64,000 bases of DNA from Opitutia bacterium (GCA_003558065.1 PWMU01000188.1:14936-78935); one strand, 5' to 3'. Positions 1 through 64,000 are shown, counted from the stretch's first letter. Notes: generated by a model from the sequence alone, not told the origin. A program made the numbers and translations.

Positions 1-402
1 GAGATCTCCCAGAACGACAAACAGCTCCGCGCGGAACGCCTCCTCGTGCCACGGTTCTCCCTTTTCCGCCGCACCGCGGAAAATGTCGGATAATTCGGAT
101 ACGCGGTCCTCGGCCAGGTAAGCGAGGGAAAGCTCAGGCACCGCTTCGAGCCGGTCCATAAAAGCCTCCTTGGATTCAAACGCTTCGCGATGAAACTCCG
201 CGGATTCGTAAAAAGAAGGAATCGGCGGTTCGGGCGCATCGGCGGCCGTCAGCGTTATTCCCGCGGAAAGAAAGAGCGCCGCGAGGAGGCCAAGGGCGGC
301 GCAAAAGGTTGTCCGGCGACGCTCGGAGCGAGGCGGGACCGAGGGCCTATGGAGAAAGCGACGATTGAGACCGAACTTCGAGAGAATTGAAGGGAACGAC
401 AT
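1..402 (-). CDS. hypothetical secreted protein, partial (C-terminus beyond window start)
   Basis: My own minus-strand translation from the ATG at 400-402 gives MSFPSILSKFGLNRRFLHRPSVPPRSERRRTTFCAALGLLAALFLSAGITLTAADAP... It has a hydrophobic signal-like segment and stays open to position 1. It is absent from the ORF track because no stop lies inside the window. Confidence 0.4.
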   Translation of the reverse strand, partial: MSFPSILSKFGLNRRFLHRPSVPPRSERRRTTFCAALGLLAALFLSAGITLTAADAPEPPIPSFYESAEFHREAFESKEAFMDRLEAVPELSLAYLAEDRVSELSDIFRGAAEKGEPWHEEAFRAELFVVLGDL

Positions 403-589
403 ATACGGTTAATTCAGTTTTTCCGGAGGCGAAACCGCCCCCCCGGACGGCGCCCTGCAAACACTACCCCAACAACGCCGCGCCGGAATTGCAAGGGCAA
501 GGAAGCACCCCGGTGCCCTGGGATACCTCCGGCGAAACCGGATGAACTCGCCGTCGCCCGGTTTTCGACTTAAGGGAGCGTGAATCCAG

Positions 590-3109
590 TCACTGACCCG
601 GCGACACCAGATCGCTCGTCACCGGATCCGACGCAAAGCGCAGTATGCCGGCCCCCTGGACCGGCAGGCAGCAATAGAGCTGGGTGTCGAGATTCCGCGG
701 ACCGTAATAAGCGACTTCCAGATAATCGAACAGCGCATCGACCGCATGGGCCTCGGCCAGGATCATCACACAGCCGCCGAGCCCGGCCCCGGAAAGCTGT
801 GCCCCGACCACCCCGGGAAAGGCCGCCGCGTAATCAACGAGGGCGTCGATTTCCCGGGTGCTGCAGGCATAAGTACCGTGCTGATAGAGAAGGTCCGCTC
901 CGTTTGAAGCCATCGTTTCCAGGGTATCATCATCGAAATTCACCGAAAACACGCTCGGGGCGCTTCCATTGATCCCGCCCGCCACACGGTCGCCGTCGTG
1001 GCTGAGTGCCATCAGGCGCCCGGCCTCGCGCAGATCGCCCTCCGAAAGGACCCGCGCGAACGCCTCGCTGCGCATGCATTCGCTGAGCCCGTACAAAAGG
1101 ATTCCCCGAAGGTCATACGGACCGATATCCGCGTGGGACGTGAAGAGATGTTCCAGGCGTTCCCGCTCCGAACCGGTGCACATCCCGCGGAGGTCGTCGC
1201 GAGTCGGATGGTTCGGCAGCAGCTTCAGTGCCCGGTAGATGTCCGCCGCGCACACCTTGAGCCGGCTGGGACAGAGATCCCGCAGATGCTTCATGCCCCC
1301 GGCCGCCGGCCAGCGTTTCTTCAGAATCATCTGGCCGATTTCATACGACGCGATGCGATGGTTGAAAGCATCCTTGGCCCCCGCGCTTTTCCTGGCCTCA
1401 AGGCCGCTGTGAGCGATCACGACACGCAGGTGATCGGCCACCGGAACCTGTTGTTTGAATTCGACCGGAAAGAAGCCGATCCGTGTGATCGATCCGATGC
1501 GGCTGGTCCTGATGGCGGCGTGATCCCCGTTTCCGCCCCGCGAGCCGACAAACCACTCTCCCTCACCGCACAGGTCGATCAAATCGGCGATCTTGACGTC
1601 GAGACTGTTGAAGGCAATCGCGGCCTCCGCAAAGGCCACCACAAGCGCGGAACTCGACGAGAGGCCGGCTCCCATCGGAATGTTTCCGCCAACCACGCAG
1701 TCCATACCCTTCAGGGGAATGCCGCGCGCCTCATGCTGCAATCGAAGCAGGGGAGCGCGCGCATAGTGGCTCCAATCGCCGGGTGCGTCGTGAAGCACCT
1801 CGCGGACCGTGTGTGAATCCACAAAATCGAGCCATGTCTCCCAATCGGTGGAATCGAGCATCTCGCGGATGTGGAACTCCCGGTCCGGGAACCCGGGGTT
1901 CAGATTGTGCAGGTTGACGCAATCATCGCTCCGCGGAGCGGCCACGACGATCACTTCCCGGCTGATGGCCATCACATTGATGTCACCGCCCCGGTGCTCG
2001 ATGTGACGGCCCATCAGGTTGATCCTGCCCGGGGCCCGGCAAATCAGGATCTCCCGGTCCGCTCCGTAGCGTTCCACAAAACGCTCGAGCACCCGGACGA
2101 TCTGTACCGACTGTTCCTCAATCGCGTCACTTTGCGCCCCGTAAAGAGAACTGAGCACTGAATACACCTCTGTGTTGCCGTCGTTCAGCCTATGCAGCCA
2201 CTCGCCGGCTGTATGCAAATGCTCGTTTACCGGCCGCGGCTCATCGGCGAGGCGGACACGCCCGGCATTTTCCCTTTTGCGCAGCACCTCTTCGATTTCG
2301 ATCAGTTCCGCCGGTGTATTGAAGGCCATCAACTCCTCACCGTTCTCGACCTTCGACACGGCGATCCACTCACCCGCCCTGCGGATCAACCCGATCGTAT
2401 CGGTCAGGTAGAGCTCGCCTTGCGCATTGTCGGCATCAAGTTGTCCGAGCGCCCACGCGAGACGATCGAACCGAAAGCAGTAGAGAGACCCATTCCTCAA
2501 GAAAGGAGAGCGTCCGAGTTTTTCCGGGGAAATGGTTATGCCGCCCAACTCGACCGAACGGTTCCCCGCCCTGGCTTCTTCAATATCCTTTTTCTCAATA
2601 ATCCCCAGAATCTGATGGCGGTCATCCAGAACAATGCGGCCGGCCCCCGTTCCCTCTTCAAAGGGAAGCGTGGCCACAGCGGCACTGGCACCCTGATCGT
2701 TGAACCTGCCCAGCAGATTGCTCATCACCCTGGGCGCAACCAGCTTGTCGCCCATGGTAACCACGACGTTTCCCTGAAACCCCTGGGCTTCGAGAGCTCG
2801 AACCGCGACCTGGGCCGCGTGGCCGGTGCCCCTGGGCTCGGACTGGAAAACAAACATCACTTCAGGAAACTCCGCGGAAACAGTCGCGATCACCTGCGCG
2901 GCCATCTGGCCGACCACGACAACAAAGTGGCGGATCCCGGCCTGCCTGTAGGCGTCGATTGCGCGGCAAATTGCCGGCCGGCCGAGAATCGGAAAACAAA
3001 CCTTATGGGTGTCCTCCGAAGCCATGCGTTTCCCGCAGCCTCCCGCCAGAATAATGCAGGCGGTGCTCTTCAAGGTTGTTCCGTTGGTGTGGACAGGATG
3101 AGTATTCAT
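590..3109 (-). CDS. fusion protein: sugar-1-phosphate nucleotidylyltransferase (N-terminal) + GHMP-family sugar kinase (C-terminal)
   Basis: ORF 590..3190. N-terminal NTP-transferase motif ACIILAGGCGKRM. Galactokinase-type signature GRINLMGRHIEHRGGDINVMAI. GHMP ATP motif PMGAGLSSSSALVVAF. The start is more likely MNTHPV (ATG ending at 3109) than 3190. Confidence 0.8.
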   Translation of the reverse strand: MNTHPVHTNGTTLKSTACIILAGGCGKRMASEDTHKVCFPILGRPAICRAIDAYRQAGIRHFVVVVGQMAAQVIATVSAEFPEVMFVFQSEPRGTGHAAQVAVRALEAQGFQGNVVVTMGDKLVAPRVMSNLLGRFNDQGASAAVATLPFEEGTGAGRIVLDDRHQILGIIEKKDIEEARAGNRSVELGGITISPEKLGRSPFLRNGSLYCFRFDRLAWALGQLDADNAQGELYLTDTIGLIRRAGEWIAVSKVENGEELMAFNTPAELIEIEEVLRKRENAGRVRLADEPRPVNEHLHTAGEWLHRLNDGNTEVYSVLSSLYGAQSDAIEEQSVQIVRVLERFVERYGADREILICRAPGRINLMGRHIEHRGGDINVMAISREVIVVAAPRSDDCVNLHNLNPGFPDREFHIREMLDSTDWETWLDFVDSHTVREVLHDAPGDWSHYARAPLLRLQHEARGIPLKGMDCVVGGNIPMGAGLSSSSALVVAFAEAAIAFNSLDVKIADLIDLCGEGEWFVGSRGGNGDHAAIRTSRIGSITRIGFFPVEFKQQVPVADHLRVVIAHSGLEARKSAGAKDAFNHRIASYEIGQMILKKRWPAAGGMKHLRDLCPSRLKVCAADIYRALKLLPNHPTRDDLRGMCTGSERERLEHLFTSHADIGPYDLRGILLYGLSECMRSEAFARVLSEGDLREAGRLMALSHDGDRVAGGINGSAPSVFSVNFDDDTLETMASNGADLLYQHGTYACSTREIDALVDYAAAFPGVVGAQLSGAGLGGCVMILAEAHAVDALFDYLEVAYYGPRNLDTQLYCCLPVQGAGILRFASDPVTSDLVSPGQ

Positions 3110-3414
3110 AAGTAGAAGTCTGAAACTTGAAATGATTAATGAGAGAGGATGTGAAACCGGTTGTGGGAGATCCCCGAAAAACGGCTGCAAAGCCTGGTGG
3201 AAGCAGTTATACGATCCGCGCTTCTTGGAGGATCATCATGATGCAAAACGCCGCCGTTGGAAATCGGGGAAAGGCGTTCCCTCGACTAATGGTGGAACCT
3301 ATAATTCTATAGGGGTTGTTTGCGCATCGGCACTCAGGCGTTACCGGCTCAGAGATTCACACAGGGATTGGTTAGGGCTCGCGCCCTGCAGGCGGGCCGG
3401 GGTAGGTTGAGTCC

Positions 3415-4161
3415 ATGGAAACGCTTGAGCCGGAACCGCACCCGCGCCTTTCCACCATCACCTTCGATGTCGGAGGCACACTCCTCTCTCCCGACCCGAG
3501 CGTGGGAGCGGTCTACGCGGAAGTATTCGCCAGGCACGGGGTGGCGGCGGGTGCCCGCGAAATCGAGGCTGCTTTTCAACGCGCCTGGAAGACCGTTGCC
3601 GGGGAGACAGGGGGGCCGACCGACGAGGCGAACGAAATCGGAAAATGGCGGCGCCTGGTGAACGCAACCTTGAGGGACCTGCCCCAGCCGAGGCACTTTG
3701 ATTCTCTGTTCGAGGAACTCTGGCACACCTTTTCCGAACCGCGGCGATGGCGCCTCCGCGAGCATACCCGCGAGGTACTTTGCGAATTGCGGGAACGGGG
3801 GATTCAGCTCGCGGTTCTTTCCAACTGGGACAGCCGCCTTCGGCCCCTGCTCAAGGGATTCGGGCTGATCCGCTACTTCGAGACCCTGTTCATCTCCGCT
3901 GAAATCGGCTGGGAAAAGCCGGATCTCCGGATCTTTCGCGCGGTCGAAGACACGCTGTCCGTCAAGCCGTCGGAGATACTTCACCTCGGCGACTGTCCGC
4001 ACAGCGATGCGGCGCCAGCCCGGGCCGCAGGCTGGCGCAGCCTTCTGATCCGCGACGAAACCGGCACAAACGGCGTCACCGGACCGGAGATCACCGATCT
4101 GCGTGAGCTCCTGATGCTGGTTACCGGAAACACGAATCCGCGACCGCCCGACCCCAGGTGA
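3415..4161 (+). CDS. HAD-superfamily hydrolase (subfamily IA-like)
   Basis: Motif I region ITFDVGGTLL, then LSNWDSRL, EKPDLRIF and HLGDCPHSD. Confidence 0.8.
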   Translation: METLEPEPHPRLSTITFDVGGTLLSPDPSVGAVYAEVFARHGVAAGAREIEAAFQRAWKTVAGETGGPTDEANEIGKWRRLVNATLRDLPQPRHFDSLFEELWHTFSEPRRWRLREHTREVLCELRERGIQLAVLSNWDSRLRPLLKGFGLIRYFETLFISAEIGWEKPDLRIFRAVEDTLSVKPSEILHLGDCPHSDAAPARAAGWRSLLIRDETGTNGVTGPEITDLRELLMLVTGNTNPRPPDPR

Positions 4162-4231
4162 CGCCTCCCCTGCGCGTTTTACGCACCGTTTCACGGTCGA
4201 GGGACCAACCCCGGAACCCGCCCCCTTTCCC

Positions 4232-5080
4232 CTACCCTCGCTTCCTGTAGGCGCTCGGTGAATACCCGGTCTTTTCCTTGAACTGCTTGGAAAAGAAAAA
4301 GACGTCGTCGTAACCGAGCACGCCGGCGATCCCGCTGATGGAGAGCGAGGACTCGGACAGGAGCTGACGGGCACGTTCTACCCGGGCATGGATCTTGAGG
4401 GCCTGGGGAGTCTGACCTATGACTTCCTTGAAAACCCGGGCGAAATGATCCGGACTGTAGCCCGATTCCCGGGCCAGATCCCGGACCTGCGGAGCATCGC
4501 CGGGACTCTCGTAAATTCGCGCCACTTGTTTGAGAATGGTCTCCCTGTGATGATGAACCAATTCGGCGCTTCCCCCGGCACGGACCGCGGCCGTACCGCT
4601 TTCCATCTCCCGAAGGACGGCATTCATGAGCAATTCGGGAACTCCAGGCGCGTTCCCGGCTTTCGGTTCACCGCCCATGCGGGCCCGGCGTTTGAGTTGA
4701 ATAATCCGACTCGTCACCGCATCGAAATAGGCGACCTCCTCGATGTCACTGACTTCGCAGGGGATCTCCGGCGAATCAACCAGAGGCCGGCCGGAGCCGT
4801 CGTACAGCATGAAGTGGAGGTAATTGACTCCCAGTCTGTCGGACTCGTCCTGGCTGGCTTCGTACCGTCCGCCGGGACGCATCCAAAGGCAAATCCCCGG
4901 GCGAAGGATAATCTCGCCCATGCGGGTCTCCATACGCCCGCGGCCCGCCCAGACAAACCACAGGTCAAAGTCCCTGAGGTTCCGCGACCATTCGGGACCG
5001 AGCCGCCAGCCTGGCTCGCAACGGACCCGGGCCGAACGCGAAAGCCGCACCGTGGTGTGCTCCCAGTCAATCCCCTTCAT
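4232..5080 (-). CDS. AraC-family transcriptional regulator
   Basis: C-terminal double HTH: LARESGYSPDHFARVFKEVIGQTPQ...ISGIAGVLGYDDVFFFSKQFKEKTGYSPSAYRK. Confidence 0.85.
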   Translation of the reverse strand: MKGIDWEHTTVRLSRSARVRCEPGWRLGPEWSRNLRDFDLWFVWAGRGRMETRMGEIILRPGICLWMRPGGRYEASQDESDRLGVNYLHFMLYDGSGRPLVDSPEIPCEVSDIEEVAYFDAVTSRIIQLKRRARMGGEPKAGNAPGVPELLMNAVLREMESGTAAVRAGGSAELVHHHRETILKQVARIYESPGDAPQVRDLARESGYSPDHFARVFKEVIGQTPQALKIHARVERARQLLSESSLSISGIAGVLGYDDVFFFSKQFKEKTGYSPSAYRKRG

Positions 5081-5194
5081 TACATCGGAAAACTACAAAA
5101 CTTTATCGCCTGAATCGATGGAAATCGCGCATAAGCCGTGTTAATTTGCGATCAGCGAATACCTAAACGGAAACTCGAAACCGATTTATTACAA

Positions 5195-6082
5195 ATGGCC
5201 ACCACAGAAAAACGAACCTCCGGGCTTCCCGGGAACGAAGGACGCTTCGACTCGGGCGCCGAGATGCACGCTCCGGATCTTTACGATCATGACGCGATCG
5301 CGGACAAGATCGACGGACTCGACGGCATCACCGACGAGCACCTCGCCCTTTACAAGGAACAGGGATACCTGGCGGTCGAGAACGCGTTCACACCCGAAGA
5401 AATCGAAGCGGGACTGGCCGGCCTGATTCACCTGATCATGGGCGGGAATCCCGACTTCGAGGGGATCATGTTCGAAGCCAGGGCGCAGAAGATCCTGTCC
5501 ACGCTCGGCCCCGAAGCCCGACAGGACGCGGTACGAAAACTGATGTACTTCGTCGATTACGACGCCCGCCTGAAGGAATTATCCCACCACCGCAAGTTGA
5601 TCGACGTCGTCGAACGAATCGCGGGCGAACGCGTCGGCCTGTTCCAGGACATGGCTTTGCTTAAGCCGCCCCGCATGGGGCGGGAAAAGCCCTGGCACCA
5701 GGACCATGCCTACTTTGACTTCCCGCTGGACACCACCGTGGTCGGCGTGTGGATCGCGCTCGACGAAGCCACCCTGGACAACGGGTGTATGCGGGTTCTC
5801 GCCGGACGGCACAGAGCGGGTCCGGTGGTTCATTTCAAACGGCGCGACTGGCAGATCTGCGACACGGACATCAAAGGCAAGGACGGAGTGGTGGCGGTTC
5901 CCCTGAAGCCCGGCGGCCTCCTGCTGTTCGACGGCCTCCTGCCGCACGGAACTCCCCACAACAACTCGCCCGCGCGACGGCGTGCCCTGCAGTTTCACTA
6001 CCGGAACGAGAGCTCCCGGAAATGGAGCCAGGAAGAACGACTGGCGATCTTCGGCAGCGAGGGCAAAGACGTGGAGTGCTGA
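5195..6082 (+). CDS. phytanoyl-CoA dioxygenase (PhyH) family Fe(II)/2-oxoglutarate oxygenase
   Basis: The PWHQDHAYF (HxD) and LLPHGTPHN motifs are typical of PhyH-like proteins. The start is taken at MATTEKR (ATG 5195) inside ORF 5138..6082. Confidence 0.75.
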   Translation: MATTEKRTSGLPGNEGRFDSGAEMHAPDLYDHDAIADKIDGLDGITDEHLALYKEQGYLAVENAFTPEEIEAGLAGLIHLIMGGNPDFEGIMFEARAQKILSTLGPEARQDAVRKLMYFVDYDARLKELSHHRKLIDVVERIAGERVGLFQDMALLKPPRMGREKPWHQDHAYFDFPLDTTVVGVWIALDEATLDNGCMRVLAGRHRAGPVVHFKRRDWQICDTDIKGKDGVVAVPLKPGGLLLFDGLLPHGTPHNNSPARRRALQFHYRNESSRKWSQEERLAIFGSEGKDVEC

Positions 6083-6193
6083 GGGCGTACCCGGGGGGAA
6101 GGTGGTCGGATTGCCGCCCGCGGAACGGATCCGTACCGGCAGAGGGGAACCCGGAGCACTGGAACCCGTCACTCAAAAACCTCCCGCCCCACT

Positions 6194-7654
6194 TCACAGG
6201 CCGAAGATTTTCATTATTCCGTTCCAGAAACCCGACCACAGGCGTTTGGCGCCATGTTCTTTCTGACGCTCGGCGATTTCCTGGCAGATGAAGGTTCCCG
6301 TGCCGGTGAAGAGATCGTCAAAGAGCGGGTTTCGTCCGCGGAAAAACGACCAGAAGGTCTCGGCACGAACAGCGTGATACTGAAGCTGGGGAGTGAAACC
6401 GATCGTGGCGCTCTGATTGGTGCGGCGCGCGCGACGGGTTTCGCGCGTCACATTCTCCAATTGTTCGGTACGAACCCCCCGCTTGCCCCAGACCACCAGG
6501 CGGCACGGCCCCCGGAACTCGAAGTAGCGGAAACGGAGCGTGATCCAGGCGTGAACCGAAAAGATCCTCCAGTAGCGGCGGATTTCCATACGTTGTCCGG
6601 GCGGAAGAATGACCCCGGCGAGGAACCGGGGACGCAGCACGAGAGCGCCCCCTTCCGGGACATCGATCAGGGCAAGTTCCGTCGTCGGTTCCTCCTGAGT
6701 GGACAGAGTGATGCTGTAGGTCTCCTTCTCGCTTGGATTCCGCATCCGGAGCAACTCGACCAGGCCGCAGGCCAGGCAACTGAGGGGGACCCGCCAATTG
6801 AAGACGAACTTGGTGCGCCGCCGGACCCCTTCGTCCGACGCCTGCAGAAACTTCTCCTTGATCAGCAGCGTCTCGCCCGGTTTCAGTTCGACGCTCTGCG
6901 AAACGCGGCTGGATGAACCCCGGACCGCGGGCAGCAACTCCCGCCGCAACAACACGGCGGGCGTCAGGCGCAGCAACGGCGCCCAGACAAAAAACAGCGT
7001 TCCCTTGAAAAACCAGGGCCCGGCGACAAGCATACCGAGGCCCACCAGAACCGGCAGCCGCACCGTTTCCCATGATCGGGCCGCGTAATGAACCAAATCC
7101 GGGTCCCCGCTGTCCAGTTCCGCCCGGTTCGTACGCACCGCGATAATACTCCTCTCGGTCGATTCGACCTCATCGGCCAGCCGGTCGCGTCGTTCCTCCA
7201 TTTCCCGGAGACGCGCCGACGCTTCCTGTTCCTGCTCCTCCGCGCGGGCCAATTCCTCCTCACGCCGCTCCCGCTGCTCGCGACTGGCAAAAAGGCGGTC
7301 CCACAAACCGAGCGCCGACCGGATCCGGTGAGCCCGCCGCTGGGCTTCGTTCAATTGCATCTGAGCCTCGGTGAGTTCGTGGCGCACTTCCGAAAGCCGG
7401 GACTCCAATTCCTGACGCACCGCCAGCAATCGTTGCTCCTCCTCCATGAAACGTTCGATCGCCCGGTTGCGATCCACATCGACACCCCTGTTGTCCTGGA
7501 GGTAATAAAAAGCCCCCAACCCGCCGACGAGCACCGCGACCGCAAAGCATAGAGGCAGCACGTAATAAACCAGCCAACCGACTACTTTAGAAAGTAGGAT
7601 CCACACCGCTAAGATGACCTCCGGCTTTCCAGGCGTTTTCGAACCATCCACCAA
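6194..7654 (-). CDS. membrane-anchored coiled-coil protein with beta-rich C-terminal domain (function unknown)
   Basis: 486-aa ORF. It has two N-terminal hydrophobic helices (ILAVWILLSKVVGWLVYYVLPLCFAVAVLVGGLGAFYY), a long E/R-rich helical segment, another hydrophobic pair, then a beta-rich domain. The overlapping antisense ORFs look like GC-driven artefacts. Confidence 0.6.
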   Translation of the reverse strand: MVDGSKTPGKPEVILAVWILLSKVVGWLVYYVLPLCFAVAVLVGGLGAFYYLQDNRGVDVDRNRAIERFMEEEQRLLAVRQELESRLSEVRHELTEAQMQLNEAQRRAHRIRSALGLWDRLFASREQRERREEELARAEEQEQEASARLREMEERRDRLADEVESTERSIIAVRTNRAELDSGDPDLVHYAARSWETVRLPVLVGLGMLVAGPWFFKGTLFFVWAPLLRLTPAVLLRRELLPAVRGSSSRVSQSVELKPGETLLIKEKFLQASDEGVRRRTKFVFNWRVPLSCLACGLVELLRMRNPSEKETYSITLSTQEEPTTELALIDVPEGGALVLRPRFLAGVILPPGQRMEIRRYWRIFSVHAWITLRFRYFEFRGPCRLVVWGKRGVRTEQLENVTRETRRARRTNQSATIGFTPQLQYHAVRAETFWSFFRGRNPLFDDLFTGTGTFICQEIAERQKEHGAKRLWSGFWNGIMKIFGL

Positions 7655-7663
7655 TTTAGCAGA

Positions 7664-8224
7664 TCAAGGGCCTTCTGGACAGTCATTTATGGGCCCCCTG
7701 CCGTGCGCCGCCGCGTGGGCGCGTGCCACTTCGATGTATTTCAGCGCGTAGTTACGGAGACTGCCCGAATCCTCCTCGGACAATGCTCGCACCACTTTGC
7801 CGGGGGAACCGAGCACGAGCGAACGCGGGGGGCATTGAAAGTGCGCGGTGACCAGGGTGTTGGCCCCGATCAGCGACCCGTCGCCGATCTCGGCGCCGTC
7901 CAGCACTACGGCCCCCATCCCGACCAGGCATCCGGCTCCGATCCGGCAGGCATGGAGAATGGCACGGTGCCCGACTGTTGTGTACGGGCCGACCTCCACG
8001 CCAGTGTCGTCCGACAGGTGCACCACGGTGCCGTCCTGCAGGTTGCAGCCCTCTTCAATCCGGATGCGGTTGATGTCGGCCCGGAGCACGGCCCCATACC
8101 AGACGCTGGTCAACGGCGCCAGGAAAACATCTCCCAGAACGGTCGCGTTCGGCGCGATAAAAAGAGCGCTGTCGATCACCGGCGCCCTGCCGAGGAAACG
8201 TTCAAGCCGTTGATTGAGTTCCAT
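7664..8224 (-). CDS. gamma-carbonic-anhydrase-like / hexapeptide-repeat (LbH) protein
   Basis: FIAPNATVLGDVFLAPLTSVWYGAVLRADINRIRIEEGCNLQDGTVVH and repeated hexapeptide periodicity. Confidence 0.85.
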   Translation of the reverse strand: MELNQRLERFLGRAPVIDSALFIAPNATVLGDVFLAPLTSVWYGAVLRADINRIRIEEGCNLQDGTVVHLSDDTGVEVGPYTTVGHRAILHACRIGAGCLVGMGAVVLDGAEIGDGSLIGANTLVTAHFQCPPRSLVLGSPGKVVRALSEEDSGSLRNYALKYIEVARAHAAAHGRGPINDCPEGP

Positions 8225-8235
8225 TCGGCCGTTGC

Positions 8236-8896
8236 CTAACGGACGTACGCATAAAGCGAAAAGGCGCGCGGATTGGAGACTTCGGGGGTTGTTCGAAGGA
8301 AAATGACGGTGCGCTCCGGTTCGCCGATATTGAGGGGGGTGATCTCGAGACGGTACCGTTTATCCGTTTCCTCGTCTTCGATCACTTTCACCTCAAAGTT
8401 CTCGCTCTCGACTTCGACTTCCTCCAACTCGAAGGGCGAGTCGGGGTGAAAGGCGACGTCCACCGTCTGGGTGTCGGGGTTCGCGTCGCGCCTCCAGCTC
8501 AGAAAGCGCGGTTCGAGGGTCAGCGCCCTGGGTATGTCGACCACCAGCTTCAGACGCTGGGTCGGCATGCTCGGGTCGTCGGTTTCAATGGCGATCGTAT
8601 TACTCCGCTCCCCCACCCGGTTTCCCACCGTAAAGATACCGGTGATCGCGCCTCCCTCGCCGGGTTCGTAGGTGCGTTTTTCGAGATCCGCAGTCGTGCA
8701 ACCGCAACTGCTGCTGATGTTGGTGATGGTGACGGCGTAGCCGCCGGTGTTCTCAAAAACAAAATCCTGCTCGATCTTTTCCGCGCCGTATTCAGCGTCG
8801 ACGCGGATTTCGTCCTTCTCGAACGAAAGCTGACCTGAAACGACCGAGGGAAGGAACAGGGCGATGAAAGCGAAAACAGTCTTCTCAAGTTTCATA
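8236..8896 (-). CDS. DUF1573-type secreted protein
   Basis: Signal peptide MKLEKTVFAFIALFLPSVVSG. The ISSSCGCTT motif context is typical of DUF1573. The start is at the ATG ending 8896; the upstream ORF extension to 9255 is R/S-rich and implausible. Confidence 0.75.
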
Positions 8897-8986
8897 AGCG
8901 AATGATTTACAATCGGGACAACAAAGGCTATTCTCAACGAAATCCGGTGCGAATGCAACAACAGACCCAACCGAATCCGCGACGGC

Positions 8987-9451
8987 ATGCAGGATACCAC
9001 TACGATTAACACCTTTTTTACGGAACGCGCACGGATTTTGCGCGAAATCCTGTTCCTCCTTTCTCTGCCCCTGTTATTGGCGGCGGGGTCGGCGCTGCTC
9101 CACCCCTCGGCGCCGTCGTGGTCGCAGGACGCTCTTGCCGAGGGCGAGGTCGATCTCGAAATCATCGACCGGTGGGAGGAAGACTTCCTGTGGGTCGATG
9201 CCCGTTCGCGAGAGGAGTACGAAGAGGCACACATCCCCGGAGCCCTGCTCCTCAATGAGGACGCATGGGACGACCTGCTATTCGATTTCTTCGACCGGTG
9301 GCACCCGGGAAAGAAGGTGGTTGTGTACTGCGGCAGCAGCGGCTGTCGCGCAAGCCATCAGGTGGCCGAACGGCTGCGTGATGAAACCGGCGACGACACC
9401 ATCCAAGTCCTTCAAGGCGGATGGGACACATGGCGGGAAGCAGAATCATGA
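8987..9451 (+). CDS. rhodanese-domain protein
   Basis: VDARSREEYEEAHIPGALLL...KKVVVYCGSSGCRASHQVAERL (active-site Cys loop). There is an N-terminal hydrophobic segment. Confidence 0.8.
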   Translation: MQDTTTINTFFTERARILREILFLLSLPLLLAAGSALLHPSAPSWSQDALAEGEVDLEIIDRWEEDFLWVDARSREEYEEAHIPGALLLNEDAWDDLLFDFFDRWHPGKKVVVYCGSSGCRASHQVAERLRDETGDDTIQVLQGGWDTWREAES

Positions 9452-9882
9452 TCCCGGCGATTCAATGGGGCTTGCGCCTGGTGCTGGGCGGCGTTTTCGT
9501 TTATGCCGGGGTCGTCAAGATTTACGATCCCGCCGGCTTTCTGGCCGACATCGAGTCCTATCGGCTCCTCCCTTATTTCGCGGCCGTGGCGACCGCGCTT
9601 TACCTCCCGTGGCTGGAGGTAGTCGCCGGCGCCGCTCTGTGGATTCGTAGAGCCTACCGGGGATCGCTTGCCATTCTGCTGGTGCTCACGTTTTTATTCG
9701 GCGTCTTCATCACCTCGGCGTGGATCCGGGGCCTGGATATTTCATGCGGGTGCTTCGGTGTCACCGACACCTCCGAAGCCAATTATCCGTGGCTCCTCAC
9801 CCGGGATGTTCTCATACTGCTCGGGCTGGCGTGCCTGGTCTGGTTTGAACAGGTCACCGGCCGGCGGATGTCCAACGGTTAG
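9448..9882 (+). CDS. MauE/DoxX-family membrane protein
   Basis: Four predicted TM helices and an SCGCFG motif. Its ATG overlaps the rhodanese stop (ATGA at 9448-9451), which suggests translational coupling. Confidence 0.7.
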   Translation: MIPAIQWGLRLVLGGVFVYAGVVKIYDPAGFLADIESYRLLPYFAAVATALYLPWLEVVAGAALWIRRAYRGSLAILLVLTFLFGVFITSAWIRGLDISCGCFGVTDTSEANYPWLLTRDVLILLGLACLVWFEQVTGRRMSNG

Positions 9883-9987
9883 CTTCATTGCCCGCTGAAA
9901 TCGATGGCATTCCGGTTAAAATTCCCGCGAAATGTGCGGGAAAGCGGTACAGGGAGGTTGCTGAATGACTTCAATACGACAGGTTAA

Positions 9988-10536
9988 ATGGAACCCATGA
10001 AAATCACCCTCGTCGCGGCAACATCTCTCGACGGCTTTATCACCCGGCACGACGAGCCGGGCAGCGATTTCACCTCGCCGGCTGACAGCCGCTACCTGCG
10101 GAAAATCCTGCCCCGCTTCGACTGCTGTATTTTCGGAAGCAAGAGTTACCGGGTTGCGCGCGAGTGGATGCGCACACGGTTGATGCCCGACAAGCTGAGA
10201 GTCACCCTGACCCGCACGCCCGAGCAATATGCCGGTGAGGCTGTGCCGGGCAGCTTCGAATTCACCCGGAATTCTCCCCGGGAGATCGTTGAAGACCTTC
10301 GAGCCCGAAACTACCGTGAGTGTGCTCTCCTCGGCGGAGGGCAGACCTACAGCCGTTTTCTTCAAGCCGGATACGTGGATGAAATCTGGGTGACGGTTGA
10401 AGCACGGCTGTTTGGCACCGGCACCCAACTCTGCCCGGGACAATTCGATATTCCCCTCAGGCTCCTCGCCCACGAATCCCTCGGCGGCGACACCCTGTTG
10501 CTGAAGTACACGCTGCAACAAAACCCGGCCTGTTAG
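9988..10536 (+). CDS. dihydrofolate-reductase-like / RibD C-terminal domain protein
   Basis: MKITLVAATSLDGFITRHDE...LLGGGQTYSRFLQAGYVDEIWVTVEARLFG. Confidence 0.7.
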   Translation: MEPMKITLVAATSLDGFITRHDEPGSDFTSPADSRYLRKILPRFDCCIFGSKSYRVAREWMRTRLMPDKLRVTLTRTPEQYAGEAVPGSFEFTRNSPREIVEDLRARNYRECALLGGGQTYSRFLQAGYVDEIWVTVEARLFGTGTQLCPGQFDIPLRLLAHESLGGDTLLLKYTLQQNPAC

Positions 10537-11503
10537 GCAAGGATAACCCGATGTCGTTGCCGGGAATGCCGCCTCCGGGAGCGGCTGCCGGCCGGACGCT
10601 GAACGTGACACGTTTCGCCGGCCACCCGCAGCCCAGGATCATCGGGGAGGTTCCCTCAAGCCCGCTTTCTCCGGCCGTCAAAGCCGGTCTATCGGGGAAT
10701 CCCCCACGGGACCGATAGGGCTTAATGCCAGCTGTCAAATAAGGGCTTCCCTGATTGCTGAAACATGCTTTTTAAAGTATTCTTTAACTCCTTTTTTACA
10801 ACATTTCATTTCCCGCTGCGCAGCGAACTTGTAAAGCGCGAGAATTCTGATACGATTGCCGAAGTGCTTCCGGCAGGTAAACGAGCAACACCATTCAAGA
10901 AACCGTAAAGGTCTGTGCGAACTCCCCCCAATCGGTTTCGCCTGATTTCCATGAGTCCTGATTCGATCCAGCACTATCTCATCAACCTGACAATTGATCA
11001 CCCGATAATTCACCCGGAGGCTTCTCCCGGGGTCAGGTTCGTTTTGTCCGCCCTCGAGGATGGTGGACCCTGCAGCGGAGGACCTGAATCCTCGGCGAAC
11101 TTCAAACCGCGGCCAAAAGACCTCAACCGCCCGGGGTCACCCCGGTTTCTCAAACACCGTTTTCTCTACTGGTTCTTTTGAATCCCCCTGCTCGGGTTAG
11201 TGGGCACCAAGGCGCCGGACCTGCAAGGCGAGCTATTTTCAGCTCTAAATCACCACAGTTTCACTGAATCGATCCTAAGGGAGACCCGGACCCATAAACA
11301 ATCATAACGGAGCTTCAAATATTACCGAAATTTTACCTAGACCATATCGAACCATCATAAATTACGTAAAAAAACAAACAAAGCCTATCAAAAGGCTTGA
11401 TTGAGCAAAAATAAGAGACTAGAGTCCAAAATATTACAAAATCACCCGGTGGTTTTACCCACTCCAAACTCTTAGAGCAGGATCGGGTTAGTCCGAAAAT
11501 CCA

Positions 11504-12637
11504 ATGAGCACACCAAGCCAAGTCAACGCTTCTCCGATTATGGAGAACAATGGGTTACCGCACGGTAAGGCAATGAAAATGGGGCCTCAGAACGGGCTGC
11601 AGTTTCTTCCGACCGTACAGGAATCCCTCGTCGAACAGGATGTATGGGCGCAACTGAGTGAATTTTATGTGCGGAGTGCTCATGTTATCCCCTGGCGGAC
11701 CCGCGGATCCCGTGAACACCTCGAATTCATCGACCCGGCGATCGAATCCTGGCTGGGGCTGCCCGAAAAGAACTGGTACCTTCAGGGGTTCTGGTCGGAC
11801 CGTGTTCATCCGGAGGACCGCGAGGCATTCCTGGCGTTCACCCGGGGCGAAGCGCTCGAGACGGGACTCCACCTCCACCGCTACAGAATGTTGACCCAGG
11901 AAAACGAAGCCATCTGGATTCAGGAGGTGAGTTGCGTGCGGCCGATTTCCCCTGCAGAACGATTGATTTGCGGGATGTTCATCGACGTCAGCCGGGAACA
12001 GGAATTGACCGAAGAGGTTCTCAGGATCAGTAATTTCGAGCGCGAACGCCTGGGACAGGATCTGCACGACGACTTCTGCCAGAACCTGGCGGGGATTGCC
12101 TGCCTGTCGAAAAGGCTTGAGCAGAACCTTCAAAAAGACTCCCCCGCCAACGCCGAGTTCGCCAAAGAGATCACCGACCAAATCAACGAAGCCGTCAACC
12201 GCGTTCGCGCCCTGTCACACAGTCTGTCACCGCTGCAACTGGAAGACGGGGAACTTGTCGAATGCCTGGAGAATCTTGTCCGCGAGACGGAGCAACGGTC
12301 GGGCGTCATCTGCAGCCCCTCCCTGGATCCCACCGTGCAGGTTGACTCTCCGGACACACGCCTCCACCTGTTCCGGCTCTGCCAGGAGGCAATCCGAAAC
12401 GCCGTTTCTCACGGCAAAGCGAGCCAAGTCTCTCTCTGCCTCGTCCGTCAGGATCATTCCCTCTGCAAACTCACCATTCAGGACAATGGCAGGGGATTTC
12501 CCGATCGCCCCACTTCCCACGAAGGGCTGGGCATACGTTTAATGAAACATCGTTGCCGGCAGTTCGGCGGAAACCTGACTCTTCGCAACAGCGCCCAGGG
12601 CGGCGCCATTGTTGAATGTGTTTTCTCCAACCCGTGA
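11504..12637 (+). CDS. sensor histidine kinase (PAS-like + HisKA_3 + HATPase)
   Basis: H-box ERERLGQDLHDDFCQNLAGI. ATPase G-boxes IQDNGRGF and GLGIRLMKHR. Confidence 0.85.
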   Translation: MSTPSQVNASPIMENNGLPHGKAMKMGPQNGLQFLPTVQESLVEQDVWAQLSEFYVRSAHVIPWRTRGSREHLEFIDPAIESWLGLPEKNWYLQGFWSDRVHPEDREAFLAFTRGEALETGLHLHRYRMLTQENEAIWIQEVSCVRPISPAERLICGMFIDVSREQELTEEVLRISNFERERLGQDLHDDFCQNLAGIACLSKRLEQNLQKDSPANAEFAKEITDQINEAVNRVRALSHSLSPLQLEDGELVECLENLVRETEQRSGVICSPSLDPTVQVDSPDTRLHLFRLCQEAIRNAVSHGKASQVSLCLVRQDHSLCKLTIQDNGRGFPDRPTSHEGLGIRLMKHRCRQFGGNLTLRNSAQGGAIVECVFSNP

Positions 12638-12674
12638 AGCTTCGGCGCCAACCCTCGTGATTAAGGAGTAACCA

Positions 12675-13340
12675 TTGAAACGAAAAATTAAAATCTTCAT
12701 TGTCGACGACCACGCGCTCATGCGTCGTGGACTGGCCGATCTGGTTAACAACGAGGAGGATCTGGCCGTATGCGGCGAGGCCGAAGACGCTCCAACCGCA
12801 TTGAGTGGAGTCAGTAAGACCAGTCCGGATCTTCTCATCGCCGATATGTCCCTTCGGGGAAGCAGCGGAATCGAGCTTATCAAGAACGTCAAGGTACTCC
12901 ATCCCGATCTTCCCATCCTGGTGCTTTCGATGCATGACGAAAACATCTACGCTCAACGGGTGCTGCGGGCGGGGGCGAAAGCCTACGTGATGAAGCAGGA
13001 CGCGGCGGAACGGGTCCTGCAGGCGATTCGCAAGATCCTGAAGGGAGAAATCTATGTCAGCGAGCGAGTGGGAACACAGATGCTCCAGCAAATCGTCCGT
13101 GGCCGGTCACCGGCGGAATCCTCGCCGGTCGACCGCTTGAGCGACCGCGAACTTGAAGTGGTGCAATTGATCGGGCGCGGCCGCACCACTCGCGAAATCG
13201 CGAAGAGTCTGAATGTGAGCATCAAGACAATTGAATCTCACCGCGCCCACTTGAAGGAGAAACTTGATCTGAAAAACGCGACCGAACTCGTTCAGTTCTG
13301 CGTACAATGGGTGGAGCAAGAGAACACCGTCAACCGATAG
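12675..13340 (+). CDS. NarL/LuxR-family response regulator
   Basis: Receiver domain (IFIVDDH...LLIADMSL) plus C-terminal LuxR HTH (LSDRELEVVQLIGRGRTTREIAKSLNVSIKTIESHRAHLKEKL). Confidence 0.9.
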   Translation: MKRKIKIFIVDDHALMRRGLADLVNNEEDLAVCGEAEDAPTALSGVSKTSPDLLIADMSLRGSSGIELIKNVKVLHPDLPILVLSMHDENIYAQRVLRAGAKAYVMKQDAAERVLQAIRKILKGEIYVSERVGTQMLQQIVRGRSPAESSPVDRLSDRELEVVQLIGRGRTTREIAKSLNVSIKTIESHRAHLKEKLDLKNATELVQFCVQWVEQENTVNR

Positions 13341-13605
13341 GTCACATGCGATTCAAGCGGAGTCAGGCACGTTTCAAAGCCGACATCCTCGCCGTTGGCC
13401 TAACGCCCGAAACCGGTTTTCCGCGACGTGCATGGCGAATGTGAGTGTCATAGTCCATAGCCCCGACACGCCCCATACAGGGAAAATCGCACAGGCCATT
13501 AGCGTTCTCCCTTATGGCCGGGTCGGACTTTCAGGGGGTACCCCGGAAGGGCGTAACCTGATTGCCCCTTTTTGCCACACACGCTAGAGTGTCACACTAA
13601 AAAGC

Positions 13606-14289
13606 GTGAATAAACACACACCAATCCAAGTTTTCATTATCGACAGTCATCCGGTGCTGGTAGGGGGCCTGCGCTCGCTTCTGGAAGACGCCCAGGGGGT
13701 TGAAGTCTGCGGCAGTGCGATTTCCGTGGATCTGATACCGGAACGACTTAAATCCGCCCCGCCCGATATTTTCATTGTCGATATCTACTTTAAATTCTCC
13801 GAGGGGTTCGAGATTCTCAAGGGGGTACAGTTGAAATTCCCCCAATCCTCGATACTGGTCTTTTCGATGCATGATGAGGCTTTCTACGCTGAAAGAGCTT
13901 TACATTCCGGAGCAAAAGGCTACATTATGATGAATGAAAGTTCAGGCGAAATCCTCCGTGCCATCAGGCAAGTAGCGGATGGGGGATTGTACGTCAGTGA
14001 TCGCCTCAAAAGTATTCTGCTTTCACAACTGGACACCTCATCGAAGCAGGAAATCGTCAACCCGATCAAGAAACTCACCAACCGCGAACTCCAAGTGATC
14101 GAGCTGATAGGTCAAGGCAAGAACAACCGGGAAATCTCAACCCAGATGAATATTCGCCTCAAGACCGTGGAAGCTCACCGGTTTCGCATCAAAGAAAAAT
14201 TAAACCTCAAGCACTCCACCGAATTGATCCAATTCGCAATTCACTGGTTGCAGCGGGAAGGCAGGTTCGACAACGCCCTCTCAAGCTGA
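13606..14289 (+). CDS. NarL/LuxR-family response regulator (second copy)
   Basis: Receiver domain plus LTNRELQVIELIGQGKNNREISTQMNIRLKTVEAHRFRIKEKL. This gene is noticeably less GC-rich than its neighbour. Confidence 0.9.
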   Translation: MNKHTPIQVFIIDSHPVLVGGLRSLLEDAQGVEVCGSAISVDLIPERLKSAPPDIFIVDIYFKFSEGFEILKGVQLKFPQSSILVFSMHDEAFYAERALHSGAKGYIMMNESSGEILRAIRQVADGGLYVSDRLKSILLSQLDTSSKQEIVNPIKKLTNRELQVIELIGQGKNNREISTQMNIRLKTVEAHRFRIKEKLNLKHSTELIQFAIHWLQREGRFDNALSS

Positions 14290-14359
14290 CCATCATTCCC
14301 GATGATACGGGATCGTTGTTTCTGTTCCATCTCACAGGCCTCCTTAATCCTCCTTACTT

Positions 14360-14785
14360 ATGAGCATAAGTTCTTCCTCTAAAGCACGTTCCACTACAAA
14401 AAAAGCGCCGTCAGGCAAGCGAATCCTGCTTGTGGAGGATGAGCCTTCCGCCCTGCGCCTCTTTTCTGAAATTCTCCGAAAAGAAGGTCATGAAGTCGTT
14501 GAGTCCAGCAATGGGGAGGAAGCGATGGAGCAGGTAAAGGGAAAGAAGCCGCAGCAGGTCGACCTGCTGGTTTCAGATCTGGTCATGCCTGGCGTCGGCG
14601 GCCTGGAGTTGGCTTCACGGTTTCGCGAGGTGTATCCAAACACAAAGATCCTCCTTCTTTCCGGGTACACCGAGGACGTGGTGATTCTTGAGGAGCGCCT
14701 GAGCCAGGATACCCACTTTCTGCCCAAACCTTTCCGGGCGGAAACATTCCGAACCAAGATCCAGGAACTGCTTGCGCAGGCATGA
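14360..14785 (+). CDS. single-domain response regulator (CheY-like receiver)
   Basis: RILLVEDEPS...DLLVSDLVMPGVGG...KILLLSGY...PKPF. Confidence 0.85.
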   Translation: MSISSSSKARSTTKKAPSGKRILLVEDEPSALRLFSEILRKEGHEVVESSNGEEAMEQVKGKKPQQVDLLVSDLVMPGVGGLELASRFREVYPNTKILLLSGYTEDVVILEERLSQDTHFLPKPFRAETFRTKIQELLAQA

Positions 14786-15267
14786 AAACACTTCCCCAGA
14801 TCGCTTTATCTCTCGAAGCGAACCGGGGTCTGTTGTTTGAGTTGCTACGTATTTATCTCGGGGTGGCGCTGTTTGTGCGTGGCATGGTGTTCTGGACTTA
14901 CGAAGGCGAAGACCCGCTCTTCGGCTATCAGGACGACATTCACAGCCTGTTTGCCCAGGCCGCATTTGCCCACTACATTATCGGAGCTCACCTGGCGGGC
15001 GGATTACTGCTGGCCGCCGGGTTATTAACCCGTATCGCGGCACTCGTTCAAATCCCGATCCTTTTCGTTGCCGTATTCTTCCTTCACTTTCAGGAGGGCC
15101 TTTTCGCAGCCGGACAAAGCCTGGAGCTTTCCGCTCTGGTCCTGTTTCTGCTGATACTGATAGTTCTCCACGGGCCCGGACGCTGGTCCGTGGACGCGTG
15201 GCTGACGGAATCGCAACGGCTCCGGAAAAGCAACACCTCCCCCGGGAAAGAAAGGGAACAGGAGTAA
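14782..15267 (+). CDS. DoxX-family membrane protein
   Basis: Four hydrophobic helices. There is a 4-nt overlap with the upstream receiver gene. Confidence 0.65.
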   Translation: MKTLPQIALSLEANRGLLFELLRIYLGVALFVRGMVFWTYEGEDPLFGYQDDIHSLFAQAAFAHYIIGAHLAGGLLLAAGLLTRIAALVQIPILFVAVFFLHFQEGLFAAGQSLELSALVLFLLILIVLHGPGRWSVDAWLTESQRLRKSNTSPGKEREQE

Positions 15268-15463
15268 TCGGAATGCAACTCGGTTAGGCGGGTAGATCGA
15301 TGGAAGGATGGGTACCGCAGGCACAACGGACACACCCCACCGCTCTCCAGAGGGGGGACCATGGGCCAGCATGGTGGGGTGTGTCGACCAACCGGCCTGA
15401 ATCTTCCACTCTCCCAAAAGCCCAACCCTTCGGCTCGAGGCCGCTAACCGAGCGCCATTCGGA

Positions 15464-15880
15464 CTAATCCATCTCTGCCTGAACCGCCTCCAAAATGCGT
15501 TCGGACAGATCGCGTTTCTCTCGCTGCACAACTTCGATCTCTTCCTCCAGCTCGGCGATACGTTCCTCCCGCTCCGCCACCCGTTCTTCAAGTTTCTCTC
15601 TCAGCTCTTCGTTTTCGGAAGCCTCCTCCAACTCTTCGCGCAGGCGATCCTTGAGCTGACGCAGCTCCGCCAGCTCATCTTCCTTGCGTGCCGAGGTTCC
15701 CCGGGCCTCCTCCAATTCCTGCTCCAGCGTCTCGATCCGCTCCTCCGATTCCGCAAGGGCCTCCAACAGGTGATCTCGCTCGGAAACAATGCTGTCGTGC
15801 TCCTCGCGACTGACACACCCGGACAAAACGGCCATGACAATGATTCCTTGAATGATCCACTTCAAACGACGCTTAACCAT
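15464..15880 (-). CDS. coiled-coil lipoprotein
   Basis: Lipobox VMAVLSGC followed by E/R/L heptad-rich sequence. Confidence 0.6.
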   Translation of the reverse strand: MVKRRLKWIIQGIIVMAVLSGCVSREEHDSIVSERDHLLEALAESEERIETLEQELEEARGTSARKEDELAELRQLKDRLREELEEASENEELREKLEERVAEREERIAELEEEIEVVQREKRDLSERILEAVQAEMD

Positions 15881-16111
15881 TTTCTGCTCCTGTTCCTGTT
15901 ATGTTTTAGTTGACGCCCCGGAAGTGGAACCGACCGAATCCAGCGAGATTTCCGGCCGGCTCTCTAATCCGCTCACGAGCGTGATTACAGACTATTAAGG
16001 GAATTCACCGGTGCCTTGCGGACGCGAACAACCCTTTGATAGTAACAACTCTATCCAGCTGTCAAGCAGGCTCGACTCAGGGAAACCGTTCGATGTTTTC
16101 CCGTTTCCCCC

Positions 16112-17527
16112 TCACACCAACTCCAACTTCACGGCGGATTCGGCCGCCTGCAGGCGATCGATCGCCGCGCGCCGCTCCTCGCCCAACAACTGATGGGCCG
16201 GGACATATACGGCCTCGAGATCGGACACCGCTCCTTCCTCCCAGGCTCCGTCGAAAAGCGCAACGGTCCGTTTCCCCTGGCGACAGAGGCGGTCGGTCAA
16301 CTCACGGTACGGCTGAACGTAGTCCGGATCGGCACGCGGTCCCAGCCGGTCCCGGGCCGATTCGGAGAAGACGATCCCAACCGGCCGGCTGCCGGTATCG
16401 CTCGGGAAACGGGGAAACTCGATACGTTCGCGCAGCATTTCCTCTTCCGTCGGCGCCCCCGTCGTCCGCGGTTGTTTGCTTATCCAGGGTCTTGCCTTAT
16501 GAAACTCAACTGTTTTCAACCACGCCTCCATTTCGCCGACGTCCCTGGGATAAAACAATGCGATGAGCGGCTTGTCATGCTGGCGGGCGAGACCGGCGAA
16601 ACCGGTGAGATCGGAGGCGATCGTCGCGTCATCCCTTCCGGGCCGGTGCTGATGAAAGATCTCGTGAAAAACCGCATCCCAATGGGGAACGTAATGCTGA
16701 GGCGAAAAACCGATCCCCGCCAGCCGCGCTTCAATCGCCCCGGAGGCACAGCCCCAGATCGGAATCTCGCTCGGGAGCCGCTCGCGTAACCTCCGGTAAA
16801 AATCACCGTTCCACCGGTACCGGGCGGCGATCCATTTCAGAAAGTCCGGGTTCTCAAAGTTCTCCCAGAATTCGCGATCCTCCGCCGGAGGCAGTTCAAT
16901 CCCCTCTTCCTCGTGAAAGCGTTTGCGGCAATGCCCGCAGGCACACGAGTGGAAATCGGGTAGAAAATGAAGGTCGTCGGCCATGTAGGCGTCGATCGGC
17001 ACAGCCTCTCTGTGCCGATCGGCGTAGCCCAGGTAACTGCGCTGATGGCCGGGATGATTCGGGCAGAAACACTCGCAAGTATACCTTTCAAAATAAACCG
17101 GTTGTCCGTCACGGGCTGAAACCTGACGCCAATCCGCCATAGGTTCCCCCCGGTAGAAGGCGTGCTCCCAGCCGTCGGGATAGAAAGGAACGTGATGGAA
17201 GTTACGCTCCCGGATATCCCACCGGTCCCGCTCGTTGCGCACCCGGTGAACCAGAGTAGCCGAGTGGTGTTCAACCACTCGAAGACCGTGGTCATGACAG
17301 ATGTTTGAAACCTCCCGCAACATTCCGAACACGCGCTCGAAATGGGCATAGTAATCAAACCTGAAATGCAGGCCGAACATCACAACGGTATTGATTCCGT
17401 GCTTCTGAAAATGGAGTGCCCTGGCCGTCCACCTGGCGGTCAGCCCAGGGTCCGGCCAGGCGAAATCCTCCCAGGTCAGCCACCAAGAGGCAAGAACGGC
17501 ATCGTGTATCCAGTCTTTCGAATTCAT
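16112..17527 (-). CDS. hypothetical protein (possibly glycoside-hydrolase-like TIM barrel)
   Basis: 471-aa ORF with ordinary, W/H/Y-rich amino-acid composition. I recognise no motif with confidence. Confidence 0.55.
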   Translation of the reverse strand: MNSKDWIHDAVLASWWLTWEDFAWPDPGLTARWTARALHFQKHGINTVVMFGLHFRFDYYAHFERVFGMLREVSNICHDHGLRVVEHHSATLVHRVRNERDRWDIRERNFHHVPFYPDGWEHAFYRGEPMADWRQVSARDGQPVYFERYTCECFCPNHPGHQRSYLGYADRHREAVPIDAYMADDLHFLPDFHSCACGHCRKRFHEEEGIELPPAEDREFWENFENPDFLKWIAARYRWNGDFYRRLRERLPSEIPIWGCASGAIEARLAGIGFSPQHYVPHWDAVFHEIFHQHRPGRDDATIASDLTGFAGLARQHDKPLIALFYPRDVGEMEAWLKTVEFHKARPWISKQPRTTGAPTEEEMLRERIEFPRFPSDTGSRPVGIVFSESARDRLGPRADPDYVQPYRELTDRLCRQGKRTVALFDGAWEEGAVSDLEAVYVPAHQLLGEERRAAIDRLQAAESAVKLELV

Positions 17528-17633
17528 AGTCAGGGAACAAATCGTCGGGTTTCAGGTTTCGGGTGTCAGGTTCAAGAGCGCCATTCCGGGCAATCGTGAC
17601 GGCGGGAACATTATCGGGGGCTCGCTCCACACG

Positions 17634-18413
17634 CTACAACACGACCCGCAGGCCGTCGAATGCCAGCCGAACCCCGCGAGGAAGACCGGCCTCAACCTCC
17701 GCATGGTCCACGGTGTGGGTCAGGTGGGTCAGGTAGGTTTGAGAAGCGCCGATATCCAGGGCCGCTTCGGTAGCCTCTTTGATAGTCATGTGGCTGGGAT
17801 GCGGGGTTTGTCGCAGGCCGTCCAACACCACCAGATCCGCGCCCTGCGCCATTGCCCGCTGTTCGGGTGACACACTTTTGCAGTCGGTGTAATAGACGAA
17901 CTTCTTCCCGCTTCCGGCCTCCTCGAACACAAGTCCGAGGACCTCGATATCGCCGTGGGGCAGCCATGTGCGGCGGATGCGACCGTACGACCCTTCCAGC
18001 ACCTCGGGCATCTCCCGCAGCTCGAATGCCGGGTAGCCCCGTGTCGCCGCCCGGTCCAGAATTGCGTAAGGGTAAATACGCCCCACGCATTCGAGCGCCT
18101 CGGGTGAGGAAAAAACCGGCAGGGCATGGCCCTCCCGGTTATCGCAAAACCGCCGGAGGTCGTCCATTCCCATAATATGATCGGCATGCCCGTGGGTCAG
18201 GATAAAGAAATCGATTTGCGTAATTGCGTTACTGATGCACTGGAGGCGGAACTCGGGACCGGCATCGACCTGAATCCGCGTTCCACTCATCACCACATGC
18301 ACGCTCGTGCGGCTCCGCTTGTTCCGCGGATCGGGCGAGCGACAGATCGGACATTCGCATCCGATCATCGGCACGCCCTGGGAAGTGCCGGTCCCTAGGA
18401 AACACACCTCCAT
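17634..18413 (-). CDS. MBL-fold metallo-hydrolase (PhnP/GPMB-like)
   Basis: Starts MEVCFLGTGTSQGVPMIGCECPICRS and carries ILTHGHADH. The start is taken at the ATG ending 18413, one base from the nadB stop. Confidence 0.8.
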   Translation of the reverse strand: MEVCFLGTGTSQGVPMIGCECPICRSPDPRNKRSRTSVHVVMSGTRIQVDAGPEFRLQCISNAITQIDFFILTHGHADHIMGMDDLRRFCDNREGHALPVFSSPEALECVGRIYPYAILDRAATRGYPAFELREMPEVLEGSYGRIRRTWLPHGDIEVLGLVFEEAGSGKKFVYYTDCKSVSPEQRAMAQGADLVVLDGLRQTPHPSHMTIKEATEAALDIGASQTYLTHLTHTVDHAEVEAGLPRGVRLAFDGLRVVL

Positions 18414-18414
18414 C

Positions 18415-20037
18415 TCAGGGAACCTTGTCGGGTTTCCTCCGCACCCGGCTCGGTTCCGGGTAGGATAGCTTGTTCGGATGATCGATGGTGAAATGCAGGC
18501 CGCGACTTTCTTTGCGCTGGATGGCACACTCCACGATCAGCTCCGCAACGACGATGAGGTTGCGTAGTTCGAGCAGGCTCGAATCCACCGAAAAATTCCA
18601 GTAGTAGTCATGGATTTCCTGGGCGAGATTCCGGATGCGGGTGCGGGCACGTTCGAGCCGCCGGGTCGAACGCACGATCCCGACGTAGTCCCACATGGTC
18701 CGCCGAAGCTCGTCCCAGTTGTGCGAGATCACCACCCGTTCGTCCTCGTTGTGGCCCCCATAGTCGATCCATTCCGGCAGGGCAACCTCTTCGCGAGGCA
18801 CCTTGTCCAGGTAGGCATCCACCGCCCGGGCACCGCGGTGGGCGAGGACCAGGGCTTCGAGCAGCGAGTTGCTGGCGAGGCGGTTCGCCCCGTGCAAGCC
18901 AGTGCAGGCGGCTTCGCCGCAGGCGAAGAGGCCGGGCAGGCAGGTTTCGGCGTCGAGACTGGTCTCCACGCCTCCACAATTGTAATGCGCCGCCGGCACG
19001 ACCGGTATGCGGTCCTCGGCGATATTGAGACCGTTCTTCAGGCAGCGCTGGTAGATATTTGGGAAACGCCTCTTGAGGGTTTCTTCGGAATGATCGGTGA
19101 TATCCAGCAGGACATACGGGGCCCCGGTTTTTTTCATTTCCGCGTCGATCGCGCGCGCCACAACATCCCTCGGCGCCAGATCGGCCTGGGGGTGATACTC
19201 CGTCATAAAGGCGTGGCCGGGGAGGTTCCTGAGGACGGCGCCTTCCCCGCGAACGGCCTCGCTGATCAGGAAACGTTTTTCATCCGTGCTGTAGAGGGTC
19301 GTTGGATGGAACTGGATGAATTCCATATTCGCCACCGGCACACCCGCGCGGTACGCCATGGCCACACCGTCACCCGTGGCGATCTCCGGGTTGGTGCTAT
19401 ACAGGTAAACCTGCCCGATTCCTCCGGTGGCGATCAGAATAACCGGCGCTTCGAAGACCACCACCTTGTTGGCATGAACGTCCAGGGCGTACATACCGAT
19501 CACGCGGTCGCTCTCGGGCGATTCTCCTTTGGGGCGTCCTTCGACTTTACCCCGGGTGATGATATCGATCCCGAACGTATGTTCCAGCACGGTAATGTGC
19601 GGGGAGCGCGCCACCTGCGTGAGCAGGGCCTCCTCAATCGCCTTGCCGGTCATGTCCTTGACGTGGAGAATCCGCCTGCGGGAATGCCCCCCTTCCCGGC
19701 CGAGATCGTACTCGCCGTTCTCCTGCCTGGAAAACGCCAGACCGAACTCGATCAGTTCCTGGATTCGCGCCGGCCCTTCAGCCACGATCTCGCGGACCAC
19801 CTTTTCGTCACAAAGGCCGTCACCGGCATCCAGCGTATCGCGCACGTGACTTTCGAAATCATCCTGCTCCGACGTCACGCACGCGACGCCGCCCTGGGCG
19901 TAGTTGGTATTGGAATCGGCGCTGTTCTTTTTCGTCAGTATGGCGACACGCCGCCCCTGTGCCGCAACGGTAAGGGCAAAGCTCAAGCCGGCGATCCCGC
20001 TGCCCACCACCAAGACGTCAAATATCCGGGAACTCAT
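18415..20037 (-). CDS. nadB: L-aspartate oxidase
   Basis: FAD motif FDVLVVGSGIAGLSFAL, then YAQGG and RPGAVHTAL-like segments, and a C-terminal ESRGLHF. Confidence 0.9.
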   Translation of the reverse strand: MSSRIFDVLVVGSGIAGLSFALTVAAQGRRVAILTKKNSADSNTNYAQGGVACVTSEQDDFESHVRDTLDAGDGLCDEKVVREIVAEGPARIQELIEFGLAFSRQENGEYDLGREGGHSRRRILHVKDMTGKAIEEALLTQVARSPHITVLEHTFGIDIITRGKVEGRPKGESPESDRVIGMYALDVHANKVVVFEAPVILIATGGIGQVYLYSTNPEIATGDGVAMAYRAGVPVANMEFIQFHPTTLYSTDEKRFLISEAVRGEGAVLRNLPGHAFMTEYHPQADLAPRDVVARAIDAEMKKTGAPYVLLDITDHSEETLKRRFPNIYQRCLKNGLNIAEDRIPVVPAAHYNCGGVETSLDAETCLPGLFACGEAACTGLHGANRLASNSLLEALVLAHRGARAVDAYLDKVPREEVALPEWIDYGGHNEDERVVISHNWDELRRTMWDYVGIVRSTRRLERARTRIRNLAQEIHDYYWNFSVDSSLLELRNLIVVAELIVECAIQRKESRGLHFTIDHPNKLSYPEPSRVRRKPDKVP

Positions 20038-20052
20038 CGGGCCAAACGAAGG

Positions 20053-20913
20053 CTACAGGAGAATATTGTCAATCAGCCGTACCTCATCGACCCAGACCGC
20101 CACAGCCAGGAGGGATTTCCCGGACACGATCTCCTTGATGGGTTCCATGGTTTCGGGATTCACGATCTCGACGTAAATGACCCGCAACCGCCGTTTTGAC
20201 TGGAGTATATTGGACGTTTCCGCCTGTACCCGGTCCGTATTGACGATCCCCGAGTCCACCAGTTCCTTGGCCTTCTGCAGGGCCTGGTAGATGACACCGG
20301 CATCCTCCCGCTGGCGGGAGGTCAGGTACGCGTTGCGGGAACTCATGGCCAGCCCGTCCTCCTCCCGGATCGTCCGGTTGACAATGATTTCGATGGAGAG
20401 ATGAAGATCCGCCGCCATCTTCTTGATAACCGCCGCCTGCTGAGCGTCTTTCTGACCGAAAACCGCGAAATCCGGCTGTACAATATTGAACAGTTTGCCC
20501 ACCACCGTCAGCACGCAGCGAAAGTGATGCGGCCGTGATATGCCGCAGAGTCGTTTGCTGCAGGCCTCTTCGTTGATATAGGTGGAGTACCCTTTTGGAT
20601 ACATTTCCTCTTCTTCGGGATAGAAGATGTAATCCACCCCGGCTTCTTCACAGGCGGCGAGGTCGTGGTCGAAGTCGTGCGGGTAGCGTTGAAAATCCTC
20701 GTTGGGCCCGAACTGGATCCGGTTGACGAAAATCGAGACCACCACCTTGTCGGCCTTGTCCCGCGCGGTCTCGATCAGATTCAGATGCCCCCGGTGCAGG
20801 TAACCCATGGTAGGCACGAACCCGATGCGCTCACCTTTCGAGCGGAGCTCCCTTGCAATCGACTGCATCTCCTGGATGGAGCGAATCACTTTTACTTTCC
20901 CTTCATTCGCCAT
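20053..20913 (-). CDS. panC: pantoate--beta-alanine ligase
   Basis: GFVPTMGYLHRGHLNLI and FGQKDAQQ motifs. The start is taken at MANEGK. Confidence 0.9.
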   Translation of the reverse strand: MANEGKVKVIRSIQEMQSIARELRSKGERIGFVPTMGYLHRGHLNLIETARDKADKVVVSIFVNRIQFGPNEDFQRYPHDFDHDLAACEEAGVDYIFYPEEEEMYPKGYSTYINEEACSKRLCGISRPHHFRCVLTVVGKLFNIVQPDFAVFGQKDAQQAAVIKKMAADLHLSIEIIVNRTIREEDGLAMSSRNAYLTSRQREDAGVIYQALQKAKELVDSGIVNTDRVQAETSNILQSKRRLRVIYVEIVNPETMEPIKEIVSGKSLLAVAVWVDEVRLIDNILL

Positions 20914-21077
20914 AAGACATTCCCATTGGTTCCCCGCGCCTCCCTGCAATCGCATCCGGCGTGAAGTTTTGGAAAAAGGATCACAGGAAATCTCTCTCCT
21001 GTAAAGAGTTATTGGAAGGGTCGAAAAAACGGTTTGCGCCCCGAAAAGGATTCCACCTTAAATACCGGGTTTTCATC

Positions 21078-22322
21078 ATGAGCGAATCGTACATCCAGAA
21101 ACTCTTTGCCGAACGCATCGGAGGGGCCGACTACGGGAAATCCACCGCCCTCTACAAATTTGCGAAGATCAAGCAGGCCAAAGCCGCTGCGAAACAAAAG
21201 AATCCGGACACGCCGCTGATCGATATGGGGGTGGGCGAACCTGACGAAATGGCGTATCCCCAAGTCGTCGAAACGCTGCAGAAAGAAGCCGCCAAACCCG
21301 AGAACCGCGGCTACTCCGACAACGGGGGCCCGGAATTCCGCGAGGCGGCGGCCGAATACATGCGAAAGGTCTTCGGGGTGAAGGATCTCAATCCGGAAAG
21401 CGAGATTCTCCATTCCATCGGCAGCAAGACCGCGCTTTCCCTCCTTCCGGCGGGCTTTGTCAATCCGGGCGATTACGTCATCATGACCGTCCCGGGATAC
21501 CCGGTCCTCGGCACCCACGCCAGGTACTACGGGGGCACTGTCTACAACGTCGAATTGACGGAGGAAAACGACTTTCTCCCCAATCTCGGCACGATCCCGC
21601 GCGAGATCCTGGAAAAGGCGAAAATCCTGGTGCTCAACTACCCGAACAACCCCACGGGAACCTGCGCCACCCACGAATTCTTCAAGAAAGCTGTCCGCTT
21701 CGCCAAAGAAAACAAGCTGATCATCATCCAGGACGCCGCCTACGGTGCCCTGGTATTCGACGGCAAGCCTCTCTCCATCCTCAGCGTACCCGAAGCCAAG
21801 GAGGTCGCGGTTGAGCTGCATTCCCTTTCCAAGAGCTACAATATGACCGGCTGGCGGCTGGGCTTTGTCTGCGGCAACCCTCTCATTGTCAAAGCCTACG
21901 GAGACATCAAGAACAACAGCGATTCCGGTCAGTTTCTCGCCATTCAGAAGGCGGGAGTCACTGCCCTGAAAAACCCGTCGATTACTGAGAAAATCACCAA
22001 AAAGTATTCCCGGCGCATGGACCTGCTGGTTGCCTCCCTCAATCAGGGGGGATTCAAGGTCACCAAGCCGGGCGGAACTTTTTTCCTCTACGCCCGCGCG
22101 CCGCGCTCGGCCACCCGCGACGGCAAAACCACCAGGTTCGACTCGGCGGAGGCCTTCAGCGAGTGGCTCATCGGCGAACAGCTCATTTCGACCGTTCCGT
22201 GGGACGAAGCCGGCCCTTACGTCCGTTTCTCGGTCACGTTTGAAGCCTTGGGAGAAAAAGAGGAAAAGCGGATCGTTCGGGAAATCGCCGAGCGCCTCAA
22301 TCCCTACACCTTCGAGTTCTAG
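21078..22322 (+). CDS. class I/II PLP aminotransferase, LL-diaminopimelate-aminotransferase-like
   Basis: IDMGVGEPDE, NYPNNPTG and SLSKSYNMTGWRLG (PLP-Lys) motifs. The start is taken at MSESYIQ (ATG 21078). Confidence 0.75.
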   Translation: MSESYIQKLFAERIGGADYGKSTALYKFAKIKQAKAAAKQKNPDTPLIDMGVGEPDEMAYPQVVETLQKEAAKPENRGYSDNGGPEFREAAAEYMRKVFGVKDLNPESEILHSIGSKTALSLLPAGFVNPGDYVIMTVPGYPVLGTHARYYGGTVYNVELTEENDFLPNLGTIPREILEKAKILVLNYPNNPTGTCATHEFFKKAVRFAKENKLIIIQDAAYGALVFDGKPLSILSVPEAKEVAVELHSLSKSYNMTGWRLGFVCGNPLIVKAYGDIKNNSDSGQFLAIQKAGVTALKNPSITEKITKKYSRRMDLLVASLNQGGFKVTKPGGTFFLYARAPRSATRDGKTTRFDSAEAFSEWLIGEQLISTVPWDEAGPYVRFSVTFEALGEKEEKRIVREIAERLNPYTFEF

Positions 22323-22323
22323 C

Positions 22324-22349
22324 AGCCTGTCGGCGAAGCCCGACAGACT
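22324..22349. terminator. hairpin between convergent genes (arms AGCCTGTCGG / CCGACAGACT, loop CGAAGC)
   Basis: It lies directly after the aminotransferase stop. The core CTGTCGGCGAAGCCCGACAG is identical to that of the hairpin at 33757-33790. Confidence 0.55.
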
Positions 22350-22415
22350 CCTAGTCCAGGGCGAATGGCGCTCGGTTGAGACGCGATGCCGCGGCGAAAA
22401 CCGCCTCGACGCCCG

Positions 22416-23057
22416 CTACTCCTCCATCTCTCCGATTTCCCTGCCGATCTTCCTTCCCAGCTCGGCACAGGCACCGCTGACCGACCGGGCAAACGCCGCA
22501 TAATCGCCCGGCTCCCAGTTACCTTCCCGTGTAAATTCTCCTCTGGACACCATGGCCCGCCTCTCCGTCTCGTAGATCTTCCAATCCGCCGCGAAGCGGA
22601 AGGCTCCCTCGCCATCGGGCTTTTCAACGGCCTCGCAAAGTGCCAGAAAAACCTCGACTTCGTACTTCACCGGTTCCCGGCTCGCTTCGGGAAAAAGGAG
22701 GACCGACGCCACAGCCGGGTGGTGCCGCAACGACTCCCGGAGAATCCGGGCCGTCCCCCTGTCGAGCCCTTCCGCCCAACGGTTGAAGTTCGAATAGCGC
22801 AGGGTGTTCTCGCCGGTTCGCACCACGATAGCCGGAGTATTAAAGTAGTCAGCGAGCTGCACCCGCCGCAGCCCGACCGCGAGCCCTTCGAAGCCGGTCG
22901 CATCCTCCCGGGACTCCGCCGCCGGCTGCGGTTCCAATGCCTCCAGGATATAAAACCGGGTCGGATCCGAAACCGGGCGCGTCAGCGTACACCCCGTCAT
23001 GAAGACCATAAGCCACAACAGGAACGTACCGATTGGAATCGTGAGCAAGCGCATCAT
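22416..23057 (-). CDS. ABC-transport auxiliary lipoprotein (PqiC/YmbA-like)
   Basis: Lipobox FMTGC followed by TLTRPVSDPTRFYIL. There is a 4-nt overlap with the upstream MCE gene. Confidence 0.7.
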   Translation of the reverse strand: MMRLLTIPIGTFLLWLMVFMTGCTLTRPVSDPTRFYILEALEPQPAAESREDATGFEGLAVGLRRVQLADYFNTPAIVVRTGENTLRYSNFNRWAEGLDRGTARILRESLRHHPAVASVLLFPEASREPVKYEVEVFLALCEAVEKPDGEGAFRFAADWKIYETERRAMVSRGEFTREGNWEPGDYAAFARSVSGACAELGRKIGREIGEMEE

Positions 23058-24049
23058 TCGTTCTCCCTTCTTCCGCCCAGCAGCGCGTTCGGATTGCGTT
23101 CGAGGTAGTCGGCGAGCTGTTGAATGGAGCGTGAGGCCTCGCCCAGCCGCTGCAGAGTGGTCGCCAGTTCGGGGCCGAAGCCCGAGCGAGGCCCGATCAA
23201 TCCTTCGATGGCCTCCACCGCACTACCCAGTTGATTCAAGGTCACGGAAAGCTCGTCCGCCGTTACTGTAAACCGTTCGCTCACCGGATCGATCTGCTCG
23301 TCGAGGCGAACCAGGACCCGGCTCAGGTCGGCGAACGCGGTATTCGCGGAATAAATGGCGCCCTGCAGCCCGTCGGACTCGACCAGTTCGGAAAACGCAA
23401 CCGCAGCCTGGTTGAGATTGGCCGTTAAAACCTCCACTTCGAGGGCCTCCAGCTTCGCACCCGCCTGGTCCAGAAGGTCCTCCAGTCTCCGGGAGATCCC
23501 CTCAAAGTCGACAGCGCCGAGATCGGCGGTGATTCCCGCAACGCCGGCAAACAGGTCGGCGAACGCGGACGGAACCGCGGGCACTACCGCATGACGGGCC
23601 TCTTCCGCGACCTCCGGGACCGGTGGCGCGGGATCCACATAGTCCAGCTCCACGTACATCAATCCCGAAATCCCCACCAGACTCAGCCGCGCCCGCAAGC
23701 CTTCCCGAACCATTTCGCGCAAAACCTCCGGCTCGCCCATGTCCACCGGCCGGCCTTGAGCATCCCTCACGACCTGCCGGTCCAGTTCGCAGACCACCGG
23801 CACGGTCGAACGGGCGCGCTCCGCGTCGTAATGGATTCCGATCTCCTTGACCCGCCCGATGCGAACGCCCCGGAATTTCACCGGAGCGCCCACCTCGAGA
23901 CCGTGCACAGACTCGTCGAAATACACCGCGAACTCCCGCGATTCCCCGAACCAGGTTCTCGCACCGAAATAAAACATCCCCAGAGCAAAGAGGGCGATCG
24001 CCCCCGCCACAAACATACCGATCACTGCCGCACTCGGTTTCGCTTTCAT
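23054..24049 (-). CDS. MlaD/MCE-domain protein
   Basis: N-terminal TM helix, then the MCE core FDESVHGLEVGAPVKFRGVRIGRVKEI and a long helical tail. Confidence 0.8.
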   Translation of the reverse strand: MKAKPSAAVIGMFVAGAIALFALGMFYFGARTWFGESREFAVYFDESVHGLEVGAPVKFRGVRIGRVKEIGIHYDAERARSTVPVVCELDRQVVRDAQGRPVDMGEPEVLREMVREGLRARLSLVGISGLMYVELDYVDPAPPVPEVAEEARHAVVPAVPSAFADLFAGVAGITADLGAVDFEGISRRLEDLLDQAGAKLEALEVEVLTANLNQAAVAFSELVESDGLQGAIYSANTAFADLSRVLVRLDEQIDPVSERFTVTADELSVTLNQLGSAVEAIEGLIGPRSGFGPELATTLQRLGEASRSIQQLADYLERNPNALLGGRRENE

Positions 24050-24837
24050 AAACCCTCCCTGACTTTCTCAATCATACTTCCCCTGAAAAACTCGGCGACA
24101 TGCGGATTCCCCGCTTCTCGCGCCAAATCACTCGGCCGGCCGGTGGCGATCACCGTTTTTTCATCCCTGCCCAGCATGACCACACGGTCGGCCACAGTGC
24201 AAATGCTTTCGAGATCATGGGATACGACCACAATCGTCGTGCCGAGGTTCTCCCGCATCTGTAGAATCAGGCTGTCGAGATTGCGCGCGCTGACCGGATC
24301 GAGCCCGGCGGACGGCTCGTCGAAGAACAGAATCTCCGGGTCGAGGATCAGCGCCCGTGCCAGCGCCGCCCGTTTTCGCATCCCGCCGCTCAATTCCGCG
24401 GGAAAAACCCCCTCCACCCCGGCCAGCCCCACCATACCGAGTTTGACCGACACAAGCTCCCGGATTTGAGAGCGCAGCAGCCGCGTGTGTTCCTCCAGGG
24501 GCAACGCGACGTTCTCGCCGACCGTCATCGTGCTCCAGAGCGCGCTGTTCTGGTAAAGAATCCCCATTCGGCGCAGCAGTTTCCTGCGTTCCGGCCGGGG
24601 GGCCCCCGCCAGCAACTGCCCGTCGAAACGGATTTCCCCGGCCAGGGGCGATTGCAGTCCGATGAGATTGCGCAGCAGGGTGCTCTTGCCGCAGCCGCTC
24701 CGGCCCACCACAAAGAAAATTTCTCCCCGCTCCACCGAGAAAGTCACCTCCCGCAGCACAAGCGTGTCCCCGTAACCGCATGCCACGTTCCTGACTTCGA
24801 CCATCGGCCCGCTCCGTTGTGTTTTTCCATCCAGCAT
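24046..24837 (-). CDS. ABC transporter ATP-binding protein (MlaF-like)
   Basis: Walker A GRSGCGKST, signature LSGGMRKRAALARAL, Walker B ILFFDEPSAGLD. Confidence 0.9.
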   Translation of the reverse strand: MLDGKTQRSGPMVEVRNVACGYGDTLVLREVTFSVERGEIFFVVGRSGCGKSTLLRNLIGLQSPLAGEIRFDGQLLAGAPRPERRKLLRRMGILYQNSALWSTMTVGENVALPLEEHTRLLRSQIRELVSVKLGMVGLAGVEGVFPAELSGGMRKRAALARALILDPEILFFDEPSAGLDPVSARNLDSLILQMRENLGTTIVVVSHDLESICTVADRVVMLGRDEKTVIATGRPSDLAREAGNPHVAEFFRGSMIEKVREGL

Positions 24838-24841
24838 CGGA

Positions 24842-25972
24842 TCAGATCCCCAGGTGCTCGAACAGGACGGCGAAGAAGGCGTCCAGGACGATAATCAAAA
24901 AAATCGCCGTAACCACAGCCGAGGTCGCCGCCCGCCCCACGCCGGCGGAACTGCGTTCGCTCTGGAACCCCCGCATACAACCCGAAGCCGCAATCACGAG
25001 CCCGAAAGTCACACTCTTGATCAACCCGCTCGCAATATCGTGCACATCGATTGCCTCCCGCGACTGGAACCAGTAGGCCGACGAAGCGATATCGAGCACC
25101 CCCACCCCGACCACATACCCGCCCAATACCCCGAGCAGATTCGCGTAAATTGTCAGCAGCGGCACCATCACGACCAAAGCCAGAATCCGCGGAAGCGCCA
25201 GGAAATCTATCGGCTCAATCCCAAGGGTTTCGAGGGCGTCGATTTCCTCGTTCATTTTCATATTCCCGATCTGGGCGGCGAAGGCGGCTCCCGTCCGCCC
25301 GGCAAGGATCACCGCGGTCATCATGGGCCCCATTTCGCGCACCACGGAAAGCCCGACCAGGTTCGCCACAAAGATTTCCGCGCCGTACTGCCGCATCTGC
25401 ACCGCCGCCTGGTAGGCCAGGATGAGACCGACCAGAAAGCTGATCAATCCGACAATGGGCAACGCCATGGCCCCCGATTGCTGCATGGCGACAAAGGAAT
25501 CCGCCCAGCGGAACTTACGCCAGCGCCGCCCCATGCGAAACACCCCGAGCACACATTCTCCCAGAAATGCCATCCACTCGTAAACGCCCAGAACCCCCGC
25601 CTGGACGCTCCGCCCCAGCGCCTCGAAAAAGGGTTTCGCACTTGTGGACGAAACGGGTCCAACCCCCTTCCCGGCGCCTTTAACCCGCTGCTCCAGGAGC
25701 TGCCGCATCAGTTCCGGCAACCCCTCCATCCGGATCGGAATCCCCTTTCCCGTCGCGTAGTCCTTCGCCCGAATCAGAAAAAGGAGCAAGCTGCTGTCCC
25801 ACTCCCCGATACCGCCCGCATCAACGACCACTTCCCGCGGCTCTCCCCGAACCCCGCGGATCCGTTTCAGCACGTCCCTCCAGCCGGGCACGGGCCGCTC
25901 CAGGGACCAATCCCCCACAACTGTCACCTGAAGCGTTCCCTCCCTCACCTCCGGCTTGATACGCGCATCCAT
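24842..25972 (-). CDS. MlaE-like ABC permease with N-terminal STAS-like extension
   Basis: The permease core is polytopic (GPMMTAVILAGRTGAAFAAQIGNMKMNEEIDALETLG). About 110 aa of soluble domain precede it. The start is taken at MDARIKP. Confidence 0.8.
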   Translation of the reverse strand: MDARIKPEVREGTLQVTVVGDWSLERPVPGWRDVLKRIRGVRGEPREVVVDAGGIGEWDSSLLLFLIRAKDYATGKGIPIRMEGLPELMRQLLEQRVKGAGKGVGPVSSTSAKPFFEALGRSVQAGVLGVYEWMAFLGECVLGVFRMGRRWRKFRWADSFVAMQQSGAMALPIVGLISFLVGLILAYQAAVQMRQYGAEIFVANLVGLSVVREMGPMMTAVILAGRTGAAFAAQIGNMKMNEEIDALETLGIEPIDFLALPRILALVVMVPLLTIYANLLGVLGGYVVGVGVLDIASSAYWFQSREAIDVHDIASGLIKSVTFGLVIAASGCMRGFQSERSSAGVGRAATSAVVTAIFLIIVLDAFFAVLFEHLGI

Positions 25973-26101
25973 CGTCACCGGCCCAAAATGCCAGACGAAT
26001 CGGCAATGGCAACCCAATCACGGAAAATCGTTCACATGGGGGAGCAGATGGATCCCGTGACCCTTTCTGGAAACCCGCCGGCCCCGAGCCGATCGGACCT
26101 C

Positions 26102-26150
26102 GAACTTTGAACATTGAACCTGAAAGCGAAGCCCTTTAACCAATAACCGA
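26102..26150 (+). repeat. 7-bp periodic (G/T)AAC array, 7 heptads in one register
   Basis: GAACTTT GAACATT GAACCTG AAAGCGA AGCCCTT TAACCAA TAACCGA. It abuts the GTG start at 26151. Confidence 0.6.
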
Positions 26151-26828
26151 GTGAAACACTTTCAAACCGTACTCTTCGACCTCGACGGCACGTTGATCGA
26201 CCACTTCGACGTGATTTTCCGTTGCTACGAATTCGCCCTCGGAAAACTGCAATGCGACATTCCCTCCCGGGAGCTTCTCCGCGGTACTGTCGGCGGCTCG
26301 ATGGAGGTGACCATGACCCATTTTGTGGACGGCCAGGACCACGCGGAAGCCGTTCGTCTGTTTCGCGAGCATTTCGCCGAAATCTACCTCGAAGACATCA
26401 CGGTACACCCCGGCGGCGAATGGATTCTCCAAGGGCTGCGCCGGGAGGGTAAGAAGCTGGCTATTTTCACCAACAAGCAGGGTGAGAGTTCCCGCGGGAT
26501 CACCCGTCACCTGGAACTCGACCGTTGGCTCGACGGGGTTTTCGGCGCGCTCGACACCCCGCACCACAAACCGGCGGCCGCCTTCAGCCGGTACGCACTC
26601 GACCAGCTCGGCGCCCGCCCGGAGGAAGCCTGCCTGATCGGCGATTCCACCTTTGACATTCAGGCCGCCCACAACGGCGGGTTTCCCTGCCACTGCGTCA
26701 CGACCGGCACCCATTCCCGCGAAGAACTCGCCGGTGCGGGCGCCGACGGAATCTACCCGGACCTCTACGAGCTCGGTCGCGATCTTTTCCGCCTGCCCGC
26801 ACGCCGGACTTCGATTGAAACCTGCTGA
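26151..26828 (+). CDS. HAD-family phosphatase (phosphoglycolate-phosphatase-like)
   Basis: LFDLDGTLIDH, FTNK and IGDSTFDIQAAHNGG motifs. Confidence 0.8.
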   Translation: MKHFQTVLFDLDGTLIDHFDVIFRCYEFALGKLQCDIPSRELLRGTVGGSMEVTMTHFVDGQDHAEAVRLFREHFAEIYLEDITVHPGGEWILQGLRREGKKLAIFTNKQGESSRGITRHLELDRWLDGVFGALDTPHHKPAAAFSRYALDQLGARPEEACLIGDSTFDIQAAHNGGFPCHCVTTGTHSREELAGAGADGIYPDLYELGRDLFRLPARRTSIETC

Positions 26829-26906
26829 ACGATCGCCCATGGACGATTCGGACTGACCGGTTTCGGGCGCAGCCATCCCACCCATCCGCAAAACACAAAG
26901 GTGGCC

Positions 26907-26969
26907 GAACGCCGGTCCTCGAACGTTGAACACCGAACTTCTAACTTTTAACTTTTAATTTTTAACTTT
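26907..26969 (+). repeat. 7-bp periodic (G/T)AAC array, 9 heptads in one register
   Basis: GAACGCC GGTCCTC GAACGTT GAACACC GAACTTC TAACTTT TAACTTT TAATTTT TAACTTT. It ends 14 nt upstream of the helicase ATG. Confidence 0.65.
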
Positions 26970-26982
26970 GCCTCCCCTCCCC

Positions 26983-29199
26983 ATGAGCTCGCATCGAGAC
27001 GCCACTCCCACCCCCCCGGTCGGCGGCGACAGTCTGCGCGGCGTTCTAGAAAGAATCATCTTCTTCAACGAGGAGAATCACTACTGCATCGCGGAACTCC
27101 GGGATGAAGACAACAACCGCAGCATCACGGTCACCGGCGCCATGCCCAATGTTCAGTGCGGCGAATGCCTTCGGCTGACCGGCAAGTGGACCCGTCACCC
27201 CCAGCACGGCGAACAGTTCCGGGTGGCCACCATCAAATCCGAGCTTCCGGCCACCGTCTACGGAATCCGGCGTTACCTGGGAAGCGGACTGGTCACGGGC
27301 ATCGGAAAGGTTTACGCCAACAAGATCGTCGACCACTTCGGGGCGGACACCTTTCGGATCATTTCCGAGGAATCGGGCCGGCTCCGGGATATCCCCGGAA
27401 TCGGAAAAGAACGCGCCCGCGCCATCAAGGAGGCGTGGGAGGAACAGAAAGCCGTGCGCGAGATCATGGTCTTTCTCCAGACCTACGGCGTTACCCCCGC
27501 CCAATGCGTCCGGCTCGTCAAGCAGTACGGCGGCCAGGCCCGGAACATCCTGCGCGAGGAACCGTACCGTATCGCCCGCGAGATCGACGGCATCGGCTTC
27601 AAAACCGCCGACCGCATCGCCATCAACCTCGGCTACGCCAACGACAGCCCTCCCCGCATTGAAGCCGGCATCCTCTACGCCCTCGGCGAACTCGAATCCG
27701 AAGGCCACACCGCCTTCCCCGAAGAGGCCCTCCTGGATCACACCGCCGCTCTTCTCGAATCCGACCGGGACACCATGAAAAGCTCCCTGGCCCGCCTGAT
27801 CGAAACGCGCGATCTCGTACGGCAGCCGGACGGTCCCTTCATCCAGCTTCCCGTCACCGCACGGGCCGAAAGGAGGATCGCCGAGGCGGTTCTCCGCCTG
27901 CGCCAAAGCCCCGGCGGCCTGCCGCCGATCAAAATCGACCGCGCCGTCGAATGGGCCCAGGAGCGGGCGGGTTTCGCGTTTGGGCCGCTCCAGGCCGAGG
28001 CCGTCCGCCGCGCCCTGGCCGGGAAGATTTCAATCCTTACCGGCGGCCCGGGAACCGGCAAGACGAGCATCCTGCGATCCCTTACCGAAATTCTCCGAGC
28101 CAAAAAAGTTTCGATTCAAATGGCCGCCCCCACCGGACGAGCGGCCCAGCGTCTGGCCGAAACCGCCTCCGGCCACGCCCAGACGCTCCACCGCCTGCTC
28201 AAGTACGATCCCGCCGAAGGCGCCTTTACCGCCAATGAAGACCGGCCCCTCAAAACCGATTTTATCATCGTGGACGAAGCCAGCATGCTCGACGTCCGGC
28301 TCGCCGCCAGCCTGCTCCAGGCCGTTCCGGCCCGAGCCCACCTCCTGCTGGTCGGCGACACCGACCAGCTTCCCTCAGTCGGCGCGGGCAATGTATTGAA
28401 TGATCTGATACGCAGCGGCGCCGTCACGATCACCCGCCTCGACACCATCTACCGGCAGGAGGAAGAGAGCGCCATCGTGGCCACCGCCCACGCAATCAAC
28501 GAGGGACGCGTCGTCATGCCGCACAAGGTCGCCGACCCGGAGGAACTCGATCCGGAACTCGACCTCCAGTTCCTGGAAGCCCGCTCTCCGGAGGAATGCC
28601 TTGAAAAACTACTGCGCCTCTGCACCAAAACCCTTCCGCACGGTCTCGGAATCGACCCGGTCCGGCAGGCCCAGGTCCTCGCCCCCATGCACAAAGGGGT
28701 CGTCGGCGTCGCCAATCTCAACGCCGAAATCCAGGCCGCTCTCAACCCGGACGGCCCCGCCTTTCAGTACGGAAGCCTCCGCTACCGCCCCGGCGACAAA
28801 CTCATCCAATTGCGCAACAACTACGACAAAAACATCTTCAACGGCGACCTCGGCACCGTGACCCGGGTCAATCCCGAAGGCGGCACCCTGACGGCCTCCT
28901 TCGACGGCGACGAACACACCTTCGAACGCGGCGACCTCAGCGACCTTTCTCTCGCCTATGCCATCAGCATACACAAATCCCAGGGCAGCGAATACCCGGT
29001 GGTCATCATCCCCATACTCAAACAGCATTACATGATGCTCCGGCGGAATCTCATTTACACCGCCATCACCCGCGGCCGACGGAAAGTCCTCCTGATCGGC
29101 GACCCCGACGCCTACGCCATGGCCGTCCGCAACAACGAGACCGGCACCCGCCACACTTTCCTGCGCCAACAGATCCAGAGCCTCGTCATCAACCCCTGA
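26983..29199 (+). CDS. recD2: RecD2-like SF1 ATP-dependent DNA helicase
   Basis: Walker A GGPGTGKTS, then IVDEASMLD, LVGDTDQLPSVGAGNVL and AISIHKSQGSEYPVVII. The N-terminal LERIIFFNEENHYCIAEL is typical of RecD2. Confidence 0.85.
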   Translation: MSSHRDATPTPPVGGDSLRGVLERIIFFNEENHYCIAELRDEDNNRSITVTGAMPNVQCGECLRLTGKWTRHPQHGEQFRVATIKSELPATVYGIRRYLGSGLVTGIGKVYANKIVDHFGADTFRIISEESGRLRDIPGIGKERARAIKEAWEEQKAVREIMVFLQTYGVTPAQCVRLVKQYGGQARNILREEPYRIAREIDGIGFKTADRIAINLGYANDSPPRIEAGILYALGELESEGHTAFPEEALLDHTAALLESDRDTMKSSLARLIETRDLVRQPDGPFIQLPVTARAERRIAEAVLRLRQSPGGLPPIKIDRAVEWAQERAGFAFGPLQAEAVRRALAGKISILTGGPGTGKTSILRSLTEILRAKKVSIQMAAPTGRAAQRLAETASGHAQTLHRLLKYDPAEGAFTANEDRPLKTDFIIVDEASMLDVRLAASLLQAVPARAHLLLVGDTDQLPSVGAGNVLNDLIRSGAVTITRLDTIYRQEEESAIVATAHAINEGRVVMPHKVADPEELDPELDLQFLEARSPEECLEKLLRLCTKTLPHGLGIDPVRQAQVLAPMHKGVVGVANLNAEIQAALNPDGPAFQYGSLRYRPGDKLIQLRNNYDKNIFNGDLGTVTRVNPEGGTLTASFDGDEHTFERGDLSDLSLAYAISIHKSQGSEYPVVIIPILKQHYMMLRRNLIYTAITRGRRKVLLIGDPDAYAMAVRNNETGTRHTFLRQQIQSLVINP

Positions 29200-29316
29200 C
29201 ACGTCCCTGTGAGCAGCCTGAACGGCGGCGGATCGCCCGCACCCTGAGGCCTCGGACGCAAAACGCACGCTTCAGCGCCCGATCAATTCGTCTAATTTCG
29301 GGTCCCATTGAGGTGA

Positions 29317-31410
29317 TTGCCCTTGCTTTCCGTCCGATCCGGGATCAGATTCCACGCACAAGTCCCAAATACTCTCTCGTTGCACTCAATCCGCGCAAAA
29401 TTTCCAATCCGTCTTTTACGAACCGTTCTTCCCCTGTTCGTTTTCGCGTGCGGCGCAGCCTGGATATCGGAGCCGGAGTCGCTCGGTCAGCCTGTCGCGG
29501 CGGTCATCAGCCAGGGGGTGGCCTTTGGAAAAAGCGAAGCGGGCCGGGCCGAACTCTACTTCGCCGTCAACGGGGAGCCCGCCATCTTTTACGCGGTGGA
29601 CGCGGAATCGCGCGAAGTAACGTTTTCCCAATCGCTTCCGGGATTCGATGTCGTGTGGGCGATCACGGCCACCGGCGACGGCAACATCTATTTTGCCGGC
29701 ACCCGTGACGGAAACGTTTACCGGTACTCCCCGGCCGACCGGGAAATCCGGAACCTCGGGCCCAACGGCACGGGTTATTCCTGGGTATGGGATATGGTCG
29801 CCTCGGATGACGGCAAAGTGTTCGGTTCGACTTCCCGCGGTGCCGGGGTGTTCGAAGTCGACGTTGAAAGCGGCCGCTCCCGTTCGGTTGCCACCGGCTT
29901 TACGGAGGAAGACTACGCCCGGGGACTGGGGGCGACCGGCGACGCGCTGTATGTGGGAATCGGCATGACAGCCCATCTTTTCCGAATCGACCGCGACAGC
30001 GAAACCGTGGAAGAGATCCCTGTCCCCAATTCGGGTCGCCCGGGCTCCTCCATCAGCCGCGCCTGGGTTTACGGAGACCGGCTGCTGGTACGCTCCGGCG
30101 GTTCGAGGCTCTTTGTGCTTGACCGGGAAAGTCATGACTTGATCCGGGGAGAAGAGAGCTTGATCGAATTCGACTACGCCTTGTCTCCACCTTCTCCCTA
30201 CAATGCCGACCTGATTTATTTTAAACGGGGTGAGCGTCTGTATCGGTATCACCTTGGCGAGGACACGGTCGAGCCCGTCGATACCGAAGTCCCCCTGTCC
30301 CGCAATCCCATGCGGGGCTTCGGCTGGTTCACCCCCGAACAGGGGCCGGCAGCGGGCCGTCCGGTACTGGGCGGCTTAACCGAGTTCGGGGAATTTCTGA
30401 TTTACGACCCGGTGAAGGAGACCCTGGAACTCGATGCGCTTTCCGGAGTCAATACGCCGGGTGTCCCGATTCAATCGGCCGAGACAGGACCCGACGGACT
30501 CCTCTACCTCGGCGGCTACCAGGGCGGCATGACCGCATGGGACCCGAAAGCCGGCGAAGTAGTCTACCGCGAACCCCAGTTCCCCCAGCCGGAGGGGATC
30601 GGTTTTTTCGAGGACAAGGTGTTTTTCGGCACTTACAGCGGCGCGCGCATCTACCGGTACGATCCCGGCAAGCCGGTGGAGTTCGGGCACGGACCGGACA
30701 ACAATCCGGGAATGGTGTTTCAGATCGGTCACCGCCAGGACCGTCCATTCGCGTTCGAGTCCGGTAACGGAAAGCTGTATATCGGCTCCGTTCCCGGTTA
30801 CGGCGTGGTGGGAGGCGCCCTGACCGTTTTCAGCCGGGAATCCGGAGAGTGGCAGGTGTTTCCCGAACCCATTCCTGAACAAAGCATCATTGGTCTCGCC
30901 TGGGGCGAGGACGGGCTGCTGTACGGATCGACGTCGGTTTTCGGCGGACTGGGCTCCCGTCCCAGCGCTCAGGATGCCGTTGTCTTTGCCTGGGATCCCG
31001 AGCAGGAAGCCGTGGTCCGTTCGGTCGCGCCGGACATTCCCGGCATCGATGCGACGCCGCGCGCCATTGGCGACCTCTCCTTCGGCCCGGACGGGCATCT
31101 ATGGGCGGCCGCGCAGGGAACGCTGTTCAAGATGGACCCGGAAACCCTGGAGGTACTCCGGAGCAAAACCGTCTTTCCCAGTGACTGGGACCTCACCCAC
31201 TACTGGCGACCGGTTTACCTTCGGTGGGGTGACGACGGGTTCCTTTATACCTCCCTCGGCCGGCGCCTCGTAGTGGTGGATCCCGAACACTGGCAAGTTC
31301 TTCACCGCGGCGATTCGACCACTACCCTCGCGCTTGACCCCGACGGCAATCTCTTTTTTTCGCGCCACGCCACCCTTTACCGCATTCCCGCGAACAGCGG
31401 AAGCCCATGA
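29317..31410 (+). CDS. secreted beta-propeller-repeat protein (function unknown)
   Basis: 697-aa ORF with a signal-like N-terminus (LLRTVLPLFVFACGAAW) and recurring G-x-hydrophobic-Y/F strands. The start codon (TTG at 29317) is uncertain. Confidence 0.65.
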   Translation: MPLLSVRSGIRFHAQVPNTLSLHSIRAKFPIRLLRTVLPLFVFACGAAWISEPESLGQPVAAVISQGVAFGKSEAGRAELYFAVNGEPAIFYAVDAESREVTFSQSLPGFDVVWAITATGDGNIYFAGTRDGNVYRYSPADREIRNLGPNGTGYSWVWDMVASDDGKVFGSTSRGAGVFEVDVESGRSRSVATGFTEEDYARGLGATGDALYVGIGMTAHLFRIDRDSETVEEIPVPNSGRPGSSISRAWVYGDRLLVRSGGSRLFVLDRESHDLIRGEESLIEFDYALSPPSPYNADLIYFKRGERLYRYHLGEDTVEPVDTEVPLSRNPMRGFGWFTPEQGPAAGRPVLGGLTEFGEFLIYDPVKETLELDALSGVNTPGVPIQSAETGPDGLLYLGGYQGGMTAWDPKAGEVVYREPQFPQPEGIGFFEDKVFFGTYSGARIYRYDPGKPVEFGHGPDNNPGMVFQIGHRQDRPFAFESGNGKLYIGSVPGYGVVGGALTVFSRESGEWQVFPEPIPEQSIIGLAWGEDGLLYGSTSVFGGLGSRPSAQDAVVFAWDPEQEAVVRSVAPDIPGIDATPRAIGDLSFGPDGHLWAAAQGTLFKMDPETLEVLRSKTVFPSDWDLTHYWRPVYLRWGDDGFLYTSLGRRLVVVDPEHWQVLHRGDSTTTLALDPDGNLFFSRHATLYRIPANSGSP

Positions 31411-31540
31411 ATCCGGCCTGTCACTGCCTTCTCGATACGCCTGAAACCCGTCGTGATCGCGCGGTATAAAATCATCATTTTCGGCGCATCCGTGAGTGAT
31501 TGAGCCGAACGTCAACAAATCCTCAAACCAACCACGACCC

Positions 31541-33748
31541 ATGAAACGAACCTGGCTGACACCTGCACTCTTAACCGCCGCCGCCCTTCTGCTGGTGACG
31601 ACCCTCTATTCCCGGGAAACAACCCTGGAAATCGACTGGAGCCTCTCCGCGGGCGACCGCGACTACCTGACCGATGAGAACCGGGAACGCGGAATGGCCT
31701 ACAATCCGGAGACACGAAACGTCATTGTCGCCCACCGTACTCCGTGGACGACTCCGACGCTCGCCGTGCTGAACAGTGACACAGGCCAGGAGTTCGGCAT
31801 GCTGGAGGCCGAAGGAATCAATGTAGGGTTCAACGATTTTTACCTGAACAAGGTAACCGTCGCTGAAGACGGAACGATTTACGGGTGCAACATGACGCTC
31901 GACAGTGCCAGTATTCCTTTCCGGGTCTACCGGTGGGCCGATGAGGAAGCCGACTGGGAACTGGTTTTTGCCGGCGATCCGAGCGATGACGACCCGGCCG
32001 ACGACAACCGCCGGTTCGGCGATTCGATCGCGGTCCGGGGCACCGGAATGGACACCGAAATACTCGTTTCCAACTGGAACGGCGGATTGATTTCCCTGCT
32101 CACACCGGTCGACGAAGACACGTTCGAATCGACGCCGATGCCGGTGCCCGAGGGTGTGGAAAGCGGGGACATCCGAAATCTCGCATTTGGTCCCGGCGAC
32201 ATCGTCTACGGCAGCCATTCCGGCCGCCCGCTGCACGAACTGGAGCTCGATGCCGGTGAAGGCGCCCTCACCGTCCTGCGCTCCTTTGGCGGCGCGATTA
32301 TTTCCAGCGGGATCGGTCCTGTCGCGGTCAATGTTGAAGAGAACCTTCTTGTGGGAGTCAACACCAGCACCCACGAAGTGATGCTGTATGATCGCAACCT
32401 TCTGACCACCGAGTGGACGGTTCCGCCCGTCATCACGCGCAGCTTTCCAACGAATATTACCAATACGAACGGTACGGGCGACGTCGCGTTCACGCCCGAG
32501 AATCGCATTTACGCCTTGCACACCAACAACGGAGTGATGGCGCTCGACTATGAGGCCGGCGAACCACCGGCCCCCATCGAACCGGGCGAACTCTATTGGT
32601 CCAATGATACCGCAATCCGGACCGCGGATCTGGACGGTACCGATCCCCGGACGGTGATCGGCGGCCTGAATCGACCGATCGGCATCGGTTTGGACGAGGC
32701 CAACGGACACCTGTTCTGGGCCGAAGATGGCGGCGCACGCATCATGCGCGCCTCTCTCGACGGCACGGATCCCGAAGAGCTTGTCGACCTCCCGTTGCAG
32801 GAGGGTGCCGCCGGCCAGCACCTGGGAGTCAATCTGTCCGCGGAAAAGCTCTACTGGGCCGAATGGACGCGCGGATTCTTCTCCGCCGACCTGGACGGGC
32901 AAAACATTGAGCACCTGATCGAACAGGACACCAACCAGACAACCACCGTCGCGGTAAACCAGGCGACCGGTCACGTCTATTTCGGCTCCGCAGCAGAAGG
33001 GTCCATCTGGCGTGTCGACGCCGACGGTGGCAACCAGGTTGATGTCGCGGAACTCGGAGCCGCCACTTACGGGATCGCGATCGACCCCGGCAGCGACCGT
33101 TTGTATTACACGAACTTCAGCGCCGGGGTACTCGGGTATTTCGACCTGGAAGACTCCACCGAAAACGAACTTCTCTCAGGCCTCGGCCAGCCCCTGGGTA
33201 TTGCGGTTTCGTCGGACGGCAGCCGTGTGTACTGGGCCGAGCGCACTGACGGATTGATCCGCTCCGCCGAAGTAACTGAAGACGGCCTTTCCGATCCCGA
33301 AACACTGGTCAGCGGAGAAGACAGTCCCTTCGGCATCGCAGTCCGGACGATTGCCGTGGAGGAGGATTTTGTCTCCTGGATTGCCGGTTTCGATGTGCCT
33401 GAAGGGCAGCGCGGTCCGCAGGACGATCCCGACGGCGACGGAATTCCCAACCTGATCGAATACGCGTTGGACCTGAATCCTCTCGTGCCGGATACCGGGG
33501 CGCTGCCGGCCGGTGTTGTTGAGGCCGACGGCGACGACAACTTCCTGACCCTCACTATCAATCGAAACCCGGACGCGATCGGAATCACGTTTCTTGTGGA
33601 AGTGTCTTCCGACCTGGTGGACTGGAACAGCGGCGACGAGCATGTAACATTGCTGACTGACGAACCGTCAGTGCTCAAGGCACGCGACACCACCCCCATT
33701 ACCGAAAGCAACCGGCGCTTCATTCGCCTGCGGGTCCTGCAGGATTAG
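31541..33748 (+). CDS. secreted protein with YWTD/LDL-receptor class B-like propeller repeats and a C-terminal GDGxxNLxEYA module
   Basis: Signal peptide MKRTWLTPALLTAAALLLV. Repeats LYWSNDTAIRTADLDGTDPRTVI, LFWAEDGGARIMRASLDGTDPEELV, LYWAEWTRGFFSADLDGQN and VYWAERTDGLIRSAEV. C-terminal DPDGDGIPNLIEYALDLNP...RRFIRLRV. Confidence 0.75.
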   Translation: MKRTWLTPALLTAAALLLVTTLYSRETTLEIDWSLSAGDRDYLTDENRERGMAYNPETRNVIVAHRTPWTTPTLAVLNSDTGQEFGMLEAEGINVGFNDFYLNKVTVAEDGTIYGCNMTLDSASIPFRVYRWADEEADWELVFAGDPSDDDPADDNRRFGDSIAVRGTGMDTEILVSNWNGGLISLLTPVDEDTFESTPMPVPEGVESGDIRNLAFGPGDIVYGSHSGRPLHELELDAGEGALTVLRSFGGAIISSGIGPVAVNVEENLLVGVNTSTHEVMLYDRNLLTTEWTVPPVITRSFPTNITNTNGTGDVAFTPENRIYALHTNNGVMALDYEAGEPPAPIEPGELYWSNDTAIRTADLDGTDPRTVIGGLNRPIGIGLDEANGHLFWAEDGGARIMRASLDGTDPEELVDLPLQEGAAGQHLGVNLSAEKLYWAEWTRGFFSADLDGQNIEHLIEQDTNQTTTVAVNQATGHVYFGSAAEGSIWRVDADGGNQVDVAELGAATYGIAIDPGSDRLYYTNFSAGVLGYFDLEDSTENELLSGLGQPLGIAVSSDGSRVYWAERTDGLIRSAEVTEDGLSDPETLVSGEDSPFGIAVRTIAVEEDFVSWIAGFDVPEGQRGPQDDPDGDGIPNLIEYALDLNPLVPDTGALPAGVVEADGDDNFLTLTINRNPDAIGITFLVEVSSDLVDWNSGDEHVTLLTDEPSVLKARDTTPITESNRRFIRLRVLQD

Positions 33749-33756
33749 TCCTCTTT

Positions 33757-33790
33757 CAGGAGTCTGTCGGCGAAGCCCGACAGACTCCTG
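33757..33790. terminator. perfect 14-bp-stem hairpin between convergent genes (bidirectional terminator candidate)
   Basis: CAGGAGTCTGTCGG-CGAAGC-CCGACAGACTCCTG. It shares its core with the hairpin at 22324-22349. Confidence 0.65.
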
Positions 33791-33877
33791 GGTGCCGTCC
33801 GGCCATTTAACCGGCGGCACACGGGAGGGCGAAAGGAAGTTTCGAAGCGCAGGTGAAAAGCCCCCTCGTGTTCCGGG

Positions 33878-36800
33878 TCATTTGCGGAAATCCAGAACGC
33901 GTTTGCGTCCGTCTTTGGTGAGGACGACGACGCCGCTGTTCCAATCGGATTGAATAAAGGGACTGTCGAAGACCTTGTCCGGGGCGAGGTCAACCGGCCG
34001 GTTGTTGACTTCCGGGAGGGAGCTGTGGTCCGCGTAAAAGGTGAAGGTGTCGCCGTAAAGCCCCGTGTAGGTCATCACCCGGCCTTCACCCTCCCATTCA
34101 GGCGACAACTCCATGACCGCGTCCCGGAACGCTCCGTAGTCCTCGTAGTCCCGCTTTCGAGCAACCTCGATAATCACAGGAGTGAAATCATCCTCCGGCA
34201 CCATCCATCCTCCGTGATCAAACCGGTCCTCGCTTCCCGTCCAGCCATGGCCCCCTCGCGCGGCACGAACGGCCGCGTAGGCGCCCGCCGCTTCCACAAA
34301 CACCCAGCCGTTCTCCTCCACGCGATTCCACAGGCCGTGCTCCTCATCGCTGAACCACACCCGCATGGCTTCAGTATAACGGGTGTAGTCGTCGGGAAGG
34401 CGCTGAGTGATCAGAGTGCCCTTGCGCTGGACGCCCCATTGGGCATTGTCCGTTCGTCGATGATCGTGCGGTTCGCCGCCGCGGCATTGCGGGACAATGC
34501 GTGCGTCTTCATGCCCGGAAAAAATGACTCCCATCCACCGGTTCTGCATGCTCATGATAGCCCAGTCCTGATACGGGCGGGATTCGACCACCGGAAGACC
34601 CATGACAAAATCCGGCGTGGCGTAGGTGTAGCGCAGAATCCCTCCGTAATCGGTTCGCATGCGAAAGCCCGACGTTCCCCAGGTCCCCGGCTCGATCAAT
34701 CCCGGACGCCGTTCGAGCACCTCGCAATTTCCGCGCCCCTCCAGGTCAAGTGCAAGATCCACCACCACCAGCGGCAGCCGGTACCCGCTTGTCAACACGG
34801 TAAAAAGTTCCCGCTGCGGCGAACGCGTTTCTCCGATTCCCAGGTAATACGCCGCCATCGGCCGCAGGTAATCGTCCCCGATCCGATCGCCGCCGGTCTG
34901 GTAAATCCGCGCCTTACCTCCGCCACGCACCCCGTCGAGATGCTCCTGAGCCCAGGACGCCCAATAGAGGTCCAGAATGCTCCCCGCCAGCCGCTTCAGT
35001 TCGGGATCGTTCGAAAAGTCGTAGAAATTGTAGATCCCCTTTAAACTGTGCGCCCCATAGCGCCCGTTGGCGAATTCGACAAACAGGCCCCGCTTGCCCC
35101 GCTCGCGGAAATACGCCTTCGCGTAACTCGTCCAGGCTTCGTAGTGTTCGGCCGCCGTATGGCCGTCGTTGTACGCCAGATCCCGATACTCCGGCCGTTC
35201 TTTCAGCAGTTTGCTGAACTGCCACAGCGTCGAATATTTCATCAGATGATGATTTTCCGAAGTCGGCGCCGGCCGCGGCGGATCGGTCCATACGCCGACG
35301 TGCCAGGTATCGCGCTGCGCGTCTTCGAGAATGGAGTTGGCCGACGCGTAGTCCCACATCAGTTGGTAGATCCTCTCCTCGGTTTCGGGTTCCAGACGGC
35401 CGGGAGCCATCGAGCCTTCGGCGCCAAAAAACTCCACGATCCGGCACATCACATCGGTCACCCAGTGCAGATTGTCGCGATCGTCGCGTTCTTCAGGGTT
35501 TTCAATATAAAATTCGCTGTGTTCGTGGAGCGCGGCGTTGGCTTCGTCCAGCTGCTCCCCGTTCCGGAACGCCCGCATCGCAAAATCCATTACTGAATAC
35601 GAGTAATGCCGCGTGTAGCGGGGCCGGCCGGGACCCAGAGGACCGCGCTTGGGTGCTTCCTCGAACGGCTCGCCGCGCAGCGATTCAAAAGCCTCGTCGC
35701 GCCGGGTTTCAAATTGTGCGCGGAGCCGGAACAGTTCCGCATCGCTGAAACGGCCCGCGGCCGGTTGCAGGTTGAGGCGGAAAAACCGGCGGTCAGTGGC
35801 GACGTCTCCGGATTCCCCGGCCGCCACGGTCACTCGTTCAAGTTCGCCCTCGTCGACCACATCGAGTTCCTCGACGTACTCCTCACCGGAATGCCACTCG
35901 AAAAGGTTCTCCGAAACTTCAACCCGCGAAGCGACATCCGTCGCTTCAGTTGATCGCGCGAATCTGAAAACGAACTGCCCCTCGATAGAATCAAGCCGGG
36001 GAAATGCCTCCCGGGCAGCAGGCTTCCAGGGATCGAGTCCCATCAGATATTTCAGGAGGTTTACCATGCCGTCGCCCGCAGGGTTTCCCCAAACACCGCT
36101 CAATCCGGCGTCCTCCATCTCATCAAGGCTGAAATGCGTCGCCCGCCACCGGTGGAAACGCGAAAGTCCGCTGTCATCTTCGATCGTCAGCAACACCAAC
36201 CGCGGCGCGGGAAGTTCGTTGTGGCGGCTCGAGGCAAAACGGAACTCCCGGTTGCGGTTCTCCCGAAGCGTCAGGATAAAAGTGATACGTTCACGATCGC
36301 CGCGTTGATTGAGAAAGTCGGTCAGTGCGGCACTTCCGTCGACAAGTCCCAGCCACGCTCCCGCGGACGGCTCGTCTGCGGCCACTGTCACCGAGAAACC
36401 CCCGAGCCAGGTCGTTTCCCCGAGATTGACGCCCGGGGCCGCCGATCCGTTAGTATCCTCCGGATCGCCGCCCCCGAGCGCCTGCGCGTTGCCCGGTGCC
36501 AAACGCCAGGTAACCGGAGAAGGCGGCGACGCCTCGACATAGCCGTTGTCCTCCGTCACCCCGGTTTCCCCGCCGCCTTCGACCCATTCCGCGCCCCGGT
36601 GTCCGTAATCCAGAGCGAACAGATTGAAGAGATAGTCACCTTCCGCCGCACCGGCGAAAGCCAGTTTCAACCGGGCGTCGACCAGCGTTCTTCCGCGAAT
36701 GTCCGACAGGTCGAACCGCAGATAACTGTGCTGGCTGTTTCCTCGAAGATTGCCGGTATGGTAATAACGTACGTTGAGCGTATTCGAATCGCCGAAATTG

Positions 36801-36982
36801 CGATCGTAAGCGTCGTTGTTACCCTGGATGTAGGAGTCGGCCTCCGGATGCAGCACCGCCTCAACCGGGCGTTCCGCGGAAAGGCGATTCCCCCCGAACA
36901 CGACAACCATCAAGACCCCGGCAAGCCCGATGGCCCTGTGGACCCAGGCGGGACCGGGAGAAACCTGGAATCTCATTACCAT
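33878..36982 (-). CDS. large secreted protein: N-terminal DNRLRE-like domain, internal GDGxxNLxKY module, C-terminal helical enzyme-like region (polysaccharide lyase/hydrolase-like?)
   Basis: Signal-like MVMRFQVSPGPAWVHRAIGLAGVLMVVVFGG. NFGDSNTLNVRYYH...SYLRFDLSDIRGRTLVDARLKL resembles DNRLRE-type domains. GNPAGDGMVNLLKYLMGLDP...RRFFRLNL follows. The function of the C-terminal two-thirds is not recognised. Confidence 0.65.
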   Translation of the reverse strand: MVMRFQVSPGPAWVHRAIGLAGVLMVVVFGGNRLSAERPVEAVLHPEADSYIQGNNDAYDRNFGDSNTLNVRYYHTGNLRGNSQHSYLRFDLSDIRGRTLVDARLKLAFAGAAEGDYLFNLFALDYGHRGAEWVEGGGETGVTEDNGYVEASPPSPVTWRLAPGNAQALGGGDPEDTNGSAAPGVNLGETTWLGGFSVTVAADEPSAGAWLGLVDGSAALTDFLNQRGDRERITFILTLRENRNREFRFASSRHNELPAPRLVLLTIEDDSGLSRFHRWRATHFSLDEMEDAGLSGVWGNPAGDGMVNLLKYLMGLDPWKPAAREAFPRLDSIEGQFVFRFARSTEATDVASRVEVSENLFEWHSGEEYVEELDVVDEGELERVTVAAGESGDVATDRRFFRLNLQPAAGRFSDAELFRLRAQFETRRDEAFESLRGEPFEEAPKRGPLGPGRPRYTRHYSYSVMDFAMRAFRNGEQLDEANAALHEHSEFYIENPEERDDRDNLHWVTDVMCRIVEFFGAEGSMAPGRLEPETEERIYQLMWDYASANSILEDAQRDTWHVGVWTDPPRPAPTSENHHLMKYSTLWQFSKLLKERPEYRDLAYNDGHTAAEHYEAWTSYAKAYFRERGKRGLFVEFANGRYGAHSLKGIYNFYDFSNDPELKRLAGSILDLYWASWAQEHLDGVRGGGKARIYQTGGDRIGDDYLRPMAAYYLGIGETRSPQRELFTVLTSGYRLPLVVVDLALDLEGRGNCEVLERRPGLIEPGTWGTSGFRMRTDYGGILRYTYATPDFVMGLPVVESRPYQDWAIMSMQNRWMGVIFSGHEDARIVPQCRGGEPHDHRRTDNAQWGVQRKGTLITQRLPDDYTRYTEAMRVWFSDEEHGLWNRVEENGWVFVEAAGAYAAVRAARGGHGWTGSEDRFDHGGWMVPEDDFTPVIIEVARKRDYEDYGAFRDAVMELSPEWEGEGRVMTYTGLYGDTFTFYADHSSLPEVNNRPVDLAPDKVFDSPFIQSDWNSGVVVLTKDGRKRVLDFRK

Positions 36983-37224
36983 GCTTGTTCCCTGCGATTG
37001 CTTCGCGCCTAAAGAGTTTTCCATCCTCGCGCACCGATCCGGGCAAACGAAAAGACCGACAATTCCACCGCACGGTTTTGACACGGATCACCCCATGACC
37101 AGTTACTGGGACTCTGTGGCGAAGGCGACCATAACAGGTTCGCCGTAATCATGGGCCTTGCGGACTGAACGGGGCAAGCTTTTTTCGGGCGCTCTGCAGC
37201 GGCGCTTCGGCTGCTAAGGACGAG

Positions 37225-37362
37225 TTATTTCCCGAGCAAGTCCACGGAGGCTTCTACGGTCAATCCGCTCGCAAGGATGAGTCTTCGCAGGGTTCCCCGA
37301 GCGACCTCCTTGTGATCGGGCACCGACAGGGTCGCCGAGCTCCCTTCCTTGACAGATTCCAT
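37225..37362 (-). pseudogene. HicA-like toxin remnant (N-terminally truncated)
   Basis: My own translation gives MESVKEGSSATLSVPDHKEVARGTLRRLILASGLTVEASVDLLGK*. It matches the C-terminal HicA/YcfA pattern (..tvP.H.g.el..GTlr.Ilkqagl). The GSH-containing N-terminal half is missing, and an in-frame stop lies 8 codons upstream of the ATG. Confidence 0.35.
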
Positions 37363-37660
37363 AGCCGTTAGAACCTTCGTGACTTTTCAATCCGGGTCAG
37401 CGCCGGGGGTCAGGTGAAGGTTCGTTTCATTCATTTTGCGGTCATGGTGTTGTCAATAATCAAGAGAGGGAAGACAGGAAGGTCGATTCGATTTTCCCGA
37501 CTATTGGTGCGTGTAAATAAAAAGTAAAATCCCCTGCTTTCCTCACGGCGTCGAACGAAATTGGCACTTTTACCCTTGTCAGCGTTCAGCTTACATGATT
37601 TGCATTTGTTCCCGATACGAAGGCACGCCGCTGCTAACAGCGCCGAATCCGATTCCCTGA

Positions 37661-38866
37661 ATGCGGAATTCCCAATCGCAAATGGAGGAAAGGCAGTTGT
37701 CGATTATGGTCCCAAACACCCGCCGTCCGCCCGCAAGCTGCGGTACCGCCAAAGGAGAGTACAGGCTGGTGATGGATTCTCCCGGCGACGCGGGAATCGG
37801 GCTTGTCAAATCTCTGCGTTCGGTCTGTTCCTGTTCGGACCGGGAAATCGCCCGCCGGATTTTTCAATCGCCCTCGCTCCTTCTTTCCGATCTCGACCGC
37901 AACGCCGCGGAAAAACTCTCGGGAATTTTAAACCAAACCGGGGCCAAAACCCGGGTCCTGCCCGCCGGCAGGGAATTCGTGGAAGGGAAAGGCGAATATG
38001 AAATCGCGCTTGTCGTGCGCGACATCGAGCGAATCGGCGATGTCCTCGCCACCGTCTGCCGCCTGCTGCATGTGCAACCTGTGGAGGTGATCAACCTTAT
38101 GGTGCGAAGCCCCGCGGGTTTGGCGGGAAACCTGTCGCTGGCCGCCGCCGAGGCGTTCCGGGATTCGCTTTCCGTCGCGGGCGCCGAACTGGATATTTCG
38201 AAATACAGGGAAGCCCGTTTCGATGTTTTTCTGGGCCGGAGCGACGACATGGACCGGAGGCGAATCCGGGAGATCCTCGTCCGGGCCGGTATCGACACGC
38301 CCCCCGTACGCAACGAAAACGGTTCCCCGCAGCCCATGGCCGCGACCGATCTCGGATGGAACGAAGTCGACCGCGTGCGAAAGGAACTGACGCGTTTTTC
38401 CGAGCAAGTCAAAATCCTCAACCGGGATTTTGCCCGTTTCGATATCGTGCTGCAGCGGACCGGAGATCATCCCCGCAAAGTCTCGGAGATCCTGAAGGAT
38501 CGTTTCGGAATTCCCGGAACCGTCCATGCCCGCCTGCTGGGCGCACTCCCGGTTGCTTTGGCCCGGGAAGTGCCGTGCGCCGAAGTCGGCGGGCATCTCA
38601 ATGCGCTCGAATCCGCCGGCGCCACGGCCGGCGCGAACATGACTTCGCTCCAAACGTTTGATCTCCGTATCGACACCGTCGAATCGCCGGAAAAAACAAT
38701 CAGCATCCTCGCAATGCTCGGCGGGAAACAGGCGTCCTCGCTTCCGAGTTTACGGAATGCCGGACTTCCTGCCCTTGTAGAGGGTCCGTTTACGCCCCTC
38801 CAGGCACGATGGCTGCAGAAGGACCTTCGCGCGGTCGGAACACGCTGCGCCTTGAAACTCCGCTGA
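37661..38866 (+). CDS. operon gene 1: protein of five tandem ~70-aa repeats resembling the ribosomal L7/L12 C-terminal domain
   Basis: Repeat 1, EYRLVMDSPGDAGIGLVKSLRSVCSCSDREIARRIFQSPSLLLSDLDRNAAEKLSGILNQTGAKTRV, aligns column-for-column with the E. coli L7/L12 CTD: [67 protein letters not shown]. Further repeats begin at EYEIALV, ARFDVFL, ARFDIVL and QTFDLRI. The start is ambiguous (ATG 37661, 37682 or 37706). Confidence 0.75.
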   Translation: MRNSQSQMEERQLSIMVPNTRRPPASCGTAKGEYRLVMDSPGDAGIGLVKSLRSVCSCSDREIARRIFQSPSLLLSDLDRNAAEKLSGILNQTGAKTRVLPAGREFVEGKGEYEIALVVRDIERIGDVLATVCRLLHVQPVEVINLMVRSPAGLAGNLSLAAAEAFRDSLSVAGAELDISKYREARFDVFLGRSDDMDRRRIREILVRAGIDTPPVRNENGSPQPMAATDLGWNEVDRVRKELTRFSEQVKILNRDFARFDIVLQRTGDHPRKVSEILKDRFGIPGTVHARLLGALPVALAREVPCAEVGGHLNALESAGATAGANMTSLQTFDLRIDTVESPEKTISILAMLGGKQASSLPSLRNAGLPALVEGPFTPLQARWLQKDLRAVGTRCALKLR

Positions 38867-38878
38867 CTTTCAGGAATA

Positions 38879-46695: not shown

Positions 46696-48309
46696 ATGGC
46701 GTTCACGCAAGACATCTGCACTCACCTTCGCAGCGACATCAAAAGAATGTGCAGGACGCCTTCCCGGTCGCGATACTGGAACGGCCGTGAACTGGTCCGA
46801 TCGGTGCTCGAACGCAGCCGGGCCGAGACGGGGCTCGAAATCAGAGTGGTCCTGTATGATCCGCTGGCCGACAGCGGACTTTACCGTCGATGGGAAAATA
46901 ATCTCGGGGAAGGCGACCGGACCGGGGAAACCAATATGAATCCGGAGGCGGCCGCCGAAGGAATCCGTTGTGTGGTAAAGGTTGGCGACCACGAAATCGA
47001 GCATTGGAGGTTTCAATCAGACGAGTCCGATGACGAGACGGAGGAATACACGGTCGAACAGGGTGACCTGCTGGATCATATCGCCCGGGACGAGTTCAAC
47101 GGCGCGGATGTCAACGATCTGAAAATCTTCCGGAACGGCGACGACCGCACGGATGACGTGCTGGAGGATCCGCCGGTCAACCTTCACCCCGGCGATGTCG
47201 TGCGCCGGAACCTACCGGCGGGGGGACCGGTGCTCCGGTTAACCGGCGATATCTCAATAGGTGGTTTGTATACGGTCGAATTTCCCGGCCTCTCGACGAT
47301 GGGGCGGGACAAGGCGGATCTATCGATTGTTAATCATTCCCTGTACGATTCCGGCTCCGACTGGGACGATCCCAAACCGAGGGAGCGCATTCGGTTGCGC
47401 GCCCCGGGCTCCTACACCATCCGGGTCTGGCTTCGTCCGAACACGATCGTCTTCCATTGGCCGGTCGAAGAGTACCGACCCAACAGGGCGAAATACAGGT
47501 ATCATTTCCATGTCCAGGGGCCCGTCGACGGCGACGACGACAATATTTCATGGAAGGCCGGAGGGGAACATTCCGGAAAGCCGGCTTCCTGGCGCTTCTG
47601 GTGGCACAATTTGAGAATCAATGGAACCTCGGACCTGGAAAAGGAGCATCCCGGCCATGAAACGATCACGATCCCGATCGGCCGCGGGCTTGGAGCACGG
47701 GGTACCTATCATAATACGGCCTCGCACGGATATTGCGCACATGCGGCGGGCTTTAATACGAATTCGATTGGAATCGCCTTTTGCGGCATGGAAGGGGTTC
47801 CCGACAACGACATTGATTTTGAACCGGGCGATGAGCACGAGGATTGCTACTTGCTGACAAAAGAGCAGATGAAATGCGGGATACGTGAGATCGCGAGGCT
47901 GTGCCGGGCATGGCGGCTCGACCCGATGGATCCAAACCGCCTTTGCACGCATTATGAGGTCGACAGGATCCACAGGGGCGAAGGAAACAAATGGGATATC
48001 ACCTGGCTGCCCGGAGCGTTTCAGGAGGGGTACAGGGCGTTTCTGGCCGGGAATGAAGCCCATTTCGAAACCTGGACGAACTTTGACGCCGAGGATGCCG
48101 GATTATGCGAAGACGGTGACGGAAACTACCGGCGACGCGTGGACATACCCCTGAATGACTGGAAATCCGAACACAGGGGCGACGACTCGCCGGATCAAAC
48201 GGACCGAGTCAGCGATTACTTGCGTCGCCTGGTAAAAGGCGTCATGGATAATCCCGGCAGCACCGACCTGAACGAGAGCGCCTATTGGGACGATGTGGTT
48301 TACGATTGA
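46696..48309 (+). CDS. operon gene 12: amidase_2 domain protein with LysM-like insert
   Basis: Same landmarks as gene 11: IVFHWPVEE, YHFHV, HAAGFNTNSIGIAFCG and LCTHYEVDRIHRGEGNKWDI. A LysM-like YTVEQGDLLDHIARDEFNGADVNDLKIF...NLHPGDVV occupies the position of the coiled coil in gene 11. No signal peptide. Confidence 0.8.
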   Translation: MAFTQDICTHLRSDIKRMCRTPSRSRYWNGRELVRSVLERSRAETGLEIRVVLYDPLADSGLYRRWENNLGEGDRTGETNMNPEAAAEGIRCVVKVGDHEIEHWRFQSDESDDETEEYTVEQGDLLDHIARDEFNGADVNDLKIFRNGDDRTDDVLEDPPVNLHPGDVVRRNLPAGGPVLRLTGDISIGGLYTVEFPGLSTMGRDKADLSIVNHSLYDSGSDWDDPKPRERIRLRAPGSYTIRVWLRPNTIVFHWPVEEYRPNRAKYRYHFHVQGPVDGDDDNISWKAGGEHSGKPASWRFWWHNLRINGTSDLEKEHPGHETITIPIGRGLGARGTYHNTASHGYCAHAAGFNTNSIGIAFCGMEGVPDNDIDFEPGDEHEDCYLLTKEQMKCGIREIARLCRAWRLDPMDPNRLCTHYEVDRIHRGEGNKWDITWLPGAFQEGYRAFLAGNEAHFETWTNFDAEDAGLCEDGDGNYRRRVDIPLNDWKSEHRGDDSPDQTDRVSDYLRRLVKGVMDNPGSTDLNESAYWDDVVYD

Positions 48310-48422
48310 ATTTTAGTTTTTCTCAGCGACGCCGCTTTTTTCATTCGGCTTGCGGGAATCCCCGGGAAGGCGGACGTCCCGCCCGCCTAATCCCTCGGAC
48401 GAAACGCTCGCTCACCCACACC

Positions 48423-51299
48423 ATGAAAAACCCGAAATCATCGACAAAACAGAGGAAGCCCCCGGTGAATCCGGCCTTTCCGGATGAGCTTCGGACCCGG
48501 GAGGCGAGCCGCCTGCGTGACAGAAGGCGTGCCGCGGGCATCGGAGTCAATCGGCCCGGCGGCGGCACCCCGAAACCGGAGGTCGGCTTCGGCCTTTCCG
48601 GCGGCGGGATCCGCAGCGCGACGTTCGCCCTGGGCTTTTTCCAGGGACTCGGCCGCGCGAAACTGATCCGTCACATCGACTACCTCTCCACCGTTTCCGG
48701 CGGCGGATATTTCGGGTCCTTCCTCGGCCGGCTCTACACCCGGAATCAGGTTGAAAATGTCGACGATGTGGAGGGAATTGTCAGTGGCGAGATGCCGGCA
48801 AACACCTCCGCCCACGGCGAACGGGAAACGAAGACAGAAACGCGTTTGAACCCATCCGGAGTGCTCCGGTATCTCCGCGAGAACGGCCGCTACCTCTCGC
48901 CTAACGGCTCGGGCGATCTGCTCCTCGGCGGCGCGGTCCTTTTGCGAAACTGGTTCAGCGTACAGGTCGTGCTGGCCGCATTCGTTGTGTTGTTGTTCGT
49001 CCTGGCACAGATCCCTTATCGCGTCATCGAAGCGTCGCAGTGGCACGATAACGCAAAGCTGTCGCCCGCGCTGGATAACGGACTGATACTCAGCCCGTAC
49101 CTGGCCCTGGGCGCCGTCGTCCTGGTGCTGGGCGCCCTTCCGCTCGGTTGGGGGTATTGGCTTGTCGGACACAGGTTGCCATTGTCCTGGCGCGTTCCGC
49201 GCACCTTCATCCATGTCCTGCCGCCTTTGGTTCTGGTCGTTGCGGCTGTGACCGGAATGTTTCTGTCTCAATCTCCGCACCCCGTCCTCCCGGCCCTCGG
49301 ACTCGTCGGACTGTTGACAATTGTGTTCGCGTGCGTCTTCGATCGCCGGCTGCCGCAAAGCCTGACCGGGAAACCCGGGCCATCCGCGGGGCACGAGAAG
49401 GAGTCAGCCTCCTCCATCGCCCGCGCGCGCCACAGCATCTCGACGTGGCTGAAGCGGATCCTGCTCGTCGCAGCGGGAATTCTGGCGCTCGCGTTTTTTG
49501 ACGTGATCGGTGCAACCGCCCACCTGATGATGACCGAAGGCCGGCTCACGGCCTGGCTGGCCGGCGCGGCCGGCGCGATTCTCGGCATCGCCGCCCTCGC
49601 ACGGAAAATCGTCGCGTGGATCAGTCCGTCAGGCGACCGGCGGCCGGGCATGCCGGCCTCGTTGGCCGGAACCTTCATCGCGGGCGGTGTGCTGATCCTG
49701 TATCTCGGCATCATGGCCACCATCGCCCACGCGGCGTCGCATGGATATCCATCCGTGATGGCGGGCACCGGTTATCTCGCCCGGACGACGCCGGCCGGAC
49801 AGCTTTTTTCGATCGGAATCGCCGCCGTGATCCTGTCGATCTTCGTCATCCTCCTGGGCAATGCCACCGCGTTTCTTAACCGCTCTTCACATCACGCGCT
49901 CTACAACGCCCGGTTGACGCGCGCCTATCTCGGCGCGTCGAATCCGCGGCGCCAGGGCCGGAGCGAAAGTTCGGTGCTTAATGTGATCGAGGAGGACGAC
50001 GTGGACCTGGGCGTCTACCATGACGCCTCCCATCAAGAGAAGAAGGCCATGCCTCTCCACCTGGTAAACGTCACGGTAAACGAAACCATCGACGGCCGTT
50101 CGCAGGTGCAGCAACAGGACCGCAAGGGCATGAACTTGGCCCTCGGGCCGTGCGGCATGAGCGTTGGCGTGCGTCACCACGCCATCTTTGGAGGCTCAGG
50201 AAAAAACGCGCATCCGGAAACATCCCCGCGACCGTACGCCGCCGAATCGCCGCTGATCATCCGGCCGGAGGATCCCAACGGCTATCGCGTCTTTGAATTT
50301 CCCGGGGAGAGGGGCGGGGCCGCGTTCTGCGCCGAACCGTTCACTCTCGGCGGCATTGTCGCCATCTCGGGGGCCGCGTTCAGTACGGGCCTCGGTTCGC
50401 GGACCCATTTCGGCCTGAGCCTGCTCTGCGGCCTCGGCAACGTGCGTCTCGGGTACTGGTGGGACTCCGGTATCGATCCGGACAATCGCAAGGTCCCGTC
50501 TCCCGTATCTCAATGGCGGCGCAAACTGGCCGAATGGCTTCCCGTTTACAGTTTCCTATTCGGAGAGTTGCTCGCGCGTTTCCGTGGAACCGCCTGGCGG
50601 CATTGGTATCTCTCCGACGGCGGACACTTCGAAAATCTGGCCGGCTATGAACTTATCCGTCGCCGTGTGCCCATCATGGTCATCCTCGACGCCGAAGCCG
50701 ATCCGGACTACACTTACAACGGGCTGGCCGATCTCATCCGAAAGGCGAGAATCGATTTCGGCGCGAGCATAGAGTTTCTGAATGAAGACGAACTCGAGAA
50801 ATCCTCGCTGACCTCGGTGTTCGGTTCGCTGGAACAGCTCCGGCGAACCGACCGGGACGCCCGGACAGTCACCGCCCGCGGCGAGTCATCCGTCACGATG
50901 TATTCCGCACGGCATGCGGCCCTCGCCAGAATCACCTACGACGACGAGGCGAATGGGGAAAACGCGCCCGAGCGCTGGCTCGTCTACATCAAACCCACAC
51001 TCACCGGCGACGAGCCAGCGGACCTTATCGAATACCTGATGAAGCACCCCACGTATCCGAACGAGCCCACCAGCGACCAGTTCTTCGATGAAAATCAATG
51101 GGAAAGTTACCGCAAACTGGGGGAACACATCGCGGATCTGCTCTGCCCGGATGACGACGCGTTTTTTACCCGTTTCGTTCGCGGCTATCCAATAAAAACA
51201 GCCGGAAAACGAACCACCCGAAAACCGCGGGCAGCTTCAACATCAGGGAATCCGGCAGTCCGGCGCCCGTCTCCTCCCCGCCCCAACCAGGGATCGTGA
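48423..51299 (+). CDS. operon gene 13: patatin/cPLA2-like phospholipase with ~8 transmembrane helices inserted between the Ser- and Asp-bearing halves
   Basis: Oxyanion motif GLSGGGIRSA (~48591-48620). Nucleophile elbow YLSTVSGGGYF (~48681-48713). Catalytic-Asp motif YLSDGGHFENLAGYELIRRR (~50607-50666). Between them (~48910-49880) lie repeated 20-25-aa hydrophobic stretches, for example VLAAFVVLLFVLAQI, LALGAVVLVLGALPLGWGYWLV, LVLVVAAVTGMFL, LGLVGLLTIVFACVF, LLVAAGILALAFF, LAGAAGAILGIAALA, FIAGGVLILYLGIMATIA and IGIAAVILSIFVILLG. The start is taken at MKNPKSS (ATG 48423); ORF 48285 would overlap gene 12. Confidence 0.8.
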   Translation: MKNPKSSTKQRKPPVNPAFPDELRTREASRLRDRRRAAGIGVNRPGGGTPKPEVGFGLSGGGIRSATFALGFFQGLGRAKLIRHIDYLSTVSGGGYFGSFLGRLYTRNQVENVDDVEGIVSGEMPANTSAHGERETKTETRLNPSGVLRYLRENGRYLSPNGSGDLLLGGAVLLRNWFSVQVVLAAFVVLLFVLAQIPYRVIEASQWHDNAKLSPALDNGLILSPYLALGAVVLVLGALPLGWGYWLVGHRLPLSWRVPRTFIHVLPPLVLVVAAVTGMFLSQSPHPVLPALGLVGLLTIVFACVFDRRLPQSLTGKPGPSAGHEKESASSIARARHSISTWLKRILLVAAGILALAFFDVIGATAHLMMTEGRLTAWLAGAAGAILGIAALARKIVAWISPSGDRRPGMPASLAGTFIAGGVLILYLGIMATIAHAASHGYPSVMAGTGYLARTTPAGQLFSIGIAAVILSIFVILLGNATAFLNRSSHHALYNARLTRAYLGASNPRRQGRSESSVLNVIEEDDVDLGVYHDASHQEKKAMPLHLVNVTVNETIDGRSQVQQQDRKGMNLALGPCGMSVGVRHHAIFGGSGKNAHPETSPRPYAAESPLIIRPEDPNGYRVFEFPGERGGAAFCAEPFTLGGIVAISGAAFSTGLGSRTHFGLSLLCGLGNVRLGYWWDSGIDPDNRKVPSPVSQWRRKLAEWLPVYSFLFGELLARFRGTAWRHWYLSDGGHFENLAGYELIRRRVPIMVILDAEADPDYTYNGLADLIRKARIDFGASIEFLNEDELEKSSLTSVFGSLEQLRRTDRDARTVTARGESSVTMYSARHAALARITYDDEANGENAPERWLVYIKPTLTGDEPADLIEYLMKHPTYPNEPTSDQFFDENQWESYRKLGEHIADLLCPDDDAFFTRFVRGYPIKTAGKRTTRKPRAASTSGNPAVRRPSPPRPNQGS

Positions 51300-51608
51300 A
51301 AACGGGCAAAAACGCCCAGCGGTTGCGCGGGCCGCGTACCGATAAAAAGAAACGTTCACAAACCCGTGTGATCGCGTTTCACCGCCGGAACCCCGGCGAT
51401 ACCCGTGCCGCCTTTCCTCGAAGAAATTAATCGGATTGTTCGGACCGTACCCGTAAAGATCCGGCCCTTGAGGCAACAACTCGCCATAACCGTTCATCAC
51501 TCCATGAAACAGCGATGGTCCCGCCATCATGCCCGGCTGCATGGTCGCCAGCGGATCCCTGTTCAACCACCACGGAGCGCGAACTTTCATGGGAACAGGG
51601 CCAACGAC

Positions 51609-52361
51609 TCAGCCCCTTTTCCGCCTCGGGATTCGGCGCACCAAAAGCAACCCCGCAACCATTCCGCCCGCGAGGAGCCCGTAGGTCGACGGCTCCGGTA
51701 CCGCGATGAGCGAGACGTCGTCGACCATGAAATCGTCCAGCCGGCCGTACGCCCCTACCGTTCCCCCCGCAAGGGTGGAGAATGAAGCCGAACGCGTCCA
51801 CGTGTCCGCCCCGTCGGAAATCGCAAAGGAGTACTCACCGGGATCGGTCATTGCGACCATGACCTCGTAAAACTCGCCTGTCACGACGTCAAACGGCAGG
51901 TCCTCACTGAACACCGCTCCTTCCGAACCGTCGATAAAGCGGTAAAACTGCACGCGGTTGTTCGGTTCGCGAAAGCGGAGCGCGAGGAAATTGTTGTCGT
52001 CCCGGATATTGAAGGCAGGACCGGCAAATCCTGAATTCAGGTTGAACTGCGGTGAGAACAGGCCCTCGTAGGTGAACGGCTCGGTCAGGTCGTAGTTATC
52101 GGGCACGAATTCCACCAGGCCGACGTCGTTGGCCGGGTTGGGCTGCAGCGAGCCGCTGCCCGTTTCGCCGCCGAGAACGCCGTCGGTGATACGCCAGTTT
52201 CCATTCAGGGAGTTCCAGTCGGTTCCGAGTTCGGACCGGTCGAAATCGTCGGTCCAGGTTACGGTCTGCGCCAGAGACAGGAACGGCAGCAATAGCAGCC
52301 CTCCCAAAGCGGTGCCCGCGAGGCGAAAGGTTCGGAGAAACAGGGATGTTTTAGTTTTCAT
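51609..52361 (-). CDS. PEP-CTERM-anchored secreted protein with one LamG/jelly-roll-like domain
   Basis: Signal peptide MKTKTSLFLRTFRLAGTALGGLLLLPFLSLA. C-terminal sorting signal VPEPSTYGLLAGGMVAGLLLVRRIPRRKRG. Its domain is shared with the next gene (NNFLALRFREPNNRVQFYRF). Confidence 0.8.
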   Translation of the reverse strand: MKTKTSLFLRTFRLAGTALGGLLLLPFLSLAQTVTWTDDFDRSELGTDWNSLNGNWRITDGVLGGETGSGSLQPNPANDVGLVEFVPDNYDLTEPFTYEGLFSPQFNLNSGFAGPAFNIRDDNNFLALRFREPNNRVQFYRFIDGSEGAVFSEDLPFDVVTGEFYEVMVAMTDPGEYSFAISDGADTWTRSASFSTLAGGTVGAYGRLDDFMVDDVSLIAVPEPSTYGLLAGGMVAGLLLVRRIPRRKRG

Positions 52362-52439
52362 TTTGGCTGGGTTTTTCGGTTTTACAGGAGATTGGTACTT
52401 CGGGCTGAGATCGTGTTTATCGTAAGGCGCCGGCTCGGC

Positions 52440-54068
52440 TCATTCGGAGTGAAGGAGCAGACGGAAGAACAGGCGTCCCCGTTCAGCGACGGATTCGGAT
52501 GCCGCGACCCGGAGAAAGCCGCCCTCCTCCTCTTCGACTACGGGAGCAACACTCTCCCAATCCACCAGGTCCGGCGAACGCTGAACGATATAATCGACAT
52601 CCGAACGAATCGAGAAAGCGTACTCAAGCGTCCCGGCTTCCCCGTCGAAGCCCGCGCCCGGAAGCCGATCCAAATCCGCCGAAGGTACCGGCGCCATTCC
52701 GAGCGCGTAACGCACCAGGTTCGCGATGCCGTCACCGAAGGGCTCGTCTTCCGGCGCCCGCCGCCCTTCCGGAAGGTTGGCTTCCGCCCAGGCGGTGTAG
52801 CCGTCGACTGCAGCAGGATCGAGATCCAAAGAATAGAACAGCCCCATCGTGTTACCGCGGCGTCCCGAGTAAATCCCGGCGGTGCCGCCGCTGAAACGGT
52901 CCGAGGAACCGCTGCTCTCCCATACATTTTCTCCATCGGAAATGGAAAACGCGTACTCGCCCGGCGCGGTCATTTCGACGGCAACGTCCACGAACTGGCC
53001 CGCTGTGATATCGAAGGGCAGCGCATCGGTGAACTCCGCCCCTTCCTCGCCGTCCACCTGGTAGTAAAACTGCACCCGCATATCGGGAGCCGCTCGGAAA
53101 CGCAGGGCAAAAAAGTTGTCCACGTCCTGGATGTTAAAGGCCGGACCGATGAATCCTGAACTGACGTTCTTCGGGACCGCCAGGCGCGCCTCGATCCGGA
53201 ACGGTTCATCGAGCGAGTAGCCCTCCGGCTGATACTCGAGCATGGCCTTGCCCGGACCTCCCAGGGGTTCTCCGCCCAGCACATATCCCCGGAGCCGCCA
53301 CTGGGGCGTCATCAGGTTCCAGTCCGGACCGAGCTCCTCCCGGACGAAATGATCCGCCAGAACCCCGGACGGCGCCTGGGGAAACCCTGCCGCCTCGACC
53401 GAAAACGAATCCGCCAGCGTGTCGCCGAGGTACCCGTACAACCCCGCGTTCCCTCGTGTAAACCGCGTGGACGAGGCTTCACGGACCCAATCAGTTTCGC
53501 CATCGGAAATGGTGAACCGGTACTCGCCCATCGAAAGCATCTCAACGGTCACGTCGTAGTGTTCCCCGGCCTCGACTTCGAAAGGCAGATCCTCATTGAT
53601 GCCATCCTCGACCCCCTCACTGCCCGCCTGGAGGCGATAGAACTGCACCCGGTTCTCGGCCGCACGGAAACGAAGCGCAAGGAAGTTCTGCACGTCGAGG
53701 ACGTGAAACGCGATACCGGCAAACCCCGAATTTCCCGGGTCCTGCGGCGAGAGACGGGCTTCGAGCTTGAAGGGTTCGCTGAAGTCAAACTCCCCCGGGC
53801 GAGCCTCGATCACCCCTACTTGCTCCAGAGCCGCGTCGCCGCCAAGAAACCCGGGGCTCCGGATCTCCCAGTCGCCCCAGACGGGGGTCCAATCCTCCCC
53901 GAGCTCCTCCCTTTCGAACTCGTCACTGAAACCGAGAGTCTCGGCGTGCAAAGCTCCTCCCGCGCAAACGAAAGCCATCAACGCGCCCGGCAGGCCGAGC
54001 CTGCGCAGCGTTCTCACCGGACGGCCGGTATCGCGGGGTGTCTTTTTCATGCTTGTGCTCATGCTCAT
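52440..54068 (-). CDS. secreted protein with two LamG/jelly-roll-like domains and a C-terminal GDGxxNLxRYA module
   Basis: It has two copies of the FLALRFRAA..RVQFY domain, then FGDGIANLVRYALGMAP...RLFFRLLL at the C-terminus. The N-terminus is signal-like: LGLPGALMAFVCAGGALHA. Confidence 0.75.
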   Translation of the reverse strand: MSMSTSMKKTPRDTGRPVRTLRRLGLPGALMAFVCAGGALHAETLGFSDEFEREELGEDWTPVWGDWEIRSPGFLGGDAALEQVGVIEARPGEFDFSEPFKLEARLSPQDPGNSGFAGIAFHVLDVQNFLALRFRAAENRVQFYRLQAGSEGVEDGINEDLPFEVEAGEHYDVTVEMLSMGEYRFTISDGETDWVREASSTRFTRGNAGLYGYLGDTLADSFSVEAAGFPQAPSGVLADHFVREELGPDWNLMTPQWRLRGYVLGGEPLGGPGKAMLEYQPEGYSLDEPFRIEARLAVPKNVSSGFIGPAFNIQDVDNFFALRFRAAPDMRVQFYYQVDGEEGAEFTDALPFDITAGQFVDVAVEMTAPGEYAFSISDGENVWESSGSSDRFSGGTAGIYSGRRGNTMGLFYSLDLDPAAVDGYTAWAEANLPEGRRAPEDEPFGDGIANLVRYALGMAPVPSADLDRLPGAGFDGEAGTLEYAFSIRSDVDYIVQRSPDLVDWESVAPVVEEEEGGFLRVAASESVAERGRLFFRLLLHSE

Positions 54069-54261
54069 GCTCCGTGGAAAGTTTGCTAATTATCCTCCCC
54101 CTCGCCAAGTTTTCGGAAAACTAAACGGGGCCCGCGATTCGTAGCATCGGCGCTTCGCCGATGACAGGCCGCGGCGATGGTGATTGAAGAAATCTGAATA
54201 CTTGATGACGCACGGTATATTTCGCGTAAGTTCTCCATAATCGAGGTCACAACGTCCGTCA

Positions 54262-54951
54262 TTATTGGCGGAGGTACCTGGCCCAGAACGGCTCCTCGTA
54301 AGGTTGCTCCAGCGTTCCCCGGTCCGCGTGCGCGACATGTCCGTCGACAAACAGCACGTTGGCGCCGTCGTTGTGGATCAATTCAGGGAAGTAGCTGCCG
54401 CCGTTGGCGACATCGTTGGCCCAGTGTCCGGCGCCCGGAAAATACGCCCCGTCCATGAAGATCGCCGTTTGCGAGGGCGTGGTGACCTCGGTGATCCGCA
54501 TCACCCCGTACCCCATCGGATCGGCGCCGCCGTTGACAATACGGCTCATCCCGTAACTGGATACCCGGTTGGCGGTGATGGGCCGGGGACGGGGCTCGTT
54601 GATCGCGCTCGGACAAAAGAAAACCGTGTTCCCCTGGGTTCGCTCGTAAATAATCTCCGGATGCCGCTGGTCCATCACGTATTCCGGCAGATGAATCCAC
54701 CACCTTTCGTAGATCCCCTCCAGTGTCGAGGTCAGCGACAAAGGAGGCAGCCGCTCGTCATTGTCCTGGACGTACAAGTGAAGGCCCGTGCCGATCTGAC
54801 GGAGGTTCGAGACGCACTGCGAGGCACGCGCGCTGTCCCGGACCGTCTGGACGACCGGAATCAGAATGGCCGCCAGAATCCCGATGATCGCAATCACCGT
54901 CAGGAGTTCAATGAGTGTGAAGCCTTTCCGTAATCCGTCCGGGTAAAACAT
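54262..54951 (-). CDS. prepilin-type N-terminal cleavage/methylation domain protein, H-X9-DG family
   Basis: [25 protein letters not shown], and an exact H-X9-DG ([12 protein letters not shown]). The start is taken at MFYPDG (ATG ending 54951). Confidence 0.85.
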
Positions 54952-55092
54952 CGTTTGTGCCTGCCGCCGCTTCAGGGTTTTGAATGGGTGGTTACGGCAC
55001 ACTGTACACTCGCCCTGCCCCGCCGAGCGACCTCTTTGTGTTTTTACCCGTAAAATTTTCGCCTTGCCCTCCCGTGCCGGCCTGCGATCTTC

Positions 55093-64000: not shown

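Follow-up and report, generated by a model that had tools for sequence, protein, structure and literature searches.

Background

The C-terminal domain (CTD) of ribosomal protein bL12 is among the best-studied small protein domains: it is a single ribosomal module, which recruits translation factors, and is carried in four to six copies by each ribosome. The fold, common to bL12 and ClpS, is that of a protein-binding adaptor module. In type III secretion, small self-assembling subunits are encoded beside cytoplasmic TPR chaperones of about 160–200 aa, sometimes along with a second co-chaperone. Single L12/ClpS domains have been described as insertions into vWA proteins, in the beta-propeller vWA-MoxR conflict systems (Kaur et al. 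2020, PMC7159879). These insertions and ClpS itself are the documented non-ribosomal uses of the domain that were found.

Here a gene is described (gene 1), located in a stretch of DNA of 64,000 nucleotides from an Opitutia bacterium (the window), whose product is composed of five domains of this type. As in the vWA proteins, the domain is used outside the ribosome, within a multi-gene system of large-genome bacteria. There, however, one domain lies inside a vWA protein, beside a MoxR AAA+ ATPase, while gene 1 encodes a separate five-fold array; Pfam scans of the genes in the window show no vWA or MoxR match, and neither do the precomputed hits for related loci. The initial annotation of the window did not recognize a five-fold tandem array as a known arrangement, and none is in fact named or described in Pfam, NCBIfam, PADLOC, PHROGs, cluster names or the literature searched. 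A fixed five-fold array, forming a separate protein within this operon, appears to be undescribed.

Results

Organization of gene 1

Gene 1 and its five repeats (R1–R5) are located as follows, residue numbers referring to the 401 aa product.

37661..38866, + strand: gene 1, 401 aa as listed, with five bL12-CTD-like domains in tandem
37757..37963, + strand: repeat 1 (R1), aa 33–101, the most bL12-like
37994..38203, + strand: repeat 2 (R2), aa 112–181, b-a-a-b-a-b
38216..38422, + strand: repeat 3 (R3), aa 186–254, degenerate, with a loop in place of the second helix
38432..38641, + strand: repeat 4 (R4), aa 258–327
38654..38863, + strand: repeat 5 (R5), aa 332–401, with a conserved GPFxxLQARWL helix; missing from four-repeat variants

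In public gene calls the identical protein is reported with lengths of 389 aa and 386 aa: the true start is therefore likely to be either TTG 37697, preceded 8 nt 5' by a GGAGGA, or ATG 37706. The choice has no bearing on the presence of the five repeats, and with either start the N-terminal residues, up to about position 30, are disordered in the AlphaFold model. The absence of the L12 N-terminal region, pointed out in the initial annotation, is supported by this unstructured stretch and by the Pfam and NCBIfam scans, where no match to the bL12 N-terminal dimerisation/L10-binding domain is found in gene 1; proteins of the family begin about 14 aa ahead of R1. The protein stands alone at the operon head, as also proposed. 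In the predicted model, the R2/R3, R3/R4 and R4/R5 linkers are 4–5 residues long.

Homology to the bL12 C-terminal domain

Curated sequence models detect R1 only weakly. Pfam PF00542 matches R1 (aa 36–97) with an E-value of 2e-4 and 22 bits, below the cut-off of 25.9, and TIGR00855 matches aa 29–99 (E 3e-6) with 27.5 bits, for a cut-off of 84.4: by the curated Pfam and TIGRFAM thresholds, the repeats are a homologous domain, yet fall outside the bL12 family. When isolated repeats are scanned with Pfam, PF00542 gives weak matches for R1 and R2, and R3, R4 and R5 have no match. The E. coli CTD, used as BLASTP query, recovers R1, R2 and R4, and R1 can be aligned to it without gaps, as initially stated.

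More sensitive comparisons are in agreement. A family profile, built from four sequences and compared with all PDB sequences, finds bL12 in 11 of its 15 matches, including the whole top ten; R1 is aligned to 1ctf with an E-value of 4e-5, and R2, separately, with 1.3e-4. Profiles were also built for each repeat from 130 full-length family members and compared by hhalign with a small bL12-CTD profile, composed of three sequences: the resulting probabilities are 97% for R1, 95% for R2, 51% for R3, 96% for R4 and 93% for R5. All pairs of repeats, compared with each other in the same way, score between 78 and 98%.

The structure predicted by AlphaFold2 from an alignment of only four sequences (pLDDT 77.7, pTM 0.69) features five b-a-a-b-a-b units; in R3 the second helix is not formed, and a loop is found at about residues 209–225. 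When compared by Foldseek to the PDB, the model retrieves 1ctf as first match (TM-target 0.89, rmsd 1.3 A, 67 columns), followed by further bL12 structures. A viral library gives the same picture, and includes matches to phage ClpS.

At the DNA level no tandem repeat is detected in gene 1 by Tandem Repeats Finder, and BLASTP of the protein against itself reveals no internal repeat. The repeats must therefore be ancient and diverged, rather than the result of a recent duplication, and are detectable by profiles and structure only. The proposal of five L7/L12-CTD-like repeats is thus borne out by the PDB profile search, by hhalign, by the predicted fold and by Foldseek: homology to the bL12 CTD, in five collinear copies, is confirmed.

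The fold was also proposed to be shared with ClpS. This holds for the structural comparison, where ClpS (9ayn_B) is found by Foldseek at rank 38, with a TM-target of 0.66. It does not extend to the sequence: the ClpS profile (PF02617) does not match any of 10 isolated repeats, even at E<=10. Sequence and structure both place the repeats clearly nearer to bL12 than to ClpS. With ClpS, an N-degron adaptor, gene 1 has in common the fold class and, possibly, the type of activity, since ClpS is a stand-alone adaptor binding other proteins, as is proposed here for gene 1. ClpS, however, is a single domain, and no Clp ATPase accompanies gene 1, either in the operon of the window or at related loci.

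Features separating gene 1 from bL12

Gene 1 shares with the bL12 CTD (PF00542; 1ctf) the b-a-a-b-a-b fold, with a homology supported by both profile and structure, and keeps an FDV-type first strand, Ala-Pro before strand 2 and Gly-Ala before strand 3. Across the family, the residues which determine the fold are conserved (an FD motif in the first strand, Ala-Pro ahead of strand 2 and Gly ahead of strand 3). Two family-specific motifs are conserved as well: ILNRDFxRFD, the most conserved of all, with which R3 ends where it joins R4, and GPFxxLQARWL, located in R5.

The differences are substantial. bL12 carries one CTD, gene 1 five, and gene 1 lacks both the N-terminal dimerisation/L10-binding domain and the long flexible hinge. 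The factor-binding region has been lost: the TGLGLKEAK loop-helix, which includes the factor-binding GLGLKEAK, is missing, by sequence, from all five repeats. Factor binding by E. coli bL12 involves residues of helices 4 and 5, which we take to be K65, V66, I69, K70, R73, L80, E82 and K84; positions equivalent to these are not conserved in any repeat, among 130 family members, although R1 of the window itself features K, R and E at the equivalents of K70, R73 and E82. Finally, the neighbours of gene 1, in about 19 loci, are genes for TPR and ELGFTP proteins, unlike those of bL12, and a rplJL-rpoBC context is not found. Gene 1 encodes a non-ribosomal protein.

A large family with a fixed repeat order

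An exhaustive HMMER search identifies 492 cluster representatives at E<=1e-3, where clusters are defined at 50% identity; for 174 of them the E-value is below 1e-30. A word-indexed search had produced four relatives only. Among the best 150 of the 492 matches, nearly all are 355–400 aa long and span all five repeats. The order R1-R2-R3-R4-R5, where each repeat bears its own signature, is found in 129 of the 149 sequences examined; of the other 20, three are four-repeat forms (R1–R4), and the majority resemble gene calls that have been truncated. Gene 1 belongs to this family by its collinear R1–R5, by the NRDFxRFD junction motif and by its position as first gene, ahead of the TPR gene and of ELGFTP a–d.

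For the family members looked up, annotation never goes beyond "hypothetical protein", and none of the proteins encoded by the operon in the window is named. Orthologs of gene 1 score 0.24–0.74 bits per residue, to be compared with 0.7–1.4 for ELGFTP b, c and d: gene 1 evolves faster, as would be expected if it were an accessory factor and not a subunit of a polymer.

The operon

Gene 1 is followed in the window by nine further genes of a conserved core, and then by variable genes.

38879..39466, + strand: TPR protein, 195 aa, second gene in all loci
39469..40074, + strand: ELGFTP paralog a, 201 aa
40110..40583, + strand: ELGFTP paralog b, 157 aa
40626..41138, + strand: ELGFTP paralog c, 170 aa
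41167..41724, + strand: ELGFTP paralog d, 185 aa, best conserved of the core proteins
41745..42623, + strand: E/R/K-rich, highly charged helical protein, 292 aa (232 to 535 aa among loci)
42651..43334, + strand: partial ELGFTP domain with a C-terminal Ig-like (Big_1-like) region, 227 aa
43353..44105, + strand: protein with a charged helix and a PASTA domain, 250 aa
44139..44774, + strand: fusion of an ELGFTP paralog with a PASTA domain, 211 aa, closing the conserved core
44827..48309, + strand: two paralogous proteins, 595 and 537 aa, with a weak Amidase_2 (peptidoglycan amidase) match; variable, non-core
48285..51299, + strand: membrane protein, 1004 aa, about 8 hydrophobic segments; variable, non-core

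Related loci were collected by a genome scan with a 14-sequence alignment and by contig look-ups. The order of the ten core genes is fixed: the five-repeat gene, the TPR gene and ELGFTP a, b, c and d are followed by the E/R/K-rich helical protein, the Ig-like protein with its partial ELGFTP domain, a PASTA protein bearing a coiled coil (or LamG) and the ELGFTP-PASTA fusion. LamG (laminin-G-like) regions are found in orthologs of the third of these four, in L018 by Pfam and in L008 by reading of the sequence. The core operon is present in Desulfobacterota (Desulfonema magnum), Bacteroidota, Myxococcota, Chloroflexota and Proteobacteria; hosts include Saprospiraceae, Lewinellaceae, Myxococcales, Chloroflexia, Anaerolineales and, among proteobacteria, alpha-, beta- and gammaproteobacteria, such as Granulosicoccus antarcticus.

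As had been claimed for the window, gene 1 heads the operon, and it does so in about 18 other loci as well. The genes found 5' of it are mutually unrelated, with divergent transcription in five of the six cases examined, and at every locus found via ELGFTP-d gene 1 is kept. Linkage to the TPR gene is tight: in eight loci (L004, L009, L010, L011, L013, L019, L020, L021) the TPR start overlaps the stop of gene 1 by 4 nt, and in three more, one of them the window (12 nt), the TPR gene lies 8–16 nt from that stop.

On the 3' side of the core, large proteins are found which are not homologous between loci and frequently form paralogous pairs. The 1004 aa membrane protein of the window has no Pfam match; on the basis of GGGxR, TVSGG and DGG motifs it may be patatin-like. 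A type III effector-like inositol phosphatase gene lies directly upstream of the operon in one Chloroflexia locus, and a trypsin-like gene is found beside it in L018.

Within the core operon, curated models match short TPR, Ig-like and PASTA stretches only. PADLOC and PHROGs give no system-level match and nothing beyond cross-matches of PASTA domains; gene 1, the TPR protein and the ELGFTP proteins are unmatched. All core proteins are devoid of signal peptides and hydrophobic segments: this applies to gene 1, to the TPR protein and to every ELGFTP protein, and also to those with PASTA and Ig-like regions. Promoter, terminator and Rfam scans of the 36–52 kb region yield nothing above chance; the window contains no tRNA, and the operon no translation-related gene.

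ELGFTP paralogs and number of repeats

ELGFTP-d alone is represented by more than 2100 clusters, with about 60% identity across phyla. ELGFTP proteins share a conserved N-terminal helix, an ELGFTPxFYQ strand, a variable loop, sometimes bearing a domain, and a C-terminal SYxxKYxY...LVPVPPP segment. The family has no relative in Pfam, NCBIfam, PDB, PHROG or PADLOC; it is for this reason that the role of its members as structural subunits is itself something we infer. Isolated weak Pfam matches to DUF2589 (E 0.007) and Trypco2 (E 0.04) were set aside as being at chance level, since 37 ELGFTP proteins were scanned.

When modelled as a monomer by AlphaFold2, ELGFTP-d reaches a pLDDT of 61.6, with its C-terminal half below 50 despite an alignment of 59 sequences. 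The model yields meaningless Foldseek matches only (the best, prefoldin, at E 1.1), and the sequence has no match among PDB sequences. This behavior suggests that ELGFTP proteins may be subunits which fold on assembly or need partners; the low values in the C-terminal half of ELGFTP-d would be consistent with the latter.

From the five repeats and the five canonical ELGFTP paralogs of the window, the initial annotation had suggested, as an alternative to coincidence, a one-domain-per-subunit chaperone or adaptor. The two numbers coincide in ten distinct loci, where five canonical ELGFTP genes accompany a five-repeat gene 1. As a rule, however, the correspondence fails: loci contain from 5 to 8 ELGFTP genes, and gene 1 still has five repeats in L008, L009 and L011, where 7–8 are present. 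In Granulosicoccus antarcticus, six ELGFTP genes are found along with a gene 1 of four repeats; there R5 is truly absent, since the TPR gene starts 16 nt past the gene 1 stop. The Big-like core protein, in addition, bears a partial ELGFTP domain. A strict rule of one repeat per paralog is refuted by these counts; the repeats may still map onto five universal orthogroups, namely ELGFTP a–d and the ELGFTP-PASTA fusion.

A four-repeat sister family in Rhodobacterales

A weak match in Rhodobacterales (L017) led to a sister family of proteins of about 296 aa, collinear with R1–R4 (hhalign 99.9%, E 3e-32, 281 columns); to our knowledge, these proteins are unstudied. Like gene 1, they carry the NRDFxRFD junction motif and are encoded by the first gene ahead of paralogous assembling subunits: in four loci the sister gene lies immediately 5' of motB-flgE-flgK-flgL-flgI, at 70–95 nt from motB, with no overlap. 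MotB of these loci has a MotB_plug+OmpA composition. Unlike gene 1, the sister proteins have four repeats, and neither TPR nor ELGFTP genes follow. They also feature a hydrophobic N-terminal segment, and their compartment may differ from that of gene 1. In L017 a subtilase gene is located beside the sister gene.

The sister protein is distinct from two other flagellar gene products, MotK, a 652 aa protein encoded downstream of motA2 (PMC10954123), and CP1, encoded in the fliC-flaF-flbT cluster (PMC12363192); in the latter report, the flagellar cluster is drawn from motB onward.

Discussion

Possible roles of gene 1

Among the roles considered, the best supported, which we propose tentatively, is that of a cytoplasmic scaffold or chaperone: gene 1 and the TPR protein would jointly act on the ELGFTP subunits. 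Gene 1 would be a soluble cytoplasmic body of five diverged bL12-CTD modules, which the very short linkers would probably turn into one fairly rigid body, serving as a scaffold for protein-protein interaction; ELGFTP paralogs would be bound, stabilised or ordered by it and by the TPR protein ahead of assembly. Its binding partners, as well as its chaperone or adaptor activity, are what we infer. The proposal is favoured by the first position in the operon, by the tight linkage to the TPR gene, by solubility, by the fixed five-repeat architecture, by the faster evolution of gene 1 compared with the ELGFTP subunits, by the poor folding predicted for the latter on their own, by the adaptor nature of the fold and by the sister family, which heads another operon of paralogous, self-assembling subunits (motB-flgE-flgK-flgL). 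Against it stand the failure of repeat and paralog numbers to track each other, the lack of any ELGFTP relative in the databases searched and the hydrophobic N-terminal segment of the sister proteins.

A similar arrangement would be that of the small TPR chaperones and co-chaperones which hold needle and translocator subunits in type III secretion (the class II chaperones of translocators; PscG and other needle co-chaperones), where a TPR gene adjoins genes for small subunits. The likeness is one of functional analogy only: the TPR protein of the operon matches generic TPR models only, no secretion apparatus genes are present, and the L12-repeat partner has no counterpart there.

Gene 1 might, instead, be a structural part (a hub, cap or base) where the ELGFTP paralogs dock, which we regard as possible, though doubtful. 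The predicted rigid five-domain body, with its pTM of 0.69 and 4–5 residue linkers, suggests a structural part as readily as a chaperone. Also pointing in this direction are the conservation of each individual repeat across phyla, the modal number of five canonical ELGFTP genes, equal to that of the repeats in ten loci, and the retention of gene 1 wherever ELGFTP-d was found. Against this, gene 1 evolves faster than the ELGFTP subunits; the four-repeat version of Granulosicoccus serves a full set of paralogs, and first position and TPR linkage would be more typical of assembly factors.

An extended form of the scaffold proposal, which we consider rather unlikely, would make gene 1 a pseudo-five-fold template, built by re-use of the ribosomal-stalk domain, that, along with the TPR protein, orders the five core ELGFTP paralogs into a defined hetero-oligomeric starting complex, the operon encoding a so far unrecognised filament or particle devoid of signal peptides. 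Equally unlikely, as part of the same picture, is that modules binding peptidoglycan, DNA and sugars would be exposed on such a filament or particle, which would also bear exchangeable enzymes (amidase-like ones, others read as phospholipase-like from their motifs, perhaps also the products of the inositol-phosphatase-like and protease genes) and have spread by horizontal transfer to at least five phyla.

Other roles are less probable still. That the family controls when or where peptidoglycan-binding partners engage the cell wall is suggested by the pairing, in both contexts, of an operon-head L12-repeat protein with peptidoglycan binders (PASTA proteins here, MotB with MotB_plug+OmpA in the sister family); we find this improbable, since gene 1 and the PASTA proteins have no export signals and the adjacency is common to many other genes. 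Slightly lower still are the chances of a ribosomal-stalk mimic, which, by binding EF-Tu, EF-G, IF2, RF3 or stalk-targeting proteins, would serve the operon as sensor, decoy or regulator of translation. The domains are true homologs of the bL12 CTD, of which the ribosome also carries several copies, and R1 of the window happens to have the equivalents of K70, R73 and E82; the factor-binding residues listed above, however, are not conserved across the 130 members in any repeat, TGLGLKEAK is missing from all five, and the operon is devoid of translation-related genes. Finally, it is most unlikely that the repeats recognise, like ClpS, N-terminal or other degrons on the operon proteins and hand these over to a protease: the common fold, the 9ayn_B and phage ClpS matches and the proteases near some loci (trypsin-like in L018, subtilase by the sister gene in L017) are outweighed by the lack of any ClpS Pfam match even at E<=10, by the closer relationship to bL12 and by the absence of a Clp ATPase or protease conserved in the operon.

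Significance of the family

A textbook ribosomal module, known in single copy, occurs here in a fixed array of five, in a large family of 492 clusters that has no name: a known type of domain, within a widespread, uncharacterised operon. The gene 1 family is thus a concrete way into widespread bacterial "dark matter", and cultured hosts of the operon, Desulfonema magnum and Granulosicoccus antarcticus, are available for genetics. The sister family preceding motB-flgEKLI suggests that operons of self-assembling paralogs may have acquired the module on two occasions, for which tractable Rhodobacterales could serve as a test system.

The ELGFTP family

The operon contains ELGFTP paralogs a to d and a further one fused to PASTA, all named after the strand motif they share. 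Their genes are located at:

window 39469-41724: ELGFTP genes
window 44139-44774: ELGFTP genes

The 227-aa "Big_1-like" protein (window 42651-43334) also carries an incomplete ELGFTP domain (HMM positions 69-139, E 4e-10), so that the ELGFTP-related genes of the window number five plus one. The family is very large, with more than 2100 clusters for paralog d alone, which is about 60% identical across phyla. Relatives were looked for in Pfam, PDB, PHROG and PADLOC, and none was found; the AF2 fold of the monomer is without confidence. The Lewinellaceae paralog c (locus L008, 13331-14272) features an insertion of about 85 aa, with the motif ...TVTNGGSGYT..., in the loop preceding the ELGFTP strand, which shows that whole-domain insertions are tolerated at this position.

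Gene 1 and the operon in other genomes

The Granulosicoccus antarcticus ortholog of gene 1, the five-repeat L12x5 gene heading the operon, encodes 331 aa and includes repeats 1-4 only (CP018632.1, L018 6689-7684); the TPR gene begins 16 nt beyond its stop. The same locus has an additional ELGFTP gene, with a DNA-binding domain of the helix-hairpin-helix (ComEA-like) type fused to it. In the complete genome of Desulfonema magnum (NZ_CP061800.1, L004 11691-17517), the L12x5-TPR pair and the ELGFTP genes lie about 6 kb apart, with apparently unrelated genes in between: a sensor-type gene and a HAD-like gene, both putatively assigned by reading their N-terminal sequences only, and two reverse-strand ORFs. 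Since the order of the ELGFTP genes also differs, the operon seems to be rearranged in this genome.

Rhodobacterales proteins of about 296 aa, which match gene 1 collinearly over repeats 1-4 (hhalign 99.9%), form a sister family, whose N-terminal segment is hydrophobic. Their genes, found directly upstream of motB-flgE-flgK-flgL-flgI in 4/4 loci, are:

L017 5115-6005
L022 9001-9891
L023 9001-9870
L024 6001-6900

The lately described MotK and CP1 are different proteins.

Borders, translation starts and export signals

Two genes flank the operon:

window 33878-37084, minus strand: 1068-aa protein bearing a carbohydrate-binding module (CBM96/DNRLRE), encoded divergently from the operon
window 51609-52361, minus strand: PEP-CTERM protein

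Most operon genes lack a Shine-Dalgarno-like sequence, one exception being the alternative TTG start of gene 1, at 37697. PASTA, Ig-like and amidase regions usually act outside the cytoplasm; in window 37661-51299, covering all core proteins, no signal peptide or hydrophobic segment was found in the proteins containing them. The only membrane-embedded protein there, with about 8 segments, is a 1004-aa protein, patatin-like by its motifs. Read from its listed TTG start, its gene shares 25 nt (window 48285-48309) with the tail of the amidase-like gene before it, and the true start may lie further downstream.

Genes flanking the conserved core

The genes around the ten-gene core are large, without homology between loci, and often occur as paralog pairs:

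window 44827-51299
L019 14334-19840
L021 14199-18012
L018 14784-17443
L009 5791-9911

Amidase_2-like (by weak matches) and patatin-like proteins are examples from the window; elsewhere, one locus encodes a PG_binding_1-like protein, and a Chloroflexia locus a type III effector-like inositol phosphatase. The core-flanking genes look like an interchangeable set of enzymes or cargo.
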